Part shown: piece by piece, positions 1 through 32,000 of the stretch
Numbering within the stretch: the first letter of the stretch is position 1
How the letters are laid out: each line of letters opens with the position of its first letter
Source: an uncultured Methanobacteriaceae archaeon
Lineage (GTDB): Archaea > Methanobacteriota > Methanobacteria > Methanobacteriales > Methanobacteriaceae
Reading direction: 5' to 3'
DNA length: 32,000 nt
Assembly: GCA_963831915.1 (NCBI GenBank)
Contig: CAWHRV010000008.1
Coordinates: 245,788 to 277,787 of the forward strand
The notes under the pieces: generated by a model
Database searches by the model: none
Seen by the model: the letters and a program-made list of their open reading frames with translations, nothing else
What the model was told of the DNA's origin: nothing
Made by a program: the position numbers and the translations under genes

Positions 1-36
1 CTTAACCATAGCGTCGGCCATTGAAAGTTCGTGCAT
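1..36 (-). CDS. hypA: Hydrogenase nickel-insertion protein HypA, first 12 codons only (gene runs off the left edge)
   Basis: The reverse complement of 1-36 reads ATG CAC GAA CTT TCA ATG GCC GAC GCT ATG GTT AAG = MHELSMADAMVK. GAGGTGG (41-47) lies 4 nt upstream. An N-terminal MHE is the Ni-binding signature of HypA. Only 12 residues are visible. Confidence 0.55.
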   Translation of the reverse strand, partial: MHELSMADAMVK

Positions 37-244
37 TAAGCCACCTCATCATCGTAATTATTGGTTCCTATTGATATGTCCTACTATTATGGATAGCTTA
101 TTAATAAAGTTAACAAATATTGAATTAATGATTAAGTAACAAATCAGATCATAAGTCAACAGATAAATACTGGATGGAATAACTTATGTTTATGACTATT
201 AAATGTAACATTAATGATTACCAGGATTACAACAACATGAACAG

Positions 245-1120
245 GTGGTTTTTTTGATAATAGGCGGATCAGCTTCACAGAAACTTGCTGCTAAAGTTGC
301 ATGGGATTTGGGAGAAAACTTAAGCCCCATTGAAACCAGAAGATTCCCTGATGGTGAGCGTTATGTGCGAGTAAAGGGCGAAGTTCCTAAAGAAGTTATT
401 GTAATTCAATCAACAGGCTATCCTCAAGATGAAAACCTAATGGAGTTATTTCTACTCTTAAAAAATCTAAAAAGTCTTGGAGTTGAAAGAACAAGGGTTG
501 TAATACCTTACTTTGGCTATGGAAGACAAGAACGCCGATTTAAAAGTGGTGAGGCAGTTTCTGCTGTTATAATAGCTGAACTACTGGAGGCCGCAGGGGC
601 ATCAGAAATTTACTCAATTAATATGCATGAAAAGAATATAAAACAATTCTTTAACATCCCTGTCCATGAAATATCCGCCATGCCCCTTATTGCCAATTAC
701 ATAAAGGAAACTATGGATGATCCTATGATAATAGGGCCAGATAAAGGAGCATTAGGCTTTGCAGAGGAAATTTCAGGAATATTGAACTGCGAATGTGACC
801 ATCTAGAGAAAACTAGAATATCCCCTGAAAAAGTTGAAACTAAATCAAAAAATTTAGATGTAGCAGAAAGGGATGTTGTTATAATCGATGACATAATAAG
901 TACAGGAGGTACAATAGTCAATGCAACTAAAATATTGAGAAGTTTAGGAGCCAATAAGGTAGTTGTTGGATGTGTTCACCCCGTTCTTGTTGAAGATGCT
1001 CTTTTAAAAATATTTGCAGCAGGTGTTAATGATGTATTTGGTACAGATACCCTTAAATCCGATGTTAGTACATTATCAGTAGCATCTCTGGTTGCAGGTT
1101 ACTTGAAGAAGTACCAATAA
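245..1120 (+). CDS. prs: Ribose-phosphate pyrophosphokinase (PRPP synthetase)
   Basis: 291-aa ORF with a GTG start. N-terminus is IIGGSASQKLAAKVA. PRPP-binding loop is VVIIDDIISTGGT. Contains the RFPDGE and YFGYGRQERR motifs typical of Prs. Confidence 0.9.
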   Translation: MVFLIIGGSASQKLAAKVAWDLGENLSPIETRRFPDGERYVRVKGEVPKEVIVIQSTGYPQDENLMELFLLLKNLKSLGVERTRVVIPYFGYGRQERRFKSGEAVSAVIIAELLEAAGASEIYSINMHEKNIKQFFNIPVHEISAMPLIANYIKETMDDPMIIGPDKGALGFAEEISGILNCECDHLEKTRISPEKVETKSKNLDVAERDVVIIDDIISTGGTIVNATKILRSLGANKVVVGCVHPVLVEDALLKIFAAGVNDVFGTDTLKSDVSTLSVASLVAGYLKKYQ

Positions 1121-1123
1121 ACC

Positions 1124-1132
1124 TTCTTTTTT
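1124..1132 (+). terminator. Oligo-T tract just after the prs stop
   Basis: TTCTTTTTT starts 4 nt after the TAA. Archaeal RNA polymerase terminates at oligo-T tracts. Confidence 0.4.
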
Positions 1133-1269
1133 CAATTTATACTAAATTTGAATATTTGAAACATCTAATTAAGTAACTTGAAATTTTAGCCTTAAAAATA
1201 GTTATTTTTGAACCATCTTATTGTTATTTTAAATAAAAGAAAAAAAATGAAAGTTTAATCTAAATTCTC

Positions 1270-1854
1270 TCAAACCTTTAACATAGGATATTTAATCAGC
1301 TGACGTGGACGATTATCTGTACTGCATATTCCCCCAGATCCATCTGAAGGTGTTTGGCCACCATGTGTAACCTTCTTAATATCTTCCTTCTGTTCGGCTG
1401 TGAAATCTCCGAAATAAATTTCATTTCCATCTATTTTAATGACATCGTATTCAATAGGACATGTTTCAATGGACGGAACCAGTATACACCCCTTAGAACT
1501 TACATCGTGTTCCAAATCCAATATCCACTCTGCATCGAATGGACTGGTTTCGTTTAACATGTCTACCAATGAACGCTGGTGGGCTGTCACGTACCTAGAT
1601 CTGTTATGGAAGTCAACTGATACGGCTCCAGGCAGATCTCTTGATTCTTCACCTAATATGAAGTTTCCCTTAGCATGAATCGTGAAAAACGGTGTTTTTC
1701 CCTCTTCATCCAAGAAAGCTCTTATAAAAATATCCCAATTATCATCAATAAAGACAGCTTCCCTTTTTATGAACATAAAACTTCCATCAGGATTTTCAAT
1801 TGTTTCAATTGTTGGACTTTGCCAATTTCCTTTCAAATCTTCTCTTATCAACAT
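1270..1854 (-). CDS. Hypothetical soluble protein, 194 aa, no family recognised
   Basis: It is the only long ORF in this interval. A GAGGT Shine-Dalgarno lies 6 nt upstream of the ATG (reverse complement of 1861-1865). No TM or signal segment. The C-terminal tail is Gly/Ser-rich. Confidence 0.6.
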   Translation of the reverse strand: MLIREDLKGNWQSPTIETIENPDGSFMFIKREAVFIDDNWDIFIRAFLDEEGKTPFFTIHAKGNFILGEESRDLPGAVSVDFHNRSRYVTAHQRSLVDMLNETSPFDAEWILDLEHDVSSKGCILVPSIETCPIEYDVIKIDGNEIYFGDFTAEQKEDIKKVTHGGQTPSDGSGGICSTDNRPRQLIKYPMLKV

Positions 1855-1992
1855 ATCAACTGACCTCTTCTTGTGTAATATTAACCAATATATGGATATT
1901 AAATTTTTTAGAATGCTATTTGGTGAAATGGACCAGAATAGGGTATATGAATGAGAATATTAAAAAAAATAAAAAAAATCAGGAGTTAATAT

Positions 1993-3576
1993 CTAGCTCC
2001 TTTTATTGGCAGGTTCCATATTAACTGATCTGCCCTTGATTTTTGCTCCACGCATGGTGGAGATTACTTCGCCTGCGTTGCTTTCAGGTACTTCCACGAA
2101 GGAAAACTTGTCAAAGACATCTATTTTTCCTATGGATGAACTTGAAAGTCCAGTTCTATCTGCTATAGCTTTTATAATGTCTCTCGCTTTGGCTTTATCT
2201 TTTCTTCCGATATTGATAAAGAATCTGACCTGTCCCGGACCAGCACCTGTGTCACCGAATTCTTCTGTATTTTGAGGTGAATTTCCCGATTTTTCCATGA
2301 CAATCCTGAGAAGAGCAGCGGCTGTTTCAACAGAGCTGTAATCTTCCTCCATCATTTTCTCAACCATATGAACTTCTTTATCTAATTTCTCATTGTTTAT
2401 TATTCTTTTTATTTTTTCCAAGAAGTTCGTGGTTTTTATTTCCTGAACATCACTGGCAGAGGGTATCTGTTGTTGTTCAATTTTGGTTTTTGTATACCTC
2501 ATAATGTCCCTAAGCTGATAAACCTCTTTTCCAGATACAAAGGTGAATGCTATGCCTGTTTTACCAGCCCTTCCTGTTCTTCCTATCCTATGGACGTAGT
2601 ATTCATCATCATTGGGCACATCATAGTTGAAAACTGCTTCAACGTTTTCCACGTCTATTCCACGAGCAGCTACATCAGTTGCAACAAGTATCTCTATGTT
2701 ACCTGATCTGAACTTGGACATTACACTGTCCCTTTGTCTCTGGCTCATGTCGCCATGAAGACCATCTGCAGCATATCCTCTGATTTGTAGATGACTTACA
2801 AGTTTGTCAACCCTTCTTTTTGTGTTACAAAATACTAATGAAAGTTTAAAATCATTTATATCAAGAAGACGTGACAGTACATCGAGCTTCATTTTCTCCT
2901 TAACTTCGAAGTATACTTGCTCAGTTTCGGGTACTGTGAGCTCCTTTGGAACTACCTTCAAAAATTCAGGGTCATCCTGGTATCTTCGGGTTATGTACAA
3001 AATATCTGGAGACATGGTAGCTGAGAAAAGTAGTATCTGCCTCTCATCAGGTATGTAATCTAAAACAAATTCGATATCTTCCCTAAATCCCATATCAAGC
3101 ATTTCATCAGCTTCATCTAGGACTAACACCTTGACGTGTCCCATATCAATGGTTCCACGCCTCATATGATCCATTACTCTTCCAGGAGTGCCTATAATAA
3201 TCTGCACACCTTTTTTAAGGGCTTTTATCTGCCTTTCTATTGGCTGGCCACCGTATACAGGCAGAACATTTACCCTCTTCATATACTTTGAGAGTTTTTT
3301 TAGTTCCTCAGCAACCTGTATTGCTAGTTCTCTGGTTGGACAGAGTATAACTGACTGGAGATCTCTATTAGATGGGTCAACCATCTCCAGAATTGGTATT
3401 CCAAAGGCCGCTGTTTTACCTGTTCCAGTTTGAGCCTGACCTGTAACGTCTTTTCCCTCAAGGACATGTGGGATGGCAAGGGATTGAATAGGAGTGGCCT
3501 CCTCAAATCCCATGTCTTCAACGGCTTTTTGTATTTCGCTAGATATATCTAAATCTTTAAATCTAAGTTTTTCCAT
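1993..3576 (-). CDS. DEAD-box ATP-dependent RNA helicase with a DbpA/DeaD-type C-terminal RNA-binding domain
   Basis: Q-motif region GFEEATPIQ. Motif I AQTGTGKT. Motif II VLDEADEM. Motif III SAT. Motif VI HRIGRTGRAG. The C-terminus (RFFINIGRKD...FSFVEV) resembles the DbpA RNA-binding domain. Confidence 0.92.
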   Translation of the reverse strand: MEKLRFKDLDISSEIQKAVEDMGFEEATPIQSLAIPHVLEGKDVTGQAQTGTGKTAAFGIPILEMVDPSNRDLQSVILCPTRELAIQVAEELKKLSKYMKRVNVLPVYGGQPIERQIKALKKGVQIIIGTPGRVMDHMRRGTIDMGHVKVLVLDEADEMLDMGFREDIEFVLDYIPDERQILLFSATMSPDILYITRRYQDDPEFLKVVPKELTVPETEQVYFEVKEKMKLDVLSRLLDINDFKLSLVFCNTKRRVDKLVSHLQIRGYAADGLHGDMSQRQRDSVMSKFRSGNIEILVATDVAARGIDVENVEAVFNYDVPNDDEYYVHRIGRTGRAGKTGIAFTFVSGKEVYQLRDIMRYTKTKIEQQQIPSASDVQEIKTTNFLEKIKRIINNEKLDKEVHMVEKMMEEDYSSVETAAALLRIVMEKSGNSPQNTEEFGDTGAGPGQVRFFINIGRKDKAKARDIIKAIADRTGLSSSSIGKIDVFDKFSFVEVPESNAGEVISTMRGAKIKGRSVNMEPANKRS

Positions 3577-3845
3577 TTTATCTTCCTTTTAGCTTCCCGA
3601 AAATTTCAATAAAAAAATAGAATAGGTTTTTTTATATGTCAAAAGTTAATCGTTCGAGTAATTTAAAATCTTTGAAATCAAAAATCAGTACCTACTAAAT
3701 TAATTGAAATCCAGGAACACATTTTATTTATTTATTTAATAAATTAATTCTATTGTAAAATATTGGTCATCCCCACTTATAATACTATGTAAAATCGTCC
3801 CAATTAAGAAATATAAAATTTTAGGATATTTCTCTTGTGATATTT

Positions 3846-3881
3846 AAAAAAAAATAAAAATTCGAAAGGAAAACTCCTTTC
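3846..3881 (-). terminator. Hairpin plus T-run downstream of lonB
   Basis: On the minus strand, 22 nt after the lon stop, GAAAGG (reverse complement of 3876-3881) pairs with CCTTTC (reverse complement of 3864-3869) across a 6-nt loop. A T-rich run TTTTTATTTTTTTTT follows (plus-strand A-run 3846-3860). Confidence 0.55.
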
Positions 3882-3903
3882 TTATTTACCAATTTAGGTT
3901 AGA

Positions 3904-5820
3904 TTAATGAGTTGCTGGTTTGTGTGGCTTCTGTAAAATTCCCTTTGGTACTATGTCGGTGATTTTCTTCATCTTTTCAATTAGACCTTCTTTCCCATTT
4001 CCTATAAGTGCATGTTCAAGAACATCACTCATATTTTCAACGGGAATGACCTCAATTTTGTTTTTGTACCTTTCCTCAATCAGAACATCATCCATGTTAG
4101 AGGCAGGGATTAAAACCTTTTTCATTCCTGCTTCTGCAGCGGCTTCAATTTTACCTGTGACACCACCTACAGGCATTACATCCCCACGTACGCTTAATGA
4201 TCCCGTTAATGCGACTGATTGGTCTACTGGTACGTTTTCAAGTGCAGATACTACTGCTGTGGCAATTGATACACTTGCACTGTCCCCTTCTACACCATCA
4301 TATGCTTGGAGGAACTGAATATGTATATCATGGTTGGATATATCTGTGCCGGTGTTCTTTTTAACAAGTGCACTGACATTTTGAACTGCTTCTTTGGCTA
4401 TATCTCCAAGTTTACCCGTAGCTATTATCTTACCTTCATCTTTACTCTGTGCTGGAGCTGCCTCTGCTGCTATCGGCAGTAAAATACCACTTCTGTCACC
4501 GATTATCGCAAGACCATTCACCCTTCCGACTTCGCTTCCTTCAGATTTAAATACACTGTATTTCTTCCTCTGTACAATATATCTATCTGCAATCTGCTGT
4601 TCCAAGGTTCTTGCAAGTTTTTTTGCACTTATTACATGCGCAACTGTTACACTATCTGCTCCTTCACCCTTGGCTATGTCTCCAGCAGCCCTAACTAGAC
4701 CACCGAGATCTCTTAATTTAAGGGTTAGTGTGTCTTTTTTACCGGCTCTTCTCTGTGCTTCACGGATTATTTCTGCAACAGCTTCCCTGCTGAAATGTGG
4801 TATTCTACCATCTTTTTTAACTTCTTGGGCAATGAACTGAACCAGTTTATCACGATTTTCTGGTGTGTCCTGCATGGAGTCCTTCATGAATACTTCGTAA
4901 CCATAACCCCTGATTCTCGAACGAAGTGCAATGTGCATTCCCTCAAGTACTTGTAGGTTTCCAGATGCCACTAATACAAAATCACATGGTACTTCTTGTG
5001 AACGTACCATTGCTCCACTGCTTGTTTCACTCTGACCAGTAATGGAGTATTTTTTTTCTTGCATGGCAGTTAAGAGTTCCTGTTGAGTTTTCATTTTCAT
5101 GGTACCTATTTCATCAACGTATAAAACTCCTTTATTAGAACGGTGAATCATTCCTGCTTCAACACGTTCGTGTGCAGGAGTTCCAAGTCCTCCAGACTGG
5201 TAAGGATCGTGTCTTACATCACCAAGGAGTGCTCCTGCATGAGAACCAGTAGCGTCAACAAATGGAGCCGTATTTTTACTCTCATTGTTTACCAGTAGTT
5301 TTGGTACCATAACAGAACTTCTAGGTTTCATCTGCATTAGAACAAGTAGAACTATTCCGGCAGCAATGATTGCTTCTAGATATTTTTGCAATATGAACCC
5401 AACGACCAAAATAAATCCAATAATGATCATCATGAACATATTCTTCTTCTCTTCCTGCCCCTTGGCCTTAACCTTGTAGTTCATTACAACCTTTTTACCC
5501 TCTCCCGCAGGCATTGCACCTATTAGAGGGTTGTGATTATCTTCCATATTTGGATAAACTAATATATCCTGTAGTTCTTCAGGGGGAAGAAGTTCTGCCA
5601 TACCCTTTGCTAGCATTGATTTGCCGATACCAGGTTCACCAATTAAAAGAACATTTCTTCTCTGTTTAGCGGCCTTTATTACGGTTTCAACAGCCTCTTC
5701 CTGACCTATAATCTGGTCTATTATTCTCTCAGGAACGTCTATATCTCCAGAAGATTTATAACTCCTGAAATCTAGCTTTTCTTTGAATGAAATGTTTGAA
5801 TTTGAACTTGAACTTGCCAT
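3904..5820 (-). CDS. lon: Archaeal membrane-bound Lon protease (LonB)
   Basis: Walker A GEPGIGKS. Two hydrophobic helices are inserted in the AAA+ module ([17 protein letters not shown]...[12 protein letters not shown]), the LonB hallmark. The C-terminal protease domain has GDSAS (catalytic Ser) and [11 protein letters not shown] (Lys). AGGAGG lies upstream of the ATG. Confidence 0.93.
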
Positions 5821-6318
5821 AATCGATGACAGCCTCCTGAATTTTGCCTAACAAAAATCAACGTGTTTTCTAAGTTATATTGTTGATATTTATATACGAT
5901 CTTGTATATTAGATTTGTCTTTTGAAATTTCAAGTATGGATCGTCCTACAATTTATACTTTTTTTATACTCGGTTTAGTTTACATTTTGATTAATATTAA
6001 TTTTTTTTTATTTTAGTAACTTAAGGTATATAAAAGCATGGGTTGTGTTGAAAAATAATTTATTTGAGTATAAGTTTTTAATATGTTAACTTACATCCTT
6101 AAGAAACAAAAAACAAAAAAAATCACTTTTCAAGAGTTATAAAATATAATAACGCTCATATACCCATTAAAATTAGTTATATTAGGTTATAGCCTAACGA
6201 TTAAATATTATTTATCAAGTCAAATACCCAGTATACTAATACATTTAAAAATTAGAATGATTCCATGTAGTATGTAATCATACTCTCTAACCAAAATTAA
6301 TTATTGGAGGCTTAACAT

Positions 6319-7860
6319 TTGCATTCCGAAAATAAAAAAACATGTATTATGGTACAGGGAACCTCTTCAAACGCTGGAAAAAGTGTAGTGGTTGCTGCAC
6401 TGTGTAGAATATTCGCTAAAAGAGGTTACAGAGTCGCACCCTTTAAATCACAAAACATGTCCCTTAACTCTTACACAACGAAAGAAAACGCTGAGATAGC
6501 AATGGCTCAGGTACTTCAAGCAGAAGCTGCAGGAGTTGAACCTTCATACAATATGAATCCCATACTCCTCAAACCCAAAGAAGACTTCATATCCCAAGTT
6601 ATTGTCCATGGGAAGCCCGCAGGGGATATGAACTTTTATTATTACCAAAACAACTTCAGAAATGAGGCACTTGAGGCGATTCAAAGCTCTCTTGAATCTT
6701 TAAAGCAAGATTATGATATTATTGTGATCGAAGGGGCCGGTTCACCAGCGGAAATAAACATGCTCGACAAGGATCTTGCCAATATGCAGATAGCCCGGAT
6801 GGCTGATGCCGATGTAATATTAGTTGCAGATATTGATCGCGGAGGGGTTTTTGCTTCAATTGCAGGTACTTTTTCACTCCTTCCCGAGATAGACAGAAAC
6901 AGGATTAAAGGAATAATAATCAACAAGTTCCGTGGAAACTTGGACATATTAATGCCAGGAATACGTCAAATTGAGGATATTGTTGGAGTTCCAGTTTTGG
7001 GAGTTTTACCCTATGATGACAGCCTCAAACTTCCTGAAGAAGATTCTGCTTCCTTATCAGAACACAGTTATAGGACAGATGGCCGTATAAAAATCGGTGT
7101 GATGCGTCTTCCAAGGATCTCCAACTTTACTGACATAGACCCCCTTGAATACGAACCCGATGTTTCGATAAAGTTAATTGAGATGGGTGATGAAATTGGG
7201 GATGTGGATGCATTGATAATCCCTGGAACTAGAAATAGTATAAGTGACCTTATGGCCTTGAGGAAATCAAAACATGCCGAGGATATTATCCGAAAAGCTA
7301 AGGAAATACCCATTTTTGGAATTTGTGGAGGATATCAAATATTGGGGACTAAAATCATAGACCAAAATTTTCAAGAATCTAAATACGGTAGTGTTGATGG
7401 TTTAGGACTCCTTAAAATTACAACCCGATTTGGTGTAGTGGACAAAATAGTTACTCAAAGCAGGGGCAAAATTCAGGGTCATGGTATTTTTGATGGTTTA
7501 AATGAAGATATTATATCCGGTTACGAACTTCATGAGGGTGTTAGTTATCTGGAAGATTCAGAACCTTTTTTGAAAGTTGTTGAAGGATGCGGTAACAACT
7601 GTGATTCTGGTTTCGACGGTGCTGTAAATGGAATGACTGCAGGAACATACTTTCACGGAATATTTCACAATTTTCACTTCAGAAGATTCTTCACTAATTA
7701 TTTAAGAAGTTCGAAAGGTATTAAGAACTTAGGATATGTTAATGATGATTTTGAAGAAATGAAGAGGTTCTCTATTGATAGACTAGCGGAAATATTTGTT
7801 GAAAATATTGATATGGATCTTTTCAATGCAAAAGTAGGCGGAAATAAGTATTTACTATAA
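6319..7860 (+). CDS. cobQ: Cobyric acid synthase (CobQ/CbiP)
   Basis: N-terminal MVQGTSSNAGKS P-loop. C-terminal glutamine amidotransferase domain with FGICGGYQILG and YFHGIF. GGAGG (6306-6310) lies 8 nt before the TTG at 6319. ATG at 6349 is the alternative start. Confidence 0.9.
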   Translation: MHSENKKTCIMVQGTSSNAGKSVVVAALCRIFAKRGYRVAPFKSQNMSLNSYTTKENAEIAMAQVLQAEAAGVEPSYNMNPILLKPKEDFISQVIVHGKPAGDMNFYYYQNNFRNEALEAIQSSLESLKQDYDIIVIEGAGSPAEINMLDKDLANMQIARMADADVILVADIDRGGVFASIAGTFSLLPEIDRNRIKGIIINKFRGNLDILMPGIRQIEDIVGVPVLGVLPYDDSLKLPEEDSASLSEHSYRTDGRIKIGVMRLPRISNFTDIDPLEYEPDVSIKLIEMGDEIGDVDALIIPGTRNSISDLMALRKSKHAEDIIRKAKEIPIFGICGGYQILGTKIIDQNFQESKYGSVDGLGLLKITTRFGVVDKIVTQSRGKIQGHGIFDGLNEDIISGYELHEGVSYLEDSEPFLKVVEGCGNNCDSGFDGAVNGMTAGTYFHGIFHNFHFRRFFTNYLRSSKGIKNLGYVNDDFEEMKRFSIDRLAEIFVENIDMDLFNAKVGGNKYLL

Positions 7861-7870
7861 ATTTATCATG

Positions 7871-8521
7871 TTACTTGGTGAATTTCTTAGTGACTGCCTT
7901 GATTGCATGAGTTTTTGCTAGAATAGAGATCCTATCACCTTTTTTAAGCATCATACCGTCTTTTGGGATTTTTATTTCACCATTTTTATGTATAGCTGCT
8001 ATTATATAATCGTCGGTTGGGCTTAAGTCACCAATTTTTTTCCCAAAAACCTTAGAGTTGGCAACACTGAGATCAAGCAGCTCTGCATTTCCCCTACCAA
8101 TCACTATTAGATCTGCGATCTTAGGTCGGGTTATTAATTTTTCTAAATAGCCTGCTGCAGTCAATTCCGGACTAACAACTATATCTATTCCAACTTTTCT
8201 AAAAGCATCATCATGATCCGGGTTACTTACCCTTGCAATTACTTTGGAAATATTATAATCCTTAACCAGAATACATGAAAGGAGATTTGCCTCATCATTA
8301 CCCGTAGCCGCGACAAATACATCAGCATCACCAATATTGGCCTCTAAAAGTGTTTTAATATCAGTGCCATTCCCACAAATTACAAGTGCATCGAGTTCAC
8401 CAGCAGCGTTGCTGCACAAACTTGAATCATTTTCAATGAGGGTAACATCATGACCTACAGCAACTAATGAAGAAGCTAATGTTAATCCTACCCTTCCACC
8501 ACCCATTATAACTATGTACAT
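7871..8521 (-). CDS. trkA: TrkA-type K+ transport regulatory protein (TrkA-N Rossmann plus TrkA-C)
   Basis: N-terminal dinucleotide fold [16 protein letters not shown]. The C-terminal half has the TrkA-C pattern (DLSV...KKIGDL...[13 protein letters not shown]...[11 protein letters not shown]). Confidence 0.85.
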
Positions 8522-8808
8522 GAAGTTTCACCAAATTTTTTGAATTAACTTAAAATACTGATCAGATTTTAAAATCATAATATAATGCTTAACGAATTAA
8601 TTATTCAAATTTCTCTACAAATCTTTGAACATGTTTACTTATAAGTCTTAGTATTTATCAAATATTGATTTTAATGTAATTTAGAGATTATATAAAGCAT
8701 CAATTTATTAATTAATTGTTATTAGTTCTCAAAAAAAATAAAATAATGCAGTATCTGGAGCAAGTTAAGTTATTCTCCTTCACTGCAATCTTATCACATC
8801 ATATGGTA

Positions 8809-10128
8809 CTATCCTAAAAATGGTTTTGCAATTGTCAGGAGAACAATTATTGTCAAGACAATTCCTATTACAACCATTGGAATTCCTGCCTTCAGTATCT
8901 CCTTTATCTTGACGTAACCTGTTCCATATGCCATAGCAACTGTTGGATCTGCCATTGGGAACATGAAAGACAATGAACATGCTATTGCTACAGGAACTGC
9001 ATAAATTCCAATTGGTTGACCTTGTGCAGCAGCCAGAGTTACAGATAAAGGCACTAATATGGCTGATAATGCTATGTTAGACATCACTTGCGTGATTAAA
9101 ACTGCTATTACCATCAATAGAAGCATTATCCCTAATGTAGAAACATTACTGCCCATCATATTTATTAAGTCCTGTATGAGCCATGCTGCAGCACCTGTAT
9201 TTAATAGTGCAGCTCCAAGGGATAGTGCACCTCCGAAAAATATGATTAAACCCCAATCAATGTTCTTCTGGGCATCTTTCCAGTCAATTACTCCACTAAT
9301 GAAATACAGTGCAGCACCTATAAGTGCCACTGAGTAACTGTCAATACCCGTAATTCCTGTAGTAACCCATAAAGCAATGGTAAACAATAGAATTACAAGA
9401 GTAACTTTCTCTGTTTTTGTCATTACTCCCATTTTTGAAAGGGTTGAGGTGATTGTATCTTTTCCACCAATTATCCCCTTAACTTCAGGCGGAAATATCC
9501 ATCCCAAAAGTTTCCAAGTGACAAACAACATTGCAATTGAAAGTGGAATTCCGAATATCATCCAATTTACAAACGGTAAGTGAGTGTAAGCTGCAGCCAT
9601 CAGGTTGGGGGCTGTTCCTATCTCTGTACCAAAACCGCCTGCTAGCGAACCATAGGATGCCCCTAATACCATAGCCTTAGCGAAATTACTATTACCTTTC
9701 TCAGGTTCATCCACACCCATCAAGGGTACGATCTGTTTAATAATTGGAAGTAGCATTGCAAATGCAACTACATTTTCTATCCAAGCTGAAAGAAGACCTG
9801 TTGAGAAAACTGCTGCAAAAAGACTCATACTTGGGCTTGTACCAAGTTTAGAAAGCAAATAATAAGTTAAACGTTCAGCAAGACCACTTTTACGTATAGC
9901 TTCTGCTAAAATGAAACCCCCTATCATAAGAAAGATGATTGGATTAGCAAAACCTATGACTGCATTGTTAAAACTTTCAATACCTAAAAGAGGCTGTAGG
10001 AACAATATAATCAATGATGTTACAGCCAAGTGAAGTGCTTCACTTGCCCACATTATTATTGCAAAGATTAAAAGAGCAATAGCGGCATGACCCGAATAAC
10101 TCAAACCAGGTAGTGGTATGAGCATCAC
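8809..10128 (-). CDS. Multi-pass anion/Na+ symporter-type permease (DASS/SLC13, ArsB-NhaD superfamily)
   Basis: The 439-aa ORF is hydrophobic throughout. It shows internal duplication-type motifs ([22 protein letters not shown] and [14 protein letters not shown]). The start is uncertain; see the finding on 10126-10197. Confidence 0.75.
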
Positions 10129-10501
10129 TATAACAAATATAATTATAGCTAGAGGTAGTCCAATTTGCTTAAGATTGACATTCGTTTTTATCCCTCCAAT
10201 GTTTATAAAAATTTTTAAAATTAAATTCCATATTATTAATATTCTTAAATACCTTTTTATAATGATTTTAATATAAAGTTTTCAATTTAAAGAACATATT
10301 TAATCTTATTTGAAATATTTTCCCCTAAATTCAATTCAAATCTTTTAAAGTTAGATCATCAAAATGATCTCATCGGAAATAAGTTTCCTCTTTCCAGCTA
10401 TATAAATGTTTTTAGATGGATAAGATTTTAATTAAATATTACTCTTTGAGTTATATTAAAAAAAGAAATCGAATTTAATTAAAAAAATGTGAACCTAAAA
10501 A

Positions 10502-10509
10502 CTTATATA
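10502..10509 (+). promoter_or_regulatory. Candidate TATA box for the tRNA-Gly pair
   Basis: CTTATATA preceded by an A-rich, BRE-like AAAAA, about 45 nt upstream of the first tRNA 5' end. This predicts a leader of roughly 20 nt. Confidence 0.3.
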
Positions 10510-10551
10510 CCATAAACCCAAAACCATGGTATGTTGTCAAAAACATTCTAT

Positions 10552-10710
<159 letters not shown>

Positions 10711-10961
10711 ATATATTATTAAGGATTTAAATTTGTTTTTAAGCCACATTGAACTTTTTAATTCTATTTTACGTCATATATCAAATTAAAATAAAAATAT
10801 TTTCTCTATATAATATTACCATTCATTATTCTAATAAATTCAAAAAAATATGTGAAATTGAATTGAATGTAGCCAATAATTATACAATAACTGGATTTAC
10901 ACAAATTCCTTCTTATCTTCGTATCTACTCAATTTCAAAATATTTGAGTAAAATAAAATGA

Positions 10962-11363
10962 TTATATTGGCACCAGAAGTTCTGCTGCTACCATTCTGCA
11001 AATATCCGTTTTAGTTATAACTCCTACTGGTTTTTTATCTTCAAGAACCAAAAGACCTGAGACATCAGCACGAACCATTAAATTAGCTGCATCCTCAATC
11101 CCATTGTCTGCATCTATGGTCATTACATCTTCAGACATTATATCAGATATTTTTAGTGATGCAATTTCTTTGTTTGTGGGTCTTAAACTTCCAAGAACAC
11201 CTATAAGATCTGAATAAGACACAACACCCTTGGGATTTCCATCATTATCCAAAACAAATAATCTACGCACTCCCTCTTTATACATCTTTTCAAATGCTTC
11301 TAATGGTCGTATTTCAGGATTAACTGTGATCACACCCTGATTCATGGCTTCTTTAACTTCCAT
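10962..11363 (-). CDS. CBS-domain pair protein
   Basis: 133 aa with two CBS repeats (VITVNPEIRPLEAFEKM...RRLFVLDNDGNPKGVVSYSDL and VMTIDADNGIEDAANLM...SGLLVLEDKKPVGVITKTDI). GGAGTGGT Shine-Dalgarno lies upstream. Confidence 0.85.
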   Translation of the reverse strand: MEVKEAMNQGVITVNPEIRPLEAFEKMYKEGVRRLFVLDNDGNPKGVVSYSDLIGVLGSLRPTNKEIASLKISDIMSEDVMTIDADNGIEDAANLMVRADVSGLLVLEDKKPVGVITKTDICRMVAAELLVPI

Positions 11364-11656
11364 TTTACCACTCCGAACAGTTTTACAAAATCATCATGAA
11401 CATTTAATAATTTAATTATTGTGATGGATAATAAATAATCATTGCTAAGATAAGTTTTTTTTTAACACAATCCTTTTTTCATAATTCATCAAAAAAATGT
11501 AAATTATTAAATAATTACATTCTATTCTTGCAAAATAATAAAAATGAATTTACAAATAAATTAATGAGTATGGTAGTAAAAAGTATTAAGTATTAATTTT
11601 ATATATATGAATGTGAATTAATTGTATTTGTATCTAAGGTTGGTTTGGGGGATTGG

Positions 11657-11702
11657 TTGTCAACAAAGAACAATATTGTCCTTGGGGGACAAGGTTTAAA
11701 TA
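11657..11702 (+). promoter_or_regulatory. Candidate nikR promoter with nested inverted repeats (putative operator) abutting a TTTAAATA TATA box
   Basis: TTGT-CA-ACAA (11657-11666). Perfect palindrome ACAATATTGT (11670-11679). TTGTCC-TTGGG-GGACAA (11676-11692). TTTAAATA (11695-11702) lies about 53 nt before the nikR ATG. Confidence 0.45.
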
Positions 11703-11750
11703 GTGCCAAATTTAGTATTATGGTATTATAAAAGGGGAGGGTATAACGTG

Positions 11751-12161
11751 ATGAGAATAAGTATGTCATTACCTAAAAAATTACTAAATGAATTTGACGA
11801 AGTTTTAAAAGATAGAGGATACCAATCAAGATCCAAAGGAATAAGAGACGCTTTAAAGGATTACATTGTAAGATACCAGTGGATGAATGAAATGGAAGGC
11901 GAAAGAATTGGAATACTCGCTGTTATCTACGACCACCACTACACAGGCGTTATGGAAGATCTTACAGACATCCAACATGACTACAGGGATTATATTAACG
12001 CTGTAATGCATGTTCACATGACAGAAAAGTACTGTTTAGAAGTAGTGGTTGTTAAAGGAGATGTCAAATATATCCGTGATTTAACAGAGAAAATAATGAG
12101 ATTAAAAGGTGTTGAACACGTTAAACTCACCAGCACAGCAAGCGGTGAAAAAATAGAATAA
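11751..12161 (+). CDS. nikR: Nickel-responsive regulator NikR (ribbon-helix-helix plus C-terminal metal-binding domain)
   Basis: MRISMSLPKKLLNEFDEVL is the RHH N-terminus. His/Cys ligand pattern is IQH...HVHM...YC. GGGGAGGG (11734-11741) precedes the ATG at 11751. The longer ORF from GTG 11703 has no Shine-Dalgarno. Confidence 0.88.
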   Translation: MRISMSLPKKLLNEFDEVLKDRGYQSRSKGIRDALKDYIVRYQWMNEMEGERIGILAVIYDHHYTGVMEDLTDIQHDYRDYINAVMHVHMTEKYCLEVVVVKGDVKYIRDLTEKIMRLKGVEHVKLTSTASGEKIE

Positions 12162-12327
12162 ATTTTCTTTTTACAATATATCTATTAGGTTATGGGACTG
12201 ACTGTTAACTCAAAGAATGATTTAATAATATTATGTTATTAATTCATTCTCTAATTATTATTTATGAAAACCTAATGAAGGTGTAACAACGTCTTATCAC
12301 CATAACCTCACATCTGACACTTCAAGA

Positions 12328-13050
12328 TTGGCCGGCTTTTATGAAGCTATTTCAAAAAAAGCCAGAGGTACTGTATACGATTTGGGATCAGGTTCGGGTA
12401 TTCTTTCCACATGGGCGTCCCCATGGGCAGACCTAGTTTACTCGGTTGAAATTAATAGTACCATTGCTAAAAGAACAAGAGCAAATCTTAAGGACTTTAA
12501 AAATGTTGAAGTCATATGCGCAGATGCAAGAGATGTCTCTTTTTCAAAAAAGGCCGATGTTATCATCTGCGAAATGCTTGACACAGCATTAATAGATGAA
12601 GAACAAGTCCCAGTTTTAAATTCTGTTAGAAAATATCTAAAAAGCAATGGGATAATAATTCCTTGTGGTATTATAAACTGTTTAGAACCCGTGCAAATTG
12701 AAATAGAACATATCTGTTACGAAGAAAATGGTCATCCGCAAAATCTGGTTTTAGGAGATCCTTTGTTCTATAGTAGAATAAATTTTAGGAATCATGTTCA
12801 AGAAATTTTTAATGAATCTCTAAAAATAAAAATAAAAATGTCTGGAATATTTTCAGCAATAAAAATAACGACTTTCACGTTGATTACTAAAAATATAATC
12901 TGTGGCCCAACACCTATGTTAAATCCTCCTTTAATAATCCCGGTAAATAAAATTAAGGTTGATCCTGGCGATATATTACAAATTGATCTGAGTTACGAAA
13001 TGGGTGGTGGATTGGAAAGTGTTAGAGCAAGAATTAAAAAAGTTCACTAA
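12328..13050 (+). CDS. Class I SAM-dependent methyltransferase, PRMT-like architecture (Rossmann domain plus C-terminal beta domain)
   Basis: Motif I VYDLGSGSGILS. Post-I acidic residue in YSVE. Motif CADARDV. IICEMLD resembles the PRMT double-E region. The TTG start is doubtful because the frame stays open and looks conserved upstream; see the finding. Confidence 0.7.
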   Translation: MAGFYEAISKKARGTVYDLGSGSGILSTWASPWADLVYSVEINSTIAKRTRANLKDFKNVEVICADARDVSFSKKADVIICEMLDTALIDEEQVPVLNSVRKYLKSNGIIIPCGIINCLEPVQIEIEHICYEENGHPQNLVLGDPLFYSRINFRNHVQEIFNESLKIKIKMSGIFSAIKITTFTLITKNIICGPTPMLNPPLIIPVNKIKVDPGDILQIDLSYEMGGGLESVRARIKKVH

Positions 13051-13501
13051 AGATCACAAGAAGATCATTTTCTTATGTATTGGTAACGATATGCGTGGAG
13101 ATGATGCATTAGGTCCAAGGATAGCCGAAAACTTGGAAGAGATATATAAAAAAGAAGAGAATATCTTAGTCATAAACGCAGCAACTGTGCCTGAAAATTA
13201 CACAGGACTCATAAGAAGAGAAACACCCACACATATAATCTTCATTGATGCAGTAGAAATGAAGAAGAAACCCGGCCACATAAGACTAGTTCATAGTAAT
13301 GAAATTGCTAATTACAGCATTTCAACACATGCAATGCCATTATCTTTCATGATCAAATATTTAGAATCGTTTACAGATGCCAAGAAACTATTAATTGGAA
13401 TACAACCCAAAAATATTGAAATGCATCATCCCCTATCATCAGAAGTTAAAGAAAGTATAATTGAGCTTACTAAAATTATACAAAAAAGTCTAGAAGTTTG
13501 A
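13004..13501 (+). CDS. [NiFe]-hydrogenase maturation endopeptidase, HycI/HybD family
   Basis: IIFLCIGNDMRGDDALGPRIAENL matches the HycI signature (E. coli LLCVGNSMMGDDGAGPLLAE). FIDAV carries the second metal-ligand Asp and STHAMP the His. GTG starts at 13004, 13007 or 13019 all overlap the 3' end of the methyltransferase gene. Confidence 0.82.
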   Translation: MVDWKVLEQELKKFTKDHKKIIFLCIGNDMRGDDALGPRIAENLEEIYKKEENILVINAATVPENYTGLIRRETPTHIIFIDAVEMKKKPGHIRLVHSNEIANYSISTHAMPLSFMIKYLESFTDAKKLLIGIQPKNIEMHHPLSSEVKESIIELTKIIQKSLEV

Positions 13502-13667
13502 TATTATAAATTGAAGAAATATGATTCATTTAAATAATAATAAACCCCTCAAGTAAACTAAAATAATATGAATAATGAATAAAGTTGAATTTAATAGAAA
13601 ACAACAACTGATCTATATGATTAGAAATTAAAATCACCTATAAAGATTACAAACTAATTGTGATAAA

Positions 13668-14804
13668 ATGAAGATACTTTTTATAGGGGCACGTCTATTT
13701 GAAGATGTAGCACCATACACAAAAAATCTTGCGATTAATAGTATTTTAACAGAATCTAACCCCGAATCTCCTAACCTTAAACTTGCAGATTCCTACCATA
13801 TTGTTTCAAGGGGGATGGATGAACCAATGCAAATTGCAATCAATGAGGAAGTTGATGGTGTCGTGCCATTAATTGGCATTGATGAACCCCTTGTAGAGAT
13901 TGCAATTATGAAAGAAAAGTTAGAAGAGGATTATGGAATACCTGTAATCGCTTCTGGTATTTCAGCTGCGTCTACATGTGCTGACAAATTTAAGGCTAAA
14001 GAATTTTTCGTTGAAAACCAGATTAAAACTCCAAAATTCTTTAAAATATCTAAAAATGATTACCATAATGTTTTACCCAAAATGGATAATCAAATGCCAA
14101 TAGTTTTGAAACAGACAAAAGGTCAGGGAGGATCAGGAGTTAATATAGCATCTTCCATAAAAGATATGGAAAAATATATTAATGAATTTGAATCTGGTAT
14201 TGCAGAAAGATTTATCGAAGGATCTGAGGTTTCAATTGAAGTATTGAGGTGGAATGGTAAATCTGTCCCATTAGTTCCAGTTTATAAAGGAGAAACCACC
14301 ATTGAAGGCATCCATCCTCTTAAGAAGATTAAAAAAGCCCCATTAGAAATAGATGGTATTAATAATTCTAAAAACAACCGGAAAATCCAAGAAATTGCTG
14401 TTAAAATTGCAGAGAATATTGGTTTAGAGGGTACTGCAGATATTGATATTATTTATGACTATGAAAATAATGAAAATAATGTAATTGAAGTTAACGCCCG
14501 ACCTAGTGGCACACGGTACATCACATGGGCTACTACGGGCATAAATATCATGCACGAACTAGTTAACATGGCTTCTGGAAAATGGAATGCATTGAAACTT
14601 AAAAAAAGTATTAAAAATTACTCTGGCATTGAGATACCGGTTGGAAATTATATTTCGCAAAAAAATAGTCAGATCATGCACGATTTTTCTGACGAAGCTT
14701 CTTGGATAATCCACGGACCTGAAAATCATCAACGAATAACTATACGTGGATCATCCATGGGAAATGCGGTTAAAACTGCAAAAAAGCTCGAAATATGGGA
14801 ATAA
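13668..14804 (+). CDS. Stand-alone ATP-grasp ligase, CarB/Ddl-like (pseudomurein cluster member)
   Basis: ATP-grasp elements: PIVLKQTKGQGGSGVNIA (Lys plus Gly-rich loop), ERFIEGSEVSIEVL, and DIDIIYD...VIEVNARPSGT. The last compares with [11 protein letters not shown] in the carB of this same window. GTGAT Shine-Dalgarno lies before the ATG. Confidence 0.8.
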   Translation: MKILFIGARLFEDVAPYTKNLAINSILTESNPESPNLKLADSYHIVSRGMDEPMQIAINEEVDGVVPLIGIDEPLVEIAIMKEKLEEDYGIPVIASGISAASTCADKFKAKEFFVENQIKTPKFFKISKNDYHNVLPKMDNQMPIVLKQTKGQGGSGVNIASSIKDMEKYINEFESGIAERFIEGSEVSIEVLRWNGKSVPLVPVYKGETTIEGIHPLKKIKKAPLEIDGINNSKNNRKIQEIAVKIAENIGLEGTADIDIIYDYENNENNVIEVNARPSGTRYITWATTGINIMHELVNMASGKWNALKLKKSIKNYSGIEIPVGNYISQKNSQIMHDFSDEASWIIHGPENHQRITIRGSSMGNAVKTAKKLEIWE

Positions 14805-14954
14805 AAAAAATTAAAAAATTCTATATAGTCCATGACAATATAGAATAAAGAAATTGATTTATTAATAGTTAAGATAGAAAGGTTCATATTAGAATAATTG
14901 TATTTAAAATCCATAAATGCAAATCATTACAATAAAACAATTATAGGTGGTATC

Positions 14955-16028
14955 TTGAGCAATATCCAGTTAGAAGTTTTCATATTCTTACTCGCATTCC
15001 TATCAACAGCGCTTTTCACCCTGTTCGTAAGGAAGGTGTTGAAATATGCAGACATCAAAGACAATCCAATAGTCACAGAACACAGCCACAAAGCAGGCAC
15101 GCCCACAATGGGAGGCCTAGCTATACTCATGGGAGTTCTTCTTCTTGCATGTGTTTATTACACAGATAAAAACCTTATATTAACCGTAATAATTATGCTG
15201 ACCGCCGGAATTGTTGGATTGATGGATGATCTAATTGGTCTTAAAACTAAGGAAATTCAAAAAGTAATAATGAATATCAGCCCTAATCCTGTGGAAATTG
15301 GCAGATTGACTCTTAAAAAGGGTGAAAATGCAAGAGTTACAACACCTAAAGCGAAAAAGGACTTGGAATATCTCCTAAAAAATAATTTAGTAGAGATAAT
15401 AGGTGAAGCCCCAATAAAAAGTGAGGTAAAGGAAAACGAAAAAATTCTGGCACAGATACTTGTTTCACTTTTCCTGATAGCTTCAGGGGCGGTTGGTGCT
15501 TCGGTATTAGGATTTAATATTGGCATATTTATAATTCCCGTAGTAATATTCTGTATAGTTGGATCAATCAATTCAGTGAATCTTATTGATGGAATGGATG
15601 GACTGGCAGCAGGAATAATTGCTATAGCCTCTGTTGCATCGGCATTATTTGCATTATCAACGGGAAATATTGGTGGAGCAGTACCATTTATAGTTCTTGC
15701 AGGAGCATGCTTCGGATTTCTTGTTTTCAATAAGTATCCCGCAACCATATTCATGGGTGATACGGGATCCTTTGCACTTGGAGCAGGTTACATGACCGCT
15801 GCATTTCTGGGCGATGTATTTTACTTTGCCGTGATTGCGATTGCTGTACCTATACTTTCTGTTGCTGTGAGCCTCTTACATAGAGCTCATGTGATTAAAC
15901 TCCCTGTAGAACCACTTCATCACACATTACACTATAAAGGATTATCAGAGAAGAAAATAGTTTTACTTTACTGGTCAGCCACCATTATTGTCTGTGCTGC
16001 AGCATTATACGGATACAGCCTACTTTAA
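14955..16028 (+). CDS. MraY-like polyprenyl-phosphate sugar-phosphate transferase (glycosyltransferase family 4)
   Basis: Polytopic membrane protein. DD motif LMDDLIGLK. NSVNLIDGMDGLAAG. FMGDTGS. PVEPLHHTLH matches the MraY HHH-region position. The longest ORF starts at TTG 14898. I prefer the in-frame TTG 14955 because AGGTGG (14944-14949) lies just upstream and TM1 begins there. Confidence 0.85.
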   Translation: MSNIQLEVFIFLLAFLSTALFTLFVRKVLKYADIKDNPIVTEHSHKAGTPTMGGLAILMGVLLLACVYYTDKNLILTVIIMLTAGIVGLMDDLIGLKTKEIQKVIMNISPNPVEIGRLTLKKGENARVTTPKAKKDLEYLLKNNLVEIIGEAPIKSEVKENEKILAQILVSLFLIASGAVGASVLGFNIGIFIIPVVIFCIVGSINSVNLIDGMDGLAAGIIAIASVASALFALSTGNIGGAVPFIVLAGACFGFLVFNKYPATIFMGDTGSFALGAGYMTAAFLGDVFYFAVIAIAVPILSVAVSLLHRAHVIKLPVEPLHHTLHYKGLSEKKIVLLYWSATIIVCAAALYGYSLL

Positions 16029-16054
16029 ATCCATTATTACGAGGGAATGAGTAA

Positions 16055-17551
16055 ATGAAGGATATCACAGCAGCATATTTGGCAAAAAAGGTGAATGGAA
16101 GATTAATAGGAACTGAAAAACCTATAAAAGGAATTTTTACCTTTCTAAACAGTGCTGAACCCGGAGATGTGGTTGTTAGACACTGGATTGACGGCCAAGG
16201 AGTTAAAATGGCCTCTGATAAAGGCGTTTCATGTCTTGTAACTCAAAACATCCGAGGAGATGCTATTGAAATAGCTGAAAAGCTCGAATTACCCATTATT
16301 ATAACTCCTAAAATAGAATTTGCCAATGCATTCGCATTAAAATGGGCAATAAAAAACTTTGCAAAAAATTCCATTCGTGTGGTTGTAACGGGTACAAATG
16401 GTAAATCCACAACAGCAAACATGATATACACTATATTAACAAAAGCAGGATATTCTACATACACCAATACCGATGCTAAATCTGAGTTTAATACATTAAT
16501 AGATCCTGTTATTGCAAAACAGGTCGCAGAGTTTGAAAAAGTAAATAAGAAAAAGATTCAAGCCATGGTTGTTGAGGTTTCAGAAGTTCAAGGATGGTTG
16601 GACAAATTAATGAAAGATCATGCACAACTCATGACCTCCGCAGTAGAACCTAATGTCATTGTACTGACAAATGTAGGTTTGGATCATATTGGTTTAGTTA
16701 ATTCTATCGAAGAAACCTACAATGAAATATATGGTTCATTAAAAGGAATATTCCCTGTTCAATCAGATGAAGTTGAGGATAATAAATTAAATGATGTTTA
16801 TGCTGTTTTAAATTCAGATGATCCACTTTTGAAGGACATGGGGAAACTGGTGGAAAATCAGGGCAATTTTAAACTTTTATACTATGGTAGTAAAGTAAAT
16901 GAATCATTATTCCCTGATGTATCCCTTCAATCTGAAGGTATATACTTGAAGGATAAACCATTCTTAAAAACAGAGGAACTACCATTTAAGAGTAAACATT
17001 TCATTCAAAATACAATGGGAGCAATAGGTGCTTGTTTGGCATTAAATATAGATTTAGATGTTATAAAAAATGCTGTATCATCCTATATACCCCTTAAAAG
17101 AAGGTTCACAGTGCTTGGAAAAGATCCACTAATAATTGATGATTTCGCCCATAACCCTGATGGAATAATTGCAACAATAAAGAGTGGTTCAAAGATGTGT
17201 GAAGGTGTTCTTTACATTGTATTCGCCATCAGAGGCTCAAGGGGAGAATCTATTAATCATTTAAATGCTGAGGCAGTTGTTGAAAGCCTTGAAGGTGTTG
17301 ATCATCATATTATTGTTACGAGCAGTAAAGATGTGGTTGATAAAGCAAACGTAGTAAAATCTGTAGAAAAGAATGTGGTTCTTAAAACATTGACGGAAAA
17401 TGGGTTAAAATATGTATTTGAAGAAAAACTGTATCTTGCATTGGAGTACAGTGTAAGAAATGCAAAAGAAAAAGATACTATACTTCTTCTTGGTGCCCAA
17501 GGAATGGACCCTGCCAGTGAAGCACTGGAAAAAATATACAAAGATATTTAA
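16055..17551 (+). CDS. Mur-ligase family peptide ligase, paralogue A (MurE/MurF-like N-terminal domain)
   Basis: P-loop VVVTGTNGKSTT. VVEVSE (Mg Glu). VLTNVGLDHIG. IIDDFAHNPDG. The N-terminal 90 aa (LAKKVNGRLIG...PGDVVV...GVSCLVTQ) resemble the MurE/F substrate-binding domain. Confidence 0.85.
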   Translation: MKDITAAYLAKKVNGRLIGTEKPIKGIFTFLNSAEPGDVVVRHWIDGQGVKMASDKGVSCLVTQNIRGDAIEIAEKLELPIIITPKIEFANAFALKWAIKNFAKNSIRVVVTGTNGKSTTANMIYTILTKAGYSTYTNTDAKSEFNTLIDPVIAKQVAEFEKVNKKKIQAMVVEVSEVQGWLDKLMKDHAQLMTSAVEPNVIVLTNVGLDHIGLVNSIEETYNEIYGSLKGIFPVQSDEVEDNKLNDVYAVLNSDDPLLKDMGKLVENQGNFKLLYYGSKVNESLFPDVSLQSEGIYLKDKPFLKTEELPFKSKHFIQNTMGAIGACLALNIDLDVIKNAVSSYIPLKRRFTVLGKDPLIIDDFAHNPDGIIATIKSGSKMCEGVLYIVFAIRGSRGESINHLNAEAVVESLEGVDHHIIVTSSKDVVDKANVVKSVEKNVVLKTLTENGLKYVFEEKLYLALEYSVRNAKEKDTILLLGAQGMDPASEALEKIYKDI

Positions 17552-17594
17552 TAATTATGTTGTATATTTGCTATTTTATACTTTCATTATCCTC

Positions 17595-17600
17595 TTTTTT
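17595..17600 (+). terminator. Oligo-T tract after ligase A, at the start of a 266-nt AT-rich gap
   Basis: CCTCTTTTTT lies about 45 nt after the stop. The gap splits the cluster into at least two transcription units. Confidence 0.35.
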
Positions 17601-17817
17601 CAATTTTAACTAATTAAATCATTTTGGGTTTACTTTTCTGTTTTCCATACTATTTTGTAAATGTAAAGTATTAGTAATGGATATCCATTTAATTCATACA
17701 GAACTTAATATAAAATGAAAATGGAGATAAATAAAATTATTAACAGACAATATTAAGTACTTCAATAAAATTACAGAGTATTTATAGTATTCCTTAAAAA
17801 AATTGTGAGAAATATTT

Positions 17818-19224
17818 ATGAAATGTGTAATAATTGGCGCAGGTAATGCAGGACGTCCCGCTGCAAGAATCCTTAACCACATTGGGAATGAGGTCATTTT
17901 AACAGATCAAAAACTCTTTGAAGATTTCCCACTGAAAGTTCAGAAAACCCTTGAAATAATGGAAAAAGAGGGAGTTAAACTTTTATTGAACCCCGATACT
18001 CTTTTTGAGTTTGAAAATATTGATTCAGCATACATATCACCCACCATACCTGAAAATTCACCAATCAGAGATTATTTAAAGGACAATAATGTCAAAATAC
18101 TGGACAATGAATACATTTCTACCATAATAAACGATCTTCTGGAACTGGATGTAATAGGAATTACAGGCACCCTTGGAAAAACCAGCACAACCCATATTAT
18201 ATCTGAAATATTCAAACAGGCAGGTTTCAGCGTCTGGACTTGTTCATCCAGGATGGGAAACCTTTTAAGCGAGGTTATTGTTGACGGGATCGTTAATGGG
18301 CTTCATATTAAAAATAACATTGCAATTCTTGAACTTCCACACGGAACTTCGAGGTTAATGTCTCAAGTTAATCTTAAAGTCGGTATAATAACCAACATTT
18401 ACCCTGACCATTTAGATGAATTCGATTATTCCATGGAGAAGTATGTAGCCCGTAAATTATTCATAACAAATTCTAGTGAAATTTTAGTTTCAGGAATCCA
18501 GTGCAAGGAATATATCGAAGATTTAAGGGACAATACAATTTATTATTGTACAAACAATGAGTTTTGTAATGTTAATGGAAAATTGGATAATGGAAAATTG
18601 GATATTACATATGATATACCCTCAATGAAACTAGCTGGACAATTTGAAACGCCATTTAAATTATTGGGATACTACTTTGAAAATTCCATCGCAGCTGCTG
18701 CGGCAGCAATCGCATATGGATTAGACAATAACTCCATAAAAAAGGGATTAAAAAGTTTTAAAGGAATTGCCGGCCACATGGAGTACATTGGAAATTTTAA
18801 AGGCAGACAAGTGCATTTTGATGCAGCATTTGTACCTGAAGGATTAATTAATACTCTTGAAAGCTTTCGGACTAAAGACTTGGTTGTTCTCGTTGACAAC
18901 CCAGACAGTACAAACCCAAGGGACAAGTTCAAGGTAGGAGAAGTTGTTGGAAGATATGCTAAAGTTATAATATGCAGCGGATACAATGAAACAACTAAAA
19001 AACCAGATATTGAAGCTGCAAATAAAGTTATTCAAGGAGCTCAAAATTCTAAAGCGATTAAAATCGCTGTGGAAGATATGATAACTGCTGGTAAATTATC
19101 AATTAAATATTCAAATCCAGGTTACACAATTTTACATGTTGGTCCTGGAGCCATAACCAATTATGAAGATGTTAAATTCAAAATGTTGTCCGGTATTGAG
19201 GAAGGATGTAAAAAATATGAGTAG
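17818..19224 (+). CDS. Mur-ligase family peptide ligase, paralogue B (MurD-like Rossmann N-terminus)
   Basis: N-terminal [20 protein letters not shown]-loop [34 protein letters not shown]. The DxxHNP motif is degenerate (FDAAFVPEG). Confidence 0.82.
18574..18603 (+). repeat. Perfect in-frame 15-bp tandem duplication inside ligase B
   Basis: AATGGAAAATTGGAT occurs twice back to back and encodes [10 protein letters not shown]. Confidence 0.95.
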
Positions 19225-20782
19225 TACCGAAGGAAAAAACATTAAAGAAGCTAAAACATCAACTCCCAATCCTGATGTTTACGGGGTTGTTGGTGTCTGT
19301 GGTGTGGTGGGAAACATGCTGGCGAGAATGTTAATTGACCACAACTGTAAGGTACTAGGAACAGACATAAATGGGAAGGATAACTGTGAATACATTTATA
19401 CACTACAGGACTACAATTTACCCCTCTATTTATCAGAACATCCTGAAGCGTTTTTTAAAAATTCAACATTTATCGTGCCCCCTCCAAGTCTTGGCGAAGA
19501 TTCAGAACTTTGTAAAAAAATAAAAAATTATGGATTAGATATTTTAACTGTCGATGATTGCCTTAAAAAATTCAAACCTGAAAAGCCCGTACTATGCATA
19601 ACTGGTACCAATGGTAAAACTACCACCACCACACTTTTAAAACATATATGCCGATCAGCTGGTTTAAATCCTAGTGAACATGGTTTCAGAAATTTACAGG
19701 GAAATATTGATTATATACCTCCATTACAGGCCAGATTAAATGGAGATGTGGCAGTTCTCGAGACAGGAACATTTGGAAATAGTGGAGATATAAAAAAATT
19801 GGTAGAAAGGTGCGAACCAGACTGTGGAATCCTAACCAACATTAACCCTGATCATCTGGATAAAAATCATGACTTCATGAACTACGCAAGAATTAAGGGC
19901 GAATTTGTCGATTACTTCAAAAACAAAAAATTAATAGTAAATTCAGATGATCCTACTGCATTTGGCCTTGTAGATCAAAACACTGATTTTGTTACGTTTG
20001 GAATAGATTCTGACACATTTAGTACTGTGCTAAAAAGATGTTGGTGTGGAAGGGATATCGAATTAAGTGAAACAATTACTGGTTCAGGAGTTTACAGTTG
20101 TGAATGTGGGTTAAATAGACCCGAACCAGACTTTCTTGCAACGGAAATCGATGAAACCCATGGAAGGTTTAAACTCAGAACACCCGAGAGTGTTCTGGAT
20201 GTTGAGATGAAATTAATTGGACTTCATAATGTCTACAATACCATTGGTGCCATTGCAGCTGCAAGAGAATTCTTTGAAATTCCCTATGATGATATAATCC
20301 GTGCAGTTGAAAGTTTTGAGGGGGTTCCTGGTAGAATTGAATATCTATTCAGCCAAAATGGAATGGATATAATCATTGACTACGGTCATAACCCTGCAGG
20401 AATAGAAACTGTTCTTAGGGAAATAAAAAAGGTTTATAATCATATCACCGTAGTAATTACAGTTTCTTCAGAATCTGGAGAATCTGGAGATAGGGAAATA
20501 CTCAAAAAAGCCATGGAATTAGCTGATTTCATTGTACCTGCATCCTTTGCATCGAGGATGGCTGCAGAAAAACATGAGGAATATATTTCTTCAGGAAAGA
20601 TCATATTCACAGACATATCTTTGAAGAAATTTCAAAAAGGTACACTTGGAGCAACATCAGATCAGGTATTAGAAGGCCTAAAAAAAGGTTTAGAGTGTAA
20701 TACTTCCGTTTTAGTATGTCTTGGGGAAGCTGCATTTAAATACAAAGAAAATATTATCAAATTGAATGATTTGAAGTCATAA
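19217..20782 (+). CDS. Mur-ligase family peptide ligase, paralogue C (MurC/D-like N-terminus, internal four-Cys insertion)
   Basis: N-terminal [17 protein letters not shown]-loop [44 protein letters not shown] prefer the ATG at 19217, which gives an 8-nt overlap ATGAGTAG with the ligase B stop and has GAGGAAGG upstream. The longest ORF starts at 19163. Confidence 0.85.
20471..20488 (+). repeat. In-frame 9-bp tandem duplication inside ligase C
   Basis: GAATCTGGA occurs twice and encodes ESG-ESG. Confidence 0.9.
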
Positions 20783-20913
20783 CTAATTTAGGGTCTGTTT
20801 AATATCATTACATACTATTAAATCTATTAAGATCAGATCAGACTTAAGGATCAGAATGAGATCAAAATAAATATTATAAGTGCATATTGTCAATGCACTA
20901 AATAGGTGAAAGA

Positions 20914-21348
20914 ATGTTCATAAAAATTAGGAGAGATACTTTAATAATTTTATTACTAGCCTTCATGCTCATTGTATCTGGTAGAGTCATGACTTACATG
21001 TCATATGCATCTTCCACAGATGTGGATAAAGGAGTTCAAATTTCAGGAGTTATAATAAAGGGAAACGATATAATCCCCCTTGATTCTATAAAAAATAGTT
21101 TAGCTAATGTTGGATTCAGATCAGGAAGTTATATACAGGGAGATACTTTGGTTACAAGTAAACGTAAAGTTCCCTTGAATGAAGCCATTGAAAATGCTAA
21201 ACAAGCTGCGATGCTTACAACAATACCCGGAACACAGATCACACCAATTGTTGCAGCAGATGTGCAAGTGGATAAAGCAACAGGAATAGTTACTGTAAAT
21301 GTCATTGAAGACTTTTCAAACATCAAAATTAAGGGGCTGAATACATGA
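20914..21348 (+). CDS. Bitopic membrane protein, 144 aa, with a POTRA-like ectodomain (function unknown)
   Basis: AGGTGA Shine-Dalgarno (20904-20909). N-terminal basic stretch then one hydrophobic helix (LIILLLAFMLIVSG). The remainder has a beta-alpha-alpha-beta-beta-looking pattern (ISGVIIKGNDIIPLDSIKNSL ... GIVTVNVIE). The stop overlaps the next start. Confidence 0.7.
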   Translation: MFIKIRRDTLIILLLAFMLIVSGRVMTYMSYASSTDVDKGVQISGVIIKGNDIIPLDSIKNSLANVGFRSGSYIQGDTLVTSKRKVPLNEAIENAKQAAMLTTIPGTQITPIVAADVQVDKATGIVTVNVIEDFSNIKIKGLNT

Positions 21349-22607
21349 ACCGGCCAAAATTAATGTTGTTTTTAATACTTGTATTTACCATTGCTACGGT
21401 TGTTAACACATCATCAGCCACAATGAATGTCGTGGTAATTACAGATCCCACAGGACAAGATCCTAACGGTGCAGCAGCAGGAAGTCAGTCATGGGCTGAA
21501 AACATGTTCCAGTCAACCTTCATACTATCAAAGGAAAAAAACTTCGCTGTTCTATCAGGAGGATATGGAAACGAAACACCCAGACTCGGTGCTATTGTGG
21601 AAACATTAAATAGACTTGAGTCAGGTGCTACTGCAGCGGATGCTGCATCAGCAGCCAGTGGTTTCTCTGGTATAAGGATTATGGTTGGAGGGCCAAAGAT
21701 AGGTGCTGCTGTAGGTGGTTACTTCAGTGCATATGTGGTAACAGTGGCTGCTGACAATACAATTACAGTAACTCCATATGAAAGTGGTCTGGCCACACTT
21801 CCACCGGGACAAAGGGGGGCAATAATACATTTGAGAAACACCCCAGGTAACCCACAATATGGTACAGCTGATGCTGTACGTAAAGATACAGCTATTATGA
21901 TGGGTAAAATGATAAGGGACGGTTATCCTGCCACAGAAATTGTTGGTGCGGCATTTGAAAATGTTGCCAAGAATGCTGGTGAAAAACATGGTGGGGGTGC
22001 AGTGAATCTGGTTTCCGGAATAACTACAGGGGATATGTTCACACCAACTGCATTAAATACAACCGGTTTTTCAATGGATGAACCATACAGTAAGACTTGT
22101 CCGGTTGATGGATGGAGTATTGCTTATCCTGCAGCAGAAAACTATGAAACATGTCCTAATGACGGGACTGCCCTCAAAACTGTATACGCTTATCAAGCTC
22201 TTACAAATGCAATTACAGTGACTGGAAACAGTACATCAGTAGCAGTTTATGGTAGCGATGCACCAGGAATTGCAGAAACCACACAGGAAATAGTAGTAGC
22301 CTCTGTGAAAAAACATGGCTACAGCAGTACCGAGATAGCTAAATCTATTAACAATGCAATTGGTAATGGACTGCTTGTAGGTGTTAATTACGTAGAAGCT
22401 AAGGACATTAATGTAAAGGAAAGCTCCAAAGCAGTTGGTGTTTACTATAAAGCACTGCCGGATAATAGATCATCACCACCATGGAATTTACCAATTAGTT
22501 CCTCAATTTTAGATATTTTAGGGAATATGCAGACGGCTATAGGATTGATATTAGTTATCTTGGTCCTCTTCAGAAGCACTCTAATATCTTCGTTCCTTAA
22601 AAAGTAA
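21345..22607 (+). CDS. Exported protein, 420 aa, Ala/Gly/Thr-rich with a C-terminal membrane anchor (function unknown)
   Basis: ATGA overlap with the upstream gene. Signal-like N-terminus MNRPKLMLFLILVFTIATVVNTSSA. C-terminal hydrophobic helix AIGLILVILVLF followed by basic residues. Several N-x-S/T sequons. A CPxDG...CPNDG pair provides the only two Cys residues. Confidence 0.72.
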   Translation: MNRPKLMLFLILVFTIATVVNTSSATMNVVVITDPTGQDPNGAAAGSQSWAENMFQSTFILSKEKNFAVLSGGYGNETPRLGAIVETLNRLESGATAADAASAASGFSGIRIMVGGPKIGAAVGGYFSAYVVTVAADNTITVTPYESGLATLPPGQRGAIIHLRNTPGNPQYGTADAVRKDTAIMMGKMIRDGYPATEIVGAAFENVAKNAGEKHGGGAVNLVSGITTGDMFTPTALNTTGFSMDEPYSKTCPVDGWSIAYPAAENYETCPNDGTALKTVYAYQALTNAITVTGNSTSVAVYGSDAPGIAETTQEIVVASVKKHGYSSTEIAKSINNAIGNGLLVGVNYVEAKDINVKESSKAVGVYYKALPDNRSSPPWNLPISSSILDILGNMQTAIGLILVILVLFRSTLISSFLKK

Positions 22608-22716
22608 AATTCGGGCATCATGATTTGGTAGGGATAGAAAGTAAATGAAATTCTGTCCTTACATAAATTTATTTTAAAAATTAATATCTAATATTTGTTT
22701 AGAAGGAGTAAAAATA

Positions 22717-23070
22717 ATGGCTTTAATTTTAATACGTGCTGAAGATCAGGGAAAACTATTGAATACAATTGCAGATATTGAGAGACATGCTGGACTTAAA
22801 GTTGCGGGTAAACCTCGGATAATAGATCCAAAAACTGCCGATGCAATTGCCGGGAAAATATTAAAACAAGAACTAAGGTCAAAATCAGATATAGCTGTTC
22901 TTTTACGTGTTGAAGACGACACAACCAAAAGTATAGTGCATATACGAAAAATTCATCCTCCCGCACATGTAATTGTAATTAGTGAGGAGTACAGTGAATT
23001 TAAGGAATTGGAAGAAACATTTCATAGTTTGACCTATCTTAAGGGATACTACTCCCATAAAAATAAGTGA
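22717..23070 (+). CDS. Small soluble hypothetical protein, 117 aa
   Basis: GAAGGAG Shine-Dalgarno 8 nt upstream of the ATG. No TM segment. No motif I can assign. Confidence 0.6.
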   Translation: MALILIRAEDQGKLLNTIADIERHAGLKVAGKPRIIDPKTADAIAGKILKQELRSKSDIAVLLRVEDDTTKSIVHIRKIHPPAHVIVISEEYSEFKELEETFHSLTYLKGYYSHKNK

Positions 23071-23129
23071 ATAATCATGCTTTAATTTTAAAATCGAACT
23101 TTTATTAATTTGAATTAAATGAATATGTC

Positions 23130-23155
23130 AGAATAATGGTTAATTCCATTATTCT
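23130..23155. terminator. Perfect 10-bp inverted repeat between convergent genes
   Basis: AGAATAATGG (23130-23139), loop TTAATT, CCATTATTCT (23146-23155). It lies between the 117-aa gene stop (23070) and the mbf1 stop (23164). Confidence 0.4.
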
Positions 23156-23163
23156 ACTTATAT

Positions 23164-23640
23164 TCAATTTCTTTTTATTCTAGCTATATCTCCAATGGTG
23201 GCTCCTCTTACCTTTGAGTGGCCAGTTTCATCTGCCGAAATATCATCTGATTTTTCAATAAGTGCAACGTGCATTATTTTCTCGATCTTCCTTGCAAGCT
23301 TCAGATCTGGCACCATTTTACCAGATTCTATTCTGTTAACTACTGATGCTTTTTCATAGATTTTCTCTCCAAGTTCTTCACGAGACCAACCTTTCTTCTC
23401 TCTTGCCTGTCTCACGATTTCATTATAATTTTCTACAACTTCTTCAACAGGCTCTATTGGTCTTTGAATTCTTTTGGTTACCTTTCCACCCCTTGGAGCT
23501 CCTGGTCTTTTGGGTTTGGGGGGCTCCCGCTGAACTTTACCAAATTTTGAGCACTCTTTACAAGTAAGCATGATTGAACCATCGACTTTAGTCTTCAGTG
23601 GTTCTTCTACTAATTTTTTTCCACATATCTCGCATCTCAT
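23164..23640 (-). CDS. Archaeal multiprotein-bridging factor 1 (MBF1): N-terminal zinc ribbon plus C-terminal HTH
   Basis: CEICGKK...CKEC zinc ribbon. Basic linker. Cro/C1-type HTH (REKKGWSREELGEKIYEKASVVNRIESGK). Confidence 0.85.
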   Translation of the reverse strand: MRCEICGKKLVEEPLKTKVDGSIMLTCKECSKFGKVQREPPKPKRPGAPRGGKVTKRIQRPIEPVEEVVENYNEIVRQAREKKGWSREELGEKIYEKASVVNRIESGKMVPDLKLARKIEKIMHVALIEKSDDISADETGHSKVRGATIGDIARIKRN

Positions 23641-23779
23641 GACGAATCCCTTTACCTTGTAATCATTATATAATCTATACCCCTATATTTAAATATTATT
23701 AAGGACAATAAATTCAATAAATAATATTAAGTCTTAGAGTATTATTTTTTTTAATAAAAGTTAGGAGTGAGCGAGGATC

Positions 23780-25012
23780 ATGGAAAACATGTCCCCAAAT
23801 GTATTAAAAAAGATTGAAGACCTCAAAACGGAGATAAAAATCCTAAAAGAGGATAACACTAAAACCAAACGTAACCTCATGTGGAAGGTTAGGAAGCTCG
23901 AAAAGGATAAAGTCCTGATCGAAAATGAAAAGATGAGGCTGGACAGAGAAGTAAAATCTCTAAGGGGAGAGATTGAAAGGTTCAGATCACCACCACTAGT
24001 AATTGCTACAGTTACTGAAGTTTTAGACGACGGTAGGGTAGTTGTAAAAAGCAGCACAGGCCCTAATTTTGTTATTGGATATTCACGATTCTTAGATGAA
24101 AAGTCTCTCGAACCTGGTGTTCGTGTGGCGCTTAACCAGCAGACATTTAGTATTGTACACGTTCTGCCATCAGAAAAAGACCCAATAGTTACTGGTATGG
24201 AAGTGGAAGAAAAACCTGATGTTGCATACGAACAGATAGGCGGATTAGAGGAACAAGTAGTAGAAATAAAGGAAACTGTTGAACTACCCCTTAAAAAACC
24301 AGAACTGTTTATCAACATAGGTATAGAACCTCCAAAAGGAGTACTACTTTATGGACCTCCTGGAACCGGAAAAACATTGCTTGCAAAGGCAGTTGCACAC
24401 GAAACAAATGCCACCTTCATAAAGATAGTTGCATCAGAATTCGTTAAAAAGTACATAGGTGAAGGTGCGAGACTTGTAAGGGGTGTTTTCGAACTTGCTA
24501 AGGAGAAATCTCCAAGTATAATTTTCATAGATGAGATTGATGCCATAGCTGCTAAAAGGTTAAAAAGTTCCACCAGCGGAGATAGGGAAGTTCAGAGAAC
24601 ATTAATGCAATTACTTGCTGAAATGGATGGTTTCGAAGGCAGGGGTGATGTTGGGATAGTTGCAGCAACTAACAGACCAGACATACTAGATCCTGCACTT
24701 TTAAGACCTGGACGTTTCGACAGGTTCATCGAAGTTCCAATTCCTAATGAAGATGGTAGAAATGAAATATTGAAGATCCACACTAGAAACATGTCTTTAG
24801 AAGAAGACGTAGACATTAGACATATTGCATCTCTCTCAGAAGGAGCTTCAGGTGCGGATCTAAAAGCCATATGTACTGAGTCGGGTATGTTTGCTATTCG
24901 GGAAGAAAGATCTACTGTTAAAATGAACGATTTCTTGGATGCTGTTGATAAAATAGTTGGCATGGAACACGACGAAGAAATGAAAAAAGAAGCTGGAGTT
25001 ATGTTTGGATAG
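23780..25012 (+). CDS. pan: Proteasome-activating nucleotidase PAN (AAA+ ATPase)
   Basis: N-terminal coiled coil ([19 protein letters not shown]...). OB region. Walker A GPPGTGKT. Walker B IIFIDEID. Second region of homology [27 protein letters not shown] Shine-Dalgarno. Confidence 0.93.
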
Positions 25013-25035
25013 ATCCGAAAACTCCAATTTGTTTA

Positions 25036-25050
25036 TTTTTTTTAAAAAAA
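25036..25050. terminator. T8-A7 tract after pan
   Basis: TTTTTTTTAAAAAAA starts 24 nt after the pan stop. The A-rich half may also serve as a TATA-like element for the sRNA downstream. Confidence 0.45.
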
Positions 25051-25063
25051 TAATTTATTGTTT

Positions 25064-25119
25064 GCCTATGATGAACCCTATGAGCTCTGATACGTGATGA
25101 ATGATGGGCGATCTGAGGC
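25064..25119 (+). ncRNA. Box C/D small RNA (2'-O-methylation guide)
   Basis: GCC-T, then C box ATGATGA (25068-25074), 12-nt guide ACCCTATGAGCT, D' box CTGA (25087-25090) and TAC. Then C' box GTGATGA (25094-25100), 12-nt guide ATGATGGGCGAT, D box CTGA (25113-25116) and GGC. The ends GCC/GGC pair. Total length 56 nt. It is relatively GC-rich inside an AT-rich spacer. Confidence 0.85.
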
Positions 25120-25199
25120 TCTCAATTTAATATTAATAATATTTCTTTATTTTTGAATAATTCTAAAATGAGTCAAAAATTTTATAAAAAAATTTGATT

Positions 25200-25982
25200 C
25201 TAGTATCCAATATTTTCAATAAGATCAGCAACATCGTTAAATACTATTTCTCTTTCTAATTCTGGAATTTTGGGTCTTTTAACTATGATTATTGGAATTT
25301 CAAGCTCAATAGCAGCAGCTATCTTATAATGTGATCCTCCTGTTTCGCCACTTTCTTTGGTTACAACTATTTCTATTGCATACTCTTTCAGTAGGGCTTT
25401 GTTAAATTCTTTTGAAAATGTTCCCTGCATAGCAATAATATTTACCGGTGGAATTCCAAGTTCGAGACATTTTTTTACTGAAAAAACCATCGGGATAATC
25501 CTAACAACAATTAATCCCGGTTGTATCTTCTTGATCATATGATGAAGTGTTGAAACTCCAGCAAAGTGCATTATTTTCCCGTTAATATTGCCCTCATGAA
25601 TTTCCATTGCTTTTTTAGCCGCTTCTTCAAATGTTGAAACCTCAAAAACCTTTTCATGATTTGGAATAGATATTGATGGTCTTTCAAATCGTATGTATTT
25701 AATTCCGGATTTATGCGCTGATTTTATAGCGTTCAAGCTGGCATCAGATGCGAAGGGGTGGGTGGCATCCACCAGCAGATCAATATTATTTACTTCTAAC
25801 AGATCTGTGATCTCCTGCGCCCCCAGACGCCCCACAATAATCTCATCTGCACCAGCAGATATTGCAAGATCACCACCGTACTGTGTGGTTGTGGTGGCAA
25901 TCACTTCAATATCATCATGATCAGCCAGATTACCAATGATACGCATTGCATCAGATGTACCTGCCATTACCATTACCTTCAT
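25200..25982 (-). CDS. cbiJ: Cobalt-precorrin-6A reductase (CbiJ/CobK)
   Basis: N-terminal MKVMVMAGTSDAMRI. The length and the ...TKESG..GG...K... C-terminal pattern are typical of CbiJ. The start overlaps the upstream ATPase stop (ATGA at 25979-25982). Confidence 0.8.
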   Translation of the reverse strand: MKVMVMAGTSDAMRIIGNLADHDDIEVIATTTTQYGGDLAISAGADEIIVGRLGAQEITDLLEVNNIDLLVDATHPFASDASLNAIKSAHKSGIKYIRFERPSISIPNHEKVFEVSTFEEAAKKAMEIHEGNINGKIMHFAGVSTLHHMIKKIQPGLIVVRIIPMVFSVKKCLELGIPPVNIIAMQGTFSKEFNKALLKEYAIEIVVTKESGETGGSHYKIAAAIELEIPIIIVKRPKIPELEREIVFNDVADLIENIGY

Positions 25983-28492
25983 TTTATCACTTTTTCACTT
26001 ATGAATTCACTTAAAAATATGGTTGAAGCAACAACTACTATTAAAGCCCAATCCATGTATGAAATTGCTGTTGTCCTGAATATACCCTGTAGAAATGGTA
26101 GGTATATAACACTTAACTGTAGTAAGAAAGATGCAGCAACCGCTATGAGTAATGTTTTGTTGGGAATCATACCCTTGGCCTTGCAGTTGAATACGTTGAA
26201 TATTTGATACATGACAAAAACTGTGAATGCAACTGTTGTAGCAGTTATAACACTTGCTCCACTGTTTAATTTGTAAACGTATAGTAAAAGAGTACCTATA
26301 CTCATTACAATACCTGCAATTACAATTCGGATTAAGTTTCTTCGAGGTATGATGTTTCCTTTACTTGGTTTGCGTTCCATAACATTTGCTTCAGAAGGTT
26401 CAACACCCAGTGACTGTGCAGGAGGCCCATCCATTATTATATTTATCCAAAGTATTTGTATAGGATTGAATGGTATTGGTAGACTGGCGAGAGATGCCAC
26501 AGTTATGGTTAGTATTGCCCCAATGTTTGTTGAGAGCTGGAATTTAACAAACCGTTTAATGTTGTCAAAAATGGTACGCCCCTCTTTAACAGCTTCAACT
26601 ATGGTTGCAAAGTTGTCATCTTGAAGTAGCATATCTGAAGATTCCTTTGCAACATCTGTACCTGAACCCATTGCAACACCTATAGCTGCCTTTTTAAGTG
26701 CAGGTGCATCATTAACTCCATCACCAGTCATTGCAACTACCTGTCCCCTGGATTTAAGAGCCTCAACTATTCTTACCTTCTGTTCAGGAAAAACCCGGGC
26801 GTAGACATTCACATCTTGAACCATTTCTTTAAATTTCTCATCATCAATTTTATCTAGATCAGGCCCAGTTAAAACCTTTCCGCCCTTTAAAATACCAATT
26901 TCAGATGCTATTGCTGCAGCTGTATCTTTGTTATCCCCTGTTATCATGACAACCTTGATACCTGCTTTTTCACATAGTGCAACAGCTTCTTTAGCCTCTT
27001 TTCTAGGCGGATCCATCATGCCCACCAGTCCAACATATATCAAGTTACTTTCAAGAGCATCCTTATCTTCATAATCTTCATCAGGATCCATCTTACGGTA
27101 GGCAAGGGCTAAAACCCTGAGGGCTTCGGATGTCATACCCTTTAAATCTTCAAGAACCTCTTTCCTGTTCTCTTCAGTAATCTCACTTAGCTCCCCATCC
27201 TCTTCAACCATGTTACAGCGTTCTATGATTATTTCCGGTGCACCTTTGGTAAGTACGTACCTGTCCCCATGGAAATTATTTACTGTGGTCATCCTCTTTC
27301 TTTCACTGTCAAGTGGTATCTCAAAAATTCTTTTATGAACCTCTTCCAGTTCATCCCTTTTGTAATCATTTTCTTCTGCGTAAACAAGCATAGCACCATC
27401 GGTTGGATCACCAATAACTTTTCCATTAGAAATGCTTGAATTATTACATAATGCAGATATTTTAAATGCCATTTCAGGTGATGTTATTCTAGTTTGGCGT
27501 ACTGTCATCTTGTTTTTGGTAAGAGTACCTGTTTTATCCGTGCATATGGTTGTGCATGAGCCCAGTGTTTCCACAGCTAATAGTTTTCGAACTACTGCAT
27601 TACTTTTAGCCATCCTCTGCATACCAAGTGCAAGTGTAAGAGTTAATATTGCAGGTAACCCCTCAGGTACAGCTGCAACTGCTAGTGAAACTGCTGTCAA
27701 GAAATTTTCAACAATCGGTACTCCCTTGAAGAACTGGAGAGTGAATACACCCGTACACACAAGCAGTGCTAATAATCCCATCAACTTACCTAAGCCGTGA
27801 ATCCTATCCTGAAGGGGTGTTTTTTGTTCCTCACCCTGTATCATTTCTGCAATTTTTCCTATTGCTGTGTTCATACCTATTTCAACTACAACACCCCTAG
27901 CACGTCCGGATGACACATAGGTGTCCATGAATGCCAGATTGGTTGTTTCATCTTCTGAAAGAGAATTTTCATCCTTTTCGGATGGTTTTGATTCTCCAGT
28001 TAGGGCAGATTCATCCACCATGAGATCGTAGCTTTTTAATAACCTTAGGTCAGCTGGAACATTGTCACCTTCTTCGAGTACAACCACATCACCAACAGTA
28101 AGTTCACTCGCTGACGTTTTCTGCGGTTCACCGTCACGAATAACAACAGCCTCTGAAGATGTCATGCTTTTAAGCTGTTCCATTGCGTTTTCTGCACGAT
28201 TCTCTTGAATAAACCCTATAACTGCATTTAAAATAACCACTATAAGTATGACAATTGCATCTGTTATGTCCCCTATAATTGCTGCTGCAATAGCTGCCAC
28301 AATAAGCAGTATTATAAGAAAATCCTTGAACTGTCCAATAAACTTCGTTATAGGGCCGGGTTTTTCCTTTTCAATAAGCTCATTTTTACCGTATTCATCC
28401 TGTCTTTCTTTGACTTCTTCACTTGATAATCCATTATAATTAGATTTTATTATCTTTAAAGTATCATCTGCGCTTTTATTTTGCCATTTCAT
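25979..28492 (-). CDS. P2-type cation-transporting ATPase (SERCA/PMCA-like, Ca2+ or related cation)
   Basis: Cation_ATPase_N-like LSSEEVKERQDEYGKNEL. TGES. TM4 AAVPEGLP. Phosphorylation site CTDKTGTLT. KGAPE. MITGDN. TGDGVNDAPALK. No CPC or HMA heavy-metal motifs. I prefer the ATG at 28492, which forms ATGA with the upstream stop. GTG 28501 is the longest ORF. Confidence 0.9.
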   Translation of the reverse strand: MKWQNKSADDTLKIIKSNYNGLSSEEVKERQDEYGKNELIEKEKPGPITKFIGQFKDFLIILLIVAAIAAAIIGDITDAIVILIVVILNAVIGFIQENRAENAMEQLKSMTSSEAVVIRDGEPQKTSASELTVGDVVVLEEGDNVPADLRLLKSYDLMVDESALTGESKPSEKDENSLSEDETTNLAFMDTYVSSGRARGVVVEIGMNTAIGKIAEMIQGEEQKTPLQDRIHGLGKLMGLLALLVCTGVFTLQFFKGVPIVENFLTAVSLAVAAVPEGLPAILTLTLALGMQRMAKSNAVVRKLLAVETLGSCTTICTDKTGTLTKNKMTVRQTRITSPEMAFKISALCNNSSISNGKVIGDPTDGAMLVYAEENDYKRDELEEVHKRIFEIPLDSERKRMTTVNNFHGDRYVLTKGAPEIIIERCNMVEEDGELSEITEENRKEVLEDLKGMTSEALRVLALAYRKMDPDEDYEDKDALESNLIYVGLVGMMDPPRKEAKEAVALCEKAGIKVVMITGDNKDTAAAIASEIGILKGGKVLTGPDLDKIDDEKFKEMVQDVNVYARVFPEQKVRIVEALKSRGQVVAMTGDGVNDAPALKKAAIGVAMGSGTDVAKESSDMLLQDDNFATIVEAVKEGRTIFDNIKRFVKFQLSTNIGAILTITVASLASLPIPFNPIQILWINIIMDGPPAQSLGVEPSEANVMERKPSKGNIIPRRNLIRIVIAGIVMSIGTLLLYVYKLNSGASVITATTVAFTVFVMYQIFNVFNCKAKGMIPNKTLLIAVAASFLLQLSVIYLPFLQGIFRTTAISYMDWALIVVVASTIFLSEFISEKVIK

Positions 28493-28887
28493 ATTAAACA
28501 CTTCTTATAAAAAATTGCTTTTTTGTAATTGATAAGTTTCATATCCTTATCTGGTTTGATAAATTCTGTTGAAATTGGTTTGAAAATTAAGTCTGCTCCC
28601 ACAGATTCTGCAACCATTTTTATGTGTGGTTGAAGTTCCTCTGGAGGACGTATTGAGTAGATCAAAGATGCTCCCCTATATAAATTTAAGTCAGGATGTG
28701 TTATATCATCTACAACTACTTGGTCATGGTAAGGTTTAATATCTGTCATGATGATATCCATGTTAAGATGTTCTTGGAGTGTGAGGGCAACCAATGGAAA
28801 TCCCCCAACACCAACCTCAACGATCCGAGATGCATTCTTGTAATTTGCAATGATATAATCTGATAAGTCTTTCCACATTTTTAACAC
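28489..28887 (-). CDS. UPF0146-family small protein (Rossmann, methyltransferase-like fold)
   Basis: RIVEVGVGGF glycine loop, MTDIKP and LIYSIRPPEELQ. As I recall, this matches the UPF0146 family known from Methanothermobacter. Start is GTG 28887 or ATG 28878. Confidence 0.65.
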   Translation of the reverse strand: MLKMWKDLSDYIIANYKNASRIVEVGVGGFPLVALTLQEHLNMDIIMTDIKPYHDQVVVDDITHPDLNLYRGASLIYSIRPPEELQPHIKMVAESVGADLIFKPISTEFIKPDKDMKLINYKKAIFYKKCLI

Positions 28888-28904
28888 TTCTACTGGAGTA
28901 ATTC

Positions 28905-29339
28905 ATGATAATAAGAGAATTTAAACGCCCGGACGTTAAAAGAGTCCTTGAAATTGAGAAGGCGTCCTTCGATGATCCGTACCCTGCCGATATTTTGATT
29001 GATATATACAATCTCGGTGCAGGATTTCTTGTTGCCCAGGAAAATAATAGGGTTGTAGGATATATTATATTTTGGATCAAGTTCGAAGATGAAGGACACA
29101 TAATATCCATAGCAGTTGACAAAAGTTACAGAAGGCATGACGTGGGGTCCAAACTTGTTGAAACCAGCCTCGATGTCTTCAAGAAGTTCAGTGTGAAGGA
29201 TATTAAACTTGAAGTAAGGGTTGGAAACAGAGGGGCCAGAAAATTCTACAGTAAAATGGGATTTAAAGAAGAAAAAATTGTTGAAGATTATTATGAAGAC
29301 CATGAAGATGCTGTTATTATGAGCAGAGACATGGAATAG
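28905..29339 (+). CDS. rimI: GNAT N-acetyltransferase, RimI-like
   Basis: 144 aa. GHIISIAVDKSYRRHDVGSKLV (acetyl-CoA motif A). VRVGNRGARKFYSKMGF. GGAG lies 5 nt before the ATG. Confidence 0.8.
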   Translation: MIIREFKRPDVKRVLEIEKASFDDPYPADILIDIYNLGAGFLVAQENNRVVGYIIFWIKFEDEGHIISIAVDKSYRRHDVGSKLVETSLDVFKKFSVKDIKLEVRVGNRGARKFYSKMGFKEEKIVEDYYEDHEDAVIMSRDME

Positions 29340-29563
29340 TTTTTTAGATAAAAGTTGAAGATTATAAATAATTCTATTATGGATATCCGAAATAATCTAA
29401 TTAATAAACTAAGTAGAATAAACTAACTGATCAAGATCATGAATTATTGGTACTTGATAAAAAATCTAATTAAAGATCAGATATAAATTTAGGATGATTA
29501 AGGTCTAAGTTCTAGATCAACTAACTAAGGATTTTGATTACAATTAATTTAACCGGTGATGAA

Positions 29564-30646
29564 ATGCTAAAAGAGGCTAAATTAGCTTTAGAAGATGGTA
29601 CAATACTTAAAGGAGAAGGATTCGGTTTTGAAACCATTAAAACAGGAGAAGTGGTTTTTGCTACTGGAATGACCGGATACGTAGAATCACTTACAGATCC
29701 ATCTTACAAAGGTCAAATTCTAATGTCAACCTATCCACTGCAAGGTAATTATGGAATATCCAGGGAATGGTTCCAATCAGATGGAATAAAAGCAGAAGGA
29801 TTTATTGTAAGGGAACAAAACAGTCACCCCTCACATAGACTCTCAAAAGAAAATTTACCCGAGTTCTTAGAGGAATATAAAATACCAGGAATAAGTGGAA
29901 TTGACACCAGATTTTTAACCCTTAAGATCAGGCGGCATGGGGCAATGAAAGGTGCACTTTCAACAGAAGAAATTGACGATGAAGAACTTTTAAAACTGGC
30001 TGTTGAACAACCAAGTATTAGTGAAATCGATCTGGTGGATGAAGTATCTGTAAAAAAACCACATATTATAGGGGAAGATTATAAACACAGAGCTGTGATC
30101 CTTGATTGCGGTATAAAACAGAATAGTATAAATGCGCTCTTAAAAAGAGAGATAGGCGTTGTGGTTTTACCGTATAAAACTGACTATAAAAATATTTTAG
30201 ATTATGACCCTGAAGCCGTGCTTGTTTCAAGCGGGCCTGGAGATCCTACAAGGATAAAAGAAGCTGCAAACACAGTTAAAAATCTATCTGAAAAACTTCC
30301 AATCTTTGGTATATGTCTGGGACAACAGATCATATCCCTTGCTTTCGGTGCAAAGATATACAAAATGAAGTTCGGACACAGGGGAATAAATCAACCTGTA
30401 AAAGATCTTAAGACAGGCAAAGTATCAATAACATCCCAGAACCATGGTTTTACAATTGATTCAAATTCCTGTAGTGATCTACCCATAAAGGTTACTCAAA
30501 TAAACTTGAATGACGGCACTGCTGAAGGATTGGAACACGAAGAACTTCCTATTTATAGTGTGCAGTATCATCCAGAGGCAGGACCAGGACCTCACGATTC
30601 TGACCATTACTTCGACAACTTCCTTAAAACAATGCAGAACTACTAG
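29564..30646 (+). CDS. carA: Carbamoyl-phosphate synthase small (glutaminase) subunit
   Basis: [18 protein letters not shown]-terminus. [10 protein letters not shown]. GATase triad region FGICLGQQ and [19 protein letters not shown] lies just before ATG 29564. The longest ORF starts at TTG 29534. Confidence 0.92.
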
Positions 30647-30797
30647 GAGTCTAAACTTAAATAATAAAAAGTACAATTCTAGATGATAAATCAAATTTAC
30701 AAACTTTCAAGTAACGCTGATTAATCATGAAAAAGTCTTAAAATAGGTCAAAAGGATAATTGAATGATATATAGATTTTAAAGGTAGAGGATCGTAA

Positions 30798-32000
30798 ATG
30801 CCACGGGACATAGAAATAAAAAAAGTTCTTATCATTGGGTCAGGACCCATACAAATAGGTCAGGCTGCTGAATTTGATTATTCTGGTTCACAAGCATGTA
30901 AATCCCTCATGGATGAGGGTATTGAAACTGTTCTTGTAAACAGCAACCCTGCAACCATACAGACTGACATAGATATGGCAGATATCGTGTATGTGGAGCC
31001 CCTGACACCGGAAATCGTTGCAAAAATAATCGAAAAGGAAAAGCCAGACGCCATACTCCCAACCATGGGAGGGCAAACAGGCCTGAATATTGCTACCGGC
31101 CTGGAAAAGATTGGTGCACTGGACGGTATTAAGGTTATAGGTTCTACCGTTCAAACCATAAGGAATGTTGAAGACAGGGACCTTTTTGGGAACTTCATGA
31201 TGGAACTCGAAGAACCAATACCCCATTGCAGGGCAGTTATATCCATTGATGAAGCCATAGAAGCTGTTGCAGAAATTGGATATCCTGTTATTGTTAGACC
31301 AGCATTTACTCTGGGAGGAACAGGTGGTGGTGTAGCTCATAACCAAGAGGAACTAGTTGAAGTGGCAACTAGAGGGCTTGATATGAGCTTTATTAATCAA
31401 GTTCTTATTGACGAATCTGTTATTGGTTGGAAAGAGTTTGAATACGAGGTTATGAGAGATAAAAATGACACTTGTATAATTGTTTGTAACATGGAAAATT
31501 TAGATCCCATGGGAATACATACCGGTGAGAGTGTTGTTGTAGCACCTTCCCAAACATTATCCGACGTTGACAATCAAAGGCTCAGAAATGCATCCATTAA
31601 AATCATTAGAGCATTGCATATTCAGGGCGGTTGTAACATTCAATTTGCATTTAACTCTGAAACAGGTGAGTATAAAGTAATTGAAGTGAATCCTAGAGTA
31701 AGTAGAAGTAGTGCACTGGCATCTAAGGCAACTGGTTATCCCATTGCAAAAATATCAGCGAAAATTGCTGTTGGAATGACCCTAGATGAGATACAGAATG
31801 ATATTACAAAGGAAACACCCGCATCTTTCGAACCCTCCCTTGATTACGTGGTTGCTAAAATTCCAAGATGGCCCTTCGATAAGTTCAAGGCCATTAAAAG
31901 AGAAATAGGAGTACAGATGCAATCAACTGGTGAGGTAATGGCTATTGGTAGAACCATTGAAGAATCACTTCACAAGGCCATTAGATCCCTTGATATTGGA
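30798..32000 (+). CDS. carB: Carbamoyl-phosphate synthase large subunit, N-terminal 401 codons (runs off the right edge)
   Basis: Not in the ORF track because no stop falls in the window. I read the frame by hand from ATG 30798: [37 protein letters not shown]...[13 protein letters not shown]...[23 protein letters not shown]. It is open to base 32000. AGAGGAT Shine-Dalgarno lies upstream. Confidence 0.93.

Follow-up and report, generated by a model that had tools for sequence, protein, structure and literature searches.

Predicted Ntn-hydrolase-type and POTRA-like folds in a conserved gene pair of the pseudomurein ligase cluster

A gene pair 3′ of the pseudomurein peptide ligases

The window analysed here, a 32,000-nucleotide stretch of DNA from an uncultured Methanobacteriaceae archaeon, carries genes for an ATP-grasp ligase, an MraY-type transferase and the pseudomurein peptide ligases pMurE, pMurD1 and pMurC, followed on the same strand by three further genes (Table 1). 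The pMurC profile match starts at residue 40 of its open reading frame, and the real start of that gene probably lies downstream of position 19163. An earlier note on this DNA had described the three downstream genes as coding for a membrane protein, a protein with a signal-like N-terminus and a soluble protein, with an ATGA overlap between the first two frames, and all of this was reproduced. Specifically, the ORF listing returned the same three plus-strand frames, the stop of gene 1 and the start of gene 2 share the ATGA (aatacATGAacc) at 21345-21348 with an AAGGGG ribosome-binding site 8 nt 5′ of the overlap, and hydropathy analysis gave one N-terminal hydrophobic segment in gene 1, one N-terminal and one C-terminal segment in gene 2 and none in gene 3.

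Table 1. Coordinates of genes, protein regions and candidate signals within the window
Feature	Coordinates	Strand	Basis
ATP-grasp ligase gene of pseudomurein cluster	13668..14804	+	NCBIfam Ddl_archaea, 562 bits vs cut-off 500
MraY-type transferase gene	14898..16028	+	NCBIfam MraY_archaea, 561.6 bits vs 450; Pfam Glycos_transf_4
pMurE peptide ligase gene	16055..17551	+	NCBIfam pMurE, 697.7 bits vs 600
pMurD1 peptide ligase gene	17818..19224	+	NCBIfam pMurD1, 750.6 bits vs 610
pMurC peptide ligase gene	19163..20782	+	NCBIfam pMurC, 760.4 bits vs 560
TATA-like box AAATAAATATTATAAG, candidate promoter for the pair	20866..20881	+	~39 nt 5′ of gene-1 ATG
Inverted repeat AGTGCAT-N7-ATGCACT	20879..20899	.	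hairpin scan; between TATA-like box and ribosome-binding site
Gene 1, Mfer763-family protein, 144 aa	20914..21348	+	NCBIfam NF053641, E 3.5e-71
Gene 1 residues 7-33, N-terminal hydrophobic helix, signal anchor or signal peptide	20932..21012	+	AF2 helix, hydropathy
Gene 1 residues 41-135, POTRA-like ectodomain	21034..21318	+	AF2 pLDDT >90; Foldseek
Gene 2, Mfer764-family protein, 420 aa	21345..22607	+	NCBIfam NF053642, E 6.6e-210
Gene 2 residues 1-25, predicted Sec signal peptide ending S-S-A	21345..21419	+	conserved c-region
Gene 2 residues 26-225, predicted Ntn-hydrolase-fold domain	21420..22019	+	AF2 mean pLDDT 83.4; Foldseek
Thr26 codon, proposed N-terminal nucleophile of mature gene 2	21420..21422	+	invariance; strand start
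Gene 2 residues 247-281, zinc-ribbon-like insert, 2 of 4 Cys	22083..22187	+	weak Pfam matches
Gene 2 residues 298-367, small β-α-α-β-β domain	22236..22445	+	AF2 element order
Gene 2 residues 386-419, C-terminal membrane anchor with basic tail	22500..22601	+	AF2 helix, hydropathy
Stem-loop plus T-tract, terminator-like, 3′ of gene 2	22622..22675	+	MFE -16.9 kcal/mol, z -2.7
Gene 3, DUF356 protein, 117 aa	22717..23070	+	Pfam PF04009, E 3.4e-39

With respect to family identity, none of the three proteins had seemed placeable in a known family when the sequence was first read, yet all of them fall in families that are named though uncharacterised (Mfer763, Mfer764 and DUF356). Gene 1 scored 237.7 bits against NF053641 (cut-off 170), with residues 1-137 covering profile positions 1-137, and gene 2 scored 696.9 bits against NF053642 (cut-off 560), with residues 25-417 covering positions 1-393; both NCBIfam entries are equivalog families with curated cut-offs. 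Gene 3 reached 133.8 bits against Pfam DUF356 (gathering score 29.9; residues 3-106 on positions 1-104 of 106). Because these curated cut-offs are passed and orthologues are conserved in 70-82 other genomes, the three frames represent genuine genes rather than chance ORFs.

The pair formed by genes 1 and 2 is already known, as is its occurrence, and since 2021 it has stood in the literature as a conserved but uncharacterised part of the cluster. Subedi et al. 2021 (PMC10117817) list it as the 'Con Pro' genes of Gene Cluster 2, and Lupo et al. 2025 (PMC11915815) place it in cluster A under the identifiers OG0001162 and OG0001472; both describe it as specific to pseudomurein and invariably located 3′ of pMurE or Mur-type ligase genes. 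Its existence, synteny and confinement to pseudomurein methanogens are therefore in print, as is the same hypothesis of its role (PMC10117817, PMC11915815), and what had been taken for an undescribed envelope-assembly system is one that these two papers had described. The genes in the window are ordinary members of the Mfer763 and Mfer764 families, from which they differ neither in position nor in taxonomic restriction. The two accounts give the pair no domain, fold or function (Subedi 2021; Lupo 2025), and no published fold assignment for either family was found in the searchable literature. What we add are predicted fold assignments from AlphaFold2 (AF2) and Foldseek, which offer a possible mechanistic lead.

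Linkage within the pair proved to be strict. Gene 1 lies immediately 5′ of gene 2 in 82/82 loci, at spacings of -8 to +91 nt that include a 4-nt overlap in 18 loci, and a ligase gene was called upstream of the pair in 62 of 70 loci under strict thresholds; the other eight mostly reflect split or low-identity matches, and one of them (L070) has a 2.2-kb gap. The order in Methanopyrus is Mur ligase, ATP-grasp, MraY, Mur ligase, 149-aa gene, 416-aa gene, and the pair thus directly follows a Mur-type ligase gene in both Methanobacteriaceae and Methanopyrus, at 38% identity to the Methanopyrus orthologue for gene 1 and 43-47% identity to that of Methanopyrus kandleri for gene 2. A homologue search of 1.84 billion representative proteins returned 54 matches, mostly fragments, the named ones coming from Methanobacterium, Methanobrevibacter, Methanothermobacter and Methanopyrus; no true relative from outside the pseudomurein lineages was found among these representatives, the sole outlier being a spurious repeat protein. 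For genes 1 and 2, then, the predicted restriction to Methanobacteriales and Methanopyrus holds, and so does the predicted synteny with Mur-like genes. Since the linkage is kept and homologues are confined to pseudomurein lineages, what the earlier note had named as counting against it (orthologues widespread in archaea without pseudomurein, or linkage lost across genomes) did not appear.

The proposed attachment of the module to the ligase operon stands in terms of position, as the pair sits right after a ligase gene, but a shared transcript is not required, since a conserved TATA-like box lies a short distance 5′ of gene 1. The core of this box (AAATATTATAAG) is shared by 13 related loci that differ in the intergenic sequence on either side of it, and we infer from these sequences that it may serve as the promoter of the pair. 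The inverted repeat in the same intergenic region has a right arm that is conserved in relatives.

Gene 3 is a different matter. Of 78 loci, 63 have it <300 nt from gene 2 and 12 have it at a greater distance (0.3-6.5 kb), while it is absent in three, namely both Methanopyrus loci and L029; no DUF356 gene lay less than 10 kb from the Methanopyrus cluster, in which the pair is followed by a different gene, for a membrane protein of 369 aa. At the position of the terminator-like stem-loop 3′ of gene 2, a differently sequenced hairpin occurs in 9/9 close relatives, and RNAalifold gave no consensus structure for it on a MAFFT alignment. The idea, put forward in the earlier note, that all three genes form one functional module draws on the same-strand proximity of DUF356 to gene 2 in those 63 loci and on gaps of 1-15 nt in some Methanobrevibacter and Methanobacterium loci. 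The genes for aMBF1 and the proteasome ATPase PAN, however, are equally conserved beside DUF356, so its synteny may be plain inheritance within one family. Moreover, the gene is displaced or missing in 15 of the 78 loci, its product lacks an export signal, its family has been reported from a Methanoperedens Borg, and within the clade both the stem-loop with its T-tract and a separate ribosome-binding site stand between genes 2 and 3. Membership of gene 3 in the module is not demonstrable on these data, and we consider a three-gene unit distinctly unlikely; gene 3 is probably a cytoplasmic neighbour, frequent in Methanobacteriaceae, and not part of the pair.

Predicted architecture of the two proteins

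In gene 1, a basic N-terminal tail precedes the hydrophobic helix of residues 7-33, which is more conserved (column entropy 0.31-0.67 bits) than the ectodomain (0.91 bits). Sec/SPI signals were called by SignalP in 4/5 orthologues (Table S1 of Lupo et al., PMC11915815), according to which the protein would be secreted and not anchored. The confidently modelled elements of the ectodomain are β45-49, α56-65, a group of three short strands (β72-75, β78-80, β85-87), α88-100, β112-119 and β125-132, and the criterion that we applied for a POTRA domain is a β-α-α-β-β fold. The best Foldseek match in the PDB is FtsQ (8hhf_Q, E 7e-3, probability 0.99), with no match reaching 1e-3, and most of the next 50 matches are POTRA domains from at least five families (BamA, TamA, CdiB, Sam50 and Omp85). 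In terms of fold, the earlier comparison with the position that ftsQ takes in bacterial dcw clusters is therefore apt, FtsQ being the top structural match of gene 1.

At the sequence level, the Pfam POTRA family PF07244 was weakly matched by 6 of 126 gene-1 family members (best E 0.13), POTRA_1 (PF08478) by 0/126 at E up to 10, and the family consensus matched no POTRA family. Likewise, FtsQ_DivIB_C had no Pfam match among the 126 members, and the protein ends ~10 residues past the POTRA-like domain, without an FtsQ-type β domain. An hhalign comparison of the gene-1 alignment with a manually entered E. coli FtsQ sequence gave a probability of 0.4%. Taken together, the models suggest that gene 1 consists of a conserved N-terminal helix and a POTRA-like domain.

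For gene 2, the AF2 model of the domain that starts at residue 26 runs through four strands, two helices, six strands, two helices and one strand, and its top Foldseek matches in the PDB are all Ntn proteins. Circularly permuted taspase-1 (E 2e-5) and the DUF1028 protein 2imh (8e-4) lead the list, both at probability 1.00, followed by proteasome β, HslV and GlmS, with E values of 2e-5 to 2e-2 overall; the matches are modest in quality, with TM-scores of 0.3-0.5 and an rmsd of 5-8 Å. The best of them are taspase and asparaginase-like proteins in circularly permuted form, the chains of which begin with the nucleophile Thr. Across the 82 orthologues, 54 positions of the ~200-residue domain are invariant over two orders, many of them polar, including D34, D39, N41, S47, S49, R80, R111 and H162 as well as N165, N169, R191, D192, E213, N221 and D230. 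Lys63, considered as a proteasome-like base, is not invariant.

No counterpart of this fold assignment emerged at the sequence level. The Proteasome, Asparaginase_2, DUF1028, G_glu_transpept and CBAH families of Pfam matched 0/119 gene-2 members at E up to 10 and did not match the consensus, and hhalign against DUF1028 2imh gave a probability of 0.6%. The N-terminus of DUF1028 was not significantly similar to the mature N-terminus of the window protein (z 1.6, 410/5000 shuffles as good) or to the family consensus (z 3.0, 68/5000). Penicillin-binding proteins (PBPs), L,D-transpeptidases and transglutaminase-like proteins were looked for as well and had no Pfam match in any gene-2 member and no place among the Foldseek matches. 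The predicted structures nonetheless suggest that gene 2 carries a four-layer α-β-β-α Ntn-hydrolase core.

It is conceivable that both folds mislead, and that the pair instead aids glycan polymerisation or lipid-carrier flipping or is a PP2C-like metal enzyme. The alignments behind the AF2 models are of low diversity (Neff about 2), neither fold is confirmed by sequence searches, no pseudomurein glycan polymerase is known, and a PP2C phosphatase, another α-β-β-α sandwich, stands at rank 12 of the gene-2 Foldseek matches. All five AF2 models agree for each protein (pLDDT 79-83 for gene 2, 81-84 for gene 1), however, the matches span several independent Ntn and several POTRA families, and no PP2C or glycosyltransferase Pfam family was matched by any of the 119 gene-2 members. 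We therefore regard misleading folds as very improbable.

A further feature of gene 2 is its predicted processing site. The n- and h-regions of the signal peptide are variable (2.29 bits), whereas the c-region has a conserved -3/-1 motif of textbook signal-peptidase type and reads (V/S/A)-(A/S)-A in every genus, Methanopyrus included. Ala25 is found in 116/117 sequences, Asn28 in 118/118 and Thr26 in 117/117, the latter also being invariant in the 82 genome orthologues, and the first β-strand of the AF2 model (residues 26-32) begins at Thr26. These features would fit a signal-peptide cleavage between Ala25 and Thr26, although SignalP called a Sec signal peptide in just 2/4 gene-2 orthologues (Table S1 of Lupo et al., PMC11915815). 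Further along the chain, weak zinc-ribbon Pfam matches were obtained in 61 of 119 family members. The knuckles of the window protein (CPVD...CPND) hold two Cys, short of the two CxxC motifs that define a zinc ribbon, and the patterns across the 82 orthologues are CCCC in 16, CCCD in 20, CDCD in 25 and no Cys (SNSD or SDDD) in 21. The C-terminal anchor is well conserved (0.85 bits).

Candidate functions of the pair

Within pseudomurein gene cluster 2, or cluster A, the pair represents the conserved extracytoplasmic component. Building from these models, we tentatively propose that it comprises an Ntn-type enzyme and a POTRA partner, a reading that we find quite possible while stopping a little short of calling it probable. 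As no sequence-level link to Ntn or POTRA families was detected, the proposal is an argument from fold only, and catalysis, substrate and complex formation are all parts of it that we infer. Gene 2 would leave the cytoplasm by means of its Sec signal peptide, and a cut after Ala25 would make Thr26 the first residue of the Ntn-hydrolase-fold domain, which the C-terminal transmembrane helix would keep at the outer face of the membrane. There, Thr26 would attack an amide bond of an exported pseudomurein stem peptide to give an acyl–enzyme, as in other threonine Ntn enzymes, and the acyl group would then be transferred either to an amine on an adjacent stem, giving a cross-link, or to water, as in trimming or remodelling. 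Gene 1 would be the membrane partner that places gene 2 or its substrate.

In terms of the fate of the acyl group, the same folds would also suit a pseudomurein hydrolase, with gene 2 as a stem-trimming carboxypeptidase, an endopeptidase or an autolysin and gene 1 as its regulator or anchor; in the endopeptidase or autolysin version, the enzyme would open the sacculus for growth and septation. Characterised Ntn enzymes are mostly hydrolases, the top structural matches of gene 2 are hydrolases without exception, and exported transglutaminase-like proteins are still the published candidates for cross-linking. Autolysins, on the other hand, are usually multi-copy, variable and dispensable, whereas gene 2 is single-copy, keeps its 43-47% identity over two orders and is fixed beside MraY and pMurE, which fits a core biosynthetic step better than an autolysin. 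A purely hydrolytic role is rather unlikely in our estimate, and we tentatively regard transpeptidation by gene 2 as the more likely of the two reactions.

A non-enzymatic role was also weighed, in which the Ntn-like domain would be catalytically dead and the pair would form a structural or organising complex, either holding the membrane to the sacculus or linking the wall to the cytoplasmic machinery of synthesis and division in the manner of FtsQ/DivIB. Inactive Ntn-fold proteins do exist, the proteasome α subunits being an example, and no structure matched gene 1 better than FtsQ did. Moreover, conservation is highest in the cytoplasmic tail and the helix of gene 1 (MFIKIRRD...) and in the anchor at the C-terminus of gene 2, a pattern suggestive of contacts between proteins within or next to the membrane. 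A scaffold, however, would need neither an invariant Thr26 placed exactly at the predicted processing site nor the roughly 20 invariant polar residues, gene 1 lacks the β domain with which FtsQ binds FtsB and FtsL, and PSI-BLAST did not find FtsL, FtsI or FtsW in pseudomurein methanogens. A role of this kind appears quite improbable.

Returning to the enzyme with a POTRA partner, its most specific version would make Mfer764 the long-sought cross-linking transpeptidase of pseudomurein, a tethered extracellular Thr Ntn enzyme freed by signal-peptide cleavage, and Mfer763 a minimal FtsQ-like protein that may be a remnant of a dcw-type ftsQ, having descended from one that came with the bacterial Mur ligase genes of such a cluster. 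In this full form we consider the proposal rather unlikely, but its consequences are worth stating. The extracellular steps of pseudomurein synthesis, polymerisation and cross-linking, have no assigned protein, and the only published cross-linking candidates are the unlinked transglutaminase-like proteins. The fold reading turns a catalogued pair into a testable candidate, an Ntn-type enzyme with one obvious putative catalytic residue (Thr26) and a POTRA partner. If true, it would single out a target confined to Methanobrevibacter and related methane producers of gut and rumen, and would bear on whether the pseudomurein machinery descends from a bacterial dcw cluster. Were Mfer764 indeed the cross-linker, an archaeal wall would be linked by a class of enzyme that bacteria are not known to use in making peptidoglycan; should the reading fail, the pair stays an uncharacterised and already catalogued family.

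Relationship to known systems

With respect to FtsQ/DivIB, a bitopic POTRA protein of the bacterial divisome, gene 1 is predicted to share the arrangement in which a helix at the N-terminus leads into a POTRA-like domain outside the cytoplasm, and it also shares the location after the last Mur ligase gene, given that ftsQ follows murC-ddl in bacterial dcw clusters. Unlike FtsQ, it is half the size, lacks the β domain and any sequence similarity, has an extra β-hairpin between its two helices and has a helix that may be a cleaved signal peptide, and pseudomurein archaea lack the FtsQ partners FtsB, FtsL and FtsI.

Gene 2 resembles the Ntn superfamily (taspase, type-2 asparaginase, DUF1028, proteasome β and HslV) in its predicted core and element order and in the conserved Thr with which the first strand of its predicted mature chain begins. 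It differs in having no detectable sequence relationship to these enzymes, in that its Thr would be bared by signal peptidase and not by autoproteolysis, and in being predicted to be extracellular and membrane-tethered, with an insert that resembles a zinc ribbon and an additional domain towards the C-terminus. CapD and gamma-glutamyltranspeptidase (GGT) are exported Thr-Ntn enzymes that form an acyl–enzyme and transfer the acyl group to a cell-wall peptide amine. The same chemistry is proposed here for gene 2, in a wall with gamma-Glu and epsilon-Lys bonds, as a functional analogy only; gene 2 is not homologous to them by the tests run, and GGT-family structures are absent from the listed Foldseek matches.

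Finally, PBPs, L,D-transpeptidases and transglutaminase-like proteins have folds unrelated to that predicted for gene 2. PBP orthologues were not found in pseudomurein archaea (Subedi 2021, PMC10117817), and the exported transglutaminase-like proteins published as cross-linking candidates are encoded by genes unlinked to the pseudomurein clusters. Gene 2 would nevertheless occupy the same functional slot as these three groups, the extracellular, ATP-free cross-linking of wall peptides.

Identity and linkage of the Mfer763–Mfer764 pair

The ORF listing returned the three plus-strand genes described in the earlier note (see table), and the ATGA overlap of the first two frames is likewise present, with an AAGGGG ribosome-binding site 8 nt upstream. 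Hydropathy agreed with the proposed topology, namely one N-terminal hydrophobic segment in gene 1, an N-terminal and a C-terminal segment in gene 2, and none in gene 3. The statement that none of the three could be assigned to a family did not survive database comparison. Specifically, full-length matches place gene 1 in NCBIfam NF053641 (the Mfer763 family, at 237.7 bits for a cut-off of 170) and gene 2 in NF053642 (the Mfer764 family, at 696.9 for 560), and gene 3 matches Pfam DUF356 (133.8 bits against 29.9). Five upstream plus-strand genes also exceed curated NCBIfam cut-offs (Ddl_archaea, an ATP-grasp ligase; MraY_archaea; pMurE; pMurD1; pMurC), so the window carries a pseudomurein biosynthesis cluster; its remainder consists of housekeeping genes. 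In its longest form the pMurC ORF shares 62 nt with pMurD1, but the NCBIfam pMurC match begins only at residue 40; the true start is probably a later ATG, such as the Met at residue 19. The nearest relatives of the window are uncultured Methanobacteriaceae (87–88% identity for the 420-aa protein), and an exact-sequence look-up of gene 2 returned no record. Both families of the pair were already catalogued, and genes 1 and 2 of the window are ordinary representatives of them.

Positions of the genes, signals and predicted domains discussed in the text
Feature	Window coordinates	Strand	Residues	Description
pMurC/pMurD1 ORF overlap	19163–19224	+		
TATA-like box	20866–20881			
TATA-like box plus inverted repeat	20866–20899			
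Gene 1	20914–21348	+	144 aa	Mfer763 family
ATGA overlap	21345–21348	+		
Gene 2	21345–22607	+	420 aa	Mfer764 family
Gene 2 N-terminal helix			3–20	AlphaFold2 model
Gene 2 main domain			26–225	4 strands, 2 helices, 6 strands, 2 helices, 1 strand (AlphaFold2 model)
Gene 2 small insert	22083–22187		~247–281	AlphaFold2 model and zinc-ribbon matches
Gene 2 beta-alpha-alpha-beta-beta domain	22236–22445		298–367	AlphaFold2 model
Gene 2 C-terminal transmembrane helix			386–419	AlphaFold2 model
Stem-loop after gene 2	22622–22669			T-tract to 22675
Gene 3	22717–23070	+	117 aa	DUF356
DUF356 and aMBF1 genes	22717–23640	+ and −		
Terminator-like hairpin	23130–23155			10 pairs; between convergent DUF356 and aMBF1 genes
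PAN gene	23780–25012	+		Proteasome ATPase

The two family names derive from Subedi et al. 2021 (PMC10117817), where the genes form part of Gene Cluster 2 (D-Ala-D-Ala-ligase-like, MraY, pMurE, Mfer763, Mfer764) and are described as highly conserved, containing transmembrane domains, exclusive to pseudomurein methanogens and always downstream of pMurE. That study found no homology to annotated proteins and suggested that the two may be de novo archaeal solutions for wall synthesis (PMC10117817). The same genes were independently recovered by Lupo et al. 2025 as OG0001162 and OG0001472 of cluster A, devoid of known domains (PMC11915815). The earlier note's observation is confirmed and its interpretation partly supported, but its description of an undescribed system fails, as both observation and hypothesis are in print. 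No fold or activity for either protein is given in Subedi 2021, Lupo 2025 or the 2026 PMurB/PMurC/PMurE enzymology paper, and the searchable literature contained nothing relevant tying pseudomurein to POTRA, FtsQ, Ntn or transpeptidase with AlphaFold. The structure-based hypothesis for the pair is the addition of the present analysis; we did not find it in the searchable literature.

With respect to distribution, a phmmer search of gene 2 against 1.84 billion representative proteins gave 54 matches, almost all of which are partial sequences from the Mfer764 family with at least 41% identity. The sole divergent match (P0169) was rejected as a relative, being a spurious repeat protein. Named homologues came from Methanobacterium, Methanobrevibacter, Methanothermobacter and Methanopyrus. 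Identity to the orthologues of Methanopyrus kandleri is 43–47% for Mfer764 and 38% for Mfer763, which is high given the ancient split between the two orders. A search with the Methanopyrus Mfer763 orthologue, run to broaden the alignment, retrieved five Methanopyrus sequences and nothing else.

Linkage was followed in 80 species-level genomes and two Methanopyrus loci. In all 82 loci Mfer763 immediately precedes Mfer764, with gaps of −8 to +91 nt and a 4-nt overlap in 18, and the gene directly upstream of the pair encodes a Mur-type ligase, either pMurE or pMurC. The earlier note had named orthologues widespread in archaea without pseudomurein, linkage to the Mur-like genes that is not conserved, or confident structural matches to an unrelated function as grounds for abandoning its reading; none of these emerged for genes 1 and 2. 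One MAG labelled 'Methanomicrobiales archaeon' (JBNGDB010000017.1) carries the complete pseudomurein cluster; its Mfer764 is 68% and its PAN 88% identical to that of the window. The genome almost certainly belongs to Methanobacteriaceae, having been mislabelled or misbinned, and does not show that the pair occurs beyond pseudomurein lineages.

Gene 3 and the transcription signals around the pair

The case for a true three-gene module comes from proximity: in 63 of 78 loci no more than 300 nt separate DUF356 from gene 2, whereas it is 0.3–6.5 kb away in 12 and absent in 3. The genes for aMBF1 and the proteasome ATPase PAN are equally conserved beside DUF356, and its synteny may thus be inherited order within one family. 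The order DUF356, aMBF1, PAN beside the pseudomurein cluster is kept across Methanobacterium and Methanobrevibacter, with PAN identities of 74–99%, which shows the strength of plain inherited synteny in Methanobacteriaceae. In Methanopyrus, no DUF356 gene was found within 10 kb, and the gene following Mfer764 encodes a 369-aa polytopic membrane protein. Hydropathy revealed no export signal in gene 3, PDB searches yielded no informative relative, and the only paper mentioning the DUF356 family concerns a Borg element of Methanoperedens, a host without pseudomurein.

A stem-loop after gene 2 (−16.9 kcal/mol, z −2.7), followed by a T-tract and together a predicted terminator, separates the pair from gene 3, which has its own GGAGT ribosome-binding site. 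A hairpin occupies the same place in 9/9 close relatives with differing stem sequences, and RNAalifold on a MAFFT alignment gave no consensus structure for it. Given the variable linkage, the absence within 10 kb of the Methanopyrus cluster, the Borg occurrence, and the hairpin and separate ribosome-binding site, we treat gene 3 as a neighbour of the pair. Its proposed membership of the module is not borne out (absent or displaced in 15/78 loci), and we consider a three-gene module decidedly unlikely. A second, terminator-like hairpin lies downstream of gene 3.

The Methanopyrus 369-aa protein (M. kandleri AV19, locus L081:11253-12362) has no Pfam domain and corresponds to OG0000796 of Lupo 2025 (PMC11915815). 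No homologue was found within 10 kb of the cluster in 80 Methanobacteriaceae loci. We regard this protein as a candidate for another missing membrane step.

On the 5′ side, ~39 nt before the gene 1 ATG, there is a TATA-like box (AAATATTATAAG) that 13 relatives share, although the 131-nt spacer has otherwise diverged. Between it and the gene 1 ribosome-binding site is an inverted repeat, AGTGCAT-N7-ATGCACT. Judged from sequence, box and repeat may represent a promoter plus an operator or 5′ hairpin; the pair may have its own promoter in this clade, and co-transcription with the ligase genes would not be required. Where gene 1 follows pMurE within ~50 nt, co-transcription is plausible.

Predicted fold and N-terminus of Mfer764

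The AlphaFold2 model of gene 2, built from 119 family members, has a mean pLDDT of 83.4 with five concordant models. When the PDB was searched with Foldseek, Ntn hydrolases of several families made up nearly all of the top matches as far down as the HslV entries. These include circularly permuted taspase-1 (E 2e-5 to 7e-4, probability 0.99–1.00), the DUF1028 protein SPO2555 (PDB 2imh, E 8e-4), a Mycobacterium proteasome beta subunit, HslV, GlmS and a circularly permuted asparaginase-like protein, at TM-scores of 0.3–0.5. The permuted taspase and asparaginase constructs start with the catalytic Thr, so a match that depends on sequence order favours chains with the nucleophile on the first strand. 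A PP2C-like reading (Foldseek rank 12, also an alpha-beta-beta-alpha sandwich) was rejected, the Ntn matches being stronger and commoner and no PP2C family being matched by sequence.

The N-terminus of gene 2 is consistent with such an arrangement. Residues 1–22 are variable, at 2.29 bits per column, and resemble a Sec signal peptide in every genus, with a basic n-region, a hydrophobic h-region of 12–18 residues and a (V/S/A)-(A/S)-A c-region. Thr26 is present in 117/117 aligned sequences and in every one of the 82 genome orthologues, conservation extends to Ala25 and Asn28, and the first strand of the model spans residues 26–32. Taken together, these features suggest that signal-peptidase cleavage would expose a Thr at the N-terminus of the Ntn fold; classical Ntn autoproteolysis at the Ala25/Thr26 bond would give the same mature end. 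SignalP recognized a Sec signal peptide in only 2/4 orthologues (Table S1, Lupo et al. 2025, PMC11915815), a result to which wrong start-codon calls may contribute. The JGI Methanopyrus sequence (P0124), for example, begins at MIVITDP. Across the two orders the domain has 54 invariant positions, many of them polar, namely D34, D39, N41, S47, S49, R80, R111, H162, N165, N169, R191, D192, E213, N221 and D230.

Sequence comparison did not recover this fold. No Ntn Pfam family matched any of the 119 members or the domain consensus, the family profile found nothing in the PDB, and hhalign against DUF1028 2imh was not significant, at a probability of 0.6%. An eye-level likeness between TxNIIVITDPTG..GAAAGS of gene 2 and TFSILAHDPETG..GAAATGS of DUF1028 was unsupported on shuffling (z 1.6 for the window, 3.0 for the consensus). 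We judge it very unlikely that the predicted models mislead.

The small insert gave weak zinc-ribbon Pfam matches in 61/119 members. Its knuckle positions in the 82 orthologues read CCCC in 16, CCCD in 20, CDCD in 25 (including the window), SNSD in 12, SDDD in 6 and other Cys-free combinations in 3. This decay from CCCC through CDCD to SNSD indicates that metal binding is not essential; the insert keeps its fold although its metal site is dispensable, unusual for an extracellular zinc ribbon. The domain at residues 298–367 shows the POTRA order of elements, and hhalign detected no significant similarity between the gene 2 and gene 1 profiles.

Mfer763 and a proposed role for the pair

The gene 1 model (126 sequences, mean pLDDT 83.8, >90 over residues 41–135) comprises a helix (7–33), β45–49, α56–65, a small three-strand insert, α88–100, β112–119 and β125–132. 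Its top Foldseek match is FtsQ of the FtsB-FtsL-FtsQ complex (8hhf_Q, E 7e-3, probability 0.99), and POTRA domains of BamA, TamA, CdiB, Sam50 and cyanobacterial Omp85 account for most of the 50 that follow. The modelled ectodomain is consistent with a POTRA-type beta-alpha-alpha-beta-beta unit carrying an insertion, a call that is marginal because no match reaches E 1e-3. Pfam POTRA was matched weakly by 6/126 family members and POTRA_1 by none, and hhalign against E. coli FtsQ was not significant, at a probability of 0.4%. Nor does gene 1 have the FtsQ beta domain. Overall, Pfam, NCBIfam and PHROGs searches of the pair, its 119 and 126 family members and the consensus domains, together with profile searches of the PDB, gave only these weak zinc-ribbon and POTRA matches beyond the named families of unknown function, and no function.

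The basic tail and helix of gene 1 (MFIKIRRDTLIILLLAF.LI..GR..TY) are its most conserved part (0.31–0.67 bits against 0.91 for the ectodomain). The gene 2 signal peptide, being variable, behaves in the opposite way, and the conservation in gene 1 suggests an anchor that is retained and functional, while SignalP called a cleavable signal peptide in 4/5 gene 1 orthologues (Table S1, Lupo et al. 2025, PMC11915815). PSI-BLAST by Subedi et al. did not find FtsQ, FtsL, FtsI or FtsW in pseudomurein archaea (PMC10117817). A FtsQ-like fold is a new lead that does not contradict this absence, since it is invisible to sequence comparison.

On these models, we tentatively propose, as the best-supported reading of the pair, that gene 2 encodes a Thr-Ntn-type enzyme, exported and held by a C-terminal anchor, that would attack amide bonds of the pseudomurein stem peptide via an acyl-enzyme on Thr26, with gene 1 as its putative POTRA-like membrane partner and transpeptidation (cross-linking) likelier than simple hydrolysis. 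A non-catalytic scaffold or divisome link would accommodate the FtsQ match of gene 1; given the invariant Thr26 and polar residues, we judge it very unlikely. The Ntn hydrolase matches would also suit a wall hydrolase, which we consider unlikely. Transpeptidation is favoured over it because gene 2 occurs as a single copy, shows extreme conservation and keeps a fixed place beside MraY and pMurE. A viral structure library gave no match, so that Ntn lysis enzymes of phage or viral origin are not supported as relatives.

The fold-based hypothesis makes a long-standing question, which enzyme cross-links pseudomurein, experimentally approachable. In its most specific form, Mfer764 would be the pseudomurein transpeptidase and Mfer763 a minimal relative of FtsQ that was gained along with the Mur ligase genes, a version that we consider doubtful as a whole. 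For transpeptidation itself, the second argument is that an extracellular, ATP-free cross-link would be made most economically by transfer of an existing peptide bond. PBPs work by such a transfer, as do GGT and CapD, Ntn enzymes that move gamma-glutamyl groups onto amines.

Follow-up and report, generated by a model that had tools for sequence, protein, structure and literature searches.

Mfer763, a conserved protein of the pseudomurein gene cluster, is predicted to carry a POTRA-like domain outside the cell

The gene at positions 20914..21348 (+) of a 32,000-nucleotide stretch of DNA from an uncultured Methanobacteriaceae archaeon (the whole stretch is referred to here as the window) encodes a 144-amino-acid member of the Mfer763 family. 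The protein is oriented for export across the cytoplasmic membrane, and the predicted fold of its exported part resembles that of POTRA domains. The gene was found paired with a homologue of Mfer764 at every locus compared. Both the Mfer763 gene and its link to pseudomurein were known before; the assignment of a POTRA-like fold appears to be new. A preliminary description of the window had read the protein as FtsQ/DivIB-like, with one membrane helix and a POTRA-like domain encoded next to Mur ligase genes, a reading that would extend a proposed common ancestry of murein and pseudomurein machinery to a scaffold or division component. The fold, as a prediction, and the gene neighbourhood were upheld by our analysis, and identity with FtsQ/DivIB was not.

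The names Mfer763 and Mfer764 trace back to Subedi et al. 2021 (PMC10117817), where the pair was located downstream of pMurE and had no detectable homology. In Lupo et al. 2025 (PMC11915815) the same pair corresponds to OG0001162 and OG0001472, is described as "devoid of known domains" and always lies downstream of pMurE. Both papers rank the Mfer763 family as conserved in, and specific to, pseudomurein archaea (PMC10117817, PMC11915815). Mfer763 and Mfer764 are the two always-present genes of the cluster that were left without homology or domain by both comparative studies. Our search of full-text literature for POTRA or FtsQ together with pseudomurein, and for POTRA together with genera of Methanobacteriales, retrieved no paper making the link.

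The Mfer763 gene, its family and its neighbourhood

The open reading frame starts with ATG and is present in the list of reading frames for the window; the three peptides quoted from it in the preliminary description were all found verbatim in the translation. The protein matched the NCBIfam model of the Mfer763 family, NF053641, with an E value of 3.5e-71 and 237.7 bits (curated cutoff 170), and the alignment spanned residues 1-137 on model positions 1-137. It is a member without differences of the family described as NF053641, OG0001162 and the 'Con Pro' gene of Gene Cluster 2, and its gene holds the place typical of the family in Gene Cluster 2 / cluster A, with a pMurE-type ligase gene on one side and the Mfer764 gene on the other. 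A word-indexed search returned 580 homologues; they carried either no name or the name 'hypothetical' and came from Methanobacteriales or Methanopyrus, and searches seeded with Methanobrevibacter and Methanopyrus members recovered the corresponding clades. The organisms named among the matches were Methanobacterium, Methanobrevibacter and Methanopyrus. Exhaustive phmmer searching of 1.84 billion cluster representatives gave 27 clusters, each of them made up of Mfer763 members or fragments, and no bacterial relative; the most distant full-length cluster was that of Methanopyrus, at 38% identity. Judged by these searches, the family is restricted to pseudomurein archaea. A homologue with 71% identity, accompanied by a full pseudomurein cluster, was found in a MAG labelled Methanomicrobiales (L044); either its taxonomic label or its binning is probably wrong.

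Codons were compared across 80 orthologues. Synonymous changes were found in 38% of the first 34 codons and in 37% of the codons of the domain, while non-synonymous changes were found in 12% and 25%, respectively. Among changed codons, the non-synonymous share was 0.41 for the domain and 0.23 for the N-terminal segment. This codon pattern shows the gene to be under purifying selection, which appears strongest at the N-terminus. A chance open reading frame is ruled out because of this selection and the 580 homologues.

We regard the start codon as fixed because a GGTGA motif recurs 5-9 nt upstream of it in nearly all of the 80 orthologous loci. In the window this motif, which is Shine-Dalgarno-like, occupies 20905-20909 (+) and is separated from the ATG by 4 nt; it closes a putative promoter and leader (20870..20909, +) that was read from the sequence. 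The spacer ahead of the gene (20783-20913) is 131 nt long and AT-rich, and carries a TATA-like sequence, AATATTATAA, at 20870-20879 (+), together with a perfect 6-bp palindrome, GTGCAT/ATGCAC, at 20880-20885 and 20893-20898. Both elements were kept only in the closest relatives (L001-L020), and in other species there is almost no gap between the Mur ligase gene and the Mfer763 gene. Because of this limited distribution and the nearly gapless arrangement elsewhere, the box and the palindrome suggest a clade-specific internal promoter or operator.

As the preliminary description had stated, the gene stands next to Mur ligase genes. Three of them lie upstream on the same strand, at 16055-17551, 17818-19224 and 19163-20782 (+), and were matched by the Pfam models Mur_ligase_M/C with E values of 2.9e-29, 4.5e-17 and 2.3e-18. 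The second and third of these reading frames overlap by 62 nt as listed, and the third ligase probably starts at a later ATG. Farther upstream are genes for an MraY-family transferase (14898-16028, +) and a Ddl-like ATP-grasp protein (13668-14804, +). These two were matched by NF053643 and NF053644, the NCBIfam titles of which name pseudomurein biosynthesis. The placement of the Mfer763 gene after Mur, MraY and Ddl-like genes is kept from Methanobacterium to Methanopyrus, where the order is Mur ligase, ATP-grasp, MraY-like, Mur ligase, a 151-aa protein and a 416-aa protein. In 81 of 81 loci, Methanopyrus included, a Mur ligase gene was located directly before the Mfer763 gene and a Mfer764 homologue directly after it on the same strand. 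The junction between the latter two measured mostly -14 to +30 nt across loci; in the window, stop and start codons overlap as ATGA.

The pair is adjoined in the window by a DUF356 gene (22717-23070, +) and an aMBF1 gene (23164-23640, -), and this synteny was seen in most Methanobacteriaceae loci and not in Methanopyrus. A polytopic neighbour of 369 aa in Methanopyrus has no counterpart in the window, where the 370-aa reading frame at 29534-30646 is carA. Two tRNA-Gly genes with GCC and TCC anticodons were found 1 nt apart at 10551-10702.

Predicted fold of the ectodomain

The structure of the protein was predicted by AlphaFold2 from an alignment of 62 sequences from Methanobacterium, Methanobrevibacter and Methanopyrus, of low effective diversity (hhalign Neff 2.2). 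The best model had a mean pLDDT of 83, with about 90 over residues 41-135 (88-94 over 42-133), and a pTM of 0.62. All five models agreed, their mean pLDDT ranging from 80.9 to 83.4. Beyond the N-terminal helix, the ectodomain (aa 42-133; 21037..21312, +) is predicted to consist of beta1 (45-49), alpha1 (56-65), alpha2 (88-100), beta2 (112-119) and beta3 (125-132). The modelled order would thus be beta-alpha-(hairpin insert)-alpha-beta-beta, that is, the order of POTRA domains, in which two helices lie against a three-stranded sheet, plus a hairpin between the two helices.

The insert between alpha1 and alpha2, GFRSGSYIQGDTLVTSKRKVP (aa 67-87; 21112..21174, +), was modelled with short strands at 72-75, 78-80 and 85-87. 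Invariant or near-invariant within it are G67, R69, G71, S72, I74, G76, L79, T81 and R84. Together with an IPGT loop, GFRSGSYIQGDTLVTSKRKVP is the most conserved element of the ectodomain, and this conservation marks the two as a putative family-specific binding surface absent from canonical POTRAs.

When the model was compared with PDB structures by Foldseek, the first-ranked match was FtsQ in the FtsBLQ complex (E 2.8e-3, probability 1.0), aligned over 126 columns including both helix and domain at an rmsd of 9.1 A. The next 49 matches were mostly POTRA domains of BamA, TamA, CdiB, Sam50 and Omp85, with probabilities mostly of 0.6-1.0, and the best fits of Omp85 type extended over 93-99 columns at 2.7-3.4 A rmsd, the closest in the list over 93-97 columns at 2.7-3.2 A. 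The exceptions were a few Legionella Dot/Icm/DotD chains, and secretin N0/DotD-like or ring-building folds were rejected as candidates since they gave only such low-probability matches (0.12-0.16). No match in the PDB reached E <= 1e-3, and TM-scores normalised to the full query were only 0.35-0.41. In a control search of BFVD (viral structures), the best E value was 0.15 and the folds were mixed, a result weaker than the POTRA matches in the PDB. The POTRA-like domain named in the preliminary description is in this way borne out at the level of a predicted structure: the model has the beta-alpha-alpha-beta-beta elements, and its matches are mostly POTRA and stand above the BFVD background.

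Sequence comparison gave a shorter signal. With a Pfam scan of the window protein at E values up to 1, neither a POTRA model nor any other domain was found. Among the 62 family members, no Pfam domain was significant; PF07244 was touched by two at E 0.26, below threshold; PF08478 matched none even at E 10, and neither did PF08479. The gathering scores of PF08478 and PF07244, the two Pfam families against which the preliminary description proposed to check the protein, were reached neither by the window protein nor by the 62 members. When the family profile was compared with all PDB sequences, three matches appeared at E values up to 10, and all three were BamA POTRA constructs. The best was BamA of H. 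influenzae (E 2e-4), in which ISGVIVKGNDIVPVDSIRSNVAAAGLRSGSVI was aligned with ISDVKIKGNSIIPTEALKQNLDANGFKVGDVL. This alignment covers strand 1, helix 1 and the subsequent glycine loop of POTRA2, with beta1 and alpha1 in register. The match was repeated with a profile of Methanobacterium sequences only (E 4e-4) and one of Methanobrevibacter sequences only (E 2e-3), and a five-sequence profile of Methanopyrus only gave no BamA match among the PDB sequences. With hhalign, the same POTRA2 segment was found in E. coli BamA (E 0.0025, probability 12%). With hmmsearch, E. coli BamA gave 11.9 bits for POTRA2 in isolation and 7.2 bits for its complete N-terminal region, a score on a par with the top one of 2000 shuffles (7.0). 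The POTRA signal in the sequence is therefore a motif of 32-44 residues, seen mainly with one BamA, that of H. influenzae. We consider this short, borderline-significant motif of BamA type to be compatible with distant homology, which it does not prove.

With the POTRA domains of the Omp85 family (BamA, TamA, Sam50, TpsB/CdiB; PF07244), Mfer763 shares the order of elements. With BamA POTRA2 it also shares the pattern I-x-G-V-x-[IV]-K-G-N-x-[IV]-[IV]-P-x-x-x-[IL]-x-x-x-[ILV]-x-x-x-G-F-[RK]-x-G. The start of the insert (GFRxGxxI) aligns with the loop G-F-K-V-G-D-V-L of BamA POTRA2, and the remainder of the insert has no counterpart in the aligned BamA. Mfer763 differs from Omp85 and TpsB proteins in being a single domain with nothing after it and no 16-stranded outer-membrane beta-barrel, and it belongs to a monoderm archaeon. 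It differs from Omp85 POTRAs also in its extra conserved hairpin between the helices and in scoring below the Pfam thresholds.

The N-terminal helix and relation to FtsQ/DivIB

The N-terminal membrane segment comprises aa 1-34 (20914..21015, +), as seen from hydropathy and from a helix at residues 7-33 in the AlphaFold2 model. Residues 9-23 form the sole strongly hydrophobic segment, with K4, R6 and R7 ahead of it. More precisely, a basic n-region, MFIKIRRD, is followed by a 15-residue hydrophobic core (T9-G23), by R24 and by SYA|SS, with small residues at -3 and -1. The small-x-small site is conserved, as SYA|S and, in Methanopyrus, as AWA|A. Published SignalP results for four orthologues gave Sec/SPI with 0 TM, and Tat/SPI was predicted for Methanopyrus (Lupo supplement, PMC11915815). 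The positive charges before the helix and these published predictions place the ectodomain outside the cell, as the preliminary description had held, and not in the cytoplasm. The single transmembrane helix that it named may instead be a cleaved signal peptide: there is one hydrophobic helix with the N-terminus inside, and the published SignalP results predict its cleavage. The pair R6-R7 (20929-20934) is invariant or near-invariant, and its context in Methanopyrus (L081) is SRRNLV. A class III signal, as in archaeal type IV pilins, was considered and rejected, since the hydrophobic stretch is not preceded by a G/A cleavage motif and the structural matches include no pilins.

The conservation of the helix is unusual for a disposable targeting peptide. 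Over residues 1-23 of Mfer763 the top-residue frequency was 0.90 and 0.83, and for the elements of the ectodomain it was 0.60-0.82; in Mfer764 it was 0.38 for the signal peptide and 0.76 for the C-terminal helix. Because the presumed signal is the best-conserved part of Mfer763 and the signal peptide of Mfer764 is poorly conserved, the comparison favours a retained anchor, as far as conservation can indicate one. On the opposite reading, the helix directs export by Sec (or Tat) and is then removed, and a soluble protein of about 112 aa is released into the wall space. There it would serve Mfer764 as a small subunit or chaperone, or would bind pseudomurein or its precursor, and its likeness to POTRA would be a convergence upon a simple alpha/beta fold. 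The published SignalP calls agree with cleavage, as do the 15-residue core followed by G-R and the conserved SYA|S (AWA|A in Methanopyrus). Convergence would accord with the short and marginal sequence link to POTRA, and with the fact that the most conserved element of the ectodomain is a non-canonical insert with R69, K83 and R84. However, a cleaved signal would here be conserved better than any other segment and have the smallest share of non-synonymous changes, next to a gene whose signal peptide shows the usual poor conservation. Convergence would lead one to expect a mix of small alpha/beta folds in the Foldseek list, which was instead mostly POTRA. We regard release of a soluble protein with a convergent fold as doubtful, and as the likeliest of the alternatives to our main reading.

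Retention of the helix as an anchor would bring Mfer763 closer to FtsQ/DivIB. Both have a basic N-terminus, a single hydrophobic helix and a POTRA-type domain outside the membrane, FtsQ is the best structural match, and the gene follows genes for cell-wall precursors, as E. coli ftsQ follows ddlB. FtsQ/DivIB proteins are composed of Pfam POTRA_1 (PF08478) plus FtsQ_DivIB_C (PF03799), the latter binding FtsB/FtsL. It could be supposed that Mfer763 is a genuine FtsQ/DivIB homologue that has diverged strongly and been shortened, that was acquired or inherited along with Mur genes derived from a dcw cluster, and that, as a bitopic scaffold at the septum, couples pseudomurein synthesis to the FtsZ/SepF ring. 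Helix and domain together were aligned with FtsQ over the 126 columns, the gene lies after ddl-like and mur genes, and the conserved N-terminal helix hints at a retained anchor. A bacterial origin of archaeal Mur ligases is reported by Lupo et al. (PMC11915815).

Several specific comparisons speak against such a truncated FtsQ. Mfer763 ends about 10-11 residues past the last POTRA strand and gave no Pfam match, so that the beta-domain of FtsQ (PF03799) is absent, and its 144 aa compare with 276 aa in E. coli FtsQ. It has no sequence or profile similarity to FtsQ: with hhalign, E. coli FtsQ was matched only at E 0.51 and in an unrelated segment, with hmmsearch the POTRA region of E. coli FtsQ scored 0.1 bits, and PF08478 was found in 0 of the 62 members. 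The structural alignment has the high rmsd of 9.1 A, the sequence signal that does exist is of the BamA type of POTRA, and the helix is possibly cleaved. The partners FtsB and FtsL are reported to be absent here, and PSI-BLAST searches of these archaea are reported to have returned neither FtsQ nor FtsL nor FtsW (PMC10117817). Identity with FtsQ/DivIB, as implied by the preliminary description, is not supported by these comparisons, and we consider a truncated FtsQ improbable. Shared ancestry with the bacterial division scaffold is treated here as a hypothesis because this identity found no support and the helix may be cleaved.

That the fold prediction is mistaken or has been read too far, and that fold and function are in fact unrelated to POTRA, is more improbable still: the 62 sequences of low diversity (Neff 2.2), the pTM of 0.62 and the want of a Foldseek match at E <= 1e-3 would allow it, but the five models agree with a pLDDT of about 90 over the domain, an independent search with sequences only found the same domain family with beta1-alpha1 in register, and the BFVD background was clearly weaker.

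Mfer764 and a proposed role in late wall assembly

The Mfer764-family gene (21345..22607, +; NCBIfam NF053642, E 6.6e-210) encodes 420 aa, which begin with a signal peptide, continue into an extensive extracellular portion and include a conserved transmembrane helix at the C-terminus. A comparison of the Mfer764 profile with Pfam and with PDB sequences gave nothing beyond weak zinc-ribbon matches in a few members, and a single-sequence AlphaFold2 model had a pLDDT of 41 and was unusable. At aa ~251-275 (window ~22095-22170) Mfer764 has a CPxxGW...CPxxG pair, of which the window protein keeps two cysteines (CPVDGW..CPNDG). The Methanopyrus and Methanobrevibacter proteins (L081, L079) have a four-cysteine, zinc-ribbon-like CPKCGW..CPVCG. 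A zinc ribbon is unusual in an extracellular protein. The C-terminus (22470-22607) is composed of PPWNLPISSS, a conserved hydrophobic helix with invariant G393, G400 and R410, and a basic tail with KK as its last residues. The tripartite arrangement resembles a sortase/archaeosortase-type sorting signal, and Lupo et al. (PMC11915815) report a pseudomurein-specific sortase E; simple anchoring in the membrane would explain the arrangement just as well.

Because both helices are strongly conserved, the N-terminal helix of Mfer763 and the C-terminal helix of Mfer764 are suggested to pair in the membrane. We also infer from synteny that the two proteins bind each other: Mfer764 is chosen as the likeliest partner because its gene is invariably adjacent and the junctions are tight or overlapping. 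The pair closes the operon for synthesis of the lipid-linked pseudomurein precursor.

As established for FtsQ, BamA and TpsB, POTRA domains bind other proteins, typically through beta-strand augmentation, and do not act as catalysts. By analogy, we propose that Mfer763 is a POTRA-like adaptor which binds Mfer764 and places it at the membrane surface for late wall assembly, a proposal to which we give about an even chance. Mfer763 would be exported over the cytoplasmic membrane, where its helix may be retained as an anchor, and would expose a POTRA-like ectodomain of about 95 residues with the conserved hairpin insert. Like the POTRA domains of FtsQ, BamA and TpsB, it would act as a protein-binding adaptor and not as an enzyme. 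Its likeliest partner would be the presumably co-transcribed, membrane-anchored extracellular Mfer764, and other exported wall enzymes may be bound as well. The two proteins may form a membrane-proximal complex for late, extracellular assembly of pseudomurein. Candidate steps are the handling of precursor on its lipid carrier, its polymerisation and its insertion into the wall, and the complex may work at the division site.

A bolder reading, in which Mfer763 genuinely descends from FtsQ/DivIB in minimal form and was carried along with the Mur, MraY and Ddl-like genes, and in which Mfer764 replaces the beta-domain and FtsB/FtsL, appears to us unlikely. If it were true, Mfer763 would supply the connection that is missing between septal synthesis of pseudomurein and the FtsZ/SepF ring, and the shared ancestry of murein and pseudomurein would reach from cytoplasmic enzymes to an extracytoplasmic division scaffold.

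To our knowledge, no proteins have been assigned to the extracellular steps of pseudomurein synthesis or to their coupling with cell division. The POTRA-like assignment, which draws on prediction and weak statistics, makes the conserved Mfer763 a candidate protein-binding scaffold and offers a first functional handle on it. POTRA domains are regarded, as far as we know, as a module of bacteria and organelles. Their presence in an archaeon, linked to a wall-synthesis gene cluster that is in part of bacterial origin, would bear on how that cluster was assembled.

Follow-up and report, generated by a model that had tools for sequence, protein, structure and literature searches.

A predicted Ntn-hydrolase fold and a conserved N-terminal threonine in Mfer764, the protein that closes the pseudomurein gene cluster

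Where pseudomurein synthesis proceeds in the cytoplasm and in the membrane, its steps have candidate or tested enzymes (the pMur ligases and the MraY-like proteins); for the steps that take place outside the membrane, polymerisation and cross-linking, there is no such enzyme, and the transglutaminase-like proteins proposed for cross-linking are so far a guess (PMC10117817, PMC11915815). Homologues of the bacterial cross-linking enzymes are reported to be absent from these archaea (PMC10117817), and a gamma-Glu-epsilon-Lys isopeptide has been proposed as the cross-link of pseudomurein (PMC4592898). Gamma-glutamyl transpeptidation is a reaction of GGT-type Ntn enzymes, and CapD anchors a polymer to the cell wall in this way (PMC3173206, PMC12191348). 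Mfer764 of Methanothermus fervidus has been listed as a pseudomurein-specific hypothetical protein without a known domain (Subedi 2021; Lupo 2025). Its family, discussed in PMC10117817 and PMC11915815, corresponds to NCBIfam NF053642 ("Mfer764 family protein"), to which no fold or function has been assigned in the database or in PMC10117817 and Lupo et al., and its gene stands after that of Mfer763 in pseudomurein gene cluster 2, also called cluster A.

We found the gene in that same place in a stretch of 32,000 nucleotides from an uncultured Methanobacteriaceae archaeon (GCA_963831915.1, contig CAWHRV010000008.1), hereafter the window. A block of pseudomurein precursor genes on the + strand (13668..20782) encodes, in this order, a Ddl-like ATP-grasp protein (13668-14804), an MraY-like protein (14898-16028), pMurE (16055-17551), pMurD1 (17818-19224) and pMurC (19163-20782), each identified by an NCBIfam equivalog model above its cut-off. 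It is followed on the same strand by the gene of a 144-residue Mfer763-family protein (20914..21348; NF053641, 237.7 bits versus a cut-off of 170) and by the Mfer764-family gene (21345..22607, + strand; 420 codons from an ATG start, plus stop), which is the last of the cluster not only in the window but also in 80 related loci and in M. kandleri. Mfer763 is encoded directly upstream of Mfer764 in 79 of these 80 loci, as well as in the window and in M. kandleri, in agreement with PMC10117817. The two open reading frames overlap by four bases (ATGA), as the preliminary description of this DNA had reported, and a ribosome-binding motif, AAGGGG, lies 8 nt upstream of the second one. Mfer763, which has an N-terminal hydrophobic segment and a POTRA-like domain (weak match to a BamA POTRA domain, E 0.012), is the translationally coupled partner of Mfer764.

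The window protein is a full-length member of NF053642, from which it shows no differences (E 6.6e-210, 696.9 bits versus a curated cut-off of 560; model positions 1-393 aligned with residues 25-417), and the M. kandleri orthologue scores 571.3 bits against the same model. The earlier statement that the protein belongs to no recognisable family thus holds for Pfam and fails for NCBIfam. Since 697 database proteins match Mfer764 and 222 species genomes encode it, the open reading frame is a genuine gene, far beyond chance. The protein is rich in Ala, Gly, Thr and Ser (Ala 11.7, Gly 10.0 and Thr 9.0%), in line with the Ala/Gly/Thr-rich body noticed beforehand, and the GC content of its gene is indeed visibly above that of the surrounding DNA (0.416 versus 0.357 for the whole window). 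The excess is found at codon position 2 (0.473 versus about 0.33 in neighbouring genes), with a GC3 equal to that of the neighbours (0.28), which points to amino-acid composition, and not foreign origin, as its cause; horizontal transfer is ruled out as the source of the raised GC by the unchanged GC3.

The Mfer764 family was found only in pseudomurein producers, Methanopyrus included. A profile search of 1.84 billion cluster representatives returned two full-length Mfer764 clusters at 50% identity, besides fragments and obvious assembly chimeras, and no relatives outside the family; one hit, P0180 (E 4e-5), consists of repeats rich in Thr and Val and was taken as a compositional match. From gene order, we infer that OG0001472 of Lupo et al. 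is Mfer764. Identity amounts to 60-93% within Methanobacteriales and to 45% with Methanopyrus; in the comparison with M. kandleri, MraY reaches 46% and the Mur ligases reach 39-41%. Across Methanobacteriales loci, Mfer763 (median identity 72%) and Mfer764 (68%) come before MraY (65%) and the ligases (49-54%), and no other protein of the cluster is as conserved as these two. The alignment of orthologues, recommended earlier as a search for invariant residues, revealed about 20 invariant polar positions in Methanobacteriales and Methanopyrus (T33, D34, S47, S49, T58, S62, R80, R111, H162, N165, N169, R179, R191, D192, E213, N221, D230 and K250) and two invariant glycine runs (G72-G73 and G216-G218). 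Mfer764 is under very strong constraint, and its pattern of conservation is enzyme-like.

The N-terminus had been described as signal-like, with a possible cleavage site after SSA, and the family alignment agrees with this. Residues 1-25 (21345..21419, + strand) are predicted to form a Sec signal peptide, composed of the basic MNRPK, a 15-residue hydrophobic core and NTSSA, immediately followed by Thr26 (codon 21420..21422, + strand), which is proposed to be the nucleophile at the N-terminus of the mature protein. Position 26 is Thr in all 207 orthologues that have the N-terminal extension (median prepeptide length 25 residues), position -3 is Val, Ala or Ser in all 207 and position -1 is Ala in 206, the remaining one having Pro. 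The consensus, (V/A/S)-x-A followed by T, therefore suits signal peptidase in 206 of the 207 sequences, and cleavage there is predicted to free the alpha-amino group of Thr26. A lipoprotein signal was ruled out, since a Cys, where present, comes after the Thr, a place that in the window protein is taken by Met. At the other end, a transmembrane anchor (about residues 386-409) and a basic cytoplasmic tail (residues 410-420, R410...KK; 22500..22604, + strand, for both) account for the hydrophobic helix and basic tail seen previously. G393, G400 and R410 are invariant, conservation is at least 90% at Q396, T397, A398, L406, V407, F409 and S411, and across orthologues the residues beyond the helix include a median of 4 Lys/Arg and 0 Asp/Glu. 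Hydropathy and conservation thus predict a type I topology, in which a cleavable signal peptide precedes a large ectodomain, a C-terminal transmembrane helix and a cytoplasmic basic tail, and for which "tail-anchored", the term used before, is loose. OG0001472 was reported with signal peptide class "Other" and one transmembrane segment, and this call, if OG0001472 is Mfer764, would conflict with a cleavable signal peptide.

Structure prediction followed by a Foldseek search for catalytic folds, as the preliminary description had advised, returned the Ntn hydrolases, one of the folds it had put forward. In the AlphaFold2 models, residues 26-246 (21420..22082, + strand) are predicted to adopt a four-layer alpha-beta-beta-alpha Ntn fold, which is newly recognised here. 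The pLDDT is 79.9 for the full-length model and 88.8 (pTM 0.89) for the model of this domain taken separately, and the elements follow each other as four strands, two helices, six strands (four in the full-length model), two helices and one strand. All nine PDB matches of the full-length model at E < 1e-3, and all twelve of the domain model (TM up to 0.59), are Ntn hydrolases, with TM-scores that are moderate (0.43-0.59) and rmsd values that are high for most. The top match of the domain model is a circularly permuted Taspase-1 (E 8e-6, TMq 0.59, probability 1.00); the others include HslV (TMt 0.53), the DUF1028 protein 2imh (TM 0.54/0.55, rmsd 3.9 A over 205 columns), Anbu, the proteasome and the Ntn domain of GlmS. 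Since the chain of the permuted Taspase-1 opens with its nucleophile, Thr234, the elements of Mfer764 are collinear with those of an Ntn chain that begins with its nucleophile. In both models strand 1 starts with Thr26, and the first 10-residue block has a pLDDT of 95. Ntn hydrolases have a conserved Thr, Ser or Cys nucleophile at the start of their first strand, and Thr26 occupies this place.

The assignment of the fold rests on the predicted structures, since no sequence method ties Mfer764 to any Ntn family. Searches of Pfam with 56 orthologues, at E up to 10, gave no Ntn or other catalytic family and solely sub-threshold zinc-ribbon matches, and a profile search of PDB sequences with alignment A1, also at E up to 10, gave 0 matches. 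Comparison by hhalign of the Ntn-domain profile with E. coli GGT, IaaA and HslV (NC_000913.3) and with 2imh yielded probabilities below 1%, the single local alignment to 2imh being out of register. Residues 26-47 align without gaps with the first 22 residues of 2imh (T...TG...AA.GS; shuffle p about 0.03), which is suggestive only, and the same 22-residue shuffle test gave nothing with HslV, GGT and IaaA. No viral structure in BFVD was matched by Foldseek at E < 1e-3, so that there is no link to the lysins of methanogen viruses.

The only two Cys of the window protein, C252 and C270, lie in CPVDG and CPNDG, as noted before, and are 18 residues apart instead of the 19 initially given. This segment (residues 247-281; 22083..22187, + strand) carries C252-P-V-D255 and C270-P-N-D273 at the four ligand positions of a zinc ribbon, which in 56 orthologues are occupied as CCCC in 21, CCCD in 10, CDCD (the state in the window, with two Cys and two Asp where a zinc ribbon would have four Cys) in 19 and by no Cys in 6. 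The full CxxC...CxxC pattern is kept in Methanopyrus and Methanobrevibacter, and weak Pfam zinc-ribbon matches (e.g., DZR in 17) occur only in four-Cys members. Judged from these orthologues, the pair of CP-x-DG motifs is a decayed zinc ribbon. A catalytic or essential role of the Cys is ruled out, as both are missing in 6 orthologues and are always lost together. The remainder of the ectodomain (residues 282-385; 22188..22499, + strand), comprising a C-terminal alpha/beta domain and a linker, is modelled with a pLDDT of about 55-88 and has no sequence match in Pfam or PDB.

Taken with the distribution restricted to producers, the fixed place in the cluster and the constraint, the predicted fold is consistent with the earlier proposal of an exported, membrane-tethered enzyme of pseudomurein. 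We lean slightly towards Mfer764 being a C-terminally anchored Ntn enzyme that would act on amide bonds of the pseudomurein peptides at the outer face of the membrane. The exposure of Thr26 by cleavage, its catalytic role, the substrate and the direction of the reaction, all of them inferred, may be pictured as follows. The Sec signal peptide would be removed after Ala25, which would expose Thr26 as the N-terminal nucleophile; its side-chain hydroxyl would attack the substrate amide, with its own free amino group serving as the base, as in other Ntn enzymes, and form an acyl-enzyme ester. The acyl group could then pass to an amine on an adjacent stem peptide, which would be transpeptidation and give a cross-link, or to water, which would trim or cleave the peptide. 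Together, the conserved membrane helix and Mfer763, the co-translated POTRA-like partner, would keep the enzyme close to the site at which lipid-linked precursors emerge. Nothing points to a glycan polymerase, another of the activities initially suggested.

As to the direction of the reaction, we propose tentatively that Mfer764 may be the pseudomurein cross-linking transpeptidase, that is, an Ntn enzyme with Thr at position 1 that would be unmasked by signal peptidase instead of by self-cleavage and would work in a membrane-anchored complex with Mfer763, forming an acyl-enzyme with one stem peptide and passing the acyl group to the amine of another. Established cross-linking folds left no trace in the protein: PBP transpeptidase, YkuD and transglutaminase-like families gave no Pfam or NCBIfam match (window protein at E up to 1; Pfam on 56 members at E up to 10) and are not among the best 50 Foldseek matches. 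The same chemistry could end in cleavage, with Mfer764 acting as a hydrolase only, either a carboxypeptidase trimming the last Ala from the stem peptide or an endopeptidase or amidase cutting the sacculus open for the insertion of new material. Most characterised Ntn enzymes are hydrolases, the best matches (Taspase-1, HslV and the proteasome) are proteases, a membrane tether near the growing wall would also suit an enzyme that makes space, and the proteins proposed for cross-linking in the literature are transglutaminase-like (PMC10117817, PMC11915815). However, autolysins and trimming enzymes tend to be redundant and to evolve fast, whereas Mfer764 is fixed in a precursor-synthesis cluster and is conserved above the Mur ligases. 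The fold by itself does not separate hydrolase from transpeptidase, and we regard the purely hydrolytic role as rather unlikely.

Some Ntn-fold proteins are not enzymes, and inactive ones exist, such as the alpha subunits of the proteasome. Mfer764 might in the same manner be a non-catalytic scaffold which, together with Mfer763, forms an anchored extracellular complex that organises the export or polymerisation machinery, similarly to a divisome scaffold of the FtsQ/DivIB type. The translational coupling and constant adjacency of Mfer763, together with its weak POTRA match, would fit such a complex, and the nearly invariant transmembrane helix, with its G-x6-G pattern, suggests packing on another membrane protein. 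Nevertheless, a scaffold leaves unexplained why all 207 of 207 sequences have an invariant Thr at precisely the signal-peptidase site, and why invariant Asp, Arg, His, Asn and Ser residues and glycine loops are so densely packed into the Ntn domain, and we consider it unlikely. It is very improbable that another class of enzyme was built on a similar four-layer sandwich, for example a PP2C-like metal-dependent phosphatase acting on the lipid-pyrophosphate carrier: RsbU (3ke6), 3pu9, RsbX (3w40) and a SpoIIE-like protein (3rnr) are among the Foldseek matches of either model (E 4e-3 to 3e-2) and several Asp are invariant, but these matches rank below all the Ntn ones and superpose less well (TM 0.25-0.45, rmsd up to 18 A), PP2C motifs and Pfam PP2C or SpoIIE matches were not found, and the invariant N-terminal Thr would be left unexplained. 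A variable surface protein of the adhesin or S-layer type, without conserved polar residues or a role in wall synthesis, which the preliminary description had named as the opposing case, is compatible with the Ala/Gly/Thr/Ser-rich composition and the surface location and is already contradicted by the identities given above, the existence of just two full-length clusters, the invariant residues and the fixed place in the cluster, which make its probability negligible.

Two proteins of the cluster are universally conserved and had no known function; Mfer764 is one of them, and the models now give it a predicted catalytic fold and, in Thr26, a candidate nucleophile. If it is an essential ectoenzyme, it would offer an accessible target specific to the methanogens of rumen and gut, and murein-like walls would have evolved their final assembly step independently in Archaea. 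If it is a transpeptidase, it would represent an archaeal solution to cross-linking that is independent of the penicillin-binding proteins, the L,D-transpeptidases and the proposed transglutaminases.

Taspase-1 and the type 2 asparaginases are the best structural match and, as in Mfer764, a Thr opens their first strand; no sequence similarity was found, and there is no match to Pfam Asparaginase_2. The natural enzymes of this type are alpha-beta proenzymes that cut themselves, and only the engineered, permuted form starts with the nucleophile. In contrast, Mfer764 is a single chain in which the Thr is at residue 26, after the signal peptide and with no alpha-subunit before it, and is predicted to be exposed by signal peptidase; it has in addition a zinc ribbon, an extra domain and a membrane anchor. 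The best superposition is with DUF1028 (Pfam PF06267; 2imh, SPO2555), an Ntn-fold family of unknown function that is also single-chain and starts with Met-Thr. It gives no significant profile match, has roughly 220 residues, shows no signal peptide in the aligned 2imh chain and, unlike Mfer764, lacks the zinc ribbon and the membrane anchor. HslV, the proteasome beta subunits and Anbu share the order of elements with Mfer764 and have Thr at position 1 of the chain (Foldseek probabilities 0.9-1.0); they are cytoplasmic, ring-forming proteases without sequence similarity to Mfer764, in which there is no sign of rings.

In function, a parallel may be drawn with gamma-glutamyl transpeptidase (GGT) and with CapD of Bacillus anthracis, a Thr-nucleophile Ntn enzyme that works outside the membrane and transfers gamma-glutamyl acyl groups to amines, the analogy with Mfer764 being functional only. 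Pseudomurein has gamma-glutamyl isopeptide bonds and a proposed gamma-Glu-epsilon-Lys cross-link. CapD and GGT are two-chain, self-processing enzymes that are not among the best 50 structural matches of Mfer764, and E. coli GGT has no sequence similarity to it. The penicillin-binding proteins and L,D-transpeptidases have an unrelated fold and nucleophile, with no Pfam or NCBIfam match to Mfer764; what they would share with it is a place in the pathway, that of an extracytoplasmic, membrane-tethered acyl-enzyme encoded with the mur genes and mraY.

The 420-aa ORF of Mfer764 (window 21345-22607, +) was confirmed in the ORF listing, with an ATG start that shares bases with the TGA of the upstream 144-aa ORF (20914..21348, +), in agreement with the ATGA overlap noticed in the preliminary description, and an AAGGGG motif is located 8 nt 5' of this start. 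The protein had been described as having no recognisable family, which holds for Pfam, where no match was obtained, but not for NCBIfam, in which it belongs to NF053642 ("Mfer764 family protein", 696.9 bits, cut-off 560); the translationally coupled ORF ahead of it falls in NF053641 ("Mfer763 family"). Both were reported to be "devoid of known domains" (Lupo et al., PMC11915815), and the Mfer764 family is thus already recognised, yet without assigned fold or function. NCBIfam also identified, upstream on the same strand, a Ddl-like ATP-grasp protein (13668-14804), a MraY-like transferase (14898-16028), pMurE (16055-17551), pMurD1 (17818-19224) and pMurC (19163-20782), an array that corresponds to "gene cluster 2" (Subedi et al., 2021, PMC10117817). 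As mechanically listed, the pMurC ORF and pMurD1 share 62 nt; the match to the NCBIfam pMurC model begins only at ORF residue 40, and a start at Met19 (nt 19217), which leaves an overlap of 8 nt, is likelier.

The Mfer764 gene is indeed richer in GC than its surroundings (0.416 vs 0.357 for the window). This excess lies in codon position 2 (0.473 vs 0.31-0.37 in neighbour genes), while GC3 (0.28) is the same as in the neighbours, so a foreign origin was rejected. Ala, Gly, Thr, Val and Ser are abundant in the protein, and we attribute the GC2 excess to its Ala/Gly/Thr/Ser/Pro-rich composition.

Hydropathy analysis identified exactly two hydrophobic segments, at residues ~4-25 and ~387-419. The first is part of an N-terminus composed of a basic stretch (MNRPK), a 15-residue hydrophobic core and a c-region of small residues. 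Among 207 orthologues with an N-terminal extension (median prepeptide length of 25 residues), 206 have Ala at position -1 and all have V, A or S at position -3, the classical signal-peptidase pattern, from which cleavage is predicted. The tail past the C-terminal helix contains a median of four Lys/Arg and no acidic residues and is therefore predicted to be cytoplasmic, with the 360-residue body outside. OG0001472, which we infer from gene order to be Mfer764, was listed with signal peptide "Other" and one transmembrane segment (Lupo et al., PMC11915815), and the conflict with a cleavable signal peptide remains. Conservation of the transmembrane helix region is unusually high, with three invariant residues (G393, G400 and R410) and values of 90% or more along the QTA and LVLFRS stretches, a hint that the helix packs against a second membrane protein. 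Two database proteins (P0174 and P0169) have in common with Mfer764 only this C-terminal anchor (LP..IL.ILGSIQTAVG..LV.FRSRLLKSF), their N-terminal parts being unrelated; these may be chimeras of assembly, which P0126, P0135 and P0136 evidently are; alternatively, the conserved tail may have been borrowed as a module for targeting or interaction.

The residue directly after the predicted cut, Thr26, is a threonine in 207/207 orthologues, from Methanopyrus to Methanobacterium. The residue that follows a signal-peptidase cut (+1) is not normally conserved. [quoted passage not shown] The preliminary description had proposed structure prediction with a Foldseek search for catalytic folds, the Ntn hydrolase fold among them, and this is the fold that the predicted models point to. 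In the full-length AlphaFold2 model (56-sequence alignment, pLDDT 79.9), a signal helix is followed by four strands, two helices, four strands, two helices and one strand (residues 26-221), a small beta unit with the remnant of the zinc ribbon, an alpha/beta region (282-367) and the transmembrane helix. Its nine Foldseek matches in the PDB at E <1e-3 are all Ntn hydrolases (circularly permuted Taspase-1 and the DUF1028 structure 2imh), followed by Anbu, proteasome and HslV. The model of residues 26-246 was more confident (pLDDT 88.8, pTM 0.89) and gave sharper matches, to circularly permuted Taspase-1 (E 8e-6, TMq 0.59), HslV (TMt 0.53) and DUF1028 (rmsd 3.9 A, TM 0.54/0.55), with Anbu, proteasome and the GlmS Ntn domain as further matches. 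Since the permuted Taspase-1 constructs start with the nucleophile, Thr234 (bioRxiv 10.1101/2020.11.26.400622), Mfer764 has its elements in the order of an Ntn chain headed by its nucleophile; in both models, strand 1 begins with Thr26. By sequence, no Ntn relationship was detected (PDB profile search; Pfam on 56 members; hhalign against GGT, IaaA, HslV and 2imh); the first 22 mature residues show a weak ungapped resemblance to the DUF1028 start (p ~0.03).

The orthologue alignment, also suggested earlier, revealed many invariant polar residues in this domain besides Thr26 (D34, S47, S49, S62, R80, R111, H162, N165, N169, R179, R191, D192, E213, N221 and D230). Two glycine runs are likewise invariant, one closing strand 4 (G72-G73) and the other preceding strand 9 (G216-G218). 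Judging from element order, these runs would occupy the topological place of the HslV/proteasome oxyanion-hole glycine and of the GGT/asparaginase GG loop.

Only two Cys residues are present, in the CP-x-DG pair previously noticed (Cys252 in CPVDG and Cys270 in CPNDG), spaced by 18 residues and not 19. At positions 252, 255, 270 and 273 of 56 aligned orthologues, the patterns are CCCC (21, from Methanopyrus and Methanobrevibacter), CCCD (10), CDCD (19, the window protein among them) and no Cys (6), the loss of the remaining two (252 and 270) being always joint. Together with weak Pfam zinc-ribbon matches of four-Cys members, these patterns indicate a CxxC-x14-CxxC zinc ribbon undergoing decay in the Methanobacterium lineage, of which "half of a metal site" was a fair description. 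A catalytic role of the Cys pair was rejected, the site being dispensable. A CWCG...CECG insertion in the window pMurC corresponds to the zinc ribbon, specific to archaea, that was described for the crystal structure of Mfer336, so that two cluster proteins have zinc-ribbon insertions.

Of the 697 database proteins matching Mfer764, the top 120 share 67-93% identity with it. A profile search against 1.84 billion representatives (50% identity) retrieved only two full-length clusters, one of them from Methanopyrus kandleri, the remainder being fragments and chimeric contigs, and no relatives outside the family. Relatives are encoded in 222 species genomes, the named ones nearly all Methanobacteriales; the exception, a 68%-identical gene in a bin labelled "Methanomicrobiales archaeon" (JBNGDB010000017.1), most likely reflects mislabelling or contamination, a true Methanomicrobiales pseudomurein gene being less likely. 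Across Methanobacteriales loci, Mfer763 and Mfer764 are the most conserved cluster proteins (median identities: Mfer763 72%, Mfer764 68%, MraY 65%, pMurC 54%, pMurE 52% and Ddl 49%), and identities between the window and M. kandleri are 45% for Mfer764, 46% for MraY, 39-41% for the ligases and 38% for Mfer763. Mfer763 directly precedes Mfer764 in 79 of 80 retrieved loci, mostly overlapping or a few bases apart, and a DUF356 (PF04009) gene (window 22717-23070, +) lies 3' in nearly all 80 Methanobacteriales loci, usually followed by aMBF1 (-) and PAN (+). This conservation and fixed position contradict the alternative of a variable adhesin or S-layer-type protein, which we rule out.

M. kandleri shares the pseudomurein array (in order, a Mur ligase, ATP-grasp, MraY, pMurE, a 149-aa gene and the 416-aa Mfer764 orthologue) and lacks the DUF356-aMBF1-PAN arrangement. 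In strain AV19, a 369-aa polytopic membrane protein (10253-11362 of the retrieved locus), without Pfam or NCBIfam match and probably OG0000796 of Lupo et al., is encoded 1 nt 3' of this orthologue, in the place taken elsewhere by DUF356. It could be a membrane partner, e.g., a polymerase or flippase; the window contains no orthologue of it.

The earlier observation was thus largely correct. The Ntn-fold assignment, together with an invariant Thr that would be unmasked where the signal peptide ends, seems to be new; our literature search found no paper connecting pseudomurein with Ntn hydrolases. All functional claims for Mfer764 rest on predicted structure and context. On these grounds we lean, by a small measure, towards an active Ntn enzyme acting on pseudomurein, in which removal of the signal peptide would expose Thr26 as the nucleophile of an ectoenzyme, and its reaction with a pseudomurein peptide amide would yield an acyl-enzyme. 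To our knowledge, ATP is not available beyond the membrane, so the energy for cross-linking must be drawn from an amide bond that already exists, as happens in transpeptidation. Pseudomurein contains isopeptide bonds of the gamma and epsilon types (PMC4592898), and bacterial-type cross-linking enzymes are reported absent from pseudomurein archaea (PMC10117817); that Mfer764 is the transpeptidase is a tentative proposal. A hydrolase only, trimming or making space, is somewhat less probable still, and a non-catalytic scaffold formed together with Mfer763 is unlikely. A different enzymology on a similar sandwich is very improbable, as PP2C-type phosphatases, also four-layer sandwiches, rank below the Ntn matches and superpose worse. 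With the Ntn assignment, a conserved hypothetical protein becomes a candidate, open to testing, for the extracellular reactions still missing from the pseudomurein assembly pathway.

Known systems offer parallels for both genes. The POTRA-like label given to the upstream gene fits a weak phmmer match of Mfer763 to a BamA POTRA domain (6j09_A residues 76-123, E 0.012). FtsQ/DivIB is a bitopic POTRA protein encoded beside mur genes in the bacterial dcw cluster, and Mfer763 resembles it as a membrane-anchored POTRA-like protein whose gene is placed after Mur ligases. For Mfer764, the parallel is a functional one with GGT/CapD-type Ntn enzymes, which perform transpeptidation with gamma-glutamyl donors, the same chemistry by which CapD fixes a polymer to the cell wall (PMC3173206, PMC12191348).

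Follow-up and report, generated by a model that had tools for sequence, protein, structure and literature searches.

A conserved dual-guide box C/D sRNA of Methanobacteria with predicted targets in intron-containing pre-tRNA-Met and, probably, 23S rRNA

Positions 25064-25119 on the plus strand of the window (the whole 32,000-nucleotide stretch analyzed here, from contig CAWHRV010000008.1 of the uncultured Methanobacteriaceae assembly GCA_963831915.1) are a complete archaeal box C/D sRNA of 56 bases with two guides. It is very likely a dual-guide RNA, probably derived from the 3′ tail of the pan transcript, which addresses C34 of pre-tRNA-Met through its D′ guide and, probably, C2558 of 23S rRNA through its D guide. 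In the model that we propose, the sRNA would be cut from the end of the pan mRNA, reach its length of about 56 nt by trimming, and assemble with L7Ae, Nop5 and fibrillarin, the genes for which are present, into a methyltransferase RNP. The D′ guide pairs with the intron-containing elongator pre-tRNA-Met so that C34 falls at the +5 position, where it would be 2′-O-methylated before splicing, and the GGG at the start of the intron would restrict this guide to the elongator. The core of the D guide would pair with U2555-A2564 of 23S rRNA (E. coli numbering), with C2558 at +5.

All elements of the sRNA lie on the plus strand. The 5′ half of the terminal stem, GCC (25064-25066), pairs with GGC at the 3′ end (25117-25119), and a single U (25067) separates it from the C box AUGAUGA (25068-25074). 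The 12-nt D′ guide ACCCUAUGAGCU (25075-25086) follows, which is antisense to G30-A37 of pre-tRNA-Met and to bases 1-4 of its intron, and is bounded by the D′ box CUGA (25087-25090), which is evident both from the sequence and from relatives. A 3-nt linker, UAC (25091-25093), the K-loop, which is free to vary in homologues, leads to the C′ box GUGAUGA (25094-25100), also supported by homologues. The 12-nt D guide AUGAUGGGCGAU (25101-25112) contains a 10-nt core, UGAUGGGCGA (25102-25111), that is antisense to UCGCCCAUUA of 23S rRNA (E. coli 2555-2564), and ends at the D box CUGA (25113-25116). The bases at +5 are G25082 upstream of D′ and G25108 upstream of D. An initial annotation, made from the letters of this DNA, had placed the sRNA and all of its boxes correctly to the base, and its two 12-nt guides, 3-nt linker and GCC/GGC stem can all be read back from the sequence. 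The element thus has the C and D boxes with a terminal stem (k-turn), the internal D′ and C′ boxes with a short linker, and the spacers of about 12 nt that mark archaeal C/D sRNAs. Both guides also find complementarity of at least 9-10 nt in the correct register with a plausible +5 site, as that annotation had proposed for a true guide: the D′ guide forms 12 of 12 pairs with pre-tRNA-Met and the D guide 10 pairs with 23S rRNA.

A search of the genome for the box pattern returned a single strict hit. The pattern RUGAUGA-N10-13-CUGA-N2-9-NUGAUGA-N10-13-CUGA, applied to both strands, occurs once in the 2.29-Mb genome, at 25064-25119, and in none of five block-shuffled genomes. In the genome searches, 8,000 bases (C6:216001-224000) were read as N; the single rRNA operon was found elsewhere on that contig (C6:230310-235090). 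A relaxed box pattern yielded one extra, doubtful site (C8:225218-225286). The source genome, that of a Methanobacterium-like member of the class Methanobacteria with a G+C content of 35%, seems to carry very few C/D guide RNAs, and seven C/D sRNAs have been reported for M. maripaludis, a mesophile. Near-identical DNA occurs in freshwater-sediment, wetland and soil metagenomes. The proteins of a C/D RNP are encoded in the genome: fibrillarin (PF01269, 311 bits) and Nop5 (PF01798, 218 bits) by adjacent genes on contig C8, and L7Ae by a gene matching PF01248 with 96.5 bits. At the Rfam gathering threshold, 25064-25119 matched no family. The best matches by E-value, over 25064-25118, were archaeal C/D families that remained below threshold, namely sR1 (RF01152; 38.2 bits against a cut-off of 45) and sR2 (RF01139; 36.9 against 42). 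The score against sR49 (RF01303) was 12.8 bits, with a cut-off of 50, and it is chiefly the boxes that account for the likeness to these three families. The window also contains a head-to-tail pair of tRNA-Gly genes (GCC and UCC) at 10551-10702, separated by 1 nt.

The sRNA was found in 38 of 40 sampled relatives, which represent four families of the class, at 82-95% identity, and this degree of conservation argues that it is not a chance motif. Probing with the guide alone recovered it from five further genera. Among 43 Methanobacteria homologues, both spacers are exactly 12 nt long, positions 2-12 of the D′ guide are invariant, and so is the core of the D guide, the 5′ flank of which may be A, C or U and the flank beside box D any of U, A, G and C. 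The D′-C′ linker takes 17 forms of 3-7 nt. The first base of each C or C′ box alternates between G and A; for the C box, 31 of the 43 sequences have G and the other 12 have A, and the remainder of that box is invariant. The terminal stem of relatives is GCC/GGC, AGCC/GGCU or GGCC/GGCC. Second copies of the sRNA occur in two genomes, G013 (C162:10438-10489, locus L168, which runs into the contig end) and G154, one of whose two copies lies close to the beginning of a contig; they may be genuine or may result from duplication in the assembly.

In the window the sRNA follows pan, the gene for proteasome-activating nucleotidase (23780-25012, plus strand; TIGR01242, 641 bits), at a distance of 52 nt from the stop codon. 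It usually lies just 3′ of pan in relatives as well and is found elsewhere in a few species; the next gene, for precorrin-6A reductase, is convergent. The gap measures 49-68 nt in the genus of the window, 22-26 nt in a Methanobrevibacter-like genus and 11-15 nt in Methanothermobacter, in family f3 and in M. fervidus. Because gaps of 11-15 nt are too short for a promoter, the sRNA most likely arises by processing of pan mRNA. A T-rich run, UUUAUUUUU (25146-25154, plus strand), begins 27 nt and ends 35 nt after the sRNA and is a possible archaeal terminator; nearly all relatives likewise have T runs after the sRNA. A search of genome contigs for pan homologues was uninformative about synteny, and most of its hits were unrelated AAA ATPases. 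No sequencing run of RNA from this organism was found, but the locus is covered by RNA-library contigs of relatives. One, from a soil metatranscriptome and differing at 28 positions, belongs to a relative and spans 24812-25120, from inside pan to one base past the sRNA; another, from a rumen metatranscriptome, matches exactly 25064-25119 between unrelated flanks. These are assembled contigs, which document the presence of the sequence in the libraries but give no ends, strand or abundance, and the libraries may include contaminating DNA. Word shares below 0.1 in sequencing runs, and uncovered stretches in RNA contigs, were not counted as evidence.

The D′ guide finds its target at an exon-intron junction. 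Three tRNA(CAU) genes were identified in the genome with ARAGORN, and one of them, the elongator tRNA-Met gene (G000:C8:487865-487975, outside the window), is interrupted after A37 by an intron of 36 nt with GGGUAUU at its 5′ end. At G000:C8:487895-487906 of this precursor the D′ guide forms 12 of 12 possible pairs (11 Watson-Crick pairs and one G-U pair, G30-U) with the sequence GGCUCAUA followed by the intronic GGGU, so that C34 lies at +5. When G-U pairs are allowed, this is the sole full match of the guide in the genome apart from its own antisense, and it outranks every other site in rRNAs and tRNAs. Two proposals of the initial annotation are thereby borne out: that G25082 points to C34 of a CAU tRNA-Met, and that the GGGU tail of the target belongs to an intron inserted after position 37. 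Its first target base, given as A, has to be corrected to G30, which places a G30-U wobble beside box D′.

Seven of the ten core pairs of the D′ guide involve G31-A37 and three involve the first three intron bases, GGG; the core CCCUAUGAG that is typical of guides for Cm34 of tRNA-Met likewise spans the junction here with C34 at +5. The other two tRNA(CAU) genes, an initiator (A1 start, GGG/CCC anticodon stem) and what is probably tRNA-Ile2, read GGCUCAUAA and lack the intronic GGG, which leaves only seven of the ten core pairs. Because G30-G31-CUCAUA is common to all three genes, it is the intronic GGG that would restrict the guide to the elongator, and because the spliced elongator itself falls to seven core pairs, methylation would have to precede splicing. 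Judging from this pairing, the D′ guide should direct 2′-O-methylation of C34 on the intron-containing precursor. The intron begins GGG in all 39 relatives examined, one of which is from another phylum, and the pre-tRNA-Met gene including its intron is 97-100% identical across the genus of the window and the Methanothermobacter family. The papers searched contained no modification map for tRNA-Met or 23S rRNA of Methanobacteria.

The intron of tRNA-Met carries a further conserved feature. An invariant element, GCUCU(G/A)AC(U/C), is complementary to the D arm of the same tRNA (GGUUAGAGC; loci L121-L157), and the match comprises 9-10 Watson-Crick pairs in family f3, whereas the genus of the window and Methanothermobacter have 11 pairs, three of them G-U. 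In the otherwise variable introns of family f3 it forms a conserved island, and all of the differences within it are neutral with respect to pairing. Neither M. fervidus nor G040, the genome from another phylum, has the element. In the minimum-energy structure of the precursor predicted by RNAfold, the D-arm helix is formed and the target of the guide is left unpaired. Pairing of the D arm with this conserved 9-11-nt element may hold the precursor open and keep the anticodon region free for the RNP.

An intron of another tRNA gene in the genome also shows C/D-type boxes. The tRNA-Trp gene (G000:C8:797398-797542, outside the window) contains a 69-nt intron with the order UGAAGA, CUGA and AUGAUGA-CCAAUUGGAGUA-CUGA, the second guide of which puts C34 at +5; the first guide, AAGUGCGCACU, does not fit U39. 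The intron of archaeal tRNA-Trp is reportedly a box C/D guide for Cm34 that acts on the intron-containing pre-tRNA. The guide associated with the name of Clouet-d'Orval (2001) lies within the intron of its own target, whereas the sRNA of the window is a separate gene that would act in trans.

The initial annotation named no target for the D guide, and the best candidate is now helix 92 of 23S rRNA. The core of the guide forms ten contiguous pairs (nine Watson-Crick pairs and one G-U pair) with 2626-2635 of the organism's own 23S rRNA, which align with E. coli U2555-A2564, that is, with the last two bases of the A loop and the 3′ strand of helix 92. The base at +5, opposite G25108, is C2558 (position 2629 of the organism's own 23S rRNA). 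All ten invariant bases of the guide pair at this site and both variable bases are unpaired. Archaeal C/D RNPs read no more than 10 nt of their substrate, according to PMC7229835, which cites Yang, Lin and Ye (2016), so an invariant 10-nt core with variable flanks is the pattern to be expected. The 15-nt target in helix 92 is identical in four other genomes, one of which is from another phylum. A different guide, that of M. kandleri sR64 (AUAGUGGGCGAG), forms ten pairs with helix 92 and only seven with 16S rRNA, and its label sits in the block of the 23S alignment that holds helix 92, at an exact site that could not be read (Dennis et al., 2015; PMC4644070). When the core is shuffled, 3.5% of the resulting sequences match some site in 8 kb of stable RNA just as well, which makes the match suggestive rather than proof, and it counts against helix 92 that the G-U pair could be improved by a G-to-A change, yet the G of the guide is invariant. 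On balance, base pairing and conservation make it reasonably probable that the D guide targets helix 92 beside the A loop, with C2558 at +5.

Other partners of the D guide, and compensatory changes in either guide, were also considered. An exact target of the D guide occurs nowhere in this genome, nor does an exact 10-mer target occur in three complete relatives, except for the antisense of the guide itself. Two sites at which all 12 bases pair when G-U is allowed (C7:141778 and C8:359468) are antisense to coding frames and were set aside as chance matches. A nine-pair fit with the pre-tRNA-Met intron exists in G040 (UUGCCCGUC), and nothing comparable was found in Methanobacteria. Because both guides and both of their targets are invariant, there is no true covariation. 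Guide position 1 and tRNA base 30 looked compensatory in G040 (C30-G against G30-U), and five more genomes were inconsistent with this. In genus g48, which belongs to the class of G040, the guide for 23S rRNA carries a G-to-A change at position 3 (AUGAUGGGCAAA; genomes G361 and G362) that leaves eight contiguous pairs; the 23S target of G361 is unchanged, which makes the case uninformative as to covariation, and a search of G362 for the helix 92 stretch found none. The guide of this genus may be decaying.

Whether the element is a guide RNA at all, and on which form of tRNA it would act, can be judged from these data together. That 25064-25119 holds nothing but chance box-like motifs, or a terminator or 3′-UTR element of pan, might be suggested by its position in the 3′ region of pan, the T runs that follow and the lack of an Rfam match at threshold. 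Such an origin is extremely improbable, since the box pattern occurs only once in the genome and not at all in the shuffles, boxes and guides are conserved whereas linker and flanks vary, some relatives carry the element away from pan, and both guides have fitting targets. It is also very unlikely that the D′ guide acts on mature tRNA-Met, or on every tRNA(CAU), and that its pairing with the intron is incidental. All three CAU tRNAs do share GGCUCAUA and would offer 7-8 pairs, but the CCC of the guide and the GGG of the intron are both invariant over two phyla, and seven pairs fall short of the 9-10 found efficient in vitro (PMC7229835). Moreover, the Haloferax guide needs the intron-containing precursor, at least as the title of Joardar (2011) has it.

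For the D guide, the site that competes with helix 92, either in its place or in addition to it, is C1402 of 16S rRNA (E. coli numbering) in the decoding center, a target that we regard as doubtful. The organism's own 16S rRNA offers nine contiguous pairs (ACCGCCCGUCAC) with C1402 at +5, one terminal A-U pair fewer than 23S rRNA, and substrates with nine pairs are methylated efficiently in vitro (PMC7229835). At two of the three positions at which the two sites differ, the base of the guide fits both (a U facing A or G, a G facing U or C), and such a compromise between two targets would account for a G-U pair with helix 92 that has never been improved. At guide position 2, however, the invariant A pairs with U2555 of 23S rRNA and not with C1399 of 16S rRNA, where a G would serve both; guides that fit the 16S site better carry GGGCGG (M. 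kandleri sR114 and S. acidocaldarius sR122), and M. kandleri sR64 fits helix 92 only. The 16S alignment block that includes C1402 bears no label for sR114, sR122 or any sRNA of M. maripaludis (Dennis et al., 2015; PMC4644070). The D guide might instead be an orphan that methylates no rRNA and is kept because it aids RNP assembly, makes a chaperone-type contact or serves some other RNA. This would agree with the observation that, in sRNAs directed at tRNAs, usually one of the guides works and the other lacks a target (PMC7994747), as well as with the missing exact 10-mer target in the three complete relatives and with the 3.5% of shuffled cores that find an equally good site in stable RNA. An orphan guide should drift, however, and drift is indeed seen in the second guide of the homologues from Haloferax, Pyrococcus and Methanosarcina, whereas the ten bases of this core are invariant in 43 Methanobacteria genomes and, in a class of another phylum, recur in 27 of 38 genomes, with flanks that vary freely, so that we hold the orphan reading, too, to be improbable.

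The class in another phylum to which G040 belongs offers the same two guides in a different order. In 27 of its 38 genomes the same 10-nt core stands beside a CUGA box, and 12 of the 13 loci that were read (L169, L188-L199) are sRNAs that also carry the guide for tRNA-Met. Because these loci were picked by the pattern of the 23S guide, the independent observation is the linked tRNA-Met guide. Their order is C, 23S guide, D′, linker, C′, tRNA-Met guide and D, and their terminal stem, GUC/GAC, shows a two-sided change of the middle pair. The tRNA-Met guide also stands at D in all published candidates (haloarchaea, Methanosarcinales, Thermococcales and M. jannaschii), in which the other guide is not conserved. 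As it stands at D′ here, the form found in Methanobacteria is a circular permutation of that found elsewhere. The permutation possibly arose by tandem duplication with loss, or through a circular RNA intermediate.

The family to which the sRNA belongs is already known. C/D-guided formation of Cm34 on intron-containing pre-tRNA-Met has been published for Haloferax (PMC2584109; PMC4033218), a parallel that the initial annotation had drawn correctly, and a guide of this kind has been predicted for 17 archaeal genomes (PMC2584109, Additional file 5), always with the tRNA-Met guide upstream of D; in the window, as in the 43 genomes of Methanobacteria, that guide precedes D′ instead. Like the sRNA of the window, sR-tMet of Haloferax volcanii is a stand-alone RNA, and its guide GCCCUAUGAGUG pairs with the anticodon loop and the intronic GGG so that C34 is at +5. 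It differs in having the guide at D, the degenerate boxes UGACGA and CCGA, a linker of about 21 nt and a second guide that is not conserved, whereas the sRNA of the window has the guide at D′, canonical boxes, a 3-nt linker and an invariant second guide. The homologues from Pyrococcus (sR49, RF01303), Thermococcus, Methanosarcinales and M. jannaschii share the predicted target and a near-identical guide core, CCCUAUGAGC; in the group of Pyrococcus sR49 this guide is at the D position, unlike that of the window sRNA. In humans, SNORD97 and SCARNA97 (PMC6601510) are likewise box C/D guides for Cm34 of elongator tRNA-Met, but they are intron-encoded eukaryotic snoRNAs that act on an intron-less tRNA. 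The two guides are found on separate sRNAs in M. maripaludis, and not on one as here: sR102 carries a guide for tRNA-Met (ACCGUAUGAGCU), and sR106 (AAGAUGGGCGAG), like M. kandleri sR64, is a relative of the D guide (Dennis et al., 2015; PMC4644070, supplement). Both sR102 and sR106 are abundant in RNA-seq, and no M. maripaludis sRNA is labeled in the 23S alignment block with helix 92 (PMC4644070).

For Methanobacteria themselves, a literature search on C/D sRNAs found nothing beyond the supplement of 2008, in which a candidate from M. thermautotrophicus (659833-659771) with the guide ACCCUAUGAGCU is listed (Grosjean et al., 2008; PMC2584109, Additional file 5). This is the locus of the match in the relative G037 (659746-659802). 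The listing forces the guide to the D position, which gives a degenerate C box, UGAUGU, and unpaired ends. Conservation in 43 genomes supports boundaries with a D′ guide followed by a D guide over that listing, so that the gene boundaries published in 2008 for M. thermautotrophicus are now corrected.

A wider reading would join several of these observations, such that the intron of tRNA-Met is kept both for its GGG tag and for opening the D arm, the D guide serves C2558 of 23S rRNA as well as C1402 of 16S rRNA, and the same RNA is permuted between two phyla; we think it unlikely that all of these parts hold together. The sRNA of the window is a sound but ordinary member of its family, and none of the findings changes the known picture of C/D RNPs. 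Within its own genome it is the only canonical stand-alone C/D sRNA, in a class that is very poor in such RNAs. Its D guide, invariant over two phyla, points to a candidate methylation site beside the A loop. Its D′ guide supports the view that RNA-guided formation of Cm34 in elongator tRNA-Met, known in haloarchaea and predicted in Thermococcales, would extend to Methanobacteria, and the intron of tRNA-Met thereby gains a concrete job, as the tag that would single out the elongator among three tRNA(CAU) species.
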